Shown here: piece after piece, positions 1-64,000 of the stretch | Numbering within the stretch: the stretch's first letter is position 1 | How the letters are laid out: each line of letters opens with the position of its first letter | Assembly (NCBI GenBank): GCA_000004695.1 | Contig: CM000154.2 | Coordinates: 3,648,001-3,712,000 of the forward strand | Length of the DNA stretch: 64,000 bases | Source: Dictyostelium discoideum | Taxonomy: Eukaryota | Direction: 5' to 3' | Notes under the pieces: model-generated | Databases searched by the model: none | The model's input: only the letters and a program-made list of their open reading frames with translations | Told to the model about the DNA's origin: nothing | Position numbers and translations under genes: made by a program

Positions 1-401
1 AATGTAGTTTTAGTTGCTCTCATTCTCTCCATTTGACCTCTTAACTTTACTAAATCATTTGCCATCCTTTTTGCTTCATCATTTCTACCTGCTTTTGCTA
101 ATTGTTTAATTTTACCTATATATTCTTGTTCAACTATTTTTAATCTATTTAATTCTCTATCCATTTCTCTTTGTCCTTTTGATAATTCTCTTTTACTATC
201 TTTTAACTCCTCTTTTTTTTTTTTAAAAAAAAAAAATAAAAAATAAAAAATAAAAAATTGGTTATTTAAAATTAAAATTATAAAAATAAAGAGTAATTAG
301 TATAAATAATTAATTAATGTTATTTTTGTTTCCATTAATGAAAAATGAGAAGAGTAATACAAACGTTCTGGAGTCTTTTTATTACCGCCAAAAAAACTCA
401 T
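1..401 (-). CDS. ESCRT-III CHMP2/Vps2-like protein, 5' part only (gene continues beyond window start)
   Basis: Minus-strand exon 1 is 365..401 (ATG complement of cat 399-401; MSFFGGNKKTPE, phase 1, donor GT at 364-363). Exon 2 is <1..211 (acceptor AG 213-212). The spliced product is MSFFGGNKKTPEQELKDSKRELSKGQREMDRELNRLKIVEQEYIGKIKQLAKAGRNDEAKRMANDLVKLRGQMERMRATKTT. This aligns residue-for-residue with the human CHMP2A N-terminus (MDLLFGRRKTPEELLRQNQRALNRAMRELDRERQKLE...AKQGQMDAVRIMAKDLVRTRR). Confidence 0.7.
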
Positions 402-783
402 TTTTATATTTTAAAAAAAAAAAAAAAAAAATTTATAACTATTTAGCTATATATGTATGAATTTATGTGTATATTAAATTTATTTAAAAAACAAAAACAA
501 AAAAAAAAAAAAAAATAGTAAATTAATTTTTAAAATAAAAAAAAAAAAAAATAAGAAATTTTTTAAAAAAAAAAATAAAAAAAAAAAAAAATTGAAAATT
601 TGGAAATATCTCGAAAAAACGGGAGGGTTAAATTATTGATTTTTTTTTTTTATATTTTTATTTTTTACTTCTTTTGGTGAAAAAAAAAAAAATGGTAAAA
701 ATAAAATCTATTATTAATCTTTTTTTTTTTTTTTTTCTTATGATAAATTCAATTGATTTTTTTTTTTTTTTTATAATTTAGGA

Positions 784-1103
784 TTAAAGAAACCTATTGT
801 TTTTATATTGGTTATCAAATATTTGATTTGTTGAAACAATACCTTTTTCAATATAATTCTTGGAATTTGAATCTAATTTATCAATTTCATATAAATAATT
901 TATCATTATACCATAACTTTCATCAATTCTTTTCTCTGATTCATCAGCATCCCAATTTAATCTATAAATTGAAGCACCATTCTTTAAATGAAAATTACAA
1001 ACTGGGTCAAACACTCTATTCGGTTTACTTTTCTCTTTAAAAATATAACTTTTAAAAAAAAAAAAATAAAATAAAAAAAAAAAATAATTAATACTTGTAT
1101 TTT

Positions 1104-1143
<40 letters not shown>

Positions 1144-2227
1144 TTAATGCTAAAGATTGTAATTGTGGTTTAACTTCTTCTAAAGATGCTCTATCTTTAA
1201 TATGTTCAACGAATTTTGGATGATTTTTTGATAAATATTTTTTAAAACGTGGTAATGGTGAAAGAGTACAAAAATTCTTAATTTCAGGTTTATCCAATCG
1301 AATATATTCAACAGCTTTTGTAATTAATATATGACCTAAATTAACACCACCTAATCCTTTATGAAGTGATGAAATTGAATAGAATATTGCTGAATCAATA
1401 TTTAATGATGATGATGATGATGCTGATGATGATGTTGATGAACTATTATCATTATTATTATTTTCAATAATTTGCATATTATTTGGTATACCATTTGTAA
1501 AAGCAATATATAAAGACATTAAAGGCATGTTTGGTAAAAGTGGATGAAATAAAACTAAACATGTTCTATTTTTACCAGTTCTTTGTTTAATTTCATCTAT
1601 TGGATTCAAAGGATTTTCATATGGATGTACTGCTTCATTATCAACTATTTGTCTCCAAATTTTTGGTTCCATCTTTTCTATATCTAATGGTTTACAATAT
1701 AATCTATGATGACTTTTTAAATTCTCTTTAATTAATTCACCTAATAATGTATCGAATGAATATAATTGTTCACCTAATCTATTTGTATTGGTTGTAGTAT
1801 TAGTAGTAGAAGTAGTTGTAGGTTGACAATTATATTTCTCTAAATCATCTCTAATTTTAATAAAGCTTTCTAATATATCTGATGAAATTGGCGAAATATT
1901 AATATTTCTAATCTCTTCTTTTGAAATTTTATTATCACTTAGTTGTGAATCTAATACAAATGATTCAATTAATTTCTTTTTTTGTTCTAAACTGTAATTT
2001 GAAGACTTATAAATATAATCTTTAAAAAATTTATTAATTTCATCTTCATTCTTTTTATTATTATTATTTTTATTATTATTATTAAGTAATGTTGAAAAAT
2101 GCATTCTAGGTTTATTGTTAAAGTTAAAGTTATTGTTATTGTTATAAATAATATTTATATTTTGTTTATTACTATAATTTAAAAAATTATTAAAATGTTT
2201 TAAAATAATATTATTTCTTGCTAACAT
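784..2227 (-). CDS. Malonyl-CoA decarboxylase, two exons: complement(join(784..1027,1143..2227))
   Basis: The 362-aa minus ORF 1139..2227 carries the MCD catalytic-domain motif CTLSPLPRF (human FSTLSPIPGF) and LVLFHPLLPNMPL. The ORF ends at AAG|GTAAAA (donor GT 1142-1141, phase 2). The intron is an oligo(T/A) tract. Acceptor AG 1029-1028 joins ORF 784..1014, which matches the MCD C-terminus (FDPVCNFHLKNGASIYRLNWDADESEKRIDESYGIMINY vs human [38 protein letters not shown]). The splice is in frame. Confidence 0.8.
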
Positions 2228-2992
2228 TTTTATTTTTTTTTTATTTTTTTTTTTATTTTATTTTATTTTACTTGTGTTTTGTATTTGGTTTATTTTTAAC
2301 TTTTTTTTTTTTATTTGTTTTAAATTTTTTTTATTTTTATTTCTGTTCGGTGAATGAGATCTCAATTAATTAAAGTCTTTTCAAAATTCCCACCACTTTT
2401 TTTTTTTTTTTTTTTTTTTTAATTTTTTTTTTTATTTTTAATTTTTTATTTTTTTTTTTATTTTTTAAATAAATTATTTTATGGGTCAAAATTGTAAAAA
2501 AAAAAATTAAAAAAGGAAATAATTATTTATTTACCCAAAAAAAAAAAAAAAAAGGGATAAAATTTTTCTCAAATTTATTTTGTGTGACTAAAAATAGTTT
2601 GGAAAAAAAAAAAAAATTATTTCAATCAAAACTAATTTTCTTGGATGACATCATAAATACTAATTTGAAAAAAAAAAAAAAAAAATAAAATAAAAAAATA
2701 AAATAAAAAAATTGAAAAAAAAAAAAAAAACCTAATCGATTAAAAAAAATAATAATAAAATAAAAAATAAAAATAAAATAAAATAAAATAAAAACTTAGC
2801 CTTGAAGGCTTCGCTTGAATGTCAACTTATAACAAGGCTATTGCCAACTTATAACAAGGTTATGTCAACGGTTAATATTTCCAACCTTTTTTTTTTTTTT
2901 TTTTTTTTTTATATTTTTTTTTAATTTTTAATTTTTTTATTTTTTTTTTTTAATTTTTTAATTTTTTTTTTTCATAAAAATTTTTGGGCCAT

Positions 2993-3023
<31 letters not shown>

Positions 3024-3510
3024 CAAAATAAATACCAGTACAGTTATAATATTACAACACAAATTAAAAGTAGATATTTATCAATAAAAGTTTTTATAAT
3101 AAATTCCCTTTCTCTCTCTCTTTCTTTATTTCTCTCTTCTCTCATCAACTAAAACTTTTCACACATAATAAAACCACACCCACACACATGACCCACACAC
3201 AACAATTCAATTTTTTAATGAATTTTTAAACCACATATGTAACAAACAACACAAATTTATAAATAAAAATACATACTTACATTTTAAATTTTTTAAAAAA
3301 AAAAATTCATTTTTATTTTTTATTTTTTTTATTTTTTTATTTTTTTTTTTTATAGATAATTATTTTAGTGGGATATTAAAAAGAGTTTTTATATTTATTA
3401 AATAATAATATATATAAAAAAAAAAAAAAAAACAAATCAATTTTTCAATTTATAGCGAATTTAAATTAAAAAAAAGAATAAATACATAAATATATAAATA
3501 TATAAATAAA

Positions 3511-4395
3511 ATGTTAATTAGAGAATTTCGTGTTGTTTTACCACTTACAGTTGAAGAATATCGTGTTGGTCAATTATATTCAGTAGCAAAAACCAGTTCA
3601 CAAGAAACCTCAAATGGTGAAGGTGTTGAAGTTTTAGTTAATGAACCATACAAGGAACCAGAACATGAAGGTCAATACACTCATAAAATATATCATCTTG
3701 GTTCACGTCTTCCAGGTTGGATTAGAGCTCTCATTCCATCATCTGCTTTAAAATTAGAAGAAAAAGCTTGGAATGCTTATCCATATTGTAAAACCGTTTT
3801 AAAAAGTCCATTTTTAGGTGAAAAATTCACTTTTATCATTGAATCTCGTCATGCTCAAGATAATTGTAAAACTGAAAATGTAATTATTTTTTTTTCATTT
3901 TTTTTTCAATACACACAACACACACGCATACACTTTCAACATATATATTAATTTTATTTATCTATTTAGATTCATAACCTTTCAGAAAAAGAATTAAAAG
4001 AAAGAACAGTTGAAGTTATTGATATTACAAAACCAATTAAAGATCCAAAAAATTATAAAGAGACTGAAGATCCAACAAAAATCAGATCAGAGAAAGCAAA
4101 CCGTGGTCCATTAGAAGAGGAGAAATGGAGAGAAAGTACAGAAATGCCAATTATGACATGTTACAAATTAGTCACTGTCGAATTTAAATATTTTGGATTC
4201 CAAACTAAAGTTGAAAACTTTATGATGGGTATTGAATTTGATCTCTTCACCAAATTCCATAGACAAGTCTATTGTTGGTTAGATGAATGGTTCGGAATGT
4301 CAATGGATGACGTTAGAGCTTTCGAATTAAAAACTAAAGAAGATCTTAAAAAGAAATTAGAAGAAAAAGATGAAAATAAAGCCGCCGAAAAATAA
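3511..4395 (+). CDS. Phosphatidylinositol transfer protein (class I PITP), join(3511..3879,3970..4395)
   Basis: Exon 1 MLIREFRVVLPLTVEEYRVGQLYSVAKTSSQETSNGEGVEVLVNEPYKEPEHEGQYTHKIYHLGSRLP..AWNAYPYCKTV matches the human PITPalpha N-terminus almost motif for motif. Donor GTAATT at 3880, acceptor TTTAG at 3965-3969, phase 0. Exon 2 carries [44 protein letters not shown] (human [43 protein letters not shown]). Confidence 0.9.
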
Positions 4396-4539
4396 ATAAA
4401 TAAATTTAATAAATATTTATTTTTATTTATAAAATAATAATAATAATAATAAACAAATAAAACAAAATAAAATAAAAAATAAAAACTTAGTCCTCCCCCT
4501 AAAAAAAAATATGAAAAAAAACAAATAAATAATTAACTC

Positions 4540-4570
<31 letters not shown>

Positions 4571-4593
4571 ATAAATTAAAAATTAAAATTAAT

Positions 4594-5029
4594 TTATTCT
4601 TGTGATTCAGAATCACCAATGTTGAAGTATCTGAGTTCGTATGTATTTTTGGTGGTGGCAACAACACGTAAGAAATCTCTGATTTGTTTGAATTTTAAGA
4701 ATTTCTTTGTTAAATATTTGAGGTATCTCTTTGAGAATGGGATGGTGGTGTTGATGATGATCTTTGATTTATCTTTTGAGATAACAACATTTGAACCGAG
4801 GTTACTAACTTTGTTGTCAACTTTGATTCTGTCGTGTAAGTACTTTTCGAAAGCAGCAACATCAACGATTTTACCAGCTGGAGCGGTACAATCAATGACG
4901 AATTTATGAGATTTCTTTACGACGGTTTTCTATAAAAAAATTTATAAGAAATTCATAATTAGTTTATTTTATCCAACAAAAAAATATAAACTACTAATTT
5001 TAATAACTACTTACTTGGACGTTTGGCAT
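4594..5029 (-). CDS. rpl22: 60S ribosomal protein L22 (eL22), complement(join(4594..4920,5015..5029))
   Basis: Exon 1 is 5015..5029 (MPNVQ), with canonical GTAAGT donor at 5014-5009 and acceptor TTTTTATAG ending 4921. Exon 2 [111 protein letters not shown] matches human RPL22 (..[40 protein letters not shown]..). The plus-strand ORF 4619..4909 is its antisense shadow. Confidence 0.9.
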
Positions 5030-5961
5030 TGTTATATTTACGAGATGAAATGGTCACACTAAAAAAAAAAAAAAATAAAAAAAAATAAAAAAAATTTTTG
5101 GCAATCGAAAAAAAAAAAAAAAAATAAAAAGTGAAAAATAAAAATAAAAATCCTTTAAAATTTACTTTATCTGATCAATTGATGTGCATTTTTTTTTTTT
5201 TTTTTTCTTTCTTTCTTTACAAAGTTTTAATGTTTCTATTACTCTTATTTCTAAATATAGAAAATATTGTAAAAATGAAGTGGAATTAACAAAATATTAA
5301 TAAACGTTTTTCTCGGGAAAATTATAGAAAATAATTGGTTTTATAATCTTTTAATATATAATCTTAATTTAATCTTAAAATGGTGGTGACTTGTAAAATT
5401 ACGTTTTTTTAAACACGAATAAATTTAATAAAACAAAATAAATAAAAACAAATAAAAAAAATAAGAAAACAAAAAGATGTATTTATTTTTTATTTTTTAT
5501 TTTTTATTTTTTTACTTTTTTAAAATTATTATTATTATTATTTTATTTAAATGATATTATGTATAAATACCCCCAAATTTTAATTTTTAATTTTTATTTT
5601 TTTATTTTTATTTTTTTTTGATTTAATAATAACCTAATCTCTATTTGAATATCTTGGAAGTTTGGCTCTTTTTTCCTCCTAATTATTTATAATAAAAATA
5701 AAAATAAAAAAGAAGTTAATAAGTTTAGTAGTTTTTTTTATTTCCCAAATAAAATGGAAAAAAATAAAAAAATATAAAAAAAAAAAAAAGAAAAGAAAAA
5801 ATTGGTAATCAAACCTATTAGTATTTTCCTTTTTCATTCATTCACTTTTTTTTCTATTTTTATTTGTTTCTTATTTTTTTGTTTTGATTTATCCTTTTTC
5901 TTTTTTTTTTTTATAAAATAGTTTTTATACGTATCAAATTTATTAAAATAGTTGTACTTAC

Positions 5962-6657
5962 CATTGAGACAAAATCGTCATTATATATTAAGTGTGGTTC
6001 TTTCTGTGATTGCGAAATTTGTGGATTTACAACAACAGCAGGAGCAGATTTTAATACTGATGTTTGTTTTTTCTGTTGTGATTGTTGATATTGTTCAAAT
6101 GATTGTAAATTTGTGTCATTATTGGTATTATCATTATTATTTTCATTATTATTTTCATCATTATTAGTATTATTGTTGTTATTATTAATATTATTATTTG
6201 TATTATTATTGTTATTATTAATATTATTTGTATTGTTATTATTATTATTTTCCAAGTTATTACTATTGTTTGGTTCTTGTGGTTTTAATGGGGCTTGTTG
6301 ATTTGTTACATTATTTAATTTATCGGAAGGTGATGTTATTGAGCTAGGTGTTTGTGGTGATGTATTAGATGGTGGCGGAGGTGAATTATCAGTATTAATA
6401 TTATTTATATTGTTACTATTTATATTATTGTTGATATTATTATTATTACTATTGATATTGTTATTATTATTATTGTTATTATTATTATTATTTGGTGATG
6501 GTATATTTGAAAAAGGTGGTTTTGGATACATTGATGGTGGTAATCTTGGTGGTTGTGGTGATTGCATTGCAAATGAAATTGCCCCTTTTGGTTGTGGGGA
6601 ATTTTGATGATACGGTGGAATACCACCATTATTATTATTTAAATGTGGTGGTGGATA
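5962..6657 (-). CDS. Pro/Asn-rich low-complexity protein, internal exon(s) only; both 5' and 3' ends unresolved
   Basis: The minus frame is open from 6657 to 5911 (..NNNNGGIPPYHQNSPQPKGAISFAMQSPQPPRLPPSMYPKPPF..polyN..SVLKSAPAVVVNPQISQSQKEPHLIYNDDFVSM). A canonical GTAAGT donor sits at 5961-5956 directly after ..DFVSM, so there is at least one more 3' exon, which I could not locate. A possible 5' splice is AG 6586-6585 from the duplicated elp3-type first exon at 6760..6817 (see findings). Confidence 0.4.
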
Positions 6658-6896
6658 TTATTTTTACCATCTTTTTTTTAATTTTAAAAATTGAAATTTT
6701 AATATGTTAATTGGATAATAAAAAAAAAAAAAAAAAAAAAATTTAAAAAAAAGACTTACAAATTGGTTTAGCGCCTGCTTTTTTTGAAACAGGTTTTGGG
6801 TCATTCATTAATGACATTTTTTTTTTTTTTTTATATATACAATTACTATTTATTTATAAATATAAAATAATTTATAAAAAAAAATGTTGAAAATAA
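6655..6896 (-). repeat. Inverted-repeat copy A of the elp3 5' module (promoter-proximal sequence, ATG, 58-nt exon 1, intron 1 and first 10 nt of exon 2), minus orientation; abuts the assembly gap
   Basis: The reverse complement of 6655..6896 matches 8225..8470 almost exactly. It includes atgtcattaatgaatgacccaa[a/g]acctgtttcaaaaaaagcaggcgctaaacca[a/g]tttGTAAGTC, the whole AT-rich intron, and ...aaaagATGGTAAAAATA. Only 2 mismatches fall in the 58-nt exon. Copy A exon is 6760..6817 ([19 protein letters not shown]) with donor GT 6759-6758. Confidence 0.85.
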
Positions 6897-6996
6897 NNNN
6901 NNNNNNNNNNNNNNNNNNNNNNNNNNNNNNNNNNNNNNNNNNNNNNNNNNNNNNNNNNNNNNNNNNNNNNNNNNNNNNNNNNNNNNNNNNNNNNNN

Positions 6997-7670
6997 TTCA
7001 CCACCACCACCATTAAAATGATTTGGTGGCCAACCATTGTTGGTATTTGGTGGCCAACCACCACTATTTGGAGGCATTTTATGATACATTTGTGATGGTG
7101 GGCCATGATATGGTGGTTGATGATGTGGTTGGTGGTGTGGTTGGTGATGTGGTTGAAAATGTTGTGGTGGCATACATAGTAGAGGTGGTTGATTATTAAA
7201 CCACCACCACCTCCTCCCCCATATCCACTATTATATCCATTATATCCACTATTCTGATTCATATGACCACCATATTGCTGTTGTTGTTGTTGATATTGTT
7301 GATTATTCATATTATTCATATTATTCATATTGTTATTATTATTATCAAATCTAGCTTTTTTATTGTTATTATTGTTATTGTTATTATTATTATCATCTTC
7401 TTCTTCATCAGGTATACCTTCCATACCATAAATTTCATATTCTGGTGAATCTCTACCAGGTTTTGCATTTGGTACTTTAGTTAAAATTTCTTTATGTACA
7501 GTTTGAACATGAACTACCATACCACTTGCACTTGCTAATTTTCTATTACAATGATTACATTTAAAATGTTTTGCTTTTTGATGTTGAATTAAAATCTTTT
7601 CATCTTCAAATACTCTCTCACAATACCAACAATAGGGTTTTTCTTGTGTTGATCTTTTCTTTTTACCCAT
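6997..7670 (-). CDS. ZNF207/BuGZ-like C2H2 zinc finger protein; 3' end lost in the assembly gap 6897-6996; apparent 1-nt frameshift near 7194-7199
   Basis: ATG at 7670. [93 protein letters not shown] matches human ZNF207 ([86 protein letters not shown]). After [13 protein letters not shown] the plausible continuation ([61 protein letters not shown] 6850..7173) lies in another frame. No AG dinucleotide lies between them, so this is not an intron. Confidence 0.75.
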
Positions 7671-8224
7671 TCTAAATTAATTTTTAAATAAAAAAAAAAA
7701 ATATATATATATAAATTGTTTAAAGATGAAAACACAAAAATGATAAAATAAAAATTTTCAAAAAAAAAAAAATAAAAAAAAAAAAAGAAATTTTCAAAAT
7801 AAAAAAAAAATAAAAAAAATAAAAAAAAAATAAAAAATAAAAAAAAAAAAGTATCTAATTTATTAAAAAAATAATAATATTATTATTTATATTATTATTT
7901 ATATTTTTTTTCAATAATAATAAATTAGTACTTTAAAAGATAATCAAAATAGAAAAAAAAAAAAAAAAAAAAAAAAATTGAAAAAAAAAAAAAATTAAAA
8001 AAATTAAAAATAAAAATAAGGATATTTATTAAAAAAAGGTTTATAAAAAAAAAAAAAAGGAAATTAATTGGTCAAAATAAGGGCAGGGTTTTATTCTTAA
8101 ATTTTTACTAAAAAAAACCCAAAAATAAAAATTTTTTTTTTTTTAATTAAAATTTAAATTAAAAAAAGGAAAAAAAAAAAAAAAAAATCGAAAAATTCAA
8201 AATTTTTTTTTTTTTTTTTTTTTT

Positions 8225-8470
8225 TTTTATTTTCAACTTTTTTTTTTATAAATAATATTATATTTATAAATAAATAGTAATTGTATATATAAAAAAAAAA
8301 AAAAAATGTCATTAATGAATGACCCAAGACCTGTTTCAAAAAAAGCAGGCGCTAAACCAGTTTGTAAGTCTTTTTTTTAAATTTTTTTTTTTTTTTTTTT
8401 TTTATTATCCAATTAACATATTAAAATTTCAATTTTTAAAATTAAAAAAAAGATGGTAAAAATACACCAC
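8225..8470 (+). repeat. Inverted-repeat copy B (the functional elp3 5' end)
   Basis: See copy A. The two copies are in inverted orientation about 1.35 kb apart and bracket the ZNF207-like gene. Confidence 0.85.
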
Positions 8471-10157
8471 AATTTACAAAAACTGTTGGTGAAATTGTAA
8501 ATGCATTAATTAATGCTTATAAAGAAGGTAAAAAAGTGAATTTATTAAAGATTAAAACAGAATTAGCAGCAAAGAATTCATTATCAGATCAACCAAAATC
8601 TGTTGATATTATATCAGCAATTCCAGAATCATATAAAAATACATTATTACCATTATTAAAAGCAAAACCAGTTAGAACAGCATCAGGTATTGCAGTTGTT
8701 GCAGTTATGTGTAAACCACATCGTTGCCCACATTTAGCAATGACTGGTAATATTTGTGTATATTGTCCAGGTAAGTTTTTTAATAATAATAAAAAAAAAA
8801 AAAAAAAAAGAAAAAAGAAACTAATAATAAATAAAAATAATAAAAATAAATAGGTGGACCAGATTCAGATTTTGAATATTCAACACAATCATATACAGGT
8901 TATGAACCAACATCAATGAGAGCAATTAGAGCACGTTATAATCCATTTTTACAAACACGTCATCGTATTGATCAATTAAAACGTTTAGGACATAATGTTG
9001 AAAAGGTAGAATTCATTATTATGGGTGGCACATTTATGTCATTACCATCAGATTATAGGGATTATTTCATTCGTAATTTACATGATGCCTTATCGGGTCA
9101 TACATCAAATAATGTTGCAGAAGCAGTTAAATATTCAGAGCAAAGTAATGTTAAATGTGTTGGTATTACAATTGAAACACGTCCAGATCATTGTTTAAAA
9201 CTTCATCTTAGTAATATGTTAACCTATGGTTGTACACGTTTGGAGATTGGTGTACAAAGTGTTTTCGAAGATATTGCACGTGATACAAATCGTGGTCATA
9301 CAGTGCGTGCCGTATTGGAGTCATTTCAATTGGCAAAGGATAGTGGTTTCAAAGTGGTTGCACATATGATGCCAGATTTACCAAATATGGGTATGGAGAG
9401 AGATATCTATGGTTTTATGGAGTTTTTTGAGAATCCAGCATTTAGAGCTGACGGTTTGAAAATCTATCCAACTTTGGTAATTCGTGGTACAGGTCTTTAT
9501 GAACTTTGGAAAACTGGAACCTATAAAAATTATTCACCCGATTCTTTGGTGGATTTAATCGCAAAGGTATTGGCTTTGGTACCACCTTGGACTCGTATCT
9601 ATCGTATTCAAAGAGATATTCCAATGCCATTGGTTACAAGTGGTGTCGAGTATGGTAATTTACGTGAACTTTGTCTTGCTCGTATGAAAGATTTTGGTAC
9701 AAAATGTAGAGATGTTCGTACTCGTGAAGTTGGTATTCAAGAGGTACATCATAAAATTAAACCAGATCAAGTCGAATTAATTCGTCGTGATTACGTTGCC
9801 AATGGTGGTTGGGAAACATTTTTAAGTTTTGAAGATCCAAAACAAGATATTCTCATTGGTTTACTTCGTCTTAGAAAATGTTCAGAAACTTCTTTTAGAC
9901 CAGAGTTAAAGGAAAATTGTTCAATCGTTAGAGAATTACACGTTTATGGTAGTGTAGTTGGTATTCATAATCGTGATCCAACTAAATTTCAACATCAAGG
10001 TTATGGTACTTTATTAATGGAAGAAGCTGAAAGAATTGCAAGAGAAGAACATGGTTCAATTAAATTGGCAGTTATCGCTGGTGTTGGTACTCGTCATTAT
10101 TATAGAAAATTAGGTTATGAATTAGATGGTGTTTACGTTTCAAAATATCTTGGTTAA
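8306..10157 (+). CDS. elp3: Elongator complex protein 3 (radical-SAM plus GNAT acetyltransferase), join(8306..8363,8453..8770,8854..10157)
   Basis: Exon 1 [19 protein letters not shown] with donor GTAAGT 8364-8369 (phase 1). Exon 2 runs from 8453 (acceptor AG 8451-8452): ..[98 protein letters not shown], donor GTAAGT 8771-8776 (phase 1). Exon 3 runs from 8854: [42 protein letters not shown]...[30 protein letters not shown]. About 75% identical to human ELP3 over the full length. Confidence 0.9.
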
Positions 10158-10198
10158 TTATAATAATTTTTTTTTCCCAAAATATATATACTTTTAAA

Positions 10199-10236
<38 letters not shown>

Positions 10237-10886
10237 TATAGAATTTTAATAAATAAAAAAAATAAAAAAATAAAAAAATAAAAAAAAATTATTTAATTCA
10301 ATATTTTATTTCAATTTCTAATTTTTTTTTGTTATTTTAACTTCTGGAAATTGACATTTTTGTTTTTTTTTTATTTTTTTTTTTTTGGAGATTTTGGACA
10401 TGGTGATTTTTTTTTTTTTTTGGAACAGTTTGGTTTGATTATATTGTATTTTTTATCCAAGTAAGATATGATTTGAGGTTTCCTTTTGATCACAAAAGGA
10501 GCATGGCTTGTTGAAGGCTTTTGGTAGTGCTTTGAGTTCGTATTGCCAGAGTAGGTTCAAATGTGTGGGATGTCATTGTCCATATGTTGTTGCTACTCAG
10601 CTTTTTAAAATATGTAAAATTGTAACTAAAGCAATGCAACGTAACGAAAGTAAATGTAACGAAAGTGGTCAATTGTAATGTTTAATAATTTATTTAGGAA
10701 TTTAAATTCTCTTAATATTTATAAATTTAAATATATTTTTATTTAATACTTTTTAAGCATATAATTTCTTTATTATTATTAATGTAGGGGATAATACACT
10801 CGGAAGACTGAAGTTGGTACTGAGAATCGAACTCACGATCTTAAATTAGCGAATCTGACAAACCATTAAAATTCATTGGTCCATAT

Positions 10887-10960
10887 GGTCGGATGGTGTA
10901 GTCGGTTATCACGGTTGCTTTACACGCAACAGGTCTCGAGTTCGATCCTCGGTCGGATCA
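10887..10960 (+). tRNA. tRNA-Val (anticodon UAC), copy 1
   Basis: Cloverleaf: acceptor GGTCGGA/TCGGATC (one G-G mismatch at 5:68, one G-U), D-arm GTGT-AGTCGGTTA-TCAC, anticodon stem GTTGC/GCAAC with loop TTTACAC (U33, anticodon TAC 10921-10923, A37). Variable AGGTC, T-arm TCGAG-TTCGATC-CTCGG, discriminator A. A T5 run follows at 10965-10969. An identical copy lies 1400 bp downstream. Confidence 0.75.
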
Positions 10961-10964
10961 TATC

Positions 10965-10969
10965 TTTTT
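10965..10969 (+). terminator. Pol III oligo(T) terminator after tRNA-Val copy 1 (same at 12365..12369 after copy 2)
   Basis: TTTTT starts 5 nt after the discriminator base. Confidence 0.6.
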
Positions 10970-11722
10970 AATTTATTATTCTTTTTTCCTCAATCTATCT
11001 TATTTTTGTTCTCTGAGAAAATTTTCTATCGATTCACGCAAGTTTCATCGATTTTGGATGTCATTTGAGCAATTATCACAAACAATTTTTTTTTTTTTTT
11101 TTAAAATTTTTTTTTTTTTTTTCCAAATAATATTACTTTAAAAACAATCTAAATTCACAAAACAGATACAAATATTCCAAAGAAGGGATTTCAATCGACA
11201 CAATTAAAGGTTATATTTACAGTTAAATAATCAAAACATTCTCCAAATATACAAAAGGTAATGTTTAAATTTTACTCCATATGTTTAATATTAAACTAAT
11301 TAAAAATACACTGGAAAAAAACCTAAACTGGATTTAATTTATTATTTGATTTAATTTTAATACAAATATATTTAAATGGAACATGTTTATTCTATCAGAT
11401 TAAAAAATATTTATTTTTGCTTGTAAAAAATTAGAAGATTGTAGTACTTTATCAGATTATAAAAAATAATTCACACTCTATTAATTTTTAAATTTAAAAC
11501 TCTTACTCCTAATACAAAATGAAGCTAAATATCTTATGTTTTTTATTAATTTTCTTTAAATCTTTCAAATCAAACTAACCAAAATTTTTTAAAAAAAAAC
11601 GTTTTATTTATATTTAATTTTTTTATAATTGCGTTATCCAATTCAAAAAAAAATTTATTTTTAATTTTTTAATATGAAACAATAACAGACTCTAAAACGG
11701 AACTTGATCCTTCAATAGTTCA

Positions 11723-12041
11723 AGAAGTTCTTGCAATTTTATTAAGTGCCAAACCATTTGATTGTAAAACTAATGCATTAGAACCTCTATATGATAGGGA
11801 GATACCGTATCCTTTAAACCATTTACGAAAATCTTGACTCATATTTAGATATGAATCATCTAAAGAAACTATTGCAATTACAGTTTTTACGTGATTTAAT
11901 CTCTCCGACGAAACTAATAAAACCAAGTGAAGTGTCTTTAACACCAGGTAAATCTTCCATATATGTATCGCATTTTAACATTTTTACAACACTTGGATTT
12001 GATGGATCAAATGCAAATGCATTTATTCCACCACCATTCAA
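11723..12041 (-). pseudogene. Truncated and frameshifted gene fragment of unknown family between the two tRNA-Val units
   Basis: Minus ORF 11856..12041 (MNGGGINAFAFDPSNPSVVKMLKCDTYMEDLPGVKDTSLGFISFVGEIKSR...) continues in another frame as ORF 11720..11944 (..TVIAIVSLDDSYLNMSQDFRKWFKGYGISLSYRGSNALVLQSNGLALNKIARTS*). The only GT..AG pair at the switch would make a ~22-nt intron, which is too short for a real one. The 5' side starts abruptly at the repeat-unit boundary. Confidence 0.3.
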
Positions 12042-12049
12042 TATATATG

Positions 12050-12486
12050 AAAGTAAATGTAACGAAAGTGGTAAATTGATCTGTAATTATTTATTTAGGA
12101 ATTTAAATTCTCTTGATATTAAAATTTAAATATATTTTTATTTAATACTTTTTTAGGCATATAATTTCTTTATTATTATTAATGTAAGGGATAATGCACC
12201 CAGAAGACTGAAGTGGGTACTGAGAATCGAACTTACGACCTTAAAGAAGCGATTCTGGCAAACCATTAAAATTCGATAGTTAATATGGTCGGATGGTGTA
12301 GTCGGTTATCACGGTTGCTTTACACGCAACAGGTCTCGAGTTCGATCCTCGGTCGGATCATATCTTTTTATTTAATTTTCTTTTTTTAAATCTATCTTAT
12401 TTTTGTTCTCTGAGAAATTTGCTATTGATTCATGCAAGTTTCACCTATTTTTATTTTGGTTTGAGCATCTATATATATATTTTTTT

Positions 12487-12520
<34 letters not shown>

Positions 12521-12660
12521 CAAAAAAAGGCTCTCAAGCCAGGTGAAAAACAGTAAAGTAATTCACAAAACAAATACCAACATTTCATAAAAGGAATTTC
12601 AAAAATGATAAGATGTTTATATTTCATGCCATATGTTTACCATTAAATTTTTAACACCAG
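12050..12660 (+). repeat. Unit 2 of the tRNA-Val direct repeat
   Basis: See unit 1. The units are spaced 1400 bp apart. Confidence 0.8.
12287..12360 (+). tRNA. tRNA-Val (anticodon UAC), copy 2 (identical to copy 1)
   Basis: Same 74-nt sequence as 10887..10960. A T5 run follows at 12365-12369. Confidence 0.75.
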
Positions 12661-12840
12661 CACCCCAGTAATAGAATGGATATAAACATATTTATAACTA
12701 AAAATTAAAAAAAAAAAAAAAAAAAAAAAACATAAATTATAATGATAATATAAAACAATAATAATATTTATAATAATAATAGTAATAATTGTAATAAAAA
12801 TAATAATAATAATTTTTTTAAAATTTTAATTTTATTTTAA

Positions 12841-14716
12841 TTAATTATAATATAAACTTTCACCAGTGTTAACTAAATAATAAACATTATTATGCATAAG
12901 TACAAATGTTATTGGAATAATAAATGCATTAAAATTTGAAAACATTAATAAATTTGTATTTTTTCTAAATATTTGAATTGGATGATTAAGTAAAGAAATA
13001 TCGTATTTAACTTGAAAGAGATAACGAATAACTAAAAATATCATATAACTTAGGAAACTTGAAAAGAATGCATAAATCACATCCAACATAAATGCTTCAA
13101 TCGAAATATCAAATGGATAAAATTTTGCATTATATGAAAACCTCAAACAAACTGCAAATAAAATATAAATTAATGGTACAGAACAATAACTATATTTAAA
13201 TACAAAAAAATTAATAATAAAAAAAGTTTGAATTAATATATTTATATTTATATTATATATTTTTTGTTTTTATAATTATTTACCTTATAAATGTATATAA
13301 AACTCTATCAACAACTCTAGTCATATGTTCATTTCTTTCCATTTCAATTGGGAAAAGTTGACCTAAAATTGTATAATATGGTTTTTCAAAACTATTTACA
13401 GTTGAAATCCAACTATTTTGTCTAGTTCTATCATGATGATCTTTAACTTGAGTTCTTAGATTCCAATATTTATCTGAAAGGAAGAAAAGATAACGAAACA
13501 TTACAACCACTCTTAAGAGTATTAAAACTAGGAAATTGATTTTTGTAAATCTACTAAATGCCCAACAAAATGTCATTTCCGAGATTGATTCAGTCCAATA
13601 GGTGATAATATTATGTTGATTTACTGGACAATATTTACGAGTGATCCAAAGTAATGCTTGATTACACATAAACACTTTGAAAAAGAATACTAACATCACC
13701 AAAGTTTGAGCTTCAATTAATGAAAAGAATATTACAAATGTAACACATAGGAATATAGTTGCAATTACAATCACCATAAATAACATGAAATGTAAGAAAT
13801 CAATAAAGAATCCCCAATTGAATCTTTCCGCTGATTTTAAATATAATAATGCCGGTAGGACTGATGCACTCATACCATAGGAAACTCCAATTACTACTGG
13901 TGGTGGATAACTTTCACTATATTGCGTTATACATGAAAATGTTACACTAACCAACAAGATATGAATTGCCATTGGTAATAACCAACTTTTAATACCTTTA
14001 CAAAATATTTGAGCCCATCCAACAATAAAAAATGAAATAAAACATGTTATAACAGGTATATACATTATTGTATATTCCCAACCCAATAGAAATCCACCAT
14101 ATGGTTTTGATAATGGTAAGAGTACACTAAAAAACACAGCAATCATTGGAAACACTAACATTCTTAAAATAAATGTAAAATTCTCTGAAATTTGTGCGAA
14201 TTTACTATACTTTAAATTACTTAAATTTCCACCTGCAGCAGTTGGATTACCCATACCATTAATTACAAATATTTTATCTGTTTGGTAATATGGTTGAACA
14301 AAATTATTTGGATATGCATTAACTGAATATGATGGTTTTATATTTGCTCCATTTGGTTCACTATCACTCTCTAATGAATTAATTTGATTATTATTACCAC
14401 TATTACTATTATTATTATTGTTATTATTGTTATTATTACCTGGTGTTGATCCTGTTGGTGTTGGATAGCTTAATCCAATTGGGATCTCTTGAAAATATCC
14501 ATTATGATTTGAATCTTGTTGATCATAACTATTCCCATACATTTTTGTTAAATCTTGATTATTATTATTATTATTAATATTATTATTATTATTAAAAAAA
14601 TTATTATTATTTATATTTTGATTATTTGATAAAGTTTTAATTATAGAATTATGTGAACGTGATTGTGAATATGATAATTTTGAAATTGGTATTTTGTTTA
14701 ATTCATTCAATTCCAT
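12841..14716 (-). CDS. Multi-pass (about 10 TM) membrane protein with Asn-rich N-terminal region, complement(join(12841..13189,13284..14716))
   Basis: The 478-aa minus ORF has many hydrophobic helices (..AVFFSVLLPLSKPYGGFLLGWEYTIMYIPVITCFISFFIVGWAQIF..). It ends at AG|GTAAAT (donor GT 13283-13282, phase 2). A ~94-nt AT-rich intron follows, then acceptor TTTAAATATAG (AG 13191-13190). The join is in frame (..YTFI-S-YCSVPLIYILFAVCLRFSYNAKFYPF..) with the hydrophobic ORF 12841..13146. The family was not recognised. Note the track's ORF 12841..13146 starts at a TTG, not an ATG. Confidence 0.55.
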
Positions 14717-14859
14717 AAAATTTTTTTTTTTTTTTTTTATATATTATTTTGATTAAAAAAAAAAAAATAAAAAAATAAAAAAAAAATAATAAAAAAAAAA
14801 AAAAAAGATTAATAAAAAAAATAATTAACTGTTTATTATTTGTTTTAAATTAGGAAACG

Positions 14860-14904
<45 letters not shown>

Positions 14905-16674
14905 CAAAAAAAAAAATAAAATAAAATAAAACAAAAATAAATAAAATAGTAGCAAAAATAAATAAATAAAATTGATTGATTGTTTTTTGTTTTTTTTATA
15001 ATATTGTTATTATATATTATTTTTAAAATTAATAATAAATATTTTTTTTTTTTTAGTAATAATAATAGTAAATGTAATTTTTATAAAAAAAAAATATATT
15101 AAAAATATAAAAAAAAAAAAAAACTTTTTGGTAATTACTAATTATTTGAATAAATGAAATTGTTATTTGGCACAAACAAAAAAAAAAAAAAAAAAAAAAA
15201 ATTTAAATGATTAAAAGTACTAACCACTCAAAAATACGATTTTTTTATTTTATTTTTTTGATTTATATTTTTATTTAAAAAAAAATAGATAAAAATAAAA
15301 AATTAACAAATAAATATCCCACACTATACCTTTTTGGTTTTAAAAGAAAAAAAAAAAAAAAGAAAAAAAAAGATCAAAACAATTTTTATTTTTTTTAATT
15401 AATTTTGTTTTTTTATGATGTAGTTAGTGTTTACAAGATGAAAATTTCTTTTATTATTAAGAGAGAGATTAAAATTTTATTATTGTTATTTAAAAAATAT
15501 TTAGTGGGAAAATTGAGTGGGTCAAAAAATTTTTAATTTAATTTTTTAACATTTTTATGGTCCAAATTTTTCAAATTTTCTGTTAAGGGATCAAGCCCAC
15601 ACTAAAAATGATGAGCAAACTAGATTATTGAAAATACAAAAAGTTAAATGTAAAAATTTAAAAATCCTACATATCAAATATATATTTTTTATTTTTGTAT
15701 TTTTTTTTAGAAAACTATTGGCCTTTTTTTTTATATTGATATATACAGTTTTTGTTTATAAAAATATATGAAAATAGTTTTAAATTAATAAAGATGGTTT
15801 TATTTTAAAATTAAAAAAAAAAAAATTTAAATAAATTAAAATTAATACTTGTTACAAAAAAAATTTGTAAGTATAAAAAAAACAAACCCTCTGTTGAGAT
15901 TGTAAAAAAAAAAAAAAAAAAAATTATATTTAAAATTATTACATTTAGGATATGATATGCCTAATTCCAAAAAAAAAAAAACACTTTCATAATTTTATTT
16001 TAGTTTAAATAATATTATTTAACTAAACTAAAAAACCAAAATAATTTAAATTAAAATTATATATAAAAAAAAAAAAAAAATTTCTATTTATAGTAAATTA
16101 AAAATAATATTTTTTTTTTTTTTTTAGTACATCAATTGCAGAAGAATTAATAATTTTAATAGAAATATTTGGGAATGAATTTTTATACAATAATAAATAA
16201 AAAATGAAAACAATCCATCTAAAAAGAAAATAAAATTTTTTTAAAACAGATAAATGATGCAGATTAGCTGACCAAATTAAAAAAAAAAAAAAAAAAAAAT
16301 AATTAAAAAAAATGATTTTAATTTTTTTTTTTTTTAAAATTAATTAATATTCATTTTTTTTTTTCATTTTAATTTTCATTTTATTTTTCATTTTTTTTTT
16401 TTTTTTTCAAACAATAATTTAAATTTATTAATTCTTAAAATTAATTAAGTATAGATAAATAGAGCACACAAAAATACACAAAATGATATAAAAATTAAAA
16501 AAAATGAATGTGATCATTCTATTTTTTGAATTTTTTATTTTATTTTTTAAATCAAAAATTTTATTTTTTTGGGTGTCCAATTTGAATGTTTTTATCAATT
16601 TTTTATTATGATTATTTTTTTTTTATTTTTTTTTTTTTATTTTTTATTTTTCAAACCAAAACCCAACACATAAA

Positions 16675-19617
<2,943 letters not shown>

Positions 19618-19945
19618 AAACATTTAAAATAAAAATCCTTGTGGACATATTTTTGAGTAAATTTTAACATATAATATTTTATTTTATTTTATTTTGTTTT
19701 TTTTGTTCCAATATTGATACTAAAGGTAGTAAATAATTAATGCCACATAAGAATTTTAAGGATATGAAGTGGTGATATTACAAAAAAGAATTTTTTTTAT
19801 TTTTATTTTTATTTTTTTTAAAATTTTAAGTTATCAAAATAACACCTATTTTTATTTTTTTTTTTTTTTTTTTTATTTTTTTTTAAAATTAAATTATCAA
19901 ATTTTTTTTTTTTTTTTTTAAACTCAAAACAAAATAGCACACAAA

Positions 19946-20723
19946 ATGAAAGAAAGTGAAGATATAATTATAAATAATCAAAATAGGTGTACACTTCATC
20001 CAAATAAAAATTTAGAATTTTTATGTTTGAATTGTAAATTTATGCCATGTTGCAGTCTTTGTACGTCTCGTAAAGGTGAACATCATGGTCATAAAACTGA
20101 TTCATTTGAATCATCAGCATCAAATATTCATTTATTAATTAATGAATTTAAAGATAATATCTATCCAAAATTAATTGAAAGAAAAGAAAATGATCAAATA
20201 TTATTAAAAGAATCAAATGAAACTTTCAAAGAAATTCAATCACAAAATGATAATAATAATAATTTATTAAAAAATGAATTTAAACAAATTCACAATATAC
20301 TTTCATTTGTTGAATTCGATATCGAAAAACAACTATCAAAAAACTTAGATCAAAATATATTGATAAATACAATTATAACTTCTTCAATCGACAATGATAA
20401 TAAAATCATTTCAACAATTTTAAATAATAATAATAATTCAATTATTGATAAATTAAATTATTTTACACAAATTAATAATCAACAAGATAATGACGACAAT
20501 GATGATTACTATCAAATTGATACAGATACTATTGAATTAATTAAACAATATCAAAACTCATTATTAATATTAAAAAATAGCAATAATATCAATAATTTAA
20601 CAAAACTAAAAGAATATAATAATCAAATCTTAAAATTCGATAATCAAACAATTAATAATATTAAAAATAGTTTTAAATCGATATACTCTTTTGGTGATAT
20701 TCCTAATGATGCTATTGATTATA

Positions 20724-20780
<57 letters not shown>

Positions 20781-22241
20781 TAAATAACTCAAATAATAAA
20801 AATGAATTCATTAAAAGTAAGTTAGACTCAAATTAATAAGTCTAATAAAACAAAAAATACTAATTCTTTGTTTATAGTATTGAATCACAATTTTTATATA
20901 TATTCAGAGAGTGATGAATCATCCTTTTTGACTGATGATTTTGAAAGTTTAGCATTCAAAGACAATTGTAACATTTTATCAAAACTAAAGAAATTACCAA
21001 ACAACGTTTTGCTTCTAAGTGGATTCAATCAAAAATTAACCAAAGGTATAATACCAGAAGGTGTTAAAGAGTTGTATATAAGAGATATAAAACAAGATTT
21101 AATAATTGATTCAATTCCTAATACTGTAACAACTGTTATTTTATGTGATGGATTCAATCAAAAATTAACCAAAGGTATAATACCAGAAGGTGTTAAAGTG
21201 TTGTATATAGGTGATATAAAACAAGAATTAATAATTGATTCAATTCCTAATACTGTAACAACTGTTACTTTATGTAATGGATTCAATCAAAAATTAACCA
21301 AAGGTATAATACCAGAAGGTGTTAAAGAGTTGTATATAAGAGATATAAAACAAGATTTAATAATTGATTCAATTCCTAATACTGTAACATCTGTTAGTTT
21401 ATGTTATGGATTCAATCAAAAATTAACCAAAGGTATAATACCAGAAGGGGTTAAAGTGTTGCGTTTGGGTGATACAAAAAAAGAATTAATAATCGATTCA
21501 ATTCCTTATACTGTAAAAACTCTTACTTTGTGTGATGGATTCAATCAAAAATTAACCAAAGGTATAATACCAGAAGGTGTTAAAGAGTTGTATATAAGAG
21601 ATATAAAACAAGAATTATTAATTGATTCAATTCCTAATACTGTAACAACTGTTATTTTATGTGATGTATTCAATCAAAAATTAACCAAAGGTATAATACC
21701 AGAAGGTGTTAAAGAGTTGCGTTTGGGTAATACAAAACAAGAATCAATAATTGATTCAATTCCTAATACTGTAACAACTATTACTTTATGTGATGGATTC
21801 AATCAAAAATTAACCAAAGGTATAATACCAGAAGGTGTTAAAGAGTTACATATAGGTAATATAAAACAAGAACTAATAATTAATTCAATTCCTAATACTG
21901 TAACAACTGTTACTTTTTTTCAAGGATTCAATCAAAAATTAACCAAAGGTATAATACCAGAAGGGGTTAAAGTGTTGCGTTTGGGTAATACAAAACAAGA
22001 ATTAATAATCGATTCAATTCCTAATACTGTAACAACTGTTATTTTATGTGATGGATTCAATCAAAAATTAACCAAAGGTATAATACCAGAATGGGTTAAA
22101 GAGTTACATATATTTGATATAAAACAAGAATTAATTATTGATTCAATTCCTAATACATTAAATAATGTCTATATTTATAAAAGTTGTAAAAAATTAATTG
22201 ATTCTTTCGTCCCTGTAAATGTCAAAATAGTAAACATTTAA
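19946..22241 (+). CDS. B-box zinc finger + FNIP-repeat protein, member 2, apparently intact: join(19946..20816,20878..22241)
   Basis: Exon 1: B-box [37 protein letters not shown], then a coiled-coil region and polyN; donor GTAAGT 20817-20822 (phase 1). Acceptor TTTATAG at 20877. Exon 2 holds 10 tandem ~40-aa double FNIP repeats ([43 protein letters not shown]) and ends ..[23 protein letters not shown]. Confidence 0.8.
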
Positions 22242-22921
22242 AATAAAAATCCTTGTGATGACATTTTTGACTAAATTTTAACACCTCCATAATTATTTTA
22301 TTCTATTTTATAATATTTTATTTTATTTATTTTTTTTTTTTTTTCTTCTAATATTGATATTAGAGGTAGTAAATGACTATTTTAATTTTATACAGCCGCC
22401 ATCACTCAGTTTAAATTTGAGATTTTACTGCTGATTTGTAATTCCATCTTCCCACCATTTTTTTTTGCCAAGTAAGTAAATTTTCATTATTTGATTGTAA
22501 ACTAATTATTAACTACCAATTAAAATTCGTTAAACAAAAATAAAAGATTTTTTTTTTTATTTTTTTATTTTTTTTTTTTTCTAATTGATATTCTCTTTTT
22601 TTATTATATGTTAACTTTAATTTATATAAAAAAAAAAATATAAAAAAATTTAGGTGAAAAAATAATATGGCTTTTTTAGCACAACAATGAACATAAATTT
22701 AGTTAGTAAAAATCCTGACAGATTAATATTGCCATTATGTTAAGGTATGATATTATATGACAATTAAATAAAAATAGCTTTAATATTAATTAATTTCTTT
22801 TTTAAAAATTTAATAGACGTCAATTGATTTTCAAGACCAGAGAAATCCAATGTAAAAATTGTTAGCTCTTAAGATGATTCCAATCGAAAATAATTCCATA
22901 AAGCGTTAATCAAGTTAAATA

Positions 22922-22922
22922 A

Positions 22923-22983
<61 letters not shown>
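22922..22983. repeat. (AAT)n microsatellite, about 21 units, intergenic
   Basis: Uninterrupted aataataat... run. A 20-bp perfect hairpin follows immediately at 22987-23049. Confidence 0.9.
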
Positions 22984-22986
<3 letters not shown>

Positions 22987-23164
22987 TGAGCCATATTAAT
23001 TTCATCATGCATATACCACCTGTTTTTGGGATGAAATTAATATGGCTCAGAATCGTGAAAAAAAAAAAATTCAATAATCATCAAATATAAAATCAAGGAA
23101 TTAATAATAATAAAAAATTCATGAGATTAATAAGAATAATAATAATAAATAAAATTGATGTAAC

Positions 23165-23227
<63 letters not shown>

Positions 23228-23707
23228 TTTTATTTTTAAGTTGTAAAATTTATAATATATTATATTATATTATATAATTGAATATAAATTAAACCCTCTT
23301 TTGAAAGATTGTGGAAAAAAAAAAAAAATTTTAAGATTATTTCATTTAGTTATCCCTTTTTCCCACCAAAAAACCCTCACATAATTTTTTTTATTTAATT
23401 TGGGTTGTATTATTTAAAAAAAAAAAAAAATTATTTAAAATAAAAAAAAAAATTATTTAAAATAAAAAAAAAAATTGTAAATTAAAAAATATGAAAAAAA
23501 AAAAATAAAAAAAAAACAATTATTTTTACCCCATTTTTTTTTAAGATATTTTGATTTTTTGATTTTTTTTCAATTAGATATTTTTTTTTTAATTTTCATT
23601 TTTTTATAATTTTTTTTTAAAATTTTAAAAATAATAATATTAACAAACTAAAATAGTATTAATAAAGGTTATACATTGTAATAAAAAAATAAAATAAAAA
23701 AATTAAA

Positions 23708-25351
23708 ATGACCATAATAATAACTAAAATAGCAGATAAAATTATTAAATCAAATCGTGTAAAAAATACCTTACAAGATATACATATTCATTCATCGAAC
23801 TGTGGCTGTCATGGATCATTTAAATCAAATTCAGTAATGAATCAAACTTTTTCATCATTTTCATCATTAACAACTGAAAAGAATGAACAACAACAACAAC
23901 AACTTTTTAAACAATTTTCAAATTCTAAACCAATTCCAATGGGTAGAAAAGTTGAATTAGATACAAGTAAAGTTATAGATAGTGTTTATTTTGGTAATAC
24001 AGAAAATAATAATTATAGAACAAATAAAGGAAATACAGATTATGCATTTGAAGCAAGTGCAAATAACATAAGATTTGGTTCAGGTGTAACATATGAAGTT
24101 GGATATGACCTTTTGGATATGAATTGTAGAAATGTAATTGTTTTCACTGATAATAATTTATTGAAGTTGGTAGATACTGATAAAGAAAGTGCAGTTGCAA
24201 AATGTTTATACTCTTTAGAAAAATGTGGAATAAAATATACTATATACAGTGACGTTTCAATTGAACCAACCGATACATCATTTAAAGATGCAATTTCAGT
24301 AATGGGTAAAGGTAGATACGATGGTGTTGTTGCTGTTGGTGGTGGATCAGTAATGGATACTGCCAAAGCTGCAAATCTTTATAATAGTTATCCACCTGCT
24401 GATAATGATTTTTTAGCATACATTAATCCACCAATTGGAAAAGGCTTACTTGTTCCAGGTCCATTAAAAAGACCATTGATTGCTATTCCCACCACATGTG
24501 GTACTGCTTCTGAAACAACCGGTGTTTGTATATTGGATATTAAATTGGGTGATGGTTTATCTGCAAAAACTGGTATTGCAAGTCGTCATTTAAAACCAAT
24601 ATTGGGTTTAGTAGATCCTGATAACTTGTTAACATTGCCATCCAATGTTGCAATTTCATCTGGTTTCGATCAATTGTGTCATGCATTAGAATCGTTTACT
24701 GCAATTCCATTCAATCAAAGATCACCACGTCCTCTTGCTCCAAATCAAAGACCATCGTATCAAGGCGCAAATCCAGTTTCTGATGTATGGTCATTAAGAT
24801 CTTTGGAAATGCTTTGTAAGAATATTCATAGATTTGTATTGAATCCAAATGATGACTATGCTCGTTCTCAAATGATGTTGGCTGCTTCATATGCCGGACT
24901 TGGCTTTGGAAATTCAGGAGTTCATGCTTGCCATGGTATGAGTTATAGTATAAGTTCAATGGTTAAAGATTATAAACCTGAAGGTTATTATGGTTTAAAA
25001 AAAAATTTAATCCCTCATGGACAATCTGTTATTCTTTCAGCACCTGCAGTCTTTAAATTTACAGCTCCTTCTAATCCTGAACGTCATTTACTATTAGCAA
25101 AGATAATGGGTGCTGATATCTCAAATGCTTCTGAATCGGATGCAGGTGTATTATTATCCAATCAAATAGTAAAACTCATGAAGTTATTAAACGTCCCAAA
25201 TGGTTTACAAGCATTGGGTTATAAAGAATCTGACATTGATAGTCTTGTAAAAGGAACACTTCCTCAACATAGAGTTACAAAATTAATGCCAAAGCAAGCT
25301 ACATATGATGATCTTTATAAATTATTTAAAGATTCTATGACAATTTATTAA
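23708..25351 (+). CDS. Hydroxyacid-oxoacid transhydrogenase / iron-containing alcohol dehydrogenase (ADHFE1 family), single exon
   Basis: 547-aa ORF; YAFEASANNIRFGSGVTYEVGYDL..VAVGGGSVMDTAKAANLY..IAIPTTCGTASETTGV..GLVDPDNLLTLPSNVAISSGFDQLCHALESFT..GFGNSGVHACHGMSYSISSMV..LIPHGQSVILSAPAVFKFTA..VKGTLPQHRVTKLMP. Colinear with human ADHFE1, including the N-terminal presequence-like region. Confidence 0.9.
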   Translation: MTIIITKIADKIIKSNRVKNTLQDIHIHSSNCGCHGSFKSNSVMNQTFSSFSSLTTEKNEQQQQQLFKQFSNSKPIPMGRKVELDTSKVIDSVYFGNTENNNYRTNKGNTDYAFEASANNIRFGSGVTYEVGYDLLDMNCRNVIVFTDNNLLKLVDTDKESAVAKCLYSLEKCGIKYTIYSDVSIEPTDTSFKDAISVMGKGRYDGVVAVGGGSVMDTAKAANLYNSYPPADNDFLAYINPPIGKGLLVPGPLKRPLIAIPTTCGTASETTGVCILDIKLGDGLSAKTGIASRHLKPILGLVDPDNLLTLPSNVAISSGFDQLCHALESFTAIPFNQRSPRPLAPNQRPSYQGANPVSDVWSLRSLEMLCKNIHRFVLNPNDDYARSQMMLAASYAGLGFGNSGVHACHGMSYSISSMVKDYKPEGYYGLKKNLIPHGQSVILSAPAVFKFTAPSNPERHLLLAKIMGADISNASESDAGVLLSNQIVKLMKLLNVPNGLQALGYKESDIDSLVKGTLPQHRVTKLMPKQATYDDLYKLFKDSMTIY

Positions 25352-26895
25352 AAAAATAAAAACTATTTTAAAAGATCAATCTTTCTATTATTAAAACAAC
25401 AATAAAAATATATAATTTATTTCTATTTTTGGGTTTATAATTTGTTTTTTTTTTTTTTTTAAAAATTGTTTTATAAAATAACAATTATTATTTTTTATTG
25501 TTTTTTGTATTTCACCAAAATTATTTTATTTAATCAATTTCTTATATAAATACAAATATGCTGACGGAATGTTTGCAGATGGTTTGTTTATATCCAACTG
25601 ATGGGACACCACCAACTATAATAGTTTGATATTGATTTTCGTTTCTGAATACCTGGAATTGTAAATAATATTCTTGCTTTTGCTACCTTCCTTTTGGTAT
25701 CAAACATGAATCGGGTTGAACTAAACCATTGTCAAGATTAGCAAATTAAAATTATTATTCCATATAGTCGTCATTAAATATTATTTTTTTTTATTATTTT
25801 TTTTTTTTATTAATTTTTTTTTTTTAATATTTTATAAAGTGAAATTAACTAATTAAATTAATTATTTGAAATTAAAAAAAAAAAAAAAAATTTTGCTTTT
25901 TTTTTTTTAACCAATGGCACATTTACCTACCATTAATATTTGTACCAATATGATAAACCTGCTATTGATTTGCTAAAAAGCAATTGTATACGTTTATTAA
26001 TATTATTATTGTTGGTTGTTATTGATTATTTCTATTATTATTATTTTTTTTTTACAACAATATTATTACTATTATTATTATTTTTTTTTTTTTTTTTTCT
26101 TTTTTTTTTCAAAAAATTAATGCACTCATTTAAATAACTCATAAACTAATCTATATAAAACTTTTAATTTGTATTAGTATGGTTTCCTTATTTAATATTT
26201 ATTAGGTTCAAGCCTCCTTTTAAAAATGGGCATTCTTGGTTCCAAATATTTTTATATTGGGCACCAAAAATATTAATATAGTTTTTTACTAGTGTTTGTG
26301 TTTTTTGGTAGAATGGGTGCACATACCTCAAAAACAATTGTAGGATACATTGTTGTGTTTTCAAAAAAACATTTATGTGAGTAAAACATCAAACATCAAC
26401 TTCACTTTCACCATACTTCTTTTTTTTCTTTCACTTTCCATCTTCTATCTTTAATGCATCATTACTGCTAAAATATTATATATAATATACAATTAAAATC
26501 TGATTGGTCTTTATTATAGAAATGGTAGTGAAAATAAAAAAATAAAAAATAAAAAAAAGATAAAAAATCTTTCCAACACAAATTTTTTTTTTTTTTTGGT
26601 CGCTCCCATATAAATTCCAAAACACCTTTTTTTTAACACCTAAATTTTTATTATTCACAAATTTTAAATAGTTTGTCATTATTTTTACCATTAAAAAATC
26701 AATTAAAGTTTTTTTATTTTTATTTTTGTTATTGAGGTAATATCTTTAAAATTCATATCTACATTTATTTTGAATCGTAATAATATTTTGTGGCGATTAA
26801 AATGGAATTAAAAAAAGAAAAAAAATTAAAAAAAAAGAAAAAAATAAAAAAATAAAAAATTCTTATATCTAGATATTTTTTTTAATTTTTTTTTT

Positions 26896-26930
<35 letters not shown>

Positions 26931-27018
26931 TATTTTTTTAAAATATATCACAATTTTATTTTTAATTTTTTTTTTTTTTTTTTTTTTTTATTTTCCAAAT
27001 CAAAACACAACAAAAAAA

Positions 27019-27027
27019 ATGATGGAA

Positions 27028-27075
<48 letters not shown>

Positions 27076-27795
27076 TGTTCACTTCATCCAAATAAAAAAT
27101 TAAAATATTTATGTTTGGGTTGTAAATTAATTCCATGTTGTATTATATGTACATCAAGTAAAGGTGAACATCATGGTCATAAAACTGAACCATTAGAATT
27201 TGTAACAACATCAAATATTATTTCATTAGTTAATGATTTTAAAGATAATATATATCAAAAAGTAATTGAAAGAATAGATAGCAATCAAACTATATTAAAT
27301 GAATCAACTGATAAATTCAATGAAATTCAATCACAATTTCATATTAATAATGATTCATTAAATAAAGAATTTAAAAAAATTCATGATATCATTTCAATCA
27401 TAGAATTAGATATTAAAAAACAATTAATTACAACCTATGAAAATAATACATTAATAAATACAGAATTAACTTCTTCAATAAATCATGATAATCAAATACT
27501 ATCAGAAATAATAAATAATAATGAAAATGATAATAATAACAATTATAGCACAACCATTGAAAAATTAAATCAAATTATTCAAAATAACAATCAACAACTT
27601 TATGATAATGATTTTAATAATGATGCAGATTTAATTAAAATAATTAAACAATATCAACAATCATTAATAATTTTAAATAATAATAATGATATCAATAATT
27701 CAAATAAATTAAAAGAATACAACAATCAATCAATTAATTATAATCAACGAATAATTGGAGAAATTAAAGATAAATCAAAATTAATTTACACATTA

Positions 27796-27865
<70 letters not shown>

Positions 27866-29951
27866 TTTTTATTAATAATAAAAGATATGAAATAAGAATG
27901 AATGAAAAAAATAATGAATTTTTTAAATGTAAGCTTTATTTATTAATTTATTGTTTTTGTAAATGATATTCACATTATTCTGACTGTGGGACCCAAATTT
28001 AGACGATGATTTTGGAAAGTTTTATATTTATACAGATAAGGAATCTTTTAAATTTAAAAATAAACTTGGTGTGGCATTTAAAGATGATTGTAATATTTTA
28101 TCAAAATTAGAACAAAACCAACTACCATCAAGTGTAATGTTATTAGATGGATTCAACCAGAAATTAATACAAAATATATTACCAGAAGGTATTTTATCCT
28201 TGTATTTAGGTGATATAAAACAAGAATTAATTATTGACTCAATTCCTAATACTGTAACAACTGTTGTTTTATGTAATGGTTTCAATCAAAAATTAACCAA
28301 AGGTATAATACCAGAAAGTGTTAAAGAGTTGTATATAGGTAATTTAAAACAAGAATTAATTATTGATTCAATTCCTAATACTGTAACAACTGTTGGTTTA
28401 TGTGATGGATTCAATCAAAAATTAACCAAAGGTATAATACCAGAAAGTGTTAAAGAGTTACGTTTAGCTGATATAAAACAAGAATTAATAATTAATTCAA
28501 TTCCTAATACTGTAACAACCGTTGGTTTATGTGATGGTTTCAATCAAAAATTAACCAAAGGTATAATACCAGAAGGTGTTAAAGTGTTACGTTTAGGTGA
28601 TATAAAACAAGAATTAATAATTGATTCAATTCCTAATACTGTAACAACTGTTGTTTTATGTAATGGATTCAATCAAAAATTAACCAAAGGTATAATACCA
28701 GAAGGTGTTAAAGAGTTGCATATATGTGATATAAAACAAGAATTAATTATTGATTCAATTCCTAATACTGTAACAACTGTTGTTTTATATGATGGATTCA
28801 ATCAAAAATTAACCAAAGGTATAATACCAGAAGGTGTTAAAGTGTTGCATATATGTGATATAAAACAAGAATTAATTATTGATTCAATTCCTAATACTGT
28901 AACAACTGTTATTTTATGTGATGGATTCAATCAAAAATTAACCAAAGGTATTATACCTGAAGGTGTTAAAGAGTTGTATATATGTGATATAAAACAAGAA
29001 TTAATAATTGATTCAATTCCTAATACTGTAACAACCGTTGGTTTAAGTGATGGATTCAATCAAAAATTAACCAAAGGTATAATACCAGAAGGTGTTAAAG
29101 AGTTACTTTTAAGTGATATAAAACAAGAATTAATTATTGATTCAATTCCTAATACTGTAACAACTGTTGGTTTATATGATGGATTCAATCAAAAATTAAC
29201 CAAAGGTATAATACCAGAAGGTGTTAAAGAGTTAGAGTTAGGTGATATAAAACAAGAATTAATTATTGATTCAATTCCTAATACTGTAACAACTGTTACT
29301 TTATGTAATGGATTCAATCAAAAATTAACCAAAGGTATTATACCTGAAGGTGTTAAAGAGTTGCATATATTTGATATAAAACAAGAATTAATTATTGATT
29401 CAATTCCTAATACTGTAACAACTGTTTTTTTATGTGATGGATTCAATCAAAAATTAACCAAAGGTATAATACCAGAAAGTGTTAAAGAGTTACGTTTAGG
29501 TGATATAAAACAAGAATTAATAATTGGTTCAATTCCTAATACTGTAACAGCTGTTGGTTTATATGATGGATTCAATCAAAAGTTAACCAAAGGTATAATA
29601 CCTGAAGGTGTTAAAGAGTTACGTTTAGGTAAAATAAAACAAGAATTAACAATTGATTCAATCCCTAATACTGTAACAACTGTTGGTTTATTAGATGGAT
29701 TCAATCAAAAATTAACCAAAAGCATAATACCAGAAGGTGTTAAAGAGTTGTATATAGGTGATATAAAACAAGAATTAATAATTGGTTCAATTCCTAATAC
29801 TGTAACAACTGTTGGTTTATATGATGGATTCAATCAAAAATTAACCAAAGGTATAATACCAGAAAGTGTTAAATTATTACGTTTAGGTGATATAAAACAA
29901 GAATTAATAATTGGTTCAATTCCTAATACTGTAACAACTGTTACTTTTTAA
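27019..29951 (+). CDS. B-box zinc finger + FNIP-repeat protein, member 3, apparently intact: join(27019..27928,28003..29951); acceptor could instead be AG 28034-28035
   Basis: Exon 1: polyN, B-box [37 protein letters not shown], coiled coil, polyN; donor GTAAGC 27929 (phase 1). Two in-frame acceptors exist. I prefer TTTAG 27998-28002 because the resulting ..FYIYTDKESF.. parallels member 2 ..[12 protein letters not shown]... Exon 2 holds 15 near-identical 120-bp double FNIP repeats and ends TVTF*. Confidence 0.75.
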
Positions 29952-31130
29952 AATTCCAATATATTTTTGTTCAAAGGATAGTACTTGTTCATATAATAAA
30001 TGAAATATCACCTTAAATGAAAAAAAAAAAAAAAAAAAAAATCCATTACGTAGGTAATGATGCCTAATTCCAAAAAAAAAAAACACTCAAATTAATTTTT
30101 GATTTTAAAATGTTCATAAAGACAAAAGATTTTTGTGTAAATTTTTAAAATAATATTATTTTTCCAAAAATACATATTCTTTTTTACAATAATATGTTTT
30201 TTTTTTTTAAGGAAAAAAACAAAAATACCTATACTTTTAAAATGAAATACGTATTTTTTAAAATTTTCTGGAAATTTCTAAATTTGAATGTAAAAAAAAA
30301 ATATTTTTAAAAAAAAATATCTATTTTTAGACAAAAATATGTTCCATTAAAAACTACTGATTTTTTAAAATTAAATAAAAAAAAAAAATAAAAAAATTAA
30401 ATTAAATTAAATTAAATTAAATTAAATTAAATTAAATTAAATAATTTAGTAAAATTACACCAAGTCCTAAATTAAACAAAATGTAAAAAAAAAAAAAAAT
30501 TATAAACAGAAAAAAAAAATAAAAAATGTAAAAAATAAAATGAATTAATTAATAACATTATTTATTTTTTATTTTTTTTTGTGTTAGACTCTCTTATATT
30601 GGAAACAATATCTTCCAATTTATGAGATATGTTGGAATTTTTTATTTTTTATTATTTTATAATTTTTTTTTCTAGATATATCTTTACCTAATTTTGTAAG
30701 CTCCAACCGTGTGTATGTGGAAAACTTTTTTTTTAAAAATTAATCATTTTAAAATAATTTCAACATACCGAGGAAATTTGGATCATTTAAACAAAATCGT
30801 TTTAATACTCTGTATGTTAGCTGATCTTCAAGAAACATAAAATGATGGTTTTGGCATTGAATTCGACAAAGATAAACTTAAAGAAATAAAAGAAAAAGAA
30901 CAGTGTTTGTTGTTAAATAAAATAACTAAAATATAATAAAAAAGGGATGAATAAAAAATAAAAAAATTAAAATCTGGGATAACAAAAAAAATTAAAAAAA
31001 AAATAAAAAAAAATAAAAAAAAAATAAAAAAATAAAAATATTTACAAAAACTTTTCATTTTTTCATAAAATTTATTGTATTTTTAATTTTTTTTTTTTTT
31101 ATTTTCCAAATCAAAACACAACAAAAAAAA

Positions 31131-31139
31131 ATGATGAAA

Positions 31140-31185
<46 letters not shown>

Positions 31186-33247
31186 GTAATAATAATAATA
31201 ATAATAGTACAACCATTGAAAAATTAAATCAAATTATTCAAAATAACAATCAACAACTTTATGATAATGATTTTCATATTGATACAGATACAATTAAAAT
31301 AATTAAACAATATCAACAATCATTAATAATTTTAAATAATAATAATGATATCAATAATTCAAATAAATTAAAAGAATACAACAATCAATTAATTATAATC
31401 AACGAATAATTGGAGAAATTAAAGATAAATTAAAATTAATTTACACATTAAATAATAATAAAAATAATTATATTTCTATTAATAATAAAAGATATAAAAT
31501 ACAAATGGACTAAAAAAATAATGAGTTTTTTATATGTAAGTTTTATTTATTAATTTTTTGCTTTTGTAAATGATATTTACATTATTCTGACTTTGGGGAC
31601 CAAAATTTAGATGATTATTTTCAAGAGGTTTATATTTATACAGATAAGGAATATTTTAATTTTAGAAATAAATTTTATTGCATTTAAAGATGATTGTAAT
31701 ATTTTATCAAAATTAGAACAAAACCAACTACCATCAAGTGTAATGTTAGTAGATGGATTCAACAAGAAATTAATACAAAATATATTACCAGAAGGTATTT
31801 TATCCTTGTATTTAGGTGATATAAAACAAGAATTAACTATTGGTTCAATTCCTAATACTGTAACAACTGTTAATTTTTTACATGGATTCGATCAAAAATT
31901 AACCAAAGGTATAATACCAGAAAGTGTTAAAGTGTTACGTTTAGGTAATATAAAACAAGAATTAATTTTTGATTCAATTCCTAATACTGTAAAAACTGTT
32001 ATTTTATGTAATGGATTCAATCAAAAATTAACCAAAGGTATAATACCAGAAAGTGTTAAAGAGTTACGTTTAGGTGATATAAAACAAGAATTAATTATTG
32101 ATTCAATTCCTAATACTGTAACAACTGTTACTTTATATAATGGATTCAATCAAAAATTAACCAAAGGTTTAATTCCAAAAGGTGTTAAAGAGTTGTATAT
32201 AAGTGATATAAAACAAGAATTAATAATTGATTCAATTCCTAATACTGTAACAACTCTTATTTTATTTGATGGATTCAACCAAATATTAACCAAAGGTATA
32301 ATACCTGAAGGTGTTAAATTGTTGTATATAAAGTGTTAAAGAGTTACATATAGGTGATATAAAACAAGAATTAATTATTGATTCAATTCCTAATACTGTA
32401 ACAACTGTTACTTTATTTGATGGATTCAATCAAAAATTAACCAAAGGTATAATACCAGAAAGTGTTAAAGAGTTGTATATAGGTGATATAAAACAAGAAT
32501 TAATTATTGATTCAATTGCTAGTACTGTAACAACTGTTGGTTTATATAATGGATTCAATCAAAAATTAACCAAAAGCATAATACCTGAAGGTGTTAAAGA
32601 GTTGTATATAGGTAATATAAAACAAGAATTAATTATTGATTCAATTCCTAATACTGTAACAACTGTTACTTTATGTAATGGATTCAATCAAAAATTAACC
32701 AAAGGTATAATACCAGAAAGTGTTAAATTCTTACGTTTAGGTGATATAAAACAAGAATTAATTATTGATTCAATTCCTAATACTGTAACAACTGTTATTT
32801 TATGTAATGGATTCAATCAAAAATTAACCAAAGGTATAATACCAGAATGTGTTAAAGAGTTAGATATAGGTGATATAAAACAAGAATTAATAATTGGTTC
32901 AATTCCTAATACTGTAACAACTGTTACTTTATGTGATGGATTCAATCAAAAATTAACCAAAGGTATAATACCAGAAAGTGTTAAATTATTACGTTTAGGT
33001 AATATAAAACAAGAATTAATAATTGGTTCAATTCCTAATACCGTAACAACTGTTAGTTTATGTGTTGGATTCAATCAAAATAACCAAAGGTATAATACCA
33101 GAACGAGTTAAATTGTTACATTTAAGTTATATAAAACCAGAATTCATAATTGATTCAATTCATAATACAACAACTGTTAGCTTATTAGAACGTTTTAAAA
33201 TCAATTATCTCGAAAGTATAATTCCAGAGGGTGTTAAATTAAATTAA
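31131..33247 (+). pseudogene. FNIP-repeat family member 4: degenerate duplicate of member 3 with the B-box deleted
   Basis: 31085-31160 equals the member-3 promoter and start (ttttccaaatcaaaacacaacaaaaaaaATGATG[G/A]AAAATAATAAT..). The polyN then joins directly to ..[23 protein letters not shown].. (member-3 residue ~175), so about 480 bp covering the B-box and coiled coil are missing. A 4-nt deletion at about 31387 and an in-frame TAA (TGGACTAAAAAA, 31507-31512) follow. The exon-2 FNIP array is broken at about 32320 (fused out-of-frame repeat) and about 33075. Confidence 0.7.
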
Positions 33248-34129
33248 AAAAAAAATAAAAATATTAATGATACAAAAAATAAAGTTTAATTTAATATAAA
33301 AAAAGCCAGCCCAAAAAGAATTACAAAAAACTCTCACAAATCCATTTGTGCCCAACTTGTTCCAGTTTTTTTTTTCCAGTTTTATTATTTTATTATTTAT
33401 TTTTTTAATCACCGAATTGTTGTTATTTTAAAATTTTTTTTTTTTTTTTTTTTTTTCATATTATCATAAACAAAAGTATCTTTTTATTTTTTATTTTTTA
33501 AATTTTAAAATTCCAATATATTTTTGTTCAAAGGATAGTACTTGTTCATGTAATAAATGAAATATCACCTTAAAATGAAAAAAAAAAAAAAAATCCATTA
33601 CGCAGGTAATGATGCTTAATTCCAAAAAAAAAAACACTCAAATTAATTTTTTGTTTTTAAAAATTTTATTTAAAATAAATATACAAAAAAACAAATTAAA
33701 TTAAAGTAAAATAAAAATAAGAATAAATAAATAAAAAAAAAATTAAAAAATCAAAGACATAACTCATGAAAAATAAAAAATAAAAACAAAAAGAAAACAA
33801 TAAAAATATTATAATCTGATTAAAATTAAAATAAATATTTATTAAAAAAACTATTAAACGTTTCTAGTTTGAGATCGAATTAATTTTAAAATTTCTTTTT
33901 TTAAATTGTTTATCAGAAAATGAATTGAAACTGATATTTTTTAATTATTTTGAATAAAAGAATTAACATGTATAAAAAATAATTCAATTATAATTAATAA
34001 AAACCATTTTCCCTCACTTTTTTCATTTTTTTCCCACCTAATTTAAATATGTTTTATCCAATAATAAATATACAAAAAAGTGTGTATTAATTTTTTTTTT
34101 TTTTTTAAAACTGGAAATTAAAAGAGCTA

Positions 34130-34520
34130 TTAAATGAATTTGTTGAATGGATTCAATGAAAAATTAAAACCAGGTTTTTATGTGAAGGTATTAAATCGTT
34201 ACATTTATATGATATAAAATAAGATTCTTTAATTAGCAATATTCCAAGATTAGTTAATCATGTTTTATTAAAATTAAAACCCTACATGTATATTGTAAAA
34301 AAAAATGAAGATTCCTTTTTTCAATTTTATACTAAACAAAAACATATTATAGAATTAATTCCAAATATAAAAAATTTATTTTTAAATCCATGGATTTAAT
34401 CAAATTTTAACATCTAGAATAGTATTAGAAGAAGGGATGTGGATTGTTTTTACAAGAATTAAAACTAAAACAGGTGATTCAATTGAAAAAATTAATAATT
34501 TACCATCACTATTAAATATA
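34130..34520 (+). pseudogene. Highly degenerate FNIP-repeat relics
   Basis: ttgttgAATGGATTCAATgaAAAATTAAaaccaGGTtttTAtgtgaAGGTattAAAtcgTTAcATttaTatGATATAAAAtaAGAttcttTAATT.. is still recognisably FNIP-repeat-like (GFNEKL...DIK) but carries stops. A second relic lies at 34380-34440 (aaTccaTGGATTtAATCAAAttTTAAC). Confidence 0.3.
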
Positions 34521-34835
34521 TTAAATATTTAAAAAAATTTAATAAACATTAAAAACTCTAAATAATTTTTTTTTTTTTTTTTTAGATATATTGAAAATAA
34601 TTATAACTTTTCTTTTTTTTTTTTTTTTTTTTTTGATTTGAAAATTAAATAAATATAGTCGTAAAAAGTCTTAGTTTTTAAAATATTCGGATTAAAAAAA
34701 AAAAAAAATCAAAAAATTATGTTTGCAAATTTGCGAATGGCCGCATCGGCATTTTAATTAAAACAAATAAACTTTTTTTTTTTTTTTTATTTTTTTTTTT
34801 TAATTTTTATATTTTTATCGTATTTTTTAACTTAA

Positions 34836-34878
<43 letters not shown>

Positions 34879-35215
34879 ATTTATTCTACTTTTTTTTTTA
34901 TATCTTCAAAGTAAAGATAGTGTAAGTAAAAAATAGGGTGGGTCTTTTTTTATTTTATTTTTAGAATAAAATGAACAGACACACACCCTTACGAAATTAT
35001 TTTTTATTTTTTTTTTTTTTTTTTCTACACTTTTTTTTTTTTTTTTTTTTTTTGTAAATTATTTTTTTTTTCTCCACGCACCTAAAATCCTTAATTAGTT
35101 TGTTTAAACATTCATATATTAATCTTTTTTTTTTTTTTTTAAAAAAAATAAAAATAAATAGCTTTCTTTTTTTTTTTTTTAATATAGTAAATATATATAA
35201 ATAAATAAATAAAAA

Positions 35216-37745
35216 ATGACAATAAAAAATAATATTTTAGTTATTGGTAGTGGTAGTAGAGAACATGCAATTACATGGAAATTATTAGAATCTAATCAAG
35301 TTGATAAAGTTATATTAGTACCAGGAAATGCATCAAGTTCAACAATGGAAAGAGTTATAACAGTTGAATGTTCAAAAATTGATGCAGAATCAATCTCAAA
35401 CATTTGTAAAGAACATAATGTGGAATATGTATTTGTCGGACCAGAGGTACCATTAGTAGATGGTATAGTTGATGGATTAAAAAGAAAAGGTATCTCTTGT
35501 TTTGGTCCAACCAAAAAAGCTGCACAATTAGAAGGTTCAAAAGTATTTTGTAAAGATTTTATGGCAAGAAATAATATTCCATCTGCACGTTATCAAACTT
35601 TTACTGATTATAATAAAGCAAAACAATATATTGAATCTTTAAATTATAAAATTGTGTTAAAGGTAAATATATTAAAATAAATAAAAATAAATATAAAAAT
35701 ATTATTATTAATAGTAATTTTATAATTTATAATTAATTAAAAAGGCATCTGGATGTGCAGCAGGTAAAGGTGTTTTAATACCAAATAATAAAGAAGAAGA
35801 ATTAGAAGGATTAAAAAGAATTATGGTTGATAAAGAATTTGGTAGTGCAGGTGATGAAATTGTAATTGAAGAATTTTTAGATGGTGAAGAATGTAGTTTA
35901 ATGTGTTTTTCCGATGGTTATAGTTTAGTAGTTATGCCACCAGCACAAGATCATAAAAGAATATTCGATGGTGATAAAGGTGCCAATACTGGTGGTATGG
36001 GTGCATATGCACCAGCACCATTCATTGTAGACTGTAACAATAATGCTACCACTGATAAAAGTAAATCAAAGAGTTCATTTGGTACAATTATTGATCGTTG
36101 TGTTGAAACCATTTTAAAACCAACAATTAATGGAATGAGAAAAGAGGGTAAACCATTTGTTGGTGTTTTATTTGCAGGTTTAATGGTATCATCATCATCA
36201 TCAACAACCAATGATAAAGTTATCAATGTTTTGGAATTCAATTGTCGTATGGGTGATCCAGAGACTCAAGTAGTTTTACCATTGTTAGAGACTGATCTAT
36301 TTGAAATTGTATTGGCATGTATTGAAGGTCGTTTAGATGGATTGGATGTAAAATGGTCAAATAAGTTTGCAGTAACTGTTGTTGCCGCTTCAAAAGGTTA
36401 TCCAGATTCTTATCCAAAAGGTTTGAAAATTAATGGTTTATTAGAGAATAAAAATACAAATGATAATATTATTTTTCAAGCTGGTACAACTGTAAATGGT
36501 AGTAATGATATTGTTACAAATGGTGGTCGTGTTTTATCATGTACATCGGTATCGGAGTCATTAGAAGATGCAATAAAGAATTCATATAAATTAATTGAAA
36601 CTATTAGTTTTGAAGGTATGCAATATCGTAAAGATATTGGTCAAAAAGCATTAAACCATTTGGAAAGAAAGAAGCAACAACAAGCCAATTCAAAACAATC
36701 TGTATCCTATAGTGAATCAGGTGTTGATATTGAAAGAGGTGATGCTGTAGTTGATAATATTGGACCATTGGCAAAAGCAACCACTAGATTGGGTTGTGTT
36801 AGTGATTTGGGTGGATTCGGTGCATTATTCGATACAAAAGCAGCAGGATTTAGAGATCCAATTTTAGTATCAGGTACTGATGGTGTTGGTACAAAATTAA
36901 AGATTGCACAAGAACTTGGAATTCATGATAGTATTGGTATTGATTTGGTAGCAATGTGTGTCAATGATGTAGTTGTTCAAGGTGCAGAACCATTATTCTT
37001 TTTAGATTATTTCGCCACTGGTAGAATTCATGTAGATGTCGCAACTCAAGTTGTCTCTGGTATTGCACGTGGTTGTAAAGAATCTGGTTGTGCATTAATT
37101 GGTGGTGAAACAGCAGAAATGCCAGGAATGTATAAAGATGGTGAATATGATTTAGCAGGTTTCAGCGTTGGTGCAGTTGAACGTGACCAAATGTTACCAT
37201 CAAACATTCAAGAGGGTAACATTCTATTGGGTCTTGCATCAAGTGGTGTTCACTCAAATGGTTATTCATTGGTTAGATATTTAATTGAAACCAAGAGTGG
37301 TGGTTTAACTTATAATTCAATTGCACCATTCGATTCAAGTAAAACACTTGGTCAAGTATTATTAACACCAACTAAACTCTATGTATTATCTTGTCTTGCA
37401 GCAATTAAAAGTGGTGGTGTAAATGGTTTAGCTCATATCACTGGTGGTGGTATCACTGAGAATTTACCAAGGGTAATTCCAGATGGTTTAGATTGTGAAG
37501 TTGAATTGGGTAGTTGGGAAATTCTTCCAATCTTTAAATATTTAGTTGAACTTGGTAATATGGAAACTGAAGAATTATTAAAAACTTTCAACTCTGGTAT
37601 TGGTATGATTTTAATTGTTTCACCTGATAAAGTTGATTCAATCACTAAATCTTTAGAATCAAATAATGAAAAAGTTTATAAAATTGGTAAAATTATAAAT
37701 TCAAAAACTTCAAAACAATCAAAATCAAAAGTAATTTATAAATAA
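35216..37745 (+). CDS. purD: Bifunctional GAR synthetase / AIR synthetase (PurD-PurM fusion, yeast ADE5,7 type), join(35216..35671,35745..37745)
   Basis: Exon 1 MTIKNNILVIGSGSREHAITWKL...GPEVPLVDGIVDGLKRKGISCFGPTKKAAQLEGSKVFCKDFM..YKIVLK with donor AAG|GTAAAT 35672 (phase 0); acceptor AAAAAG 35744. Exon 2 ASGCAAGKGVLIPNN.. is the GARS ATP-grasp domain. Then comes AIRS: ..SYSESGVDIERGDAVVDNIGPLAKATTRLGCVSDLGGFGALFD..GTDGVGTKLKIAQELGIHDSIGIDLVAMCVNDVVVQGAEPLFFLDYFATG..GCALIGGETAEMPGMY. Confidence 0.9.
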
Positions 37746-37749
37746 ATAA

Positions 37750-37783
<34 letters not shown>

Positions 37784-37882
37784 TGCATTTTAATAAAAAT
37801 AATAATAATAATAATAAAAATAAAAATAATAAAAGAGATAGTTTATATTTTAAAAAATAAATAAATAAATAATTTTTTTTTT

Positions 37883-39136
37883 TTATTTTCTTTTATTTAG
37901 TAATCCATCTAAAATTTTTTTTTTTTTTTTAATATTTAACGAAGTTGTTGAAGTTGTTGTTGTTGTTGTTGTAGTTGAAGTTGAAGTAGTATTATTATTA
38001 TTATTTGAAGAAGTTGTAGTTGTAGTAGTTGTTGTTGTCGATACTAATGAAGATAAATTTGAAATTGAAGTTGAAGTTGTTGAGGTTGTTTGAATTTTAT
38101 TACAATTATTATTAAAATTTGTTGTTGTTGGTATTGTTGTTGGTTTATAATAATTATTAAAATTTTGATTTATTTTTAAAAGATTTGAAAATTCAATTAA
38201 TTGATCATCTTTAAATTGGTTACCATCTAATTCAAATGATTGAATAATTTTATTATTATTAAAAATTGATAAAATTGATTGATAACATTTTTTAATTGAT
38301 TGTTCAGAATTTAAAGATTGATCTAATAAATTATTAAATGAAATATTTAAACCGGTTAAAGTTGAATTATAATTTTCTAATGAGTTTGAAATTGAAATTA
38401 ATGAATTTGACAATAAATTATTAAAACTTAAATCTAAAATTTCTAAAGATTTATTTTCTTTTAGCATTGTTGAAATTATTAAACCAACATTATTATTATC
38501 AATATTATTATTATTATTATTATTATTATCTAAATCAGAAATATTATTATTTCTTAATAATAATTGTTTTAAATTTGATTGATTATTAATTTTTAAAGAA
38601 TCCATTAATTGTTTACAACCAATTGATTGGAAATTATTATCAGATAAATCTAAAATTTTTAAATTTGAATTTTTTAATAACATATTTGAAAAGTCAATTG
38701 AAACATCATCACCATTAAATAAATTATTTGAGAGATAACAATATTCTATGGTAGTGTTATGAATTAAACTATTTGATAAAGAAATACCAGTTTCTTTTGA
38801 TAATTGATTATAAATTAAACTAATTGTAATCAATGATTTATTATCTTTTAATGCCGATGCTATCTTTTCACCAGATTCATCATCCAATTTCAAATAATTT
38901 AAATGAAGTGATGTAATTGATTTTGTATAATAAATCAATTCAAATAATGACATATTAAATGGTTTACCAAATGTATTATGACTTAAATTTATAGATTTCA
39001 AAGTTTTATTATCACCAAGATTTCTAATTGCATCAATCATTTTTGAATTAATTGAAATTGATGATGGTGATGATGGTATCCAATTTGCACTTGAAAAATG
39101 AAAATCATTACCACTACCAACCATCATCCAAGAATG

Positions 39137-39169
<33 letters not shown>

Positions 39170-40453
39170 TGTTGATGGTGGTGTACCTAATAATAATGAA
39201 TTAAAATTAAAATTACCACCATTAAAATTACCACCATTACCAATATTATTATTATTACTATAATTACTATTATTACTTAATGAATTTGTAATATTAAAAT
39301 TATTTGTTGAATTATTATTTGGACTATTTAATGATAATAAATTAATATTAAATCCATTTGATGATGATGATGATAATGATAAATTTATATTATTATTATT
39401 AACTTGTAATAATGTTGTTGATGATGATAAATTATTATTATTATTATAATTATTATTTATAATTGTATTATTTGTATTTGTATTTGGTGTTAATGGTGGT
39501 GACGATAATGAAAAATTTTGAACCATACAATCTAATCTACAAACTGCTTCTAAATTTATATTTGTTATTGAATGATTTTTATGTAAACCTTCAATTATTG
39601 CTTTTAAACCAGATATTTTAAATTCATTGAATGATAAATTTAAAATTTTTAATGTATGATTATGACGTAATGCATCACCAATTAAAATACCATCCTTTTC
39701 ACGTAAAAAATTTCTTGATAAATTTAAATCTGTCAATACATTATTATTTTTTAATGAAGAGATAATAATTGATGAACCATTTGAAACTAAATCTAAATTC
39801 ATTAATTCTAATTTCGTTATTGAATATTGTTGACAATTTATCAAGATTTCACTAATTCTTTCACCGAAATTTCTTTCATTATCTAAACAATAATTTACTA
39901 AACTTATAGTTTGAATTGTGGTACATTGATTTAAAAATTGTTGTAATTTACCATTGGTAATTTGATATGAATTATTTCTAGGTGTACCAATTACAATTGA
40001 TGTACTTTTAATTAAATTATTATTATTACTACTATTGTTTTTTGATGATGATGATGATGATGAACAAAATGAATTTGAAGATGAATTTGAAGATAAAGAT
40101 GAGGATGATGAAGATGTATATGGTTGTGGTTGTTGTCTTGTTATATAAATATCTGTAAATTTACATTCTCTACCATTTGGAATTAATGGATTGGTTGCTA
40201 ATTGTAATATTTTTTCAAAACTTGAATGTTTAAAAAAACAAAAATGATATGGTACAATTTGTGATCCCCATTTTTTACAAACTAATGATAATTTTATTAA
40301 ATTATATAATGTTGGATCATCTTGACTATTCTTTTCAATAATTATTGATATAATTGTATTTGGTAAATTATAAATTATTGTTTTTTTTTGATTTTTCATT
40401 TCTTTATTTAAAATTTTATTATTATTATTATATATAATATTATTACTTAACAT
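37883..40453 (-). CDS. F-box-like / RNI-type leucine-rich-repeat protein with long Asn/Ser/Thr low-complexity tracts, single ORF
   Basis: 856-aa minus ORF, ATG at 40453. N-terminal F-box-like LPNTIISIIIEKNS..LIKLSLVCKKWGSQIV. About 12 ribonuclease-inhibitor-like LRRs (LTDLNLSRNFLREKDGILIGDALRHNHTLKILNLSFNEFKISGLKAIIEGL.., LKILDLSDNNFQSIGCKQLMDSLK..). polyT/polyS C-terminus. Confidence 0.7.
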
Positions 40454-40731
40454 AAATTTTTTTTTTTTTATTTCTTTTAAATTTTTTTTTTTTTTTTTTT
40501 TTTTTTAAAATTTTATTTTAAAAAATTGGTATATTTATTTTAAATGATTTAAATTATTTTTATTATTATTGGTTTTATTTTTATTGGGACAAATAAATAG
40601 GAGTTATTATTTTAACTATTATTACAAATTAATATTTTTTTTTATTTTTTTTATTAATTTGTTTATTTTTTTTCTAATGACAAAAAAAGTAATAAGGAAA
40701 AGTAATAAGGAATGTAATAAATTTTATTATT

Positions 40732-40769
<38 letters not shown>

Positions 40770-41212
40770 TTTTGTTTTGTTTACTTTTGGCACAAAACCA
40801 CCCTAAAAATAATTAAACAAGTAATCAAAAAAAAAAAAAAGGAAAAATTATAATTATCCAAAAATTAAAAATTTAATTAAAAAAATGTTTTCCCCCCCTT
40901 CCAATTAAATTAATTTTAAGTTTTTTTTTTTTTTTTTTTCATCCCATTTTTAAAAAAGGAAAATTTGATAATTTCGGTGGAGGTTTTAAAAAAAAAAAAA
41001 ATTTAATTTTAAAAAAAAAAAAAAAAAAAAGGTTAAAAAAAAAATTTAAAAAAATTTTTTTAAAAAATAAAAAAAATTTTTATTTAATAATTTTTTAAAA
41101 ATAAAATTTAAAAAAAAAAAAAACAATTAAAAAATATTATTTTTTAATTTAAAAATATTAAAAAAAAAAATGAAATGATGCAAACACACATAAAACACAC
41201 ACTTAAAAACCA

Positions 41213-41248
<36 letters not shown>

Positions 41249-41347
41249 ATTTGGAAATCAAATATTTTAAGAATATGTGTTTAGTGAAAAAATGTTAGTA
41301 GTATAAACAATTGGATTTATTTATAAATTTTTATAAATTAAAAAAAG

Positions 41348-41382
<35 letters not shown>

Positions 41383-41896
41383 TTAACCAAAATACCTTAA
41401 AAACTTTAATTTTTTTATTTGATAACAAATTAATTTTCTTTTTTAAAATTATATTTATTTTATCAAAGAAAATTTTTTTTTTTTTATTTTTTTTACTTCT
41501 TTTTTTAATTTTAAAATTATGTTTATATTATTAAAATAAATTTTTTTTTTTTTTTTTTTTTTCCTTTTTTTCTTTAAAGATTTGTATAAATATTTATTTT
41601 GCAACAAATAACGACAATATTTTAACTGTATGTTTCTATTTATAACTTTTTTTTTTTTTTTTTTTTTTTTTAATTTTTATTTTTTTTCAAAATATCTCAA
41701 TTGATTTCTTTGAAAATATTTCTAAAAAGTTTTTTTTTTAATTTTTATTTTTATTTTTTTTTTTATTAAACAAAATTGCTTTGACAATTTTAATTCAATT
41801 TTTTTTAATTTTTTTTTTTAATTTTTTTTTTTTTTTTTTCTAACTCAAAATTAAAAAAAAATAATTTAAAGGATTTCTAAAAATTTTGAAAATTGT

Positions 41897-44063
<2,167 letters not shown>

Positions 44064-44216
44064 AATTAAAAAAAAATAAAAAAAATAAAAAGAATCTTGT
44101 ATATTATTATTATTTAAAAAAAGTAATTTAAAGTAACTTGTTCTCTCTCTCTCTCTCTCTCTCTTCTAAATACAATGTTTTATTTCTTTATTTTTATATG
44201 TATGTGTATATTTATT

Positions 44217-45170
44217 TTATTGTTTATTTAAATTCATTAAAAGGTTACCACTAGTTGGTACATAAGTAACTTGTTTTGATTTTGATAAAGATTCAGTGAT
44301 ATCTTTGTAAGCTTCAATACGACGTAATTCAATGAAAGCAGCACTATTACCCATAGCTTGACCAATAAGTTTTGCAGCTTCAGCTTCACCTTCAGCTCTA
44401 ATAATGTTTGCTTTTTTCTCTTGTTCATTTTTCATTACAATATATTTTGAACGTTCAGCTTCTTGTTGAGCAACTTGTTTATGTTCAATTGCATTTGTAA
44501 AATCTTGTGAAAAACTAAGATGTGTAATTGAAACATCATCTAATAATAAATTAAATTCTTTTGCTCTTTTCATTAATGATTCACGAATTTCTTTTGATAC
44601 AACTTCTCTTTGTGTAATTAATTCTGTTGCATCATATTGTGCCTTTTATTTTATTTTATTTTATTTTATTTTATTTTATTTTATTTTATTTTATTTTATT
44701 TTATATATATATATAAAGTATTAATGATATGATGTGATATATGATATATTGAGTGATTGAGATTGAGATTGATTACTTACAACAACAGATTTTAAAACTT
44801 CATTTCCAAGTGATGGTAAAATTCTTTCATCATAATCTAAACCTAATTTACTAAAGATTGATGGAAGATGTTCAACATCTGGTCTAAATAAAACACGAAC
44901 TGTGACACTTACAGTTTGAAGATCTTTACTACCAGTATCACTCTTTATGTTTCTTGGTGATGATCTAATATCGAAAATGATTGGTTTTTGTAACCATGGC
45001 ATAATGAAATGTGTACCTTCTCCAACTGATTTCTCTTTAACACCACTAATTCTATCGAAAATAACTGCTCTTTGTCCACCATCAACTGTATACATTGAAC
45101 TTTGTGCTAATGATAAACCAGTACCAACTGTAAGTGCAAGTGGTATAAGTTTATTTAAAAATGATTGCAT
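44217..45170 (-). CDS. phbA: Prohibitin (PHB1-type), complement(join(44217..44642,44781..45170))
   Basis: Exon 1 ..[96 protein letters not shown] with donor GTAAGT 44780-44775 (phase 0). The intron contains an (ATTTT)n microsatellite. Acceptor AG 44644-44643. Exon 2 [81 protein letters not shown]... About 60% identical to human PHB throughout. Confidence 0.9.
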
Positions 45171-45575
45171 CTTTTGTTTTGATTTTGAAACTTTTTATTG
45201 AATAATTATTATTATTATTATTATTATTATGTGTTTTATAAAGTTGCTATGAAAATTTATTAATAAATTTTTTTTTTTTTTTTAGAAGATGAATTTGAAG
45301 TGGAAATTAAAAAAATTAAAAATTAAAAAAAAATAAAAAATAAAAAAAAAATAAAAATAAAAAATTGGATGTGCGTAATTCCAACTTGTCAAATTCATCT
45401 CAAAAAAATTATTAATATTTATGTTATTCTTTAAAAATTTATTTTTAGTTTGTTTAAATATTTTAAAATAAATAAAATCATGATTAATTTACAAAAAAAA
45501 TTAAAATTATTCCAAGTTTATAAATAAATGAAAAATCGTAATTTATTTAAATATTAATTTTTAATTTTCATCAAA

Positions 45576-45648
45576 GCCCGTTTAGCAAAGTTGGAATTGC
45601 GGCAGCCTTCTAAGCTGCAGGTCGTGGGATCGAGACCCACAATGGGTG
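45576..45648 (+). tRNA. tRNA-Arg (anticodon UCU) with atypical T-loop; T5 terminator at 45653-45657 and external B box at 45682-45690
   Basis: GCCCGTT-TA-GCAA-AGTTGGAA-TTGC-G-GCAGC-CTTCTAA-GCTGC-AGGTC-GTGGG-ATCGAGA-CCCAC-AATGGGT-G. The anticodon stem and T-stem are perfect, U33 is present, and the anticodon is TCT (45609-45611). The acceptor stem has two G-U pairs. The T-loop reads ATCGAGA (A at position 54) where the human tRNA-Arg-TCT T-arm is GTGGGTTCGAGTCCCAC. Downstream aGGTTCGATGtc matches the dictyostelid external B box (GGTTCGAATCC-like). Confidence 0.6.
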
Positions 45649-45681
45649 AAACTTTTTAAAGGTGTACCAATAATGGTCGCA

Positions 45682-45690
45682 GGTTCGATG
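45682..45690 (+). promoter_or_regulatory. External B box (ex-B) downstream of tRNA-Arg
   Basis: GGTTCGATG lies 34 nt after the tRNA 3' end. A duplicated B-box-like element downstream of the gene body is a known feature of many Dictyostelium tRNA genes. Confidence 0.5.
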
Positions 45691-45764
45691 TCATATTAAA
45701 TCCAATTTATGTAAAGATCTTGGAAACGACCCTTATGGTCATCTCTTTATTGTAAAAAAAAAAA

Positions 45765-47080
45765 CCACAACAACACTACTTAAACCGCACCGCGATCAAG
45801 AGGATACAAGATACACGTGAAAAGTAATTCATCCTTTTCTATCCTTAATCTCGGTCAATTTTAACCAATCTTTCAAAAAAAATCACCAATCCACCACGAT
45901 CTACAGATCTAACTTACCAAATCGCCGATTCAAAGGAATCCCATCGAGATGAATTCCTACGCAGACGCGGCTAAAATGGCCAACCCCTCCACCCATATGG
46001 ACGAGGCATCAGAGAACTTCATTAAGGAATTCTCCACAAAAACAGCAGAGATAAAGGAGACCTACCCCAAATTATCAATAGGCCTCAAAGACATCTCCAA
46101 ATACTGCGAGACCATATTGAACATGACTGCTCTCTCAACCTACGAGAAAAACAACGGATTCTACCCAATTACACTCGAATTCCCCAAAATGGATCTCATG
46201 GGGTTAGAAGAAATGAGAAAAACACTCTCAAACTACGATATCCCAATCGACAAGATATACATAGGCAAAGGAACTAGAAAAACGATCCACCTGATGATTA
46301 AAAACGAACAATCTCTCCTAAATATCATTAGAGATAGAAGCAAATTGGGAACCTTCATCACCTCCAGTAGAGACTACCACGTCCTCACAGGAAGAGTAAG
46401 AATTCCAAGAGAAAAGGCAGGAATAGTGGACGCCCTCATCAAAACTGCCTTTGCAGAAGAAATACCCTATGCAATATACCATACTATATACTCCACCGAC
46501 CACCTCCTAGTATTCGGTCTAATAGAATGCAAAATAGGCGATCAAATGAAATCTGGCCAACACAATACAGAAATCGCCAACTTTACCATCAGAACGGCCA
46601 CCAAAACCTACTCCTCACAAAAGAAAAATAAGAAAGTAGAGTCAAACAACACGGAAGAACCATTAGAAGATGAGATGACAGATGATCCTCCCAACATCCA
46701 AAACAGGATAGCAATCAAATCCTCTCAACCAAAACCACAACAACAAACAAACAACNNNNNNNNNNNNNNNNNNNNNNNNNNNNNNNNNNNNNNNNNNNNN
46801 NNNNNNNNNNNNNNNNNNNNNNNNNNNNNNNNNNNNNNNNNNNNNNNNNNNNNNNCTTCAACGATCAAGCTAAGAAAAACAACAGCTAATTACTATTGTA
46901 TTCCAGAATCATCTCTCCCAAATATTATATCTTTTGATCAATTCATATGATTAAAATAACCCTTCAGCTTAAATGATAAGCCTTTAAATAAATATTAAAT
47001 AAAACTCGTATTAACACAGATGGACATATATCAATCTTGTTAATCTAATATTAAAAAAAAAAAAAAAAAAAAAAAATATT
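45765..47080 (+). mobile_element. TRE3-type (tRNA 3'-flank targeted) non-LTR retrotransposon, internally collapsed by assembly gap 46756-46855; ends in oligo(A)
   Basis: Base composition jumps from under 20% GC to about 40% at 45765, which is 117 bp downstream of tRNA-Arg and in the same orientation. ORF 45949..46755+ (MNSYADAAKMANPSTHMDEASENFIKEFSTKTAEIKETYPKLSIGLKDISKYCETILNMT...) has GC-rich, non-host codon usage (ATGGACGAGGCATCAGAGAACTTCATTAAGGAATTCTCC) and runs into the N-gap. After the gap a non-AT-rich tail ends in A23 at 47057-47079. The position and orientation relative to the tRNA fit the integration pattern of Dictyostelium TRE3 elements. Confidence 0.55.
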
Positions 47081-47826
47081 GTAAAAAAACATTAGAATTT
47101 ATAAATAAAACTATTAATGGACAAACAATAAAAAAAAAAAAAAAAAAAAATATTGTTATTCCATAAATAGTCTCCTTTGACCAATTAATTATATTGTAAA
47201 ATAATTTCATTATTTAATTTATCTATTTAATTCATTTAATTTTACCAACATATTTGAAACTGGATCTTAAAAAAGAAAAAAATAATTATTATAATTAGAA
47301 TAATACACTATATTTTAAAATTAAAATATAATGTAATTATTTTTAATTTGTAAAGTTTACTTTTTCCCCAATTTTTTTTTTTTTTATTTATTTCTCAATT
47401 TCCTAATACCTTTGAAAACTATTCCTTTTTCAAGTGTATTAATTAGTGGGGAATAATTAATAAAAACTATTTCTTTTTCAAATGTATCTAATTACACTGG
47501 AAAAAAAAAGAAATTAATAAATTTTATTATAAACAAATAAATTTAGTTATATACGTGGATGATTCCACAAAATAAATTGACGAAATTAGGATGGATTTTT
47601 CAGTTTTAAAAAAAAAAAAAAAAATTAAAAAAAAAAAAAAAAATACAATAATTTTTACGTGGAAAATTCTAAATAAAATAATTAATAAAAATTTAAATTC
47701 ATACTTAAAAAAAAAAAAAATAAATAAATAAAAAAAAAAAGAAATTTTAATTTCCAAAGAAAATTAATATCAGTCCTTTTACCAAAATTTTTTTATTTTC
47801 ACTTTTTTATTTTTTTTTAAAATTCG

Positions 47827-47882
<56 letters not shown>

Positions 47883-47902
47883 AAAGATTCCAAAATAATA
47901 AA

Positions 47903-49426
47903 ATGAACAAATTAATTAAAATCATTGTAATTTTTACAATTATTGTAAATGTAATTAATGGTTTAGCATATCCAAAATATAATGCAGAAGAATTAATATT
48001 GGATGGTAGTGGTAGTTTCCCAGCACAATGGTTCACTCAAACATTAGATCATTTTAATTTTCAAAATAATCAAACATTTCAACAAAAATATTATGTAAAT
48101 GATCAATATTATAACTATAAAAATGGTGGACCAATCATTTTATACATTAATGGTGAAGGTCCAGTTAGTTCACCACCATATTCTTCTGATGATGGTGTTG
48201 TAATTTATGCTCAAGCAGTAAGTAGTAATTCTACTAATTTTAAAATATTTAAATATTAAAAATTATATATATATATATATTAAAAATTTATAAAAAAAAT
48301 AAAAAAAAAGTTAAATTGTATGATTGTTACATTAGAACATAGATTTTATGGTGAATCATCACCATTTTCAGAATTAACAATTGAAAATTTACAATATCTT
48401 AGTCATCAACAAGCATTGGAAGATTTAGCAACATTTGTTGTTGATTTTCAAAGTAAACTTGTTGGTGCAGGTCATATTGTTACAATTGGTGGATCATATA
48501 GTGGAGCATTATCAGCATGGTTCCGTATAAAGTATCCACATATTACTGTTGGTTCAATTGCATCATCAGGTGTTGTACATTCAATTTTAGATTTCACTGC
48601 ATTCGATGCCTATGTATCATATGCTGTTGGTCCAGAATGTACAAAAGCACTTCAAGCTGTAACTAGTGCTGCTGAAGATGAATATTTTGCTGGAGGTATT
48701 AGAGAACAACAAATGAAACAAATACTTCAAGCTGAATCATTGGTTGATATTGGTGATTTCTTTTATTGGTTAGCCGATTCGATGATGGAGGGTGACCAAT
48801 ACGGCTACATAGATGAATTATGTAGTCCATTGGTTGACGCTATCAATAGCGGTACCAGTGGTATCGATTTGATTACAGTCTACTCCAATTACACTATCAA
48901 CACTTGGGGTAAAGTTTTAGGTACTCCAGATGAATATTCAACAGCTTGGCAACAAAATGTCACCTATGACCCATCAAAGAGTGCCGATAGAGCTTGGTGG
49001 TATCAAACTTGTAGTTCATTAGGTTGGATGCAAGCTGCACCATCTGAAAATTCAATTAGATCTTCATTGGTAAATATGACCTATTTCCAAACTCATTGTC
49101 AACAATTATTCGGTCAAGCCATTTGGCCTCCAAATGTAAATGCTGTAAATACTCAATACGGTGGTGATCAATCAAATCCATTATTGAATGCAGCTGGTAC
49201 TAATATTTTATTCACCAATGGTCATGCTGATCCATGGAGTCAAGCTTCAATCGTAAATTCAAATTATCCAAATGTTGAACCCTCTGCAATGACCACTTGT
49301 CGTAAATGTGGTCATTGTGTAGATTTAAGAGGTTGTCCAGGTGGTTGTGATTTACCAAATAATTTAGATCAAGTTAGATCACTTTCATTAAAATCAATTG
49401 CACAATGGTTAAATTTAAATAATTAA
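47903..49426 (+). CDS. Serine peptidase family S28 (prolylcarboxypeptidase / DPP7-like), secreted; join(47903..48217,48311..49426)
   Basis: Signal peptide MNKLIKIIVIFTIIVNVINGLA. QWFTQTLDHFNF..QTFQQKYYVNDQYY..GGPIILYINGEG. Donor GTAAGT 48218 (phase 0), acceptor AAAAAG 48310. Exon 2 LNCMIVTLEHRFYGESSPF (S28 motif LVFAEHRYYGES), catalytic GGSYSGALSAWFRIKYPH, and C-terminal ..ILFTNGHADPWS. Confidence 0.85.
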
Positions 49427-49609
49427 AAATAAAATAAAATATAAAATAAAATAAAAATTAAACAAATAATAATAATTTTTGTAAATCTATTTTTTTTATT
49501 TTATTTTATTTTTTTTTATGTTTTTCTTTTAAAATTTCAATTTCTTTTCATTTAAATTTTTATCAAAAATCATTTTATTTTTTAATCTAGATTAAAAATA
49601 GGTGACAAA

Positions 49610-49640
<31 letters not shown>

Positions 49641-50079
49641 GAAAGGGGTGAGAAATTAATTTTTGATCAGAAAAAAAAAAAAATATAAAAGCCAATAAAA
49701 AATAATTTATTAATCAATAATCATATATCTATTGAATTTCAAACAATAAATGCATTTTATTCAAAATGATGGTATCAAATTAAGTTATTTTTCAATCAAA
49801 AAAAGGTTCTAATTAAAAAAACTTTTGGAAAGTCGCTATCACTAACTTTGTGCACAGATATTTCCATTCACAGTATATAATAATGTAGGTAAATTAATAA
49901 AAAAAAAAAAAAAATTAATAATAATTATAATATTATATAATTAAATAAAAAACAACCCCTCTAATATTTTTTTTTTTTTTTTTTTTCTTCTCTCAATTAG
50001 TACACTAAATTTTAATACCTATCAAAAACATGGATTTATATTTTTTTTTTTTTAATATTTTAAGATAAATCATTGTTTA

Positions 50080-50408
50080 TTAAATCCAATAAACTATATT
50101 ATTTTATAATTTATAAAAAAAAAGTCAAATATCTCCAAACTCGTCTCTATTGGTCTTTATCTTTCTTTAAAAACTTAAATCATTGTTTACAAATTGCAGT
50201 AAACAACATTTCGTTACAGTTAAGGGAAATAATATTCAAAAGAACAAACAAAAACAAAAACAACAACAGCAACAACAAATTCTTTCAAACTTGTCTCTCA
50301 TGTGCTGTCTCTTTTCTTTAAAAACTTAAATCACAGTTTACAAATTGCAGTAAACTATATTTCGTTACAATCAAAGGAAAAAATGGTGCAAAGAACAAAA
50401 ATAAAAAG

Positions 50409-50465
<57 letters not shown>

Positions 50466-50580
50466 TCTTTCAAACTTGTTTCTCGTTCGCTGTCTCTTTT
50501 CTTTAATAACTTAAACCATAGTTTACAAATTGCAGTAAACTACATTTCGTTATAATAAAATTAAAAAATAGTGGTAAGAA
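50080..50580 (+). repeat. Tandem ~150-bp satellite, about 3.3 units, each with a dyad-symmetric core GTTTACAAATTGCAGTAAAC and a variable (CAA)n/(AAC)n tract
   Basis: Units start near 50130, 50283 and 50466: CT[T/C]CAAAC[T/C][C/T]GT[C/T]TCT..TGTCTCTTTTCTTTAA[A/T]AACTTAAA[T/C]CA[T/C/A][T/A]GTTTACAAATTGCAGTAAAC[A/T]A[C/T]ATTTCGTTA[C/T]A... A partial unit lies at 50073-50130. GTTTAC/GTAAAC are reverse complements with an 8-nt spacer. The (CAA)17 tract is at 50410-50463. Confidence 0.7.
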
Positions 50581-50711
50581 ACAACAACAAAAAGAAGAAC
50601 AAAAAATTAATAAATTTAATCTTTTACGTCTCTTATGAGATTTAATTTAAACATATTATTTTCAATTTTTATTAATTTAAATTTATATTATCATTTTTAA
50701 ATTTCATTATT

Positions 50712-50759
<48 letters not shown>

Positions 50760-51101
50760 TTATTGATAATTGTTTATTTGATGTTGAAGGTGGAATTTTT
50801 AATTCAATTCTTTTGATATCTTCTGGTGGATTTCAAATGACAATAGCAGAAGTTTTTAAAAGAATTAGACCAAAAATACCACCCTTGATGTCTAATATAC
50901 AAAAAATGAATGTAAATAATTAAATTCCAGATCAAAAATATATATTTATACGTATATATGAATGATTACATTCATTTTTATGATATGATTTGCATATTTT
51001 TGGTGTTCTATTTATCTAAACTAATTCATAATAAAAACAATTAAAATTAAAAAAAAAATTGAAGGATAAATAATTAAATTTTAAAAATAAAATTTAAGAT
51101 T

Positions 51102-51136
<35 letters not shown>

Positions 51137-51323
51137 TCTGATTTGTTAATGTTTTTATAATAAAATAATGTAAATTTAAAAAAAAAAAACCAATCAATTT
51201 CAACCTTTTTTGAAAAAAATAAAATAAAATAAAAAAAATAAAAATTAAAGTATTATTTACAAATTTATTTAAGTATTAAGTATTTACAAATCAATTATTT
51301 ATTATTTTTTTTTTTTATAATTT

Positions 51324-51375
<52 letters not shown>

Positions 51376-52825
51376 ACATATTAAAGGATTAACAATAATT
51401 TTTGTTAATGTTGATATATCAGTTGTTGAGATTTGATTTTTATTGAAATCAGCAAAAGATGAACTTGTATTATTGTTTACATTTTTATCTATTATTTTAT
51501 TATTTAAATTAAAGTTTATTATGTTTTCTGTAATTTTGTAAATAATATTTAATAAAATATTAATATTTTTTTTATTTAAAAAAAAAAAAAAATTATTAAT
51601 TATTAAGTAAAAAAAAAAAATTAAACATACTTAATATCATTTTATTTTATTTTTAATTTAAATTATTATTTAATTATTATTTATTTATTTTTTTTTAAAA
51701 AATATTTATATATATTAATATATTTTTTTAAGTAAAAATATATATTATTTTTATTATTATTATTATAAATTATAAAAAATATTATATAAACAAATAAAAA
51801 TTCTTTTATTTAAATAGTAACAACATCAATTAAATTTATTTTTATTTTTATTTTTTTTTTAATTTTAAAAAAAAAATTAAAAATAATAATATTTACATAA
51901 ATAAAATACTAATAATAAAATTATTATTATTATTTTTATTAATATCATTATTATTATTATTATTATTACAATAAAAAATATCATCATCAACCTCAAAAAT
52001 TAAAAATTCACATTTCAAATATTTAAATCTTTACTACCCACATTCTCTAAAAATAAATCAAACAATCCTAGTTTAAAAAAAAAAATAAAAAAAAAAAAAA
52101 AAATTATATATATAAATAAAAATTTAAAAATTTAAAAAATTTAAATAACAAACAAGTAATACATAAATAATAATGGTATATTAAAAAACCATAAACCTAT
52201 ATTTAAAAAAAAAATTATCATTATAATTATTATTATCATAATAATATTGGTATTAAAATCTTATACACAAAAGTATTTTTTTTTTTCTTTTTTTATTTGT
52301 TTTTTTTTTTTTAAAATTTTAAAATAAATAAAAAATTAAAAAAAAAAACAATAAATAATCTTATATATAGAATAAGTTAAAATGTTACCCCATGTAAGTG
52401 TGTGGGTTATGTTTGTTGTTTTTTTTTTTGTTTTGCTAGATTTTTTACATTTATAGGGTGTATGAAAAATGAAATTAGATTTAAGTGGGTGTGTTTAAGT
52501 GGGGGTTAGAATTTTGGTTATTGTATTAGGATTCTTTTGGTTATAGAAGGTGGGGGAAGTGGTTAAACTTTAAATTCAACAATTTCTCTAAATTGAAATT
52601 GTTGTTGTTATATTTAGATTTTTTATTTTTAATTAAAACTTTTTTACATTTTGTAGTTGTTTTAATATTATTTACATTTATAGTTTTTTTACACCATAAT
52701 AAATATTAACTTGCTTTTCAATTTTAATAATCTTTATCTTAATTTAATTTTTGATATTCCCAATACCTTTTTTGGTTTAAATTTTTTTTTTTTAAAAAAT
52801 TAATAAATAAATAAAATAAAATAAA

Positions 52826-54135
52826 ATGGACAGTAATTTAATTAATTGGCTAAAAAAGTGTTCTGAATCTATATTAGATTCTCTGATAATAATTTCAAGG
52901 AATGAAATATTTATATCAAAAGAAAATCTTATTGATTTTTGCAAATCAAAATGGTAAAATATATATATTTATGTTTAAATAAAAAAATAAATAAATAAAT
53001 AAATAAATAATTTTAATATTTATTAACTATAATTATAAATTTTAAATAAAAAAAAAACAAAAATTTAAAGTTATAAAAAAATTGGATTAGGTGAAGATCA
53101 ATTTAGATTATTAAAAAATGAAATATCAATATCATTAGAAAATCATTTTAGAAATGAAAATGAATTAATATTATATAAATATGAACCCGTTAAAGAAATA
53201 AATTTAAAATTTGAAACAACAATTAGAGAATTGATTGAAAATAATATAAAATTAAATCAAATGAGGTTTATTAAAAATAATAATGAAAATAATGAAAATA
53301 ATAATAATAATAATAATGAAAATAATAATAATAATAATGAAGTTAGAATTGATTTAAATAAATATATTCAAAATGGTAATGATAATAATAATAAAAATAA
53401 TAATATTAAAGAAGATTCAGAAATTCAAAAACCAAATAATGAAATTTTAGTTATTGAATTAATACCAAGAAAATGTGATTCCTATTTTTATTATGAAATT
53501 CCATTAATAATTGCAGGTTGTATGACAGCAAAAGAATATTCAAATTTTATTAAAACAATTAATAGAGCCTATAGTGGATATTGGATATTATTTTTAATTT
53601 ATTCTTCGTATGCAATTTCAATTTTAGCCATTGTAATAACAATACCATATTACAAAGCATTTCCAATTTGGTTAATATTTTTTGGTGCAATGATTTTATT
53701 TTCAATATTTCTTTTAATTTATAGATTATTTTTAAGAGTAATTATTAAAAAAAAAGAATTTTTTATTTTTATTTCTATTTAGTTTTTATTTTATTTTATT
53801 TTTATTTTGTATATTAATCAATTTTTAATTTAAATAATAATAATAATANNNNNNNNNNNNNNNNNNNNNNNNNNNNNNNNNNNNNNNNNNNNNNNNNNNN
53901 NNNNNNNNNNNNNNNNNNNNNNNNNNNNNNNNNNNNNNNNNNNNNNNNATAGAAAATTATTGAAAAATCAGTACCACTTGAATTTCATATTGTTTATAAA
54001 AAGAAAAAGTTCCCTCAAACTAAAAATACAATGACAATGATAATTCACTATTTTTATAACTCTAAAAATACAAATGTTACAAATAATATTTACAATGAAG
54101 AATCTCAAATGAAAATTAATGAAATTGATGTTTAA
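52826..54135 (+). CDS. Small 2-TM membrane protein, paralog A of a 3-gene tandem family: join(52826..52953,53071..53737,~53953..54135); intron 2 contains assembly gap 53849-53948
   Basis: Exon 1 MDSNLINWLKKCSESILDSLIIISRNEIFISKENLIDFCKSK(W), donor TG|GTAAAA 52954 (phase 2). Acceptor TTTAAAG 53070. Exon 2 CYKKIGLGEDQFRLLKNE...ELIPRKCDSYFYYEIPLIIAGCMTAKEYSNFIKTINRAYSGYWILFLIYSSYAISILAIVITIPYYKAFPIWLIFFGAMILFSIFLLIYRLFLR, donor AGA|GTAATT 53738. Probable exon 3 ..KIIEKSVPLEFHIVYKKKKFPQTKNTMTMIIHYFYNSKNT..* is homologous to the terminal exons of paralogs B and C. Confidence 0.55.
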
Positions 54136-54309
54136 AAAAAATAAATAAAATGATTAAAAATATTTTTGAAATTTTCCTATTGTTTTTATTTATTACCTTA
54201 AAAAAAATATATTTAGAATTTTTACTAAAAAATTAAAAAATTAAGTAATTGTGTGTTTAGGGTGCAATTTAAAAAAAAAAAAAAAAAAATTAAAAAAAAT
54301 TTTATAACT

Positions 54310-55492
54310 ATGGAAAGTAACATTATAAATTGGATATATAACAGTAATGAATTTATATTGGATATTTTACTATCTTTATCAAAGAATGGTTTTTATATAT
54401 CAAAGTCAAGTTTAAAAAAATTAATTAATTCACCAAATAAAATGTAACTATATTAAATTAGAAAAAAATAAAAAAAAAAAATATCTTAATTTGTAATTTT
54501 ATTTTTTTAAATATTTATAATAATATTTATATTTTATAAAATATTATTATTTATTAGTTTACTAATAACAGTTTGTTAAATTTTTTTTTTGGTAAAATAC
54601 TATTTCTTGAAATGATTTACCTAAAATTTAAAAAAGATATAAATATAAATTAGAAATTGAAAATTATTATATTTTAAAAAAAGTATTTGAAAATTATTAT
54701 TTTAATAGTTCAGAAAAAAGTGAACAAATTACATTAATTAATTTAGATTTTATAAATGATAAAGAAAAAATTAATACCTGTAATGTAATAAATGTAATAA
54801 TAATTAACAATATATGTTTAAACCAAAGACATATAATTAGAGTAACAGAAGAAAGTAGAATTGATCCAAATGGGGTTAAATATGAAATAATTCCAAAAAA
54901 TTATAAAAGCTATTTCGATAAGAAATTACCATTAGAACTGTCACATTTAATATCAAGTAATCAATATATTAATTTTATAAAATCTATTAATTCTGCTTAT
55001 AATGGTCATTGGATTAAATTTTTAGTAATTTTTTTTTATATTATTGGTTTAATGGTTTATTTAATTTTATTAAAAAAAAACATTTTACCAAATCAATCTT
55101 GGATTTTTATTGTAGTTTTATCCTCAATTAGTTTTTCATTAATTATTTTTCATTTAATATATTCACATTTAATTAAGGTAATTTTATTTTTTTAAAAAAT
55201 AAAAAAAAAAAAAAAAAATTGAAAAAATTAAAAAAAAAAAAAAAGATATTAATCATTTTTTATTAAAATTAAAAAAAATAAGTATATTATAATTAAAAAA
55301 ATAATATATGAATTTAATAAAAAATTAATATTTCAAATGAACTATAGTGATTTTCATAAATTTATTGAATTTAAATTGATAAGGAAAAAAAAAAAATTCA
55401 TTCAAACAAATGATAAAATAACATTGGAATTTGTTTATTACCCAAGAAATTCAATTAATAATAATAATAATATAAATGAGTTTAATTTATAA
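54310..55492 (+). CDS. Small 2-TM membrane protein, paralog B: join(54310..54443,54709..55177,~55348..55492)
   Basis: Exon 1 MESNIINWIYNSNEFILDILLSLSKNGFYISKSSLKKLINSPNK, donor AT|GTAACT 54444 (phase 2). Acceptor TTTTAATAG 54708. Exon 2 ISEKSEQITL...GVKYEIIPKNYKSYFDKKLPLELSHLISSNQYINFIKSINSAYNGHWIKFLVIFFYIIGLMVYLILLKKNILPNQSWIFIVVLSSISFSLIIFHLIYSHLIK, donor AAG|GTAATT 55178 (phase 0). Terminal exon DFHKFIEFKLIRKKKKFIQTNDKITLEFVYYPRNSINNNNN..* after acceptor TATAG 55347. Its conserved frame is offset by 1 nt from the phase-0 donor, so the junction is unresolved. Confidence 0.5.
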
Positions 55493-55698
55493 TAATCATT
55501 AGTAAATAAAAATGATTAGTTTAAAATTTATAATATATCAGGTGTTTTTTTATTTTCTTTTTTTAAACCCTTTTTTTTTTTTTTTTTTATTTTTTTTTTT
55601 TTTTTCTATTTTACCACTTTTTTTTTTTACCACTTTTTTTTTTTTCCAAATTTCCTCAAGATAATTTTATAATATAATTTACGTTTTAATTATTTAAA

Positions 55699-56515
55699 AT
55701 GGAAAGTAACATAATTACTTGGTTAAATAATTGTTCTCAAGAATTAGTTGATTCTGTTTTAGCATTATCCAATAATAGATATTTTATTTCTCAAAAGAGT
55801 TTGGAAGATTTTACAATTGAGCAAATGTAAGAAAAAAAAAATAATAATTTAAATAATTAAAATAATTAAAAAAAAATTTTATAATATATATTAATTTTAT
55901 ATAAAATTTAGATTTAACTATTCAATAAGTGTAGAACAATATAATACAATAAAAAATGGAGTTGAAGCATTAGAAATTATAAATGATGATTTTGATCAAA
56001 GAGGAACCAAAGTTGAGATAATATTTCATTATGATGGATTAAATGGTGTAAATAAATGGTATAAAGAATCAATTAGAAAAATAATTTCAAATAATATTAG
56101 TTTAAATACAGATTATGTTATAATTAATAATACAATGATAAAAGAAATTGAACCAAAAAGTAGAAAAATGTATTTCAATCCAATTCCACCAATTGAAATT
56201 TCTCACTTGTTATCAGATGATAAATATCATGATTTTATATTTTCATTAAATAGATCATATGGTCCATATTGGTATGTCTGTTCGGCAATAATTTGCTTTG
56301 GTTTAGCAGTTTTATTTTTTTTCTCTTTTATATTTATTAGTAAAGCTGTTGGTTTTTCATTACTATTTGTTTTTGGTATTTCTAGTGTTTGTCTTGGTAT
56401 TTTCTCATTCATTTATGTTAAATCATTAAGAGTATGTATTTTAATAATTTTAAAAAAAATCATAATTTATTATCTATTCAAATATTAATTTAAATAATTT
56501 ATTTTTTGAAAAAAA

Positions 56516-56583
<68 letters not shown>

Positions 56584-56776
56584 GTATAATATAATAAAAA
56601 AAAAAATTATAAAATTTAATAGATTACTAGAATCAAGTCAAATACCATTACATTTCAGATTCTTAAGAAAGGAAATAAATTTTCCTCAAACAGATGATAA
56701 CCTTACAATGGAAGTTTATTATGATTTTATGAAAAACAATGATTTCCAACAATTTTTATCTTCCTCAACCGTTTAA
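55699..56776 (+). CDS. Small 2-TM membrane protein, paralog C: join(55699..55826,55912..56431,~56623..56776)
   Basis: Exon 1 MESNIITWLNNCSQELVDSVLALSNNRYFISQKSLEDFTIEQ, donor AT|GTAAGA 55827 (phase 2). Acceptor TTTAG 55911. Exon 2 IFNYSISVEQYNTIKNGV...MIKEIEPKSRKMYFNPIPPIEISHLLSDDKYHDFIFSLNRSYGPYWYVCSAIICFGLAVLFFFSFIFISKAVGFSLLFVFGISSVCLGIFSFIYVKSLR, donor AGA|GTATGT 56432. Terminal exon LLESSQIPLHFRFLRKEINFPQTDDNLTMEVYYDFMKNNDFQQFLSSSTV* after acceptor TTTAATAG 56622, with the same 1-nt phase offset as paralog B. Confidence 0.5.
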
Positions 56777-56918
56777 ATTAAACAATAATAATAAATTAAA
56801 ATAATAAATTAAAATAAAATTAAAAACAATAATTAAAAATTTAAATCTTACTCTAATGGTAATAATACTTTTTTTTTTAAAATCTCTTTTATTTAAAACT
56901 ATTTAATTAATTATAATA

Positions 56919-57652
56919 TTAACAAGATTTTAAGAAATAATTTTTTTCATGCCATTCTGAAAAGTTACGAATACAACCACCACCGACAGACGATGTTTTA
57001 CAGTTGGAGTTTTCACACAATTTTTCGTATGCTTTTTATAAATAAAAAAAAAGAAATTAAAAAATTAAATTAGTAAATAAAAAATTAAGGAATGAGAAAA
57101 AAAAAAAAACCTACGTTTATCATTATCACAATACCAACTTGAGTATTCGTTTAATCCATTATGGAAAACTATATCATTGGTATAATAATAATAATATTGT
57201 GGATCTGATTCACAAGCACTATCACCATAAGTAGTTTCTCTAAATCCATAAAGTGGAATTGATGGATTATTTTCAATTGAAATAAGAACGTAATTGGTAG
57301 CTACATAGATATCTCTGTTGGCATATTCTGGTGCTCTATAACATCCACCAACTTGATATGATACATCTGGATTTGATTTTTGCTCGCTGCATGTAATGTC
57401 ATAATCTGAATATTCTGATATAGTTCCATTTGTACCTGTACTATCTAGTGTAACTCTGTAATTATTACTCGAATGATTTATATTTATTCCAAAGCATTCA
57501 CCAATTTGAAAAGCAAATCCAACACCATTTTCTCCATTCGAAACTGTGCAATTTTCGTCCAAATATGGAGTCATATGTAAATAGCTAACTCCTTCAACCT
57601 TTGAATATCCAATTAATAATGTAATAAAAAAAAGAAATATTTGGTATTTCAT
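56919..57652 (-). CDS. Secreted Cys-rich protein of unknown family, complement(join(56919..57031,57115..57652))
   Basis: Signal peptide MKYQIFLFFITLLIGYSKVEG. The body has 8+ Cys, several N-x-S/T sites and a YYYY motif. The ORF reads into oligo(T) after ..SWYCDNDK. The donor C|GTAGGT (GT 57114-57113, phase 1) and acceptor ATAAAAAG (AG 57033-57032) give an in-frame Cys-containing C-terminus: PYEKLCENSNCKTSSVGGGCIRNFSEWHEKNYFLKSC*. Confidence 0.55.
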
Positions 57653-58332
57653 TTTTTAATTTTATTTTATATTTATAAACCGCGATGATTCAAAACGAAA
57701 ACTATTAACATTAAAAAAAAAAAAAAAAAAAAAAAAAAACATCGTTAAAAAAAAAAGATTTTTTAAGATATTTATTGAAATTTCTATAAAATAGTTATTT
57801 CTTCTAAAAACTAGACAACAAAAACAAAACAGCCTGAAAAATCAAACAAAGATTCCAAATAATTTTAAGGGGCAAAAAATATCAATAACATGGTGTAATT
57901 TGGGAAATAAAAAAAAAAATAAAACAAAATAAAGAGGGAAAAAAAAAAGAAAAATAAAAAAAAAAAACTCTACACTCCCTTTGAAATAGGAAAAAAATTA
58001 AAAAATGAATAAAAAAAAAAAATAATAATAATAGTAATAATAATATAATAATATTAAATCTAAATTATGGTAAACAAAAAATTATTTTTTAAAAATGATC
58101 AGTGTCAACGTGAAAATAAGAATAAAATAAAAATAAAAAAAAATTAAAAATAAAAAAGGTGAAAATGAAAAGTGAAAAATTTACGTTATCAAAATTTGTC
58201 GCTAAAAAAAAAAAAAAAAATTGAAAAAAAAGAAAAAAAAAATTGAAAAAAATTTTAGTGGGTGCTCGTCGTTTTAAATTTTTTTTTTTTTCCGCTTAGT
58301 GCTTTTCCTTTCCTTTATCATATCAATCTAAA

Positions 58333-59026
58333 ATGGTATGTATACTATGTGATTTTAGATATTAATAGGTCATGCTATTTTTTTGGATCAATCTTTCATT
58401 GTTTGAAAGATAAGAGATGAAAACTTGTATGATAATTTATTTTAGAATGAATAGAATTGATATTAATATAATTAAAATAAAATAATCATCAATCAATATC
58501 ATCATTATCAACAAACAAACAATCAATCAATCTATTATCAATTATAGGGTCGTGTTAGAACAAAGACAATCAAAAGAGCTTCCAAACTCCTCATTGAGAA
58601 GCATTACCCAAGACTTACCAATGACTTCGACACTAACAAGAGAACTTGCGACAAACTCGCCAAGATCCCATCAAAACGTTTAAGAAACAAGATTGCTGGT
58701 TTCTGTACCCATTTAATGAGACGTATTGCTAATGGTCCAGTCCGTGGTATTTCTTACAAATTACAAGAAGAAGAAAGAGAAAAGAGAGATAACTACGTTC
58801 CACAAGAATCAGCCATCAAAACCAACGAAGTTAAAATCGATCGTGATGTTGAAGAAATGCTTAAATCTACTTTGGAATTCCCAACCATCCCACGTAAGTT
58901 TTAATATTAAAAAAGAAAAGAAAAAGCAAAAAAAAAGTACCTAACCTTACCTTTTTTTTAATTATAGAAATCCACGTCGTTGACCAAAAGAGATACAACA
59001 AAAACACCAAAAAATCAAACAAATAA
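58333..59026 (+). CDS. rps17: 40S ribosomal protein S17 (eS17), join(58333..58335,58548..58893,58968..59026); the first exon is the ATG alone
   Basis: aaaATG|GTATGT (58333-58341), then a 212-nt intron and acceptor ATTATAG 58547. Exon 2 [115 protein letters not shown] matches human RPS17 ([87 protein letters not shown]). Donor C|GTAAGT 58894 (phase 1), acceptor ATTATAG 58967. Exon 3 [19 protein letters not shown]. The downstream plus-strand ORFs in the window (58716.., 58726..) are frame artefacts of this gene. Confidence 0.9.
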
Positions 59027-59193
59027 ACGTCAGATTGTTGATTATATAGAATTTTTTTTTATTTATTTATTTTAGCAAAGTTTTTTTTAGAATCTTCTTT
59101 TAATTTTATTATTATACTATTATTACATTTTACCCTCCATGAGGTATGAGTTGGGAGGTTATATTAACAGAACGAATAAAAAAAATAATTAAT

Positions 59194-62571
<3,378 letters not shown>

Positions 62572-62911
62572 TTTTAATTATTATTTTTGGAAATGATTAA
62601 AAAAAAAAAGTGATTAAACGCTGCAAAAAAAAAAAAAATTAAAAAAACAGAAAAATATAAATAAAAATAAAAAAAAAAAAAAAAAATATTTTTAATGAAA
62701 AGTGGAAAAAAAGTTGAAAAAAAAAAAAAGCAGAGGTAAAAAAAGATATATTCTTTTATTTTAATCAAAATATTTTTTAATTATATTAATTCACTTCAAT
62801 TATATATTTTAATATTAATAATCTATTAAATAAAATATAAAATAAAATAAATAAGAATAAATAAATAAAAATAAAAAAAATAAAAATTAAAAAAAAAAAA
62901 TCAGTTTTGAT

Positions 62912-62952
<41 letters not shown>

Positions 62953-63189
62953 AAAACGAAAATAAAAAAAAAAAAAAAAAACAATTCGAATTTTTTTTTT
63001 TTTCATTTCTCACATTTCATTGTTTCATTTTCATTATTAAATAATACAAAAAAAGTTTTTTTAAAACAATATAGCGAATAGAATTAAAATATTTAATTAC
63101 AATATTTTAATAGGAATAATTACAAACAAAAAAAAAACTTTTAGAAATACAACAAATAAAAAAAATAAAATATAAAAATATAATATAAA

Positions 63190-63628
63190 ATGGCAACCAA
63201 AGCAGTTTCAGAAGTCATGAGACAACAATTAAAAAGAAAAGTTTTTAGAAATATTCCACATAACATTTTAACCCAATTTCCAGATCATACAGTTAAATCT
63301 TTAAGTCCAAAATTTGTTGAAGCTTTACCAAATGTACCAGCTGGTGTTATTAAAATCACCCTCATTAAAAGTGGACAACGTGGTGTTGATGAACATATTA
63401 AAGGAACAATGAATGCTTTAGGTTTAAAAAAAATGCATCATTATATGTTCCATAAAAATACACCAGAAATTAGAGGAATGATCCATAAAGTAAATATATA
63501 TATATAATTTTTTATTTTTTTTTTTAATCACTCTTATAATATCTCAAATTTGTTTCTAATATTTATTATTATTATTTTTATAGTTAAGACAATATGTAAA
63601 AGTTGAAGAAATCCCAATCAATAATTAA
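63190..63628 (+). CDS. mrpl30: Mitochondrial ribosomal protein L30 (uL30m), join(63190..63489,63584..63628)
   Basis: MATKAVSEVMRQQLKRKVF... (basic N-terminal presequence-like) ..IKITLIKSGQRGVDEHIKGTMNALGLKKMHHYMFHKNTPEIRGMIHK, donor AAA|GTAAAT 63490. Acceptor TTTTTATAG 63583. Exon 2 LRQYVKVEEIPINN*. This matches bacterial L30 (..[52 protein letters not shown]). Confidence 0.75.
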
Positions 63629-63787
63629 AAAAAGTTTAAAATTAAAATTTATATAAATATAGTAAAATAAAAAAAAAAAAAAGATAAGGAAAAAAAAAAA
63701 AAAAGATAAAAAGTTATGGATTTTTTTTTTTATTTTGAAAAAAAAGAAAGAACATCATTATATATTTATTTATATTTTTACTTATTA

Positions 63788-63790
63788 TTG

Positions 63791-63882
<92 letters not shown>

Positions 63883-63886
63883 TATA
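63788..63886. repeat. (ATT)n microsatellite, about 33 units, intergenic
   Basis: Uninterrupted attattatt run downstream of mrpl30. Confidence 0.9.
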
Positions 63887-64000
63887 TTGTTTCCCTTAAA
63901 ATATATTTTTAATATATTTTAAAAAAAACAAAAAAAAAAAAAGATATCTATCGGATTAACTTTTAAAATTTTTTTTAATAAAAAAAAGGAAATTATACAA

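What the first reader, a model, noticed from the sequence alone, without database searches (positions are those of the whole stretch)
10654..12660. Recent ~1.4-kb tandem duplication carrying tRNA-Val(UAC), with an unusually GC-rich conserved block immediately upstream of each tRNA
Two identical tRNA genes sit in 650-bp direct repeats. The 95 bp upstream of each tRNA (GGGATAAT.CAC.C.GAAGACTGAAGT.GGTACTGAGAATCGAACT.ACGA.CTTAAA..GCGA.TCTG.CAAACCATTAAAATTC) is about 40% GC in a genome where intergenic DNA is under 15% GC. It contains an antisense T-arm-like motif (GAGTTCGATTCTCAG on the minus strand). It may be a tRNA-derived remnant, a Pol III upstream element or the edge of a targeted retroelement. 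The 750 bp between the units holds a truncated, frameshifted gene fragment, consistent with the duplication having broken a gene.
Basis: seen in the sequence. Interest (0 to 1): 0.5.

Follow-up and report, generated by a model that had tools for sequence, protein, structure and literature searches.

The report
Old tRNA-Val repeat with antisense tRNA relic
Two old copies of a Dictyostelium tRNA-Val gene each carry a decayed, backwards-facing piece of another tRNA just upstream, and the broken gene between them is what a 2.2-kb deletion left behind; it is an ordinary scar of genome evolution, not a new element.

Summary
There are two identical tRNA-Val(UAC) genes, 10887-10960 and 12287-12360. 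They sit in direct repeats of about 0.55-0.65 kb, and each has an 89-bp block of 38-42% GC directly upstream.

The duplication is not recent. The repeats are only 84.5% identical. Both copies also exist in two divergent D. discoideum-clade assemblies, where an intact two-gene ILEI-like cassette lies between them. The window looks like D. discoideum AX4 (identical ELP3 exon). It has lost about 2.2 kb of that cassette, leaving a frameshifted fragment covering aa 49-175. D. citrinum, D. firmibasis and D. dimigraforme have a single tRNA-Val and no cassette at this locus.

On the minus strand, the block reads as the 3' two-thirds of a tRNA: anticodon-like loop, AGGTC, T arm with a B-box consensus, and a 3' acceptor strand. 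Its consensus 21-mer matches prokaryotic tRNA genes exactly at least 120 times. It is no longer a tRNA by Rfam, ARAGORN, pairing counts or folding energy. It is no better conserved than its flanks, and it is absent upstream of the orthologous tRNA-Val in other species.

Best reading: a decaying tRNA-derived relic copied along with the tRNA-Val unit. A residual TFIIIC-binding role for its inverted B box is not excluded.

The parts
10646..11194 (+). Repeat unit, copy 1 (A copy, on the ELP3 side): AT-rich flank, GC-rich block, tRNA-Val, about 235 bp of downstream flank
   Evidence: blastn of the unit against the window gives 10646-11194 = 12049-12602, 84.5% over 563 columns. It is colinear with the A copies of L001 and L005.
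12049..12602 (+). Repeat unit, copy 2 (B copy): ortholog of the cassette-distal tRNA-Val unit of relatives
   Evidence: Window 12062-16377 is colinear with L005 8042-3587. Its AT-rich flank carries the B-type diagnostic variants.
10887..10960 (+). tRNA-Val(UAC) gene, copy 1; T5 terminator at 10965-10969
   Evidence: ARAGORN; Rfam tRNA 53 bits against a gathering score of 29; internal B box GTTCGATCC at 10940-10948.
12287..12360 (+). tRNA-Val(UAC) gene, copy 2; T5 terminator at 12365-12369
   Evidence: identical to copy 1 over 74/74 bases.
10803..10886 (-). Decayed antisense tRNA-like relic, copy 1 (this is the GC-rich block 10786-10874). Read on the minus strand: anticodon-like loop TTCGCTA at 10847-10853, variable-loop-like AGATC, T arm GTGAG-TTCGATT-CTCAG at 10820-10836, 3' acceptor-like TACCAAC+T at 10812-10819
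   Evidence: Sequence. The profile built from 11 copies scores 83.8 bits here. The consensus 21-mer lies in prokaryotic tRNA genes. It is not called a tRNA.
12203..12286 (-). Decayed antisense tRNA-like relic, copy 2 (GC-rich block 12186-12274)
   Evidence: 81.9 bits; 78/89 identical to copy 1.
10824..10832 (-). Inverted B-box-like motif GTTCGATTC, 55-63 bp upstream of tRNA-Val +1 (second copy at 12224-12232)
   Evidence: The motif GTTCRANNC is retained in all 12 D. discoideum-clade copies examined.
11672..12050 (-). Pseudogene fragment of a 175-aa ILEI-like gene: aa 49-175, one frameshift between aa 105 and 106, one in-frame stop
   Evidence: tblastn of P0001 gives 84-86% identity in two frames. 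Nearest homologs are P0001-P0003. Weak Pfam ILEI match.
12049..12061 (.). Deletion junction. The window lacks about 2.1-2.2 kb present in relatives (L005 8043-10247, L001 8112-10236), which holds the 5' end of the 175-aa gene and the whole 147-aa gene
   Evidence: blastn colinearity breaks; junction sequences.

Best explanation
The locus holds two old paralogous copies of a unit of about 0.55-0.65 kb. Each unit carries a Pol III-transcribed tRNA-Val(UAC) gene that looks functional.

Inferred history:
- The ancestral locus had a single tRNA-Val gene between ELP3 and the next gene, as D. citrinum, D. firmibasis and D. dimigraforme still do.
- In the D. discoideum clade, a two-gene ILEI-like cassette (175-aa and 147-aa genes) came to lie between two direct copies of the tRNA-Val unit.
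- In the window's lineage (apparently AX4), an illegitimate deletion of about 2.2 kb removed most of the cassette. It left the 3' two-thirds of the 175-aa gene, which has since gained a frameshift and a stop codon.

The GC-rich block is the antisense remnant of a tRNA-type sequence running from the anticodon arm to the 3' acceptor strand. It lies head-to-head against the tRNA-Val gene. It was already part of the unit when the unit was copied, so every copy has it. It is GC-rich because it has not yet decayed to the genome's AT-rich equilibrium. Most likely it does nothing now, although it still carries a consensus B box.

Shown here: the coordinates, the comparative arrangement, the deletion, the tRNA-type sequence of the T-arm segment, and the absence of cloverleaf maintenance. 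Inferred: the order of events, the neutral status of the block, and the mechanism that produced the flanking repeats.
For: Identity and context:
- The window's ELP3 exon is 100% identical to D. discoideum AX4 ELP3.

Comparative arrangement:
- Syntenic loci L001 and L005, and paralogous loci L004, L007 and L008, all read tRNA-Val_A, 175-aa gene, 147-aa gene, tRNA-Val_B.
- The window lacks L005 8043-10247. The fragment covers aa 49-175 with one frameshift and one stop.
- D. firmibasis, D. citrinum (two assemblies) and D. dimigraforme have one tRNA-Val and no cassette at this locus.

The block:
- It is present upstream of all 12 clade copies, while the tRNA itself is 74/74 identical in all of them.
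- The consensus 21-mer AGGTCGTGAGTTCGATTCTCA has at least 120 exact hits in prokaryote genomes, against about 0.3 expected by my own calculation. Of 123 occurrences, 115 lie inside tRNA genes called by ARAGORN: Thr, Ala, Met and others.
- Local alignment of the antisense block to tRNA-Val gives p of about 0.005, confined to the T arm.

No sign of constraint:
- Minimum changes per site are 0.41 for the T-arm segment, 0.23 for the AT-rich flank and 0 for the tRNA.
- Only 52% of cloverleaf cells pair, the same as the shuffled and slid controls.
- The fold z-score is +0.40.
- No T4 run follows the B box within about 95 nt on the minus strand.
Against: - The B-box motif GTTCRANNC survives in 12 of 12 copies. 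That includes L007_A, where an 18-nt deletion plus a substitution still leaves GTTCAATTC. This could reflect selection for TFIIIC binding.
- Several independent deletions stop at the left edge of the block.
- The tRNA origin rests on about 45 nt. Neither Rfam nor ARAGORN recognises a tRNA, and the donor tRNA cannot be named. The loop TTCGCAA suggests Ala-CGC, while the T arm is closest to tRNA-Val's own.
- The copies are not independent. Gene conversion within genomes is evident from shared spacer variants, so conservation statistics are weak.
- The distribution of the block at other tRNA-Val(UAC) genes across the genome could not be tested.
Confidence: 0.7

Rival explanations
1. The inverted B box, with or without the AAACCATTAAAATTC motif, is a functional extra TFIIIC site. 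It would be an upstream, inverted counterpart of the Dictyostelium ex-B box or of yeast ETC sites, helping to recruit or retain TFIIIC at these tRNA-Val genes or acting as a boundary.
For: GTTCRANNC is kept in 12/12 copies. These tRNA-Val genes have no downstream ex-B motif, whereas the window's tRNA-Arg has one. Antisense B-box motifs also lie upstream of the orthologous tRNA-Val in D. dimigraforme (-52) and D. firmibasis (-101). A/B-box loci without any tRNA context are proposed Pol III complex assembly sites on the rDNA element (PMC5391098).
Against: The T-arm segment changes more per site than the AT-rich flank. The copies are related and undergo gene conversion, so 12/12 represents few independent trials. 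Neither D. citrinum assembly has a B-box match there. The profile of the block does not detect the other species' elements. A solo B box is reported to be a poor Pol III complex assembly site (PMC5391098).
Confidence: 0.15
2. The block is the edge of a tRNA-targeted retroelement. Candidates are a TRE5 5' end, a DGLT-A solo LTR or primer-binding-site region, or a retro-copied CCA-tailed tRNA.
For: The conserved part ends at -13, inside the 13-18 bp window reported for DGLT-A (PMC6101501). On the plus strand the block begins TGA-A-GTGGGTA, one transition away from a TGG primer-binding-site start. The position of CCA reads TCA in most copies. Retroelements do sit next to these tRNA-Val copies in relatives.
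Against: There is no RT, gag or integrase ORF and no LTR-like TG..CA ends. blastn finds no similarity between the unit and the TRE3-like or chromodomain LTR elements in L001, L004, L008 or L130. The antisense tRNA-like stretch is about 48 nt, far longer than a primer-binding site. TRE5 sits about 48 bp upstream, not at -13 (PMC5391098). The AT-rich flank on the far side continues as ordinary repeat DNA.
Confidence: 0.05
3. The block is a gene-external Pol III promoter element, or a separate small RNA gene (snoRNA, or a tRNA-like RNA on either strand).
For: AAACCATTAAAATTC at -27 to -13 is invariant in 8 of 12 copies. A CUGA and a degenerate C-box-like string can be picked out on the plus strand.
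Against: The block is absent upstream of the orthologous tRNA-Val in three species and upstream of tRNA-Arg. Rfam gives only chance-level hits. The putative D box is mutated in copy 2 and the first CUGA varies. There is no fold stability, no covariation, and no minus-strand terminator.
Confidence: 0.04
4. One reading: a recent tandem duplication of 1.4 kb that broke a gene.
For: The tRNA bodies are identical and the units are in direct orientation 1.4 kb apart.
Against: The flanks are only 84.5% identical. Both copies are present in assemblies about 8-11% diverged from the window. The gene is intact between the copies there. tRNA identity is universal across all 12 copies, so it says nothing about age.
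Confidence: 0.02

Closest known systems
Duplicated, sequence-identical tRNA genes and tRNA-associated repeat clusters of the D. discoideum genome
   Same: Same-anticodon, 100% identical tRNA genes a few kb apart. Retroelements (TRE3-like, Skipper-like) have inserted next to the copies in relatives. tRNA-linked repeats have been proposed as duplication breakpoints in laboratory strains (PMC2643946).
   Different: Here the two copies flank a protein-coding cassette. The same tRNA-cassette-tRNA module recurs at three loci in one relative, and the window shows a deletion derivative of it.
tRNA pseudogenes and tRNA-derived relics
   Same: A T arm with B-box consensus, an AGGTC variable loop, a 7-nt anticodon-like loop and a 3' acceptor strand in the correct order and spacing. 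The stems are decayed. There is no terminator and no detectable constraint.
   Different: It lies antisense and abuts the 5' end of a live tRNA gene. Its 5' third is unrecognisable, and it falls below the detection threshold of Rfam and ARAGORN.
Dictyostelium ex-B boxes, yeast ETC sites, and the A/B-box loci on the Dictyostelium rDNA palindrome (PMC5391098)
   Same: A B-box consensus GTTCRANNC outside a functional tRNA gene, with an A-box-like AATGG about 33 nt before it on the same strand.
   Different: It lies upstream and inverted rather than 20-40 bp downstream (ex-B position from my recollection of Hofmann et al. 1991). The stringent A-box motif TRRYNNARYNG is not met. No binding or TRE5-targeting data exist for it.
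TRE5 and DGLT-A insertions upstream of tRNA genes
   Same: Position just upstream of a tRNA gene. The conserved edge at -13 falls in the DGLT-A window.
   Different: No element sequence, ORF, LTR ends or convincing target-site duplication. The unit shows no similarity to the retroelements sampled here.

Membership tests
tRNA gene (the two Val-UAC genes) | Cloverleaf above the Rfam gathering score, a readable anticodon, internal A and B boxes, and an oligo-T terminator | tested here: met
   53 bits against 29; anticodon UAC; A box TGGTGTAGTCG fits TRRYNNARYNG; B box GTTCGATCC; T5 run 5 nt after the gene.
tRNA gene or pseudogene (the antisense block) | Recognised by a tRNA covariance model or by ARAGORN | tested here: not met
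   No tRNA hit at E up to 10 even in 49-117 nt searches. Only the T hairpin appears, at 2.7-5.4 bits. ARAGORN finds nothing at 80-100% thresholds, and only inconsistent noise at 60-70%.
tRNA gene or pseudogene (the antisense block) | T arm with B-box consensus and tRNA-type flanking sequence | tested here: met
   GTTCGATTC fits GTTCRANNC. The consensus 21-mer gives at least 120 exact prokaryotic hits, 115 of 123 inside tRNA genes.
tRNA gene or pseudogene (the antisense block) | Cloverleaf pairing maintained across copies | tested here: not met
   52% of cells paired, against 50% in shuffles. By helix: acceptor 33%, anticodon stem 56%, T stem 73%. Fold z-score +0.40.
Recent tandem duplication | Near-identity of the repeat arms, and absence from close relatives | tested here: not met
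   84.5% identity. Both arms are present in ACTFIR and ACTFIW.
TRE5 retrotransposon edge | Element 5' end about 48 bp upstream (range 37-50), head-to-head; element ORFs or modules | tested here: not met
   The block spans -13 to -101. There is no RT ORF and no similarity to the sampled elements. Comparison with the TRE5-A A-module sequence itself could not be made with these tools.
DGLT-A solo LTR | Insertion 13-18 bp upstream of the tRNA; LTR with TG..CA ends and a target-site duplication; similarity to DGLT-A | tested here: inconclusive
   The position criterion is met (edge at -13). No conserved TG..CA ends or target-site duplication are visible. No DGLT-A sequence was available for comparison.
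Gene-external Pol III promoter element | Shared by orthologous or other tRNA genes at a fixed distance | tested here: not met
   Absent upstream of the tRNA-Val orthologs in D. citrinum, D. firmibasis and D. dimigraforme and upstream of tRNA-Arg.
ex-B box or ETC-type extra TFIIIC site | B-box consensus bound by TFIIIC outside a gene (the ex-B box lies downstream in the same orientation) | not testable with these tools
   The sequence consensus is met in 12/12 copies, but the position and orientation differ from an ex-B box. TFIIIC binding is unknown.
Box C/D snoRNA | C (RUGAUGA) and D (CUGA) boxes with a terminal stem, conserved across copies | tested here: not met
   No C box. The candidate D box is CUGG in copy 2. 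Rfam snoRNA hits score 12 bits against a gathering score of 85.

The most novel reading that the evidence does not exclude
The module tRNA-Val unit, 175-aa gene, 147-aa gene, tRNA-Val unit is a recombination-mobilised gene cassette. It would insert at pre-existing tRNA-Val(UAC) genes through homology of the roughly 0.55-kb unit, for example by excision of a circle between the direct repeats and re-integration, or by gap repair from a donor locus. Either route regenerates flanking tRNA-Val repeats each time. The window would then show one such insertion at the ELP3 locus that was later eroded by deletion. On this reading the antisense tRNA relic is simply part of the portable homology arm.
Probability: 0.3. 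Interest if true: 0.5.

Novelty: new member of a known kind. Interest (0 to 1): 0.25.

Why it matters
The main value is correct annotation:
- The GC-rich island next to these tRNA genes is a tRNA-derived fossil, not a promoter element or a transposon edge.
- The 'broken gene' records a deletion, not a duplication breakpoint.

The comparative picture is modestly interesting. A solo tRNA-Val in three species contrasts with a tRNA-flanked two-gene cassette at up to three loci in D. discoideum-clade genomes. That fits the idea that multicopy tRNA units act as homology for moving and deleting genes in this compact genome. The inverted B box retained in every copy is a cheap candidate to examine in existing ATAC, ChIP or TRE5-integration data, to see whether TFIIIC binds outside genes on the chromosomes.

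Tried and rejected
- **Rfam.** Scans of the region and of short sub-windows on both strands found only the two tRNA-Val genes plus chance-level microRNA, snoRNA and tmRNA T-arm hits.
- **ARAGORN at relaxed thresholds.** No consistent call.
- **Coding potential of the block.** The differences between the two copies show no codon periodicity (read by eye), and there is no ORF.
- **Inverted copy of tRNA-Val itself.** The inverted B box lies at -55 and the tRNA's own at +54, which is suggestive. But only the T arm is similar (14/16). By my own count from the sequences, the first 44 positions match at 27%, and the T stem differs by a compensated pair. Rejected as unsupported.
- **Metagenome scan for the block.** 0 hits.
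- **Profile of the block against the orthologous upstream regions of D. firmibasis, D. citrinum and D. dimigraforme.** Nothing at the expected place. There is one 8-bit match about 100 nt further upstream in D. dimigraforme, so homology with the antisense A/B-box elements of those species is unproven.
- **D. purpureum ELP3 locus.** No tRNA.
- **Looking up the window's own record through an 856-aa ORF.** Failed. Species identity therefore rests on the ELP3 exon.
- **Rfam 'gathering' scan of four loci.** It returned nothing although each locus holds a 53-bit tRNA, so I disregarded it as a tool artefact.
- **GC-rich patch 10440-10645 tested as tRNA-Val debris or a structured RNA.** Not significant.
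Full report
**Observation.** The window is extremely AT-rich (21% GC). It carries two tRNA-Val(UAC) genes, at 10887-10960 and 12287-12360, on the plus strand (ARAGORN; Rfam tRNA 53 bits against a gathering score of 29). They are identical at 74/74 positions. Each is followed by a T5 terminator. They lie in direct repeats, 10646-11194 against 12049-12602, that are 84.5% identical over 563 aligned columns (86%). Patchy similarity continues to about 11295/12647. Directly upstream of each tRNA is an 89-bp block of 38-42% GC. It sits between an AT-rich flank of 13-15% GC and a variable 12-nt spacer. The two block copies match at 78/89 positions. On the minus strand the block contains GAGTTCGATTCTCAG, whose core GTTCGATTC fits the Dictyostelium B-box motif GTTCRANNC quoted in PMC5391098. 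The block's 18-mers occur nowhere else in the window.

**Organism and context.** The ORF at 8916-10157 is the C-terminal exon of Elongator protein 3. It is 100% identical to D. discoideum AX4 ELP3, against 99.5-99.8% for other Dictyostelium species. The window is therefore very probably AX4 or a near-identical strain. An exact look-up of another window ORF failed.

**The gene fragment and the real history.** The minus strand of 11672-12050 encodes, in two frames and with one internal stop, residues 49-175 of a 175-aa ILEI-like protein, at 84-86% identity to P0001. Fetching the loci that encode P0001 and its cluster members was decisive.
- In two assemblies labelled D. discoideum (ACTFIR = L001, ACTFIW = L005), the ELP3 locus is colinear with the window at 89-92% identity. 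It reads ELP3, tRNA-Val_A, intact 175-aa gene, 147-aa gene, tRNA-Val_B, downstream gene.
- Window 11653-12049 aligns to L005 10646-10248, and window 12062 onward aligns to L005 8042 downward. The window therefore lacks L005 8043-10247 (2.2 kb), which holds the first 48 codons of the 175-aa gene, the intergenic region and the whole 147-aa gene.
- The same tRNA-cassette-tRNA module recurs at a second locus in ACTFIR and ACTFIW (L004, L007) and at a third in ACTFIW (L008).
- By contrast, D. firmibasis, two D. citrinum assemblies and D. dimigraforme have a single tRNA-Val(UAC) and no cassette between ELP3 and the downstream gene. D. purpureum has no tRNA there.

The duplication therefore arose within the D. 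discoideum clade, before AX4 split from ACTFIR and ACTFIW. It did not break the gene; a later deletion in the window's lineage did. Copy 2 is the ortholog of the B copy, because its AT-rich flank carries the B-type variants and its downstream side is colinear with B's. The order of events is inferred from parsimony: an intact gene cannot be rebuilt from a fragment.

**Anatomy of the block.** The consensus of the clade copies, read on the minus strand away from the tRNA-Val, is: spacer, GAATTTTAATGGTTTC.CAGA, TTCGCAA, TTTTA, AGGTC, GTGAG-TTCGATT-CTCAG, TACCCAC, T. From the 7-nt loop onward, the order and spacing are those of a tRNA:
- a Y-U-NNN-A-A loop reading CGC (UGC in one copy);
- a 5-nt variable loop, AGGTC;
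- a T arm with 4 of 5 pairs;
- a 7-nt 3' acceptor strand and a discriminator base.

Position 1 of such a tRNA would fall at about 10884, only 2-3 nt from tRNA-Val +1. The two would therefore be head-to-head with essentially no spacer, and the 5' acceptor strand and D stem are not recognisable.

The 21-mer AGGTCGTGAGTTCGATTCTCA is exact in three clade copies and is the consensus of the 11-copy alignment; each window copy differs from it by one base. It has at least 120 exact matches in the prokaryotic genome collection, where I calculate about 0.3 would be expected by chance. Of 123 occurrences, 115 lie inside tRNA genes called by ARAGORN, mostly Thr, Ala and Met. This shows that the segment is genuine tRNA-type sequence.

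It is no longer a tRNA, on four counts:
- Rfam's tRNA model reports nothing even in 49-117 nt searches, apart from a 3-5 bit T hairpin.
- ARAGORN is silent at normal thresholds.
- Across 11 copies only 52% of the cloverleaf cells pair, no better than the shuffled or slid controls.
- The strand folds no better than shuffles, z = +0.40, and no T4 run follows the B box within about 95 nt.

**Is the block constrained?** All 12 D. discoideum-clade copies of the tRNA-Val unit carry the block. The minimum number of changes per site is as follows:

| Segment | Changes per site |
|---|---|
| tRNA | 0 |
| AT-rich upstream flank | 0.23 |
| Acceptor, T-arm and variable segment | 0.41 |
| AAACCATTAAAATTC | 0.53 |
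| Spacer | 1.25 |
| Downstream flank | 1.3 |
| Anticodon-arm-like segment | 1.36 |

The GC-rich block is thus not better kept than its AT-rich neighbour. That is what one expects of GC-rich neutral DNA under AT-biased mutation. Copies within one genome share spacer and block variants that their orthologs lack. This indicates gene conversion and means the copies are not independent samples.

Two facts keep a functional reading alive. First, the B-box motif survives in 12/12 copies, including L007_A, where an 18-nt deletion plus a substitution leaves GTTCAATTC. Second, several independent deletions end at the block's left edge.

**Other species.** A sequence profile built from the 11 copies scores 82-84 bits on the two window copies. 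It finds nothing at the corresponding place upstream of the orthologous tRNA-Val in D. firmibasis, D. citrinum or D. dimigraforme. As a sequence, the block is therefore clade-specific, which argues against a required promoter element. Curiously, those species have their own antisense B-box-bearing elements there:
- D. dimigraforme has GTTCGAAAC at -52, followed by T6.
- D. firmibasis has an element of about 100 nt that starts 48 bp upstream. It has a perfect A box, a B box 45 nt later, an Ala-type acceptor helix, an A8 run and a possible 8-bp target-site duplication.

Whether these are homologous to the AX4 block could not be established.

**Rival readings.**
- Retroelement edge. The conserved edge at -13 lies within the DGLT-A window (PMC6101501). 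However, there are no element ORFs, no LTR ends and no similarity to the TRE3-like or chromodomain LTR elements that sit beside these tRNA genes in relatives. TRE5 would lie near -48.
- Primer-binding site. The antisense tRNA stretch of about 48 nt is too long.
- snoRNA or another small RNA. There are no conserved boxes, no structure and no terminator.
- Mirror copy of tRNA-Val. Only the T arm is similar.

**Mechanism, with status.**
- Shown: two intact Pol III tRNA-Val genes; an antisense tRNA-type relic in every clade copy; the cassette between the copies in relatives; the deletion in the window; a single copy in outgroups.
- Inferred: the relic is neutral debris carried along when the unit was copied. 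The flanking repeats arose when the cassette was placed at, or next to, a resident tRNA-Val unit, possibly by homologous recombination through the unit. That would also explain the spread of the module to other loci.

**Not testable here.** The distribution of the block at other tRNA-Val(UAC) genes in AX4, its similarity to Dictyostelium repeat consensus sequences, and TFIIIC occupancy.

**Verdict.** The feature is real and is explained by ordinary processes: tRNA gene duplication, tRNA pseudogene decay, gene conversion and deletion. 'Recent' and 'the duplication broke a gene' are wrong. Interest is low to moderate. The most novel reading still open is that the tRNA-flanked cassette is mobilised by recombination.

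Noticed in passing
L129 (D. firmibasis) 13020-13116, minus strand: An antisense element of about 100 nt starting 48 bp upstream of the orthologous tRNA-Val. It has a perfect A box (TAGCATAGTGG), a B box (GTTCAAGTC) 45 nt later, a 7-bp Ala-type acceptor helix with G3:U70, and an A8 run followed by TTTT. It is flanked by ATTTAAAA on both sides, a possible target-site duplication. Its fold z-score is -3.15. Neither ARAGORN nor Rfam calls it a tRNA. Its position and orientation match TRE5-type integration, so it could be a tRNA-derived SINE-like element.
   Followed up: partly
L132 (D. dimigraforme) about 12085-12157, minus strand: An antisense B box (GTTCGAAAC) 52 nt upstream of the tRNA-Val, followed 12 nt later by a T6 run. 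This is another tRNA-like unit abutting the tRNA-Val head-to-head, and it is not called a tRNA.
   Followed up: partly
L001, L004, L005, L007, L008: The module tRNA-Val, 175-aa ILEI-like gene, 147-aa gene, tRNA-Val occurs at two loci in ACTFIR and three in ACTFIW. A paralogous gene pair without tRNAs sits next to a ubiquitin gene (L002, L003; the AX4 member is DDB_G0281691).
   Followed up: partly
L008 11257-17870: A 6.6-kb LTR retroelement with RT, RNase H, integrase and a chromodomain is inserted about 35 bp downstream of tRNA-Val_A, with about 5 bp of overlap at the junctions. L001 1-7400 holds a TRE3-like non-LTR element downstream of tRNA-Val_B.
   Followed up: partly
L008 18130-18260: Two decayed fragments of the tRNA-Val 5' half (for example GGTGAGGTGGTGTAGTCCCTTAT) lie upstream of copy A. 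This shows repeated partial duplication of this tRNA.
   Followed up: no
L008 5900-5990 (+) and 7215-7290 (-): Two copies of what looks like an intron-containing tRNA-Ile(UAU) gene that ARAGORN did not report.
   Followed up: no
window 10440-10645: A 34.5% GC patch between ELP3 and the repeat unit. It is conserved in ACTFIR and ACTFIW but not alignable in other species. It has no convincing ORF, no Rfam hit and a fold z-score of -1.8. It contains degenerate B-box-like strings (GAGTTCGTATT, GGTTCAAATG). Its origin is unexplained.
   Followed up: partly
window 45676-45690: The tRNA-Arg(UCU) gene (45576-45648) has a typical downstream ex-B box (AGGTTCGATGTC) about 30 bp after its end. The tRNA-Val copies have none.
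   Followed up: no
window 29527-33034: GTTCAATTC recurs six times on the plus strand at spacings that suggest a tandem repeat, probably a repetitive coding sequence. It inflates the count of B-box motifs in the window.
   Followed up: no
L129-L132 (tool behaviour): An Rfam 'gathering' scan of the four loci together returned no hits. Yet each locus has a tRNA-Val that scores 53 bits when scanned alone.
   Followed up: yes

Follow-up and report, generated by a model that had tools for sequence, protein, structure and literature searches.

A probable TRE3-A retrotransposon downstream of a tRNA-Arg(UCU) gene carrying A20, A54 and A60 in Dictyostelium discoideum

Introduction

Retroelements of the TRE type accompany 61% of the tRNA genes of Dictyostelium discoideum (PMC5006619). 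As a rule, TRE3 elements lie downstream of a tRNA gene, at ~40-150 bp, and share its transcriptional orientation (PMC5911963, PMC5006619). The consensus of Dd_TRE3-A measures 5229 bp, that of TRE3-B 5279 bp and that of TRE3-C 4734 bp; TRE3-A reaches the top copy number among TRE3 (67 copies, 13 of them full-length, against 43 copies of TRE3-B) and is observed 14-228 bp from the tRNA gene (PMC5006619). ORF2 of TRE3-A is translated via a -1 frameshift from ORF1, and ~80% of the D. discoideum tRNA genes are described as carrying an external B box (ex-B) (PMC5911963). The sister subfamily TRE5-A (DRE) lives in the same host and has two ORFs, the order APE-RT-ZF, a poly(A) tail and the Pol III complex as a landmark (PMC5006619, PMC5911963); TRE5 elements have modular A/B/C UTRs and insert upstream of tRNA genes, at ~50 bp and in the opposite orientation. 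The region downstream of Dictyostelium tRNA genes is also the target of Skipper-2 (DGLT-P), an LTR retrotransposon with LTRs, an integrase and a chromodomain, which in D. discoideum inserts at 8-23 bp.

On the tRNA side, the combination A20/A54/A60 is the signature of eukaryotic initiators and is rare among elongators. Eukaryotic initiator tRNA genes have working A54 B boxes.

The window analysed here comprises 64,000 nt of D. discoideum contig CM000154.2, and positions refer to it unless another locus is named. It contains what is, with a probability of roughly 0.9, a full-length non-LTR (LINE-type) TRE3 element, most probably TRE3-A (formerly Tdd-3), which follows a presumably functional tRNA-Arg(UCU) gene at ~100-112 bp and has the orientation of that gene. 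Orthologous loci were reached through the neighbouring S28 peptidase gene and are drawn from a gap-free D. discoideum assembly (L008), another D. discoideum isolate and D. cf. discoideum (L005 and L009) and D. citrinum (L010). A prohibitin gene is a further neighbour of the locus.

The tRNA-Arg(UCU) gene and its 3' flank

The gene and the signals that follow it are all on the + strand:

45576-45648, + strand: tRNA-Arg(UCU) gene, anticodon TCT (ARAGORN; Rfam RF00005)
45583-45594, + strand: A box TAGCAAAGTTGG, inside the tRNA gene
45626-45637, + strand: internal B box and T-loop region GGGATCGAGACC, off the canonical GGTTCGANNCC
45653-45657, + strand: T5 run, the presumed RNA polymerase III terminator, 4 nt past the tRNA 3' end
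45682-45692, + strand: external B box (ex-B) GGTTCGATGTC, 34 nt past the tRNA 3' end

The Rfam RF00005 match supports the gene with 59.2 bits (gathering score 29). The cloverleaf is the minimum-free-energy fold, and its pairs are standard in 21 cases out of 21. The D-loop reads AGTTGGAA, which gives A20, and the T arm is GTGGG-ATCGAGA-CCCAC, which places A54 at 45629 and A60 at 45635, so that the three adenosines are combined in one tRNA. An A54 T-loop had already been proposed in the preliminary description of this DNA, and ARAGORN and Rfam agree on the gene that carries it. At position 54 the internal B box is off-consensus (A for T). All other tRNAs of the Dictyostelium loci compared have (G/A)GTTCGA and hence T54. 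The same nucleotide occurs in 81/81 tRNA-Arg(UCU) genes from metagenomes that share the anticodon arm, a set retrieved by the anticodon arm only, which serves as a control and includes no dictyostelid relatives; since many of these genes encode the CCA end, they are read as mostly bacterial. A metagenome scan using the tRNA-Arg(UCU) sequence with position 54 left free gave no match.

The succession of a T5 terminator and an ex-B box, followed by an abrupt switch to ~40% GC, had also been noticed from the sequence and is borne out by measurement: GC is 0.41 for 45765-46755, whereas the two flanks have 0.18 and 0.14 and the window as a whole 0.21. In L005, L009 and L010, too, tRNA-Arg(UCU) is followed by a run of four or more T. 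The heptamer GGTTCGA occurs once in the 64-kb window, within ex-B, for 0.92 expected, a count not above chance. The ex-B 11-mer is the only long invariant block of the 3' flank in four Dictyostelium genomes, where the mean column identity of the flank is 72%, and ex-B-like motifs are located 24-29 nt past tRNA-Phe, tRNA-Ser and tRNA-Ile at other loci. GGTTCGATGTC fits the description of ex-B and would be a putative TFIIIC site.

The element and its boundaries

Downstream of ex-B, the window shows the two ends of a retroelement on either side of an assembly gap, framed by a target-site duplication:

45748-45760, no strand: target-site duplication, 5' copy TATTGTAAAAAAA, 13/13 match with the 3' copy
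45761-45781, + strand: ~21 extra nt at the 5' junction, AAAA followed by CCACAACAACACTACTT, missing from other element copies
45782-46755, + strand: TRE3 5' part, 99.3% identical to L001 7834-8807 and 100% to L008
45782-45948, + strand: 5' UTR of the element, within the TRE3 5' part
45949 (ATG) into the gap, + strand: first 269 codons of ORF1, 99% identical to the protein P0001
46756-46855, no strand: 100-N assembly gap, corresponding to L008 4912-8967
46856-47052, + strand: TRE3 3' part, 99.5% identical to L001 12865-13084
47053-47076, + strand: poly(A) tail of 24 A, counted in the sequence
47077-47089, no strand: target-site duplication, 3' copy TATTGTAAAAAAA, 13/13 match with the 5' copy

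The 13-bp duplication at 45748-45760, absent from the preliminary description, sets the insertion point at 99-112 bp downstream of the tRNA, which ends at 45648. A spacing of 117 bp had been given earlier; the position of the element downstream of the tRNA holds, but that figure is measured up to the first base other than A. At the 5' junction, similarity to the L001 copy sets in at 45782 and, in the L008 element, at base 22, and the 5' ends of the L001, L002 and L003 copies read (A)nCCGTACCGCG directly. After the gap come the final 30 codons of ORF2 with their stop (to 46950) and then the 3' UTR; the translation, ending in STIKLRKTTANYYCIPESSLPNIISFDQFI and the stop, is that of the ORF2 end of L001. 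The preliminary description had taken ORF2 as missing, and most of it is indeed lost in the gap, but these last codons survive. It had likewise recognised the terminal poly(A), which numbers 24 and not 23 bases. Tails in other copies are A24 (L008), A32 (L001) and a comparably long A run (L003). The 5' and 3' ends of the element are unrelated in sequence, so that there are no terminal repeats, and the architecture is of the non-LTR type with poly(A) and a target-site duplication.

Copies without a gap

Other copies supply the missing interior. In L001, a full-length copy bearing the reverse transcriptase lies ~94 bp past tRNA-Ser in the same orientation, and the sequences flanking the gap in the window match it at 99.3-99.5%. 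In L003, another full-length copy, with the 9-bp target-site duplication ACGAGAATT, is found 87 bp past tRNA-Phe, again in the same orientation. The L008 element (L008 3917-9164) is full-length, at ~5.25 kb. Its ORF1 of 417 aa is intact, and so is ORF2, which has an open frame of 1261 codons. In the gap-free copies, ORF2 is in the -1 frame relative to ORF1, with an overlap of 79-82 nt.

The ORF1 fragment of the window is 99% identical to P0001, a D. discoideum protein of 417 aa whose cluster has 37 members; protein-database matches of ORF1 are confined to D. discoideum and D. citrinum and are all named 'hypothetical protein'. The ORF2 protein cluster has 79 members. In the gap-free copies L001 and L008, RVT_1 is detected in ORF2 with E = 1.1e-33. 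Exo_endo_phos covers profile positions 2-225 of 225 with E = 0.0018 and 18.5 bits, under the Pfam cut-off of 24.5. When the ORF2 N-terminus was compared with PDB sequences, no endonuclease came up, and the matches, to interferon gamma, were due to chance. A CX2CX10HX4C motif (CCHC finger) is located near the C-terminus. The order in ORF2 is therefore an endonuclease-like region (a below-threshold match), the reverse transcriptase and the CCHC finger.

Assignment of the element

The TRE3-type integration downstream of a tRNA that had been suggested for this DNA, with its interior in an assembly gap, agrees with the 99% match of ORF1, with the gap-free locus and with the published traits of TRE3. 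The insertion on the + strand, 99-112 bp past the tRNA, falls within the positional rule of the family. The element differs from TRE5 in being downstream of the tRNA gene, in its orientation, which is that of the tRNA gene, and in an ORF1 that has no relation to the one of TRE5; it differs from Skipper-2 in having poly(A), no LTR and a reverse transcriptase of the non-LTR type. With TRE3-A it shares the downstream position at ~100 bp, the same orientation, two ORFs with ORF2 at -1, the poly(A) tail, a length of ~5229 bp, a high copy number and, putatively, the order of endonuclease-like, reverse transcriptase and zinc-finger parts. No difference from TRE3-A is demonstrated, apart from the ~21 extra nucleotides that this copy carries at its 5' junction.

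The name TRE3-A rests on length, copy number and frameshift, not on an alignment to a named TRE3 reference, and this leaves room for another subfamily of similar size, in the first place TRE3-B. Its consensus is only 50 bp longer and it has 43 copies; moreover, the existence of related subfamilies is evident from a further ORF1 cluster (P0005), at 77% identity. Against TRE3-B, the L008 and L001 copies can be aligned over 5227 bp, and the L001 copy measures ~5230 bp without its tail, which is almost exactly the 5229 bp of TRE3-A. Further, the clusters of ORF1 (37) and ORF2 (79) are the largest seen, as expected of the commonest subfamily, and the -1 frameshift, putative here, matches the one described for TRE3-A. 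Another TRE3 subfamily is thus unlikely, and TRE3-A remains the preferred assignment.

A second question concerns what the gap contains. At the same locus, L008 has 4056 bp where the window has 100 Ns, namely the remaining part of ORF1, its overlap with ORF2 and almost the whole of ORF2. The L008 assembly is a record separate from the window, and the gap content of the sequenced clone is deduced from flank identity. This would allow the gap in the strain of the window to hide a truncated, rearranged or tandem TRE3 array, the full-length copy of L008 being then a strain difference. Such arrangements do occur: L002 is a TRE3 tandem, L010 has three TRE3 3' fragments, the full copy of L001 is preceded by a 38-nt 3' fragment, and TRE3 tandems are also noted in the literature. 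However, the window and L008 agree in every base over 1585 bp of left flank plus element and in 98.7% of 1047 aligned bp on the right side; the duplicated target site, the extra nucleotides at the 5' end and the A24 tail are likewise common to both records. Because of these matching flanks and shared marks, the window and L008 are taken to represent the same insertion event, and an array in the gap is very unlikely. A single full-length TRE3 element, most probably TRE3-A, is retained for the locus.

Lineage distribution and sequence beyond the element

L005 and L009 have the same tRNA and ex-B box and no TRE3 at the locus. The insertion is specific to one lineage and, being polymorphic among isolates, fairly recent. 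A base-exact empty site was sought in L005 and L009 and was not found, the sequence around the site being too diverged.

The element is followed by a short segment of uncertain nature, present in the window and in L008 only:

47090-47150, + strand: 40 unique nt and A21, then a third TATTGT

No further copy of this segment was found in any of the other loci compared. It may be an older, strongly 5'-truncated poly(A) insert or an AT-rich spacer. The TATTGT repeat is possibly due to chance, since it occurs 5 times in 1.9 kb. Two candidates further downstream were rejected. At 47151-47350, an older diverged TRE3 3' end gave a local alignment score of 26 for a shuffle mean of 26.9, and at 47420-47507 a Y RNA, taken as a chance match, scored 20.6 bits where the gathering score is 38, with E = 0.58.

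Function and identity of the tRNA

The tRNA-Arg(UCU) gene is conserved across Dictyostelium genomes. Its sequence is identical at 73/73 positions in three diverged genomes (L005, L008 and L009), compared with 74-90% identity in the surrounding intergenic DNA. In the same interval of D. citrinum (L010), the gene differs at 5 positions, of which 4 form two compensatory pair changes (6:67 and 50:64), the whole comparison comprising only two distinct sequences, too few for shuffle statistics to count. The D. citrinum tRNA retains every stem pair together with A20, A54 and A60, and its T-loop is AUCGAAA. In the loci around the S28 peptidase orthologue of D. firmibasis and D. purpureum (L006 and L007), no tRNA gene is present.

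The A54 gene had earlier been suspected to be a pseudo-tRNA or a degenerate variant that still draws integration, on the ground of its ATCGAGA T-loop in place of TTCGA. In favour of A54 as a disabling mutation, it replaces the nearly universal T of the T-loop and B box, a T present in all 81 metagenomic genes and in the other tRNAs of the Dictyostelium loci. A pseudo-tRNA is, however, highly improbable in view of the Rfam score, the intact cloverleaf pairs, the cross-genome identity, the compensatory changes with all three adenosines kept in D. citrinum, the conserved terminator and ex-B box, and the functional A54 B boxes of eukaryotic initiator tRNA genes. The sequence comparison thus argues for a functional gene of the elongator type.

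The three adenosines are shared with eukaryotic initiator tRNA-Met. The tRNA-Arg differs from it by the anticodon UCU, by G1-U72 instead of A1-U72 and by the presence of N17. Moreover, in place of the three G29-31:C39-41 pairs of the initiator, it has A-U at 29:41, G-C at 30:40 and C-G at 31:39. Judged by these features, it is an elongator and no initiator. It presumably decodes AGA, the preferred Arg codon of the AT-rich D. discoideum genome.

Proposed integration mechanism

The anatomy of the element, taken with published work on TREs and LINEs, suggests how the insertion may have arisen. The Pol III transcription complex assembled on the tRNA gene would attract the element RNA and proteins; according to the literature, TFIIIC on the internal B box and/or on the ex-B box 34 nt downstream would act there as the landmark. 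The ORF2 endonuclease would then nick the DNA ~55-70 bp past the ex-B box, and the poly(A) tail would prime reverse transcription (target-primed reverse transcription). A second nick with a 13-bp stagger would yield the target-site duplication, and ~17-21 extra nt would be added at the 5' junction.

Biological significance

The TRE3 insertion behind this tRNA gene is an ordinary, already well-described case. Insertions of this kind are a textbook feature of D. discoideum, and the retroelement in itself matters little. For the annotation of the locus, the draft assembly collapsed 4056 bp of the element interior into a 100-N gap, and the partial ORF1 is what is left of a gene belonging to the transposon and not to the host. 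As newer gap-free assemblies show the copy at full length with intact ORFs, it is potentially active.

It is possible, if doubtful, that the unusual part of the locus is the tRNA rather than the retroelement, that is, a functional elongator of the D. discoideum group combining A20, A54 and A60. If so, a tRNA-Arg with A54 and without T54 might rely on m1A58, as initiator tRNA does. The off-consensus internal B box GGGATCGAGACC might also shift transcription onto the canonical ex-B box 34 nt downstream, the same landmark that TRE3 is thought to use. The tRNA-Arg(UCU) of Dictyostelium is of modest interest in this respect: it would offer a natural test of the A20/A54/A60 substructure outside initiation and could also serve to test the backup of weak internal B boxes by ex-B.

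A TRE3-type insertion downstream of tRNA-Arg(UCU)

With a GC content of 0.21 the window is strongly AT-rich, and the proteins encoded in it match Dictyostelium discoideum. It carries a tRNA-Arg gene that scores 59.2 bits with the Rfam tRNA model, against a gathering score of 29, and whose minimum-free-energy fold is the cloverleaf. The features of the gene and its 3' flank are as follows.

45576-45648, forward strand: tRNA-Arg, anticodon TCT (ARAGORN)
45653-45657: T5, starting 4 bases past the gene
45682-45692: external B box (ex-B box) GGTTCGATGTC, 34 bases past the gene
45748-45760: target-site duplication TATTGTAAAAAAA, first copy, just before the element
45949: start of an ORF (ORF1 fragment, 269 aa) that enters the gap
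46756-46855: 100-N gap
47053-47076: poly(A), A24
47077-47089: second copy of the duplication (13/13 match), right after the poly(A)

From ~45765 the GC content climbs to 0.41; past the gap, 30 codons and a stop precede a short AT-rich tail and the A24. The preliminary description, which read this arrangement as a TRE3-type insertion downstream of a tRNA gene, was right in its main point. The 13-bp duplication was absent from it, and the position of this duplication sets the insertion point at 99-112 bp downstream of the tRNA; the 117 bp given earlier holds as the distance to the first non-A base, but not as the insertion point. The duplication is set apart from the portion common to other copies by some 21 additional nucleotides (AAAA followed by CCACAACAACACTACTT); those copies start directly at (A)nCCGTACCGCG.

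The first 15 extra nucleotides at the 5' junction, AAAACCACAACAACA (45761-45775), are identical to an ORF1-internal stretch (46731-46745) that is also found at position 8783 of L001, a locus with another copy; this could reflect template switching as the 5' end was formed, or coincidence, the sequence being of low complexity. Directly past the 3' duplication, 47090-47150 holds 40 unique bases and A21, followed by a third TATTGT. No other copy of this stretch was found in any of the Dictyostelium loci compared; it could represent an earlier, truncated insert with a poly(A), or simply be spacer.

Identity of the element and content of the gap

The 269-aa fragment matches a D. discoideum protein of 417 aa at 99% identity; in the 90% clustering, this protein belongs to a group of 37 members. 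At the locus of that protein (L001), a complete element lies ~94 bp past a tRNA-Ser gene, in the order ORF1, RT-bearing ORF2 and poly(A), and its two ends are 99.3% and 99.5% identical to the two pieces in the window. A third copy (L003), flanked by a 9-bp duplication, is situated 87 bp past a tRNA-Phe gene, and a further locus (L002) has a truncated and a full copy in tandem. The open frame of ORF2 is shifted by -1 against ORF1, and the two overlap by 79-82 nt. ORF2 contains RVT_1 (Pfam, E = 1.1e-33), a full-length but sub-threshold match to Exo_endo_phos (E = 0.0018) and a CX2CX10HX4C motif near its C-terminus. TRE3 elements have two ORFs, domains in the order APE-RT-ZF and a terminal oligo(A); they can use an internal or external B box, and TRE3-A requires a -1 frameshift (PMC5911963; PMC5006619). 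The published TRE3-A consensus (67 copies) measures 5229 bp, against 5279 for TRE3-B, 4734 for TRE3-C and 1559 bp (partial) for TRE3-D. The copies compared share 5227 aligned bp, and the L001 copy measures ~5230 bp without its tail. Given this agreement in length, the element is provisionally called TRE3-A, a letter based on length, abundance and frameshift, not on alignment to a labelled reference.

Between the tRNA-Ser gene and the full-length TRE3 of L001, a 38-nt piece of TRE3 3' UTR with an A run (7780-7826) has the look of a remnant from an earlier, nearly wholly 5'-truncated insertion at the same target.

The locus was reached in other assemblies via the adjoining S28 peptidase gene. 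The gap-free D. discoideum assembly GCA_054883475.1 (L008) agrees with the window at 100% over the 1585-bp stretch that begins at the prohibitin gene and reaches the gap, and at 98.7% over the 1047 bp aligned on the 3' side. Between the two flanks lie 4056 bp, giving an element of 5248 bp plus A24 with an intact ORF1 (417 aa, residues 1-269 as in the window) and an ORF2 open frame of 1261 codons. The gap thus appears to stand in for the middle of a full-length copy that looks coding-competent. ORF2 had been described as missing in the gap; its interior is indeed hidden there, but the 30 terminal codons and the stop remain. A partial AX4 protein, DDB_G0289071 (152 aa), 100% identical to the ORF1 fragment over its match, could be the annotated remnant of this ORF1. 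The arrangement is of a known kind, and the locus is already resolved in newer assemblies.

Two further 100-N gaps (6897-6996 and 53849-53948) are flanked by AT-rich spacer, the former also by repetitive coding sequence; no retroelement sequence was found abutting either.

Presence, absence and repeated targeting

Another D. discoideum isolate (L009) and D. cf. discoideum (L005) share the tRNA-Arg and its ex-B box with the window and also have the prohibitin and peptidase genes; the TRE3 is absent from both. The intergenic interval measures 1812 bp in L009 and 1485 bp in L005; that of the window has 2733 bp, to which the 4056 bp behind the gap must be added. A base-exact empty site was not found in these two records, the DNA around the site being too diverged. 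Around the S28 peptidase orthologue, the D. firmibasis and D. purpureum loci have no tRNA gene. In D. citrinum (L010), the same prohibitin-peptidase interval holds the following, with the tRNA gene in inverted orientation.

7288-7360, reverse strand: tRNA-Arg(UCU)
6118-7123, reverse strand: three tandem 5'-truncated TRE3 3' ends, downstream of the tRNA-Arg on its strand

These 3' ends, 80-91% identical to the D. discoideum element, indicate that the tRNA-Arg(UCU) gene has been struck repeatedly; repeated TRE insertion at a tRNA gene is also described in the TRE literature. L010 also has, at 5712-6118, a 400-bp fragment from the ORF1/ORF2 region.

In the two genomes without TRE3, extra DNA precedes the same tRNA-Arg at a distance of ~40-50 bp, ~330 bp of it in L005 (8892-9225) and ~680 bp in L009 (8496-9174). 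In L005 it opens with a long poly-T run (~8886-8907), as an opposite-orientation TRE5-type element would. Related sequence, GAATTGGAT..GCAATTGTTAGTTGCTTCTCCTTGAGAT, occurs from ~4367 between the tRNA-Phe and tRNA-Ile genes of L004, another locus.

Elsewhere in the window, two identical tRNA-Val(UAC) genes (10887-10960 and 12287-12360) stand 1.4 kb apart, and their similar 3' flanks suggest a local duplication. Scored locally with Rfam, both reach 53 bits; that the search of the whole window at gathering threshold did not pick them up reflects filtering, not a fault in the genes. No TRE3 piece was found near either.

The anatomy of the element, its poly(A), the duplication, and its orientation and distance to the tRNA are read directly from the DNA, as are the like behaviour of other copies and the lineage-specific presence. 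The steps of insertion follow from knowledge of LINE-type elements and the TRE literature. The element would be recruited to the TFIIIC/TFIIIB-bound tRNA gene via the B box or ex-B box, the ORF2 endonuclease would nick the target DNA, and the poly(A) tail would serve as the start of target-primed reverse transcription. A 13-bp stagger would separate the second nick from the first, and the extra 5'-junction nucleotides may be untemplated or template-switch additions.

Status of the tRNA-Arg(UCU) gene

The T arm, GTGGG-ATCGAGA-CCCAC, bears out the A at position 54 noticed earlier. The accompanying suggestion of a pseudo-tRNA fares poorly. All 73 positions of the gene agree among the window, L005, L008 and L009, against 74-90% identity in the surrounding spacer. 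In D. citrinum the gene has five substitutions: four in pairs 6:67 (U-A to G-U) and 50:64 (U-A to G-C), where pairing is kept, and G59A in the T-loop; 21/21 pairs are still standard, and A54 and A60 are retained. As these are only two distinct sequences, a shuffle control carries no weight, and the argument lies in the pattern of the five changes. Together, the identity in four records and the compensated pairs argue against a pseudogene.

The 11-nt ex-B box is the sole long invariant block in a 3' flank with 72% mean column identity across four genomes. GGTTCGA occurs once in 64 kb, at the ex-B site, with 0.92 expected, so that the count alone is at chance level; the box is meaningful through position and conservation, not motif count. 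The ex-B region (45677-45696, GGTCGCAGGTTCGATGTCAT) is similar to the variable-loop and T-arm portion of a tRNA, as in tRNA-Ile CGGTCGCAGGTTCGATCCCTGC of L004, and from this resemblance the box may derive from a partial tRNA duplication. Immediately 5' of several tRNA genes (Arg, Phe) stands the motif TTTCATCAA(A) (window 45563-45575; L003 6486-6495; L009 9206-9218), which fits the conserved 5'-flank boxes that Hofmann et al. reportedly described at Dictyostelium tRNA genes in 1991.

The D-loop, AGTTGGAA, has A20 (45595) and the T-loop has A54 (45629) and A60 (45635); all three are kept in D. citrinum, with the T-loop AUCGAAA. According to reviews, A20, A54 and A60 constitute the elbow signature of eukaryotic initiator tRNAs and are rare in elongators, especially combined. 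Unlike an initiator, the tRNA-Arg is an elongator with anticodon UCU, has N17 and a first pair G1-U72, and lacks a run of three G:C pairs in the anticodon stem. T54 is found in every other tRNA of the Dictyostelium loci compared and in 81/81 metagenomic tRNA-Arg(UCU) genes with the same anticodon arm, which we read as mostly bacterial. This initiator-like elbow is the sole aspect that might merit further attention.

Follow-up and report, generated by a model that had tools for sequence, protein, structure and literature searches.

A four-unit tandem repeat with a 20-bp dyad and variable CAA tracts in lineage-specific intergenic DNA of Dictyostelium discoideum

The stretch of Dictyostelium discoideum DNA analysed here, hereafter the window, is 64,000 nucleotides long and has approximately 20% G+C with long homopolymer runs. 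A tandem array lies in it downstream of an S28 peptidase gene, which is located on the + strand at 47903-48217 and 48311-49426 (stop at 49426). The gene product shares a 90%-identity protein cluster with XP_635876.2 of D. discoideum AX4, and is 98% identical to the cluster representative, which comes from D. cf. discoideum. On the other side of the array a small gene is encoded on the minus strand. Its last exon is found at approximately 51377-51560, with protein ends ...NQISTTDISTLTKIIVNPLICL and ...NTSSSFADFNKNQISTTDISTLTKIIVNPLICL before the stop. The small gene is 100% identical among D. discoideum strains and conserved in D. firmibasis. It is annotated, with 55 aa, in D. firmibasis only, and is uncalled in the D. 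discoideum-type assemblies examined. With the peptidase stop at 49426 (+) and the small gene stop at about 51377 (-), the array is placed between the 3' ends of two convergent genes.

The locus was compared in eight other assemblies, which were reached via the protein cluster of the S28 peptidase. In brief, loci L003 and L004 come from the AX4-type assembly, L005 and L007 from further D. discoideum strains, L001 from D. cf. discoideum, the closest sibling of the species, L006 and L008 from two assemblies of D. citrinum, L002 from D. firmibasis and L009 from D. dimigraforme. The AX4-type assembly equals the window base for base, homopolymer lengths excepted. The convergent intergenic region spans 1.95 kb in the window, approximately 0.53 kb in D. 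citrinum and approximately 0.23 kb in D. firmibasis. Locus L006 of D. citrinum aligns to the window at 49300-49530 and 51330-52995 only. Since this alignment stops at about 49530 and resumes at about 51330, the array belongs to DNA that is specific to the D. discoideum lineage. The lineage-specific DNA amounts to some 1.4-1.7 kb and has diffuse edges. The intergenic region had been called featureless by a first-pass annotation of the window; in addition to the array it contains a conserved block at 49700-49899, a T44 run, a palindrome at 50765-50910 and the 3' end of the minus-strand gene. The array, the block and the palindrome are confined to the loci of D. discoideum and D. cf. discoideum. 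The features of the array and its surrounding DNA are as follows.

49560-51330 (approximate), no strand: D. discoideum-lineage-specific DNA holding the array, no counterpart in D. citrinum
50066-50175, + strand: unit u0, 110 bp, decayed dyad at 50075-50094 (GTTTATTAAATCCAATAAAC), no CAA tract
50176-50326, + strand: unit u1, 151 bp, exact dyad at 50185-50204, imperfect AAC/CAA-rich tract at 50247-50278
50327-50511, + strand: unit u2, 185 bp, exact dyad at 50336-50355, pure (CAA)18 tract
50411-50464, + strand: the (CAA)18 microsatellite in u2, length differing between strains
50512 to about 50640, + strand: unit u3, approximately 130 bp, exact dyad at 50521-50540, 3' part diverging into AT-rich DNA

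The four units are arranged head-to-tail over 50066-50640, with start-to-start spacings of 110, 151 and 185 bp. The 20-mer GTTTACAAATTGCAGTAAAC is found on the + strand at 50185, 50336 and 50521, and no further exact copy exists in the 64 kb; by chance, 0.04 matches with up to three mismatches are expected in a window of this size. The pattern GTTTAC-N8-GTAAAC is likewise restricted to the array within the window. In TRF the repeat scores 551, at a period of 185 and 86% matches, and the units are 80-87% identical to each other; spacings, score and identity are those of head-to-tail copies beyond chance. With three exact dyads and this TRF score, the tandem units with a dyad core described in the first-pass annotation are real. 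Its three full units plus a partial one become four, however, counting u0, which lacks CAA, and u3, which decays at its 3' end. The half-sites GTTTAC and GTAAAC, said to be kept in each unit, are exact in u1-u3 and decayed in u0. The flanking motif CTTTCAAACTTGTCTC...TGTCTCTTTTCTTTAA does recur at the u1/u2 and u2/u3 junctions, though with a few substitutions, and the tract reported as (CAA)17 in the third unit is a pure (CAA)18.

The array is present, position by position, in the AX4-type assembly, in L005 and L007 and in D. cf. discoideum. It is missing at the syntenic loci of D. citrinum (both assemblies), D. firmibasis and D. dimigraforme. The number of units does not vary, being four in all four genomes (window/AX4 type, L005, L007 and L001). 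The CAA tract had been described as expandable, and its length does differ among these genomes. Following the dyads of u0, u1, u2 and u3, the pure CAA repeats number 0, 3, 18 and 3 in the window, 0, 8, 6 and 2 in L005, 0, 6, 4 and 2 in L007, and 0, 32, 3 and 2 in D. cf. discoideum. The array is therefore polymorphic in length: because the tracts differ, the dyad spacings of the four genomes are 110/151/185, 111/147/153, 111/139/156 and 111/251/156.

Between strains the array is 93-97% identical and the remainder of the intergenic region 83-100%; the array evolves at roughly the same rate as the neighbouring intergenic DNA. The u1/u2 junction of the window (50278-50394) is 90.6% identical to the u2/u3 junction of D. 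cf. discoideum, as compared to 86.4% to its positional counterpart, which suggests that some exchange between units may have taken place. Within the units, the dyad is the best conserved 20-nt segment, with a mean pairwise identity of 0.92 over 16 copies versus 0.64 overall (rank 1 of 119). This could hint at constraint, or at conversion centred on the dyad. It should be noted that the ranking weighs little, since a unit holds only about six independent segments of this size and the dyad was noticed for its conservation. The dyad is also not invariant. One arm is mutated in 3 of the 12 copies in u1-u3 (GTTTAT in u1 of L005 and L007, GTTTTC in u1 of L001). The dyad of u0 is altered or decayed in all four genomes; it is near-perfect in L005 and L007, with a GTTTAT arm in L007. 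Three of the four arm changes are C-to-T.

The block upstream of the array, 49700-49899 (200 bp), is 97-100% identical in the four D. discoideum-type genomes, and is missing from D. citrinum, D. firmibasis and D. dimigraforme. It has no fold signal and its ORFs comprise only 20-23 codons; two automatic gene models begin in it, at ATG 49750. The block is possibly a promoter, an RNA or a small gene missed by annotation. Downstream of the array, after the T44 run, the 146-nt palindrome at 50765-50910 folds with an MFE of -41.5 kcal/mol (z -5.5) on the + strand and -34.8 kcal/mol (z -4.7) on the minus strand. Two other D. discoideum strains have a weaker version and D. cf. discoideum has lost it; the palindrome has no entry in published, text-form miRNA lists for D. 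discoideum. The stretch 50700-51000 is the fastest-evolving part of the intergenic region, with 83-88% identity between strains. A candidate coding exon at 50759-50920 (VIDNCLFDVEGG..., 54 codons) is the palindrome read as an ORF; it was rejected, having no homologue and no Pfam match, and stops interrupt its frame in D. cf. discoideum.

The array does not have the properties of a coding repeat, which are a unit length divisible by three and a conserved frame. Since neither u1 (151 bp) nor u2 (185 bp) has such a length, open frames shift from one unit to the next, and the frame giving poly-N after u1 gives poly-T after u2. The single ATG is not kept in other units or strains. Searches with the translated units gave no homologue among 5.8 billion sequences or 1.84 billion representatives. 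In two of the five automatic annotations a gene model nevertheless runs across the array, and the three other assemblies have none. One model encodes 109 aa and extends over 49750-50923 of the window, the other encodes 123 aa and ends inside u3; both start from ATG 49750. Reconstruction of the 109-aa model was dropped as 88 GT-AG exon chains fit it, and for the same reason we regard the automatic models as weakly determined ab initio calls.

At the gathering threshold, Rfam matched only a tRNA elsewhere in the window and nothing in the array. At E values up to 10, the region 49400-51200 gave a chance mir-1468 match on the neighbouring palindrome and none on the array. When folded around the dyad, each unit gives a long, imperfect hairpin (z -1.75 to -3.1). 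Folding a unit had been proposed as a check on the RNA reading of the array, and the resulting MFE of -17 to -23 kcal/mol (136-141 nt, 37 C) is far weaker than the -56 to -88 kcal/mol of published D. discoideum miRNA precursors of 83-133 nt, which were computed at 22 C (PMC11014262 supplement). Nor do the units attain the published approximately -0.4 to -0.7 kcal/mol per nt of a stable extended hairpin. In a flank-only test, the 20-nt core was swapped for a neutral loop and the fold compared with dinucleotide shuffles. Without the core, the arms pair no better than the shuffles (z -0.5 to -1.35, + strand). The long hairpin is thus the core plus a compositional effect, the left flank of the dyad being pyrimidine-rich and the right flank purine-rich. 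The sole significant stem is the dyad itself, a 20-nt hairpin with an 8-nt loop.

Class I RNAs occur in all dictyostelids; they are 42-65 nt long, with a terminal 6-bp stem, an 11-nt motif and a CUGU end, and have a CCC-containing DUSE approximately 60 nt upstream (PMC7919456). The array is similar in that its 6-bp stem starts with G and that several similar copies lie close together. In contrast to a Class I RNA, however, the stem encloses 8 nt, the units have no CCC and so no such DUSE, no CUGU follows the 3' arm of the dyad, and the array is restricted to one species complex. None of the criteria checked on the units (length and stem, DUSE, CUGU end) is present. The small RNA gene family suggested in the first-pass annotation therefore finds no backing in Rfam matches, Class I features, arm pairing or folding energy. 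A full-text literature search with sequence strings from the units and the palindrome gave nothing relevant.

A further suggestion was that the array is a MITE-like repeat. In a wider form, the whole insert of approximately 1.3-1.7 kb would be a non-autonomous DNA transposon or foldback-type element, mobile or once mobile, in which the tandem units are internal or subterminal repeats and the dyads putative transposase-binding sites. This would agree with an insert that D. discoideum and D. cf. discoideum have and the much shorter D. citrinum region lacks, that also bears the long palindrome, and in which a weak inverted match, TTTTTGATCAG (49660) and CAGATCAAAAA (50929), brackets block, array and palindrome. 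However, the inverted match amounts to one 12-mer, with a mismatch, that D. cf. discoideum does not share, the insert has diffuse boundaries, and a target-site duplication is not callable in DNA as AT-rich as this. The terminal inverted repeats and target-site duplication that define a MITE were thus not found, there is no transposase remnant and no ORF with a homologue, and no second copy exists in the remaining 63 kb of the window, nor in approximately 150 kb of the eight related loci (about 210 kb in total). What the array shares with MITEs and foldback elements is a short, AT-rich, non-coding sequence that bears a palindrome and sits in inserted DNA specific to the lineage, but the units are tandem and not dispersed. 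We consider a mobile origin of the insert very unlikely. Exact 23-mers gave no match in metagenome and prokaryote genome collections, as expected of collections that are both without Dictyostelium. It is less credible by far that the array is a cluster of miRNA precursors, with each unit a long hairpin centred on the dyad. The imperfect hairpins and their z values would fit such precursors, but the reading is refuted on hairpin quality, by both the folding energy and the flank-only shuffle test, and the unit sequences are missing from the text-form supplements of published D. discoideum miRNA studies.

The conservation of the dyad leaves a residual hint of protein binding or of a short stem-loop. 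A dimeric DNA-binding protein could recognise the 20-bp dyads, with inverted half-sites of 6-8 bp and an 8-bp spacer, in line with the transcription-factor dyad array suggested in the first-pass annotation; the four phased sites would then make up a cis-regulatory element, or one of chromatin, that serves the neighbouring genes or a lineage-specific transcript. In addition to its rank among the 16 paralogous and orthologous copies, the dyad is exact in three units of the window while their flanks differ by 13-20%, and the core is retained in u0 despite decayed flanks. The u1 sequence TTGTTTAC/GTAAACAA also has what we take to be a resemblance to forkhead-type sites. We still think an array of binding sites unlikely. 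The array sits between two 3' ends with no conserved gene downstream of it, and arm mutations are found in u1-u3 as well as changes to u0 in every genome; the rank of the dyad is statistically weak, as noted above, and no known Dictyostelium factor with such a site was found. As D. citrinum and more distant relatives are without the array, a conserved regulatory role is impossible. Alternatively, the array could lie within a transcript of recent origin (a long non-coding RNA or a small gene born de novo) that runs through it from the 49700-49899 block, each unit giving either a + strand stem-loop (6-8 bp stem, 8-nt loop) or an exon coding for poly-N, poly-Q or poly-T. Such a transcript would explain why two assemblies have a gene beginning at ATG 49750 and why the block is as conserved as coding sequence. 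In three of the four arm changes, C-to-T would retain a G-U pair on the + strand, and the closing pair of u0 in the window is T-A, which looks like a compensated change. But AT-biased mutation gives C-to-T and G-to-A changes anyway, and explains them equally well. Furthermore, the two gene models are mutually inconsistent and absent from three assemblies, the 109-aa model is weakly determined, neither frames nor ATGs are kept between units or strains, protein homologues are lacking, and the modest fold signals of whole units are gone without the core. All in all, a young transcript appears rather unlikely. A combined form, to which we give only a slim chance, is that the lineage-specific 1.3-1.7 kb is a newborn transcription unit starting from the block; its body would be the tandem module, the selected part would be the 20-nt dyad or stem-loop, and the array, having originated in a single species complex, would be a multivalent platform, of RNA or DNA, to which a dimeric protein binds.

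The array is probably a young, largely neutral, lineage-specific tandem duplication, that is, a low-copy minisatellite with slipping CAA microsatellites. A local tandem duplication only, the outcome that the first-pass annotation had set against its own proposals, fits best. The array has no demonstrable sequence-specific function, lies in extra DNA between two convergent 3' ends, and has no RNA, protein or transposon signature in the available data. The top conservation of the dyad, the constant four copies and the gene models in two of five annotations were counted against the neutral reading. We infer both the neutrality of the array and the way it was duplicated, as follows. A segment of approximately 110-150 bp would have been duplicated in place, by replication slippage or unequal exchange, to give four copies. 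The duplication would postdate the split of the D. discoideum lineage from D. citrinum and predate that from D. cf. discoideum. An A/C-rich stretch in every unit except u0 may then have seeded a CAA microsatellite, and the tracts presumably grew and shrank by slippage, independently in each unit and strain. The 20-bp dyad would merely be part of the segment that was duplicated.

The array resembles minisatellites in its head-to-tail, 80-87% identical units, its non-coding location, the internal trinucleotide tract that varies unit length between strains, and the signs of exchange between units. It differs from them in having only four copies, equal in number in four genomes, and long units (110-185 bp) whose most conserved part is a 20-bp palindrome. 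Microsatellites of D. discoideum are exceptionally abundant and polymorphic (PMC9234386). The length change of (CAA)18 between strains is typical for this genome and resembles the AAC/CAA class described there (PMC9234386), but the tract lies inside a longer intergenic repeat unit, and the usual focus is on coding runs of poly-N or poly-Q.

As it stands, the array is of little significance, a further tandem duplication whose trinucleotide tract is unstable, in a genome well known for such tracts. With CAA tracts of anywhere between 3 and 32 repeats in close relatives, it is a possible marker for strain typing. It is also a small, dated example of intergenic growth in D. discoideum, given the 1.95 kb here as compared to the approximately 0.53 and 0.23 kb of the related loci. 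Only if the dyads were bound or transcribed would the array exemplify a regulatory or RNA module of very recent origin.

Other features were observed in the window. The region 45576-47000 (1883-5062 of L004) contains a tRNA-Arg(TCT) gene and, approximately 300 bp downstream of it, retrotransposon ORFs, one of which runs across an N gap. The AX4-type assembly has a reverse-transcriptase gene at the equivalent of 45576-47000, and no retrotransposon is annotated at the same place in L005, L007 or L001. The arrangement has the appearance of a TRE-type (tRNA-targeted) insertion that only the laboratory lineage carries. Two tRNA-Val(TAC) genes, at 10886-10961 and 12286-12361, are located 1.4 kb apart on the same strand. 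The region 52826-55830 harbours tandem genes with similar first exons (MDSNLINWLKKCSESILDS..., MESNIINWIYNSNEFILDI..., MESNIITWLNNCSQELVDS...), which correspond to the small-TM family of the first-pass annotation. The 183-aa ORF of this family at 53231-53782 has no Pfam match, and the family is present at the syntenic place in D. firmibasis.

Follow-up and report, generated by a model that had tools for sequence, protein, structure and literature searches.

Yeast Erf4/Shr5 (PDB 8HFC chain B; Pfam PF10256) is a subunit of the Erf2–Erf4 Ras palmitoyltransferase, and human GOLGA7, also named GCP16 (PDB 8HF3 chain B and 9OA6 chain B), is the accessory subunit of ZDHHC9 and ZDHHC5. The S-acylated cysteines of GOLGA7 are presumably Cys69 and Cys72. 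The acylated cysteines are carried by the first of its membrane helices, with the alpha2′ and alpha3′ helices inserting in the bilayer next to the DHHC enzyme, and the loop that follows beta1 carries an RDYS motif, which touches the DHHC zinc fingers and is required for binding ZDHHC5/9 (PMC12528901).

Here, a stretch of 64,000 nt from chromosome 5 of Dictyostelium discoideum AX4 (the window) was analyzed, in which three paralogous genes—A, B, and C—are arranged in tandem on the + strand at a spacing of about 1.4 kb (Table 1). Among the accessory subunits of DHHC palmitoyltransferases, their products appear to represent a divergent, transmembrane (TM)-anchored branch of the Erf4/GOLGA7 type. 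Overall, it is quite likely that A, B, and C are functional protein-coding genes that arose by tandem duplication, are spliced in the ordinary way, and encode Erf4/GOLGA7-like membrane proteins, for which we infer a DHHC-accessory role.

The Tandem Gene Family

The proteins encoded by A, B, and C are about 280–340 aa in length and show 27–32% pairwise identity over their full length, with BLASTP E-values of 1e-20 to 1e-27. Each gene contains three exons and encodes a hydrophobic hairpin of two helices, and all of the introns are of the GT–AG type, with intron 1 in phase 2 and intron 2 in phase 0. The central exons share the motif ..IP.K..SYF..PL..[SH]L....Y..FI[KF][ST][IL]N..Y.G.W, followed by the two hydrophobic helices, and the terminal exons share the core ..[EH]F...[YR]K...F[PI]QT.[ND]..T[ML]. 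The first-pass annotation of this DNA had described the tandem array, first exons of 128–134 nt ending in a phase-2 donor, the central motif with its helices, the terminal core, and a three-exon structure coding throughout; these features were all reproduced, with dN/dS values of 0.015–0.29 for the three genes.

Gene C corresponds to DDB_G0290151 (UniProt Q54GI2), the present model being identical to XP_635869.1, and gene B corresponds to DDB_G0290155 (P0012). The earlier description of the family as not recognised therefore requires revision as far as these public entries are concerned, but remains apt in that both are annotated as hypothetical proteins, with the existing labels across the family being “hypothetical” or “transmembrane protein” only. 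Literature searches for DDB_G0290151, DDB_G0290155, or Dictyostelium together with Erf4 returned nothing relevant and no experiments on these genes. Rfam and tRNA scans of the 52–57 kb region gave no matches, and RNAalifold gave no covariation support for the conserved upstream element.

TABLE 1. Features of the A/B/C locus. Positions are those of the window; a slash marks an exon boundary.
Feature	Position	Strand	Remarks
Gene A, exon 1	52826..52953	+	128 nt; ATG at 52826; phase-2 GT donor; kept in four other genomes
Gene A, exon 2	53071..53737	+	Asn-rich insertion, Erf4-like motif, TM hairpin; ends AGA/gtaatt, phase 0
Gene A, 100-N assembly gap	53849..53948	.	Basis: comparison with L002, a gap-free strain, and with three further species
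Gene A, exon 3, visible part	53949..54135	+	Stop codon included
Gene B, exon 1	54310..54443	+	134 nt; phase-2 donor
Gene B, exon 2	54637..55177	+	Starts AG/A TAT AAA
Gene B, intron 2	55178..55282	+	Canonical GT..AG; 105 nt; 4.8% GC; phase 0
Gene B, exon 3	55283..55492	+	210 nt with stop; first codon TAT (Tyr); same junction in DDB_G0290155
Gene B, AG of the first-pass annotation	55346..55347	+	Within codons TAT-AGT (Tyr-Ser); TG in D. dimigraforme, AA in D. firmibasis
Gene C, exon 1	55699..55826	+	128 nt; phase-2 donor
Gene C, exon 2	55912..56431	+	Ends AGA/gtatgt, phase 0
Gene C, intron 2	56432..56584	+	Canonical GT..AG; 153 nt; 4.6% GC; phase 0; acceptor is the first AG past the donor
Gene C, exon 3	56585..56776	+	192 nt with stop; first codon TAT (Tyr)
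Gene C, AG of the first-pass annotation	56621..56622	+	Within codons AAT-AGA (Asn-Arg)
Gene C, Erf4/GOLGA7-like module	56132..56731	+	aa 117–265; split by intron 2
Gene C, TM hairpin	56267-56428	+	About aa 162–215

Resemblance to Erf4 and GOLGA7

The N-terminal region of A, B, and C is helical and subfamily-specific, with the Erf4/GOLGA7-like domain located downstream of it. A search of the family profile against 1.84 billion representatives yielded 13 family members, and a further profile search with the module of this domain yielded P0023 and P0024 as the sole additions. The same motif is matched by Pfam PF10256 in five of the seven remote relatives. P0018 was found to score 41.8 bits against PF10256, the gathering score of which is 29.3 bits, and to match the window-family profile with an E-value of 3.1e-8; the E-values of the PF10256 matches were 8.4e-5 for P0016, 1.6e-4 for P0019, 3.3e-4 for P0022, and 7.8e-3 for P0017. 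When the module profile was searched against all PDB sequences, GOLGA7 ranked first and second (E-values of 5.6e-4 and 7.1e-4), and hhalign against human GOLGA7 gave a probability of 66.7% and an E-value of 5.3e-5 for residues 22–56, an alignment of 35 columns only. GOLGA7 also ranked first and second in a Foldseek search of the PDB, with non-significant E-values of 0.39 and 1.0, and the AF2 models show low whole-chain pLDDT values (57.6 and 48.5), both having been built from one shallow alignment of 7 rows. In these family models, the elements follow the order of the GOLGA7 fold—that is, N-terminal strands, alpha1, two membrane-associated helices, and a C-terminal beta hairpin. GOLGA7 or Erf4 was ranked first by four different methods, among tens to hundreds of thousands of alternatives, demonstrating a resemblance in both fold and sequence.

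At the position of RDYS in GOLGA7, an E-[IL]-x-P motif is conserved within the window family, with EIEP in C, EIIP in B, and ELIP in A as the counterparts in a register extended from the hhalign alignment (GOLGA7 T22 corresponding to module position 13). Helix 1 contains no Cys in A or B, and contains C166 and C171 in C.

Several of these observations would also fit a superficial likeness—a short motif and a generic helical hairpin in a dictyostelid-centred membrane protein of unrelated function. None of A, B, and C reaches the Pfam gathering score, with B scoring 15 bits (E-value of 0.024) and A and C giving no match to PF10256; the hhalign match is confined to its 35 columns at that probability, the Foldseek E-values are non-significant, the AF2 models derive from a shallow alignment, and neither the RDYS motif nor the acylated cysteines are conserved. 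However, we consider such a coincidence rather unlikely, with the same proteins ranked first by four methods, P0018 both passing the gathering score and being tied to the window profile, and the sequence match being located in the non-membrane beta2–alpha1 segment. As members of the Erf4/GOLGA7 group, A, B, and C would, we infer, be partners of DHHC enzymes; no DHHC gene is located within the window itself.

Splicing of Intron 2 and Integrity of the Genes

In the first-pass annotation, the conserved frame of a short terminal exon in B and C was noted to begin 1 nt off from the only available AG (55346–55347 in B and 56621–56622 in C), and a micro-exon, non-canonical splicing, or recoding was proposed. 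The arithmetic is correct at both sites, but the offset is only apparent: intron 2 truly ends at AG 55281–55282 in B and at AG 56583–56584 in C, 65 nt and 38 nt further upstream, respectively. These upstream AGs match the exon-2 donor in phase 0, lead without a stop codon into the conserved core, and place a conserved Tyr as the first residue (AAG/gtaatt...ataAG/TAT in B and AGA/gtatgt...aatAG/TAT in C), with exactly one AG in each of the two genes being in phase with the open frame. The terminal exons are accordingly longer than had been described (Table 1), and the canonical models close the reading frame in all three genes.

Comparison of five genomes, namely those of D. discoideum (two strains), D. 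citrinum, D. dimigraforme, and D. firmibasis, showed the AG/TAT junction in 13 of the 13 copies compared, with intron 2 varying from 69 to 302 nt in length and falling into all mod-3 classes. The mean pairwise identity is 82–93% in the exon-3 extension vs. 48–57% in the adjacent intron, and in C all five variable columns of the extension are synonymous third positions. On these sequence comparisons, the extension in B and C is under codon-level selection. The first 13–22 codons of exon 3, which had been mistaken for intron in the first-pass annotation, are rich in Y, I, K, N, and F and have a GC content of 2.6–7.7%, resembling real introns in their AT content. At the downstream site in B, there is no AG in D. 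dimigraforme and D. firmibasis, with the frame continuing in both. Furthermore, the public AX4 models DDB_G0290151 and DDB_G0290155 already place the start of exon 3 at the upstream junction, and the same junction is found in independent NCBI models for D. citrinum and D. dimigraforme. Judged by this comparative and annotation evidence, intron 2 of B and of C is a canonical spliceosomal GT–AG intron. With respect to the start of exon 2 in B, the position given in Table 1 is backed by L003 and L004, in which YKYKLEIE.. is conserved, a later acceptor being used in the public AX4 model.

Two other explanations were tried and rejected. Shifting the GT donor of B and C by at least one base resulted in stop codons or non-canonical dinucleotides, and a sequencing error in the homopolymer of B that encodes KKKK was ruled out, the frame being the same on either side of the run.

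The use of both AGs, with the downstream AG giving minor unproductive isoforms and possibly regulatory or NMD-targeted alternative splicing, is very improbable. The downstream AGs are in acceptable acceptor contexts (ctatAG and taatAG), and splicing to them would place a TGA immediately after the junction in B, reading ...LIK-stop, and produce a frameshifted tail in C. However, the downstream site of B is not conserved, the upstream AG of C is the first AG past its donor, and no observation requires a downstream isoform. Still less credible is the proposal that B and/or C are decaying pseudogenes, the frame inconsistency reflecting real frameshifts. Although only fragments of exons 2 and 3, and no exon 1, were found for the degraded B of D. 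citrinum, and B is the fastest-evolving of the three genes, B and C of AX4 have full-length open frames with canonical junctions, and B is intact in D. dimigraforme (295-aa model), with its exons kept in D. firmibasis. The dN/dS values across Dictyostelium species, 0.015–0.055 for C, 0.10–0.15 for A, and 0.18–0.29 for B, are far below 1 in each case, demonstrating selection on all three genes. A junction requiring a micro-exon, non-canonical splice sites, or programmed +1/−1 recoding, as the start of the conserved frame 1 nt after the downstream AGs had suggested, is almost certainly the wrong explanation and is unneeded, since a canonical in-phase AG exists upstream in both genes, is kept in every copy compared, is followed by codons under purifying selection, and is the one used by the public gene models, with the downstream AG of B being absent in two species. 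Overall, the locus presents no splicing or recoding anomaly and is not worth pursuing as one.

Gene A and the Assembly Gap

The seemingly consistent acceptor of gene A, tAG/AAA at 53950–53952 in phase 0, also proved spurious. Compared with four gap-free genomes, exon 3 of A truly begins 39 nt upstream of this tAG, within the 100-N gap (YRHLHRITGSFNR), and the gap conceals the true acceptor together with the 3′ part of intron 2 before it and most of the 13 opening codons of exon 3. The visible acceptor is, on this comparison, fortuitous. In addition, one A is missing from the AX4 sequence after position 53959 relative to four other genomes, probably as a single-base error; if that A were truly missing in AX4, gene A would be frameshifted in this strain. 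The true sequence across the AX4 gap is expected to measure about 150–200 bp and to carry ...AG/TATCGACATTTACATAGAATTACAGGTTCTTTTAATAGAAAATTAATTGAA, with an extra A after 53959. Gene models have been corrected or confirmed for three D. discoideum genes in this way, including a hidden exon start and a probable single-base error, and an improved exon-2 start has been obtained for DDB_G0290155.

The Wider Family and Comparison with Known Systems

Shorter paralogs and outliers of the family are found in D. purpureum (DICPUDRAFT_156432, DICPUDRAFT_82455, and DICPUDRAFT_80796), in D. discoideum (ACTFIW_002163), and in the rotifer Adineta ricciae (A0A816DLW3). These proteins share with A, B, and C the module [IV]E[LI].P....YF....P.E[IL]..L[IM]...[EY]Y..FI..[IL]N, followed by the TM hairpin, then FN..L and a PL.F beta hairpin, but are without the N-terminal M[DE]SN[LI]I.W region, for which exon 1 and the first half of exon 2 code; a C-terminal zinc ribbon is a further difference of the rotifer protein. 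DICPUDRAFT_156432 and DICPUDRAFT_82455 are located on one contig and have consecutive accessions. The proteins compared here comprise four distinct ones from D. discoideum and three further types from D. purpureum and D. dimigraforme. Dictyostelids might possess an enlarged and so far overlooked range of Erf4/GOLGA7-like accessory subunits for DHHC enzymes, with the lipidated, membrane-dipping helices having become a true TM hairpin and the enzyme-contact motif having been replaced, a reading that we put forward tentatively and regard as somewhat doubtful. If true, it would imply a diversified, paralog-specific regulation of protein S-acylation in a social amoeba.

The Erf4/GOLGA7 resemblance provides a first functional lead for the A/B/C family. 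In the mechanism proposed, A, B, and C would be non-catalytic, membrane-anchored accessory subunits, to which DHHC-type protein S-acyltransferases would owe their stability through binding, with anchoring by a true TM hairpin and not by lipidated amphipathic helices. If the lead holds, the three genes would offer Dictyostelium researchers candidate regulators of S-acylation.

Comparison with yeast Erf4/Shr5 shows that PF10256 is matched by proteins related to the window family, of which one exceeds the gathering score, whereas A, B, and C themselves are under this threshold; moreover, Erf4 is peripheral and contains no TM helices. With GOLGA7, the family shares the beta strand(s), an F..[KE].P.EL...I....[FY]......[LI]N..Y segment with alpha1, two membrane helices, and a C-terminal beta hairpin, and both ends of the domain in A, B, and C are predicted to share one side of the membrane, the basic (cytosolic) one, as in GOLGA7. 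The sequence identity between GOLGA7 and A, B, and C is 9–14%. The S-acylated cysteines of GOLGA7 are not conserved in the three proteins, its RDYS motif (residues 16–19) is replaced by E-[IL]-x-P, and an extra N-terminal region of about 115–170 aa is present in A, B, and C. Finally, the helices of GOLGA7 are short, amphipathic, and re-entrant, whereas those of A, B, and C comprise about 20–25 hydrophobic residues and are predicted to form a full TM hairpin. With such full-length hydrophobic helices, lipid anchoring may not be needed, and the exchange of GOLGA7's pair of short, membrane-dipping helices for this predicted hairpin would, if the relationship holds, be a natural case of a TM hairpin taking the place of lipid-anchored helices.

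Gene family and exon models

Three-frame translation and explicit exon models confirmed the plus-strand trio of paralogs A, B and C proposed in the first-pass annotation, with exon 1 sizes of 128 (A), 134 (B) and 128 nt (C), intron 1 in phase 2 in all three genes, and, according to a Kyte-Doolittle scan, a pair of adjacent hydrophobic helices per protein. The proteins share 27-32% identity over their full length (pairwise BLASTP, E 1e-20 to 1e-27); no fourth copy was found across the window, which has an overall GC content of ~20% and three 100-N assembly gaps. The spliced C product is identical across 279 aa to XP_635869.1 (DDB_G0290151, UniProt Q54GI2) of Dictyostelium discoideum AX4, and the window belongs to chromosome 5 of that strain. 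The family is real, its members having been annotated before as hypothetical proteins, and the dN/dS values of the C-terminal halves (0.015-0.055 for C, 0.18-0.29 for B, and 0.10-0.15 for A) indicate that all three are functional genes.

Features of the A/B/C region and other elements in the window (a slash marks an exon-intron boundary)
Feature	Positions	Strand	Remarks
Gene A exons	52826-52953, 53071-53737, ...-54135	+	
Gene B exons	54310-54443, 54637-55177, 55283-55492	+	
Gene C exons	55699-55826, 55912-56431, 56585-56776	+	
B intron 2			AAG/gtaatt...ataAG/TAT, 105 nt, canonical
C intron 2			AGA/gtatgt...aatAG/TAT, 153 nt, canonical
In-phase AG	55281-82 (B), 56583-84 (C)		
First-pass AG	55346-47 (B), 56621-22 (C)		TAT-AGT (B), AAT-AGA (C)
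Gap within A	53849-53948		100 N
Gap and 1-nt deletion in A	53849-53960		gap conceals exon-3 acceptor and most of first 13 exon-3 codons; deletion after 53959
B intron-1 acceptor	54635-36		
Annotated 'intron' in C exon 2	56272-56340	+	GTATGT...TTAG, 69 nt, 25% GC
G/T-rich block	52360-52600	+	~230-470 nt upstream of A
ARAGORN tRNA calls	10886-10961, 12286-12361, 45576-45648		two tRNA-Val(TAC), one tRNA-Arg(TCT)

Exon 2-exon 3 junctions

In B and C, the conserved frame of exon 3 had been thought to start 1 nt off from the only available AG. When all AGs from the exon-2 donor to the conserved core were listed, only one per gene, upstream of that originally chosen, was found to combine phase 0 with an open frame, and in C it is the earliest AG downstream of the donor; the AG chosen in the first pass is the next one downstream and falls inside a codon. 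With the upstream AG, splicing is canonical and the frame unshifted in the exon models. The apparent splicing anomaly is an artefact, produced when the wrong AG was picked: the extension—the first stretch of exon 3—was mistaken for intron by eye because its GC content is 7.7% (B) and 2.6% (C), as against 4.6-4.8% in the introns.

Syntenic loci were compared in a second D. discoideum strain, D. citrinum, D. dimigraforme, and D. firmibasis. An AG/TAT junction, with Tyr as the first exon-3 codon, occurs in 13 of the 13 copies compared, in which intron 2 ranges from 69 to 302 nt and represents all three mod-3 length classes. Between genomes, the extension is 82-93% identical, versus 48-57% for the adjacent 60 nt of intron, and all five variable columns of the C extension are synonymous third positions. 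In place of the first-pass AG of B, D. dimigraforme has TG and D. firmibasis has AA, with the reading frame unbroken in both. For B, the public AX4 model DDB_G0290155 has the identical ...SHLIK/YIIIKK... junction, and the C junction is shared by the NCBI models of D. citrinum and D. dimigraforme.

Gene A, previously regarded as the consistent copy, proved to be so by accident. The gap-free strain reads ...TTAAGA/gtaatt...aaaaAG/TAT CGA CAT TTA CAT AGA ATT ACA GGT TCT TTT AAT AGA AAA TTA ATT GAA..., placing the start of A exon 3 39 nt upstream of the gap-bordering 'tAG', within the region concealed in AX4. Furthermore, AAAATTAATTGAA is present in all four other Dictyostelium genomes, against AAAATT-ATTGAA in AX4, indicating that the AX4 reference lacks one base 11 nt past the gap (1-nt deletion, A after 53959); as written, gene A is frameshifted there. 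The missing base is probably a contig-end sequencing error, or it may be a genuine AX4 strain difference.

Annotation discrepancies and non-coding elements

For several D. discoideum strains, newer NCBI annotations (e.g. KAM9948037.1, 256 aa) remove 69 nt from C exon 2, and with them the first TM helix. The segment has exon-like composition and protein-level conservation across species, and the models of AX4, D. citrinum, and D. dimigraforme retain it; the 'intron' is probably an annotation artefact. The public DDB_G0290155 model of B is tagged 'partial' and begins before the ATG; over intron 1 and the start of exon 2 (54444-54710), it splices to a later acceptor, thereby omitting YKYKLEIENYYILKKVFENYYFNS. 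Since this segment shows 76% conservation in D. dimigraforme and 65% in D. firmibasis, and A and C carry equivalents of it, the tabulated acceptor is better supported. One D. cf. discoideum assembly merges B and C into a single 438-aa model (KAM9995198.1). Between the D. citrinum A and C orthologs (locus L001, ~5076-5824), B seems degraded, the recognisable remnants being a part of exon 2 that covers aa 66-101 of the query piece and a part of exon 3 that covers aa 13-69; exon 1 was not found there and no gene is called.

The G/T-rich non-coding block, surrounded by intergenic DNA of >90% AT, is 93%, 88%, 81%, and 78% identical at the syntenic position in four genomes, far exceeding neighbouring introns. 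Within it lie an inverted repeat that is likewise conserved, CAACAATTTC...GAAATTGTTG, and a box, ACCCCAT, similar to DUSE, the upstream element of Dictyostelium ncRNAs. The block gave no Rfam or tRNA match, and RNAalifold detected no supporting covariation; a regulatory element and an unannotated ncRNA are both conceivable. Among the three ARAGORN calls, tRNA-Arg(TCT) alone passed the Rfam gathering threshold.

Resemblance to Erf4/GOLGA7

In Pfam, the A/B/C proteins have no significant match, the best being a sub-threshold hit of B to Erf4 (PF10256; E 0.024). A three-paralog profile recovered 13 proteins from 1.84 billion representatives, among them dictyostelid paralogs of shorter length, one protein from a rotifer, and an unnamed one from a metagenome. 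PF10256 is matched at the same motif by five of seven remote relatives, one of them, P0018, above the gathering score (41.8 versus 29.3 bits). GOLGA7 ranked first and second when a 12-sequence module alignment was searched against all PDB sequences (E 5.6e-4 and 7.1e-4), and hhalign aligned human GOLGA7 residues 22-56 (probability 66.7%, E 5.3e-5), using a GOLGA7 sequence whose central part agrees with the PDB match. Foldseek placed two GOLGA7 chains first with non-significant E-values, both structure models being built on one shared shallow alignment. Each line is modest alone, the weight lying in the agreement between methods; homology to Erf4/GOLGA7 appears likely, and the Erf4/GOLGA7-like assignment plausible but unproven.

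In GOLGA7, a pair of short amphipathic helices enters the membrane next to the DHHC enzyme, whose zinc fingers are touched by an RDYS loop (PMC12528901). Several points count against simple membership: the RDYS position is E-[IL]-x-P in A/B/C, the acylated cysteines are not kept, and none of the three reaches the Pfam threshold of the Erf4 family. Nor do we know of a partner enzyme.

After helix 2, the proteins carry a strongly basic segment (e.g. SLRYNIIKKKIIKFNR), and an even number of passes would place the N-terminal strands and C-terminal hairpin on one side of the membrane, matching the models. Together with the GOLGA7 comparison, these features lead us to propose, tentatively and with some doubt, that A/B/C might act as TM-anchored accessory subunits of DHHC S-acyltransferases, both helices being, unlike the short amphipathic pair of GOLGA7, long enough to span the bilayer.
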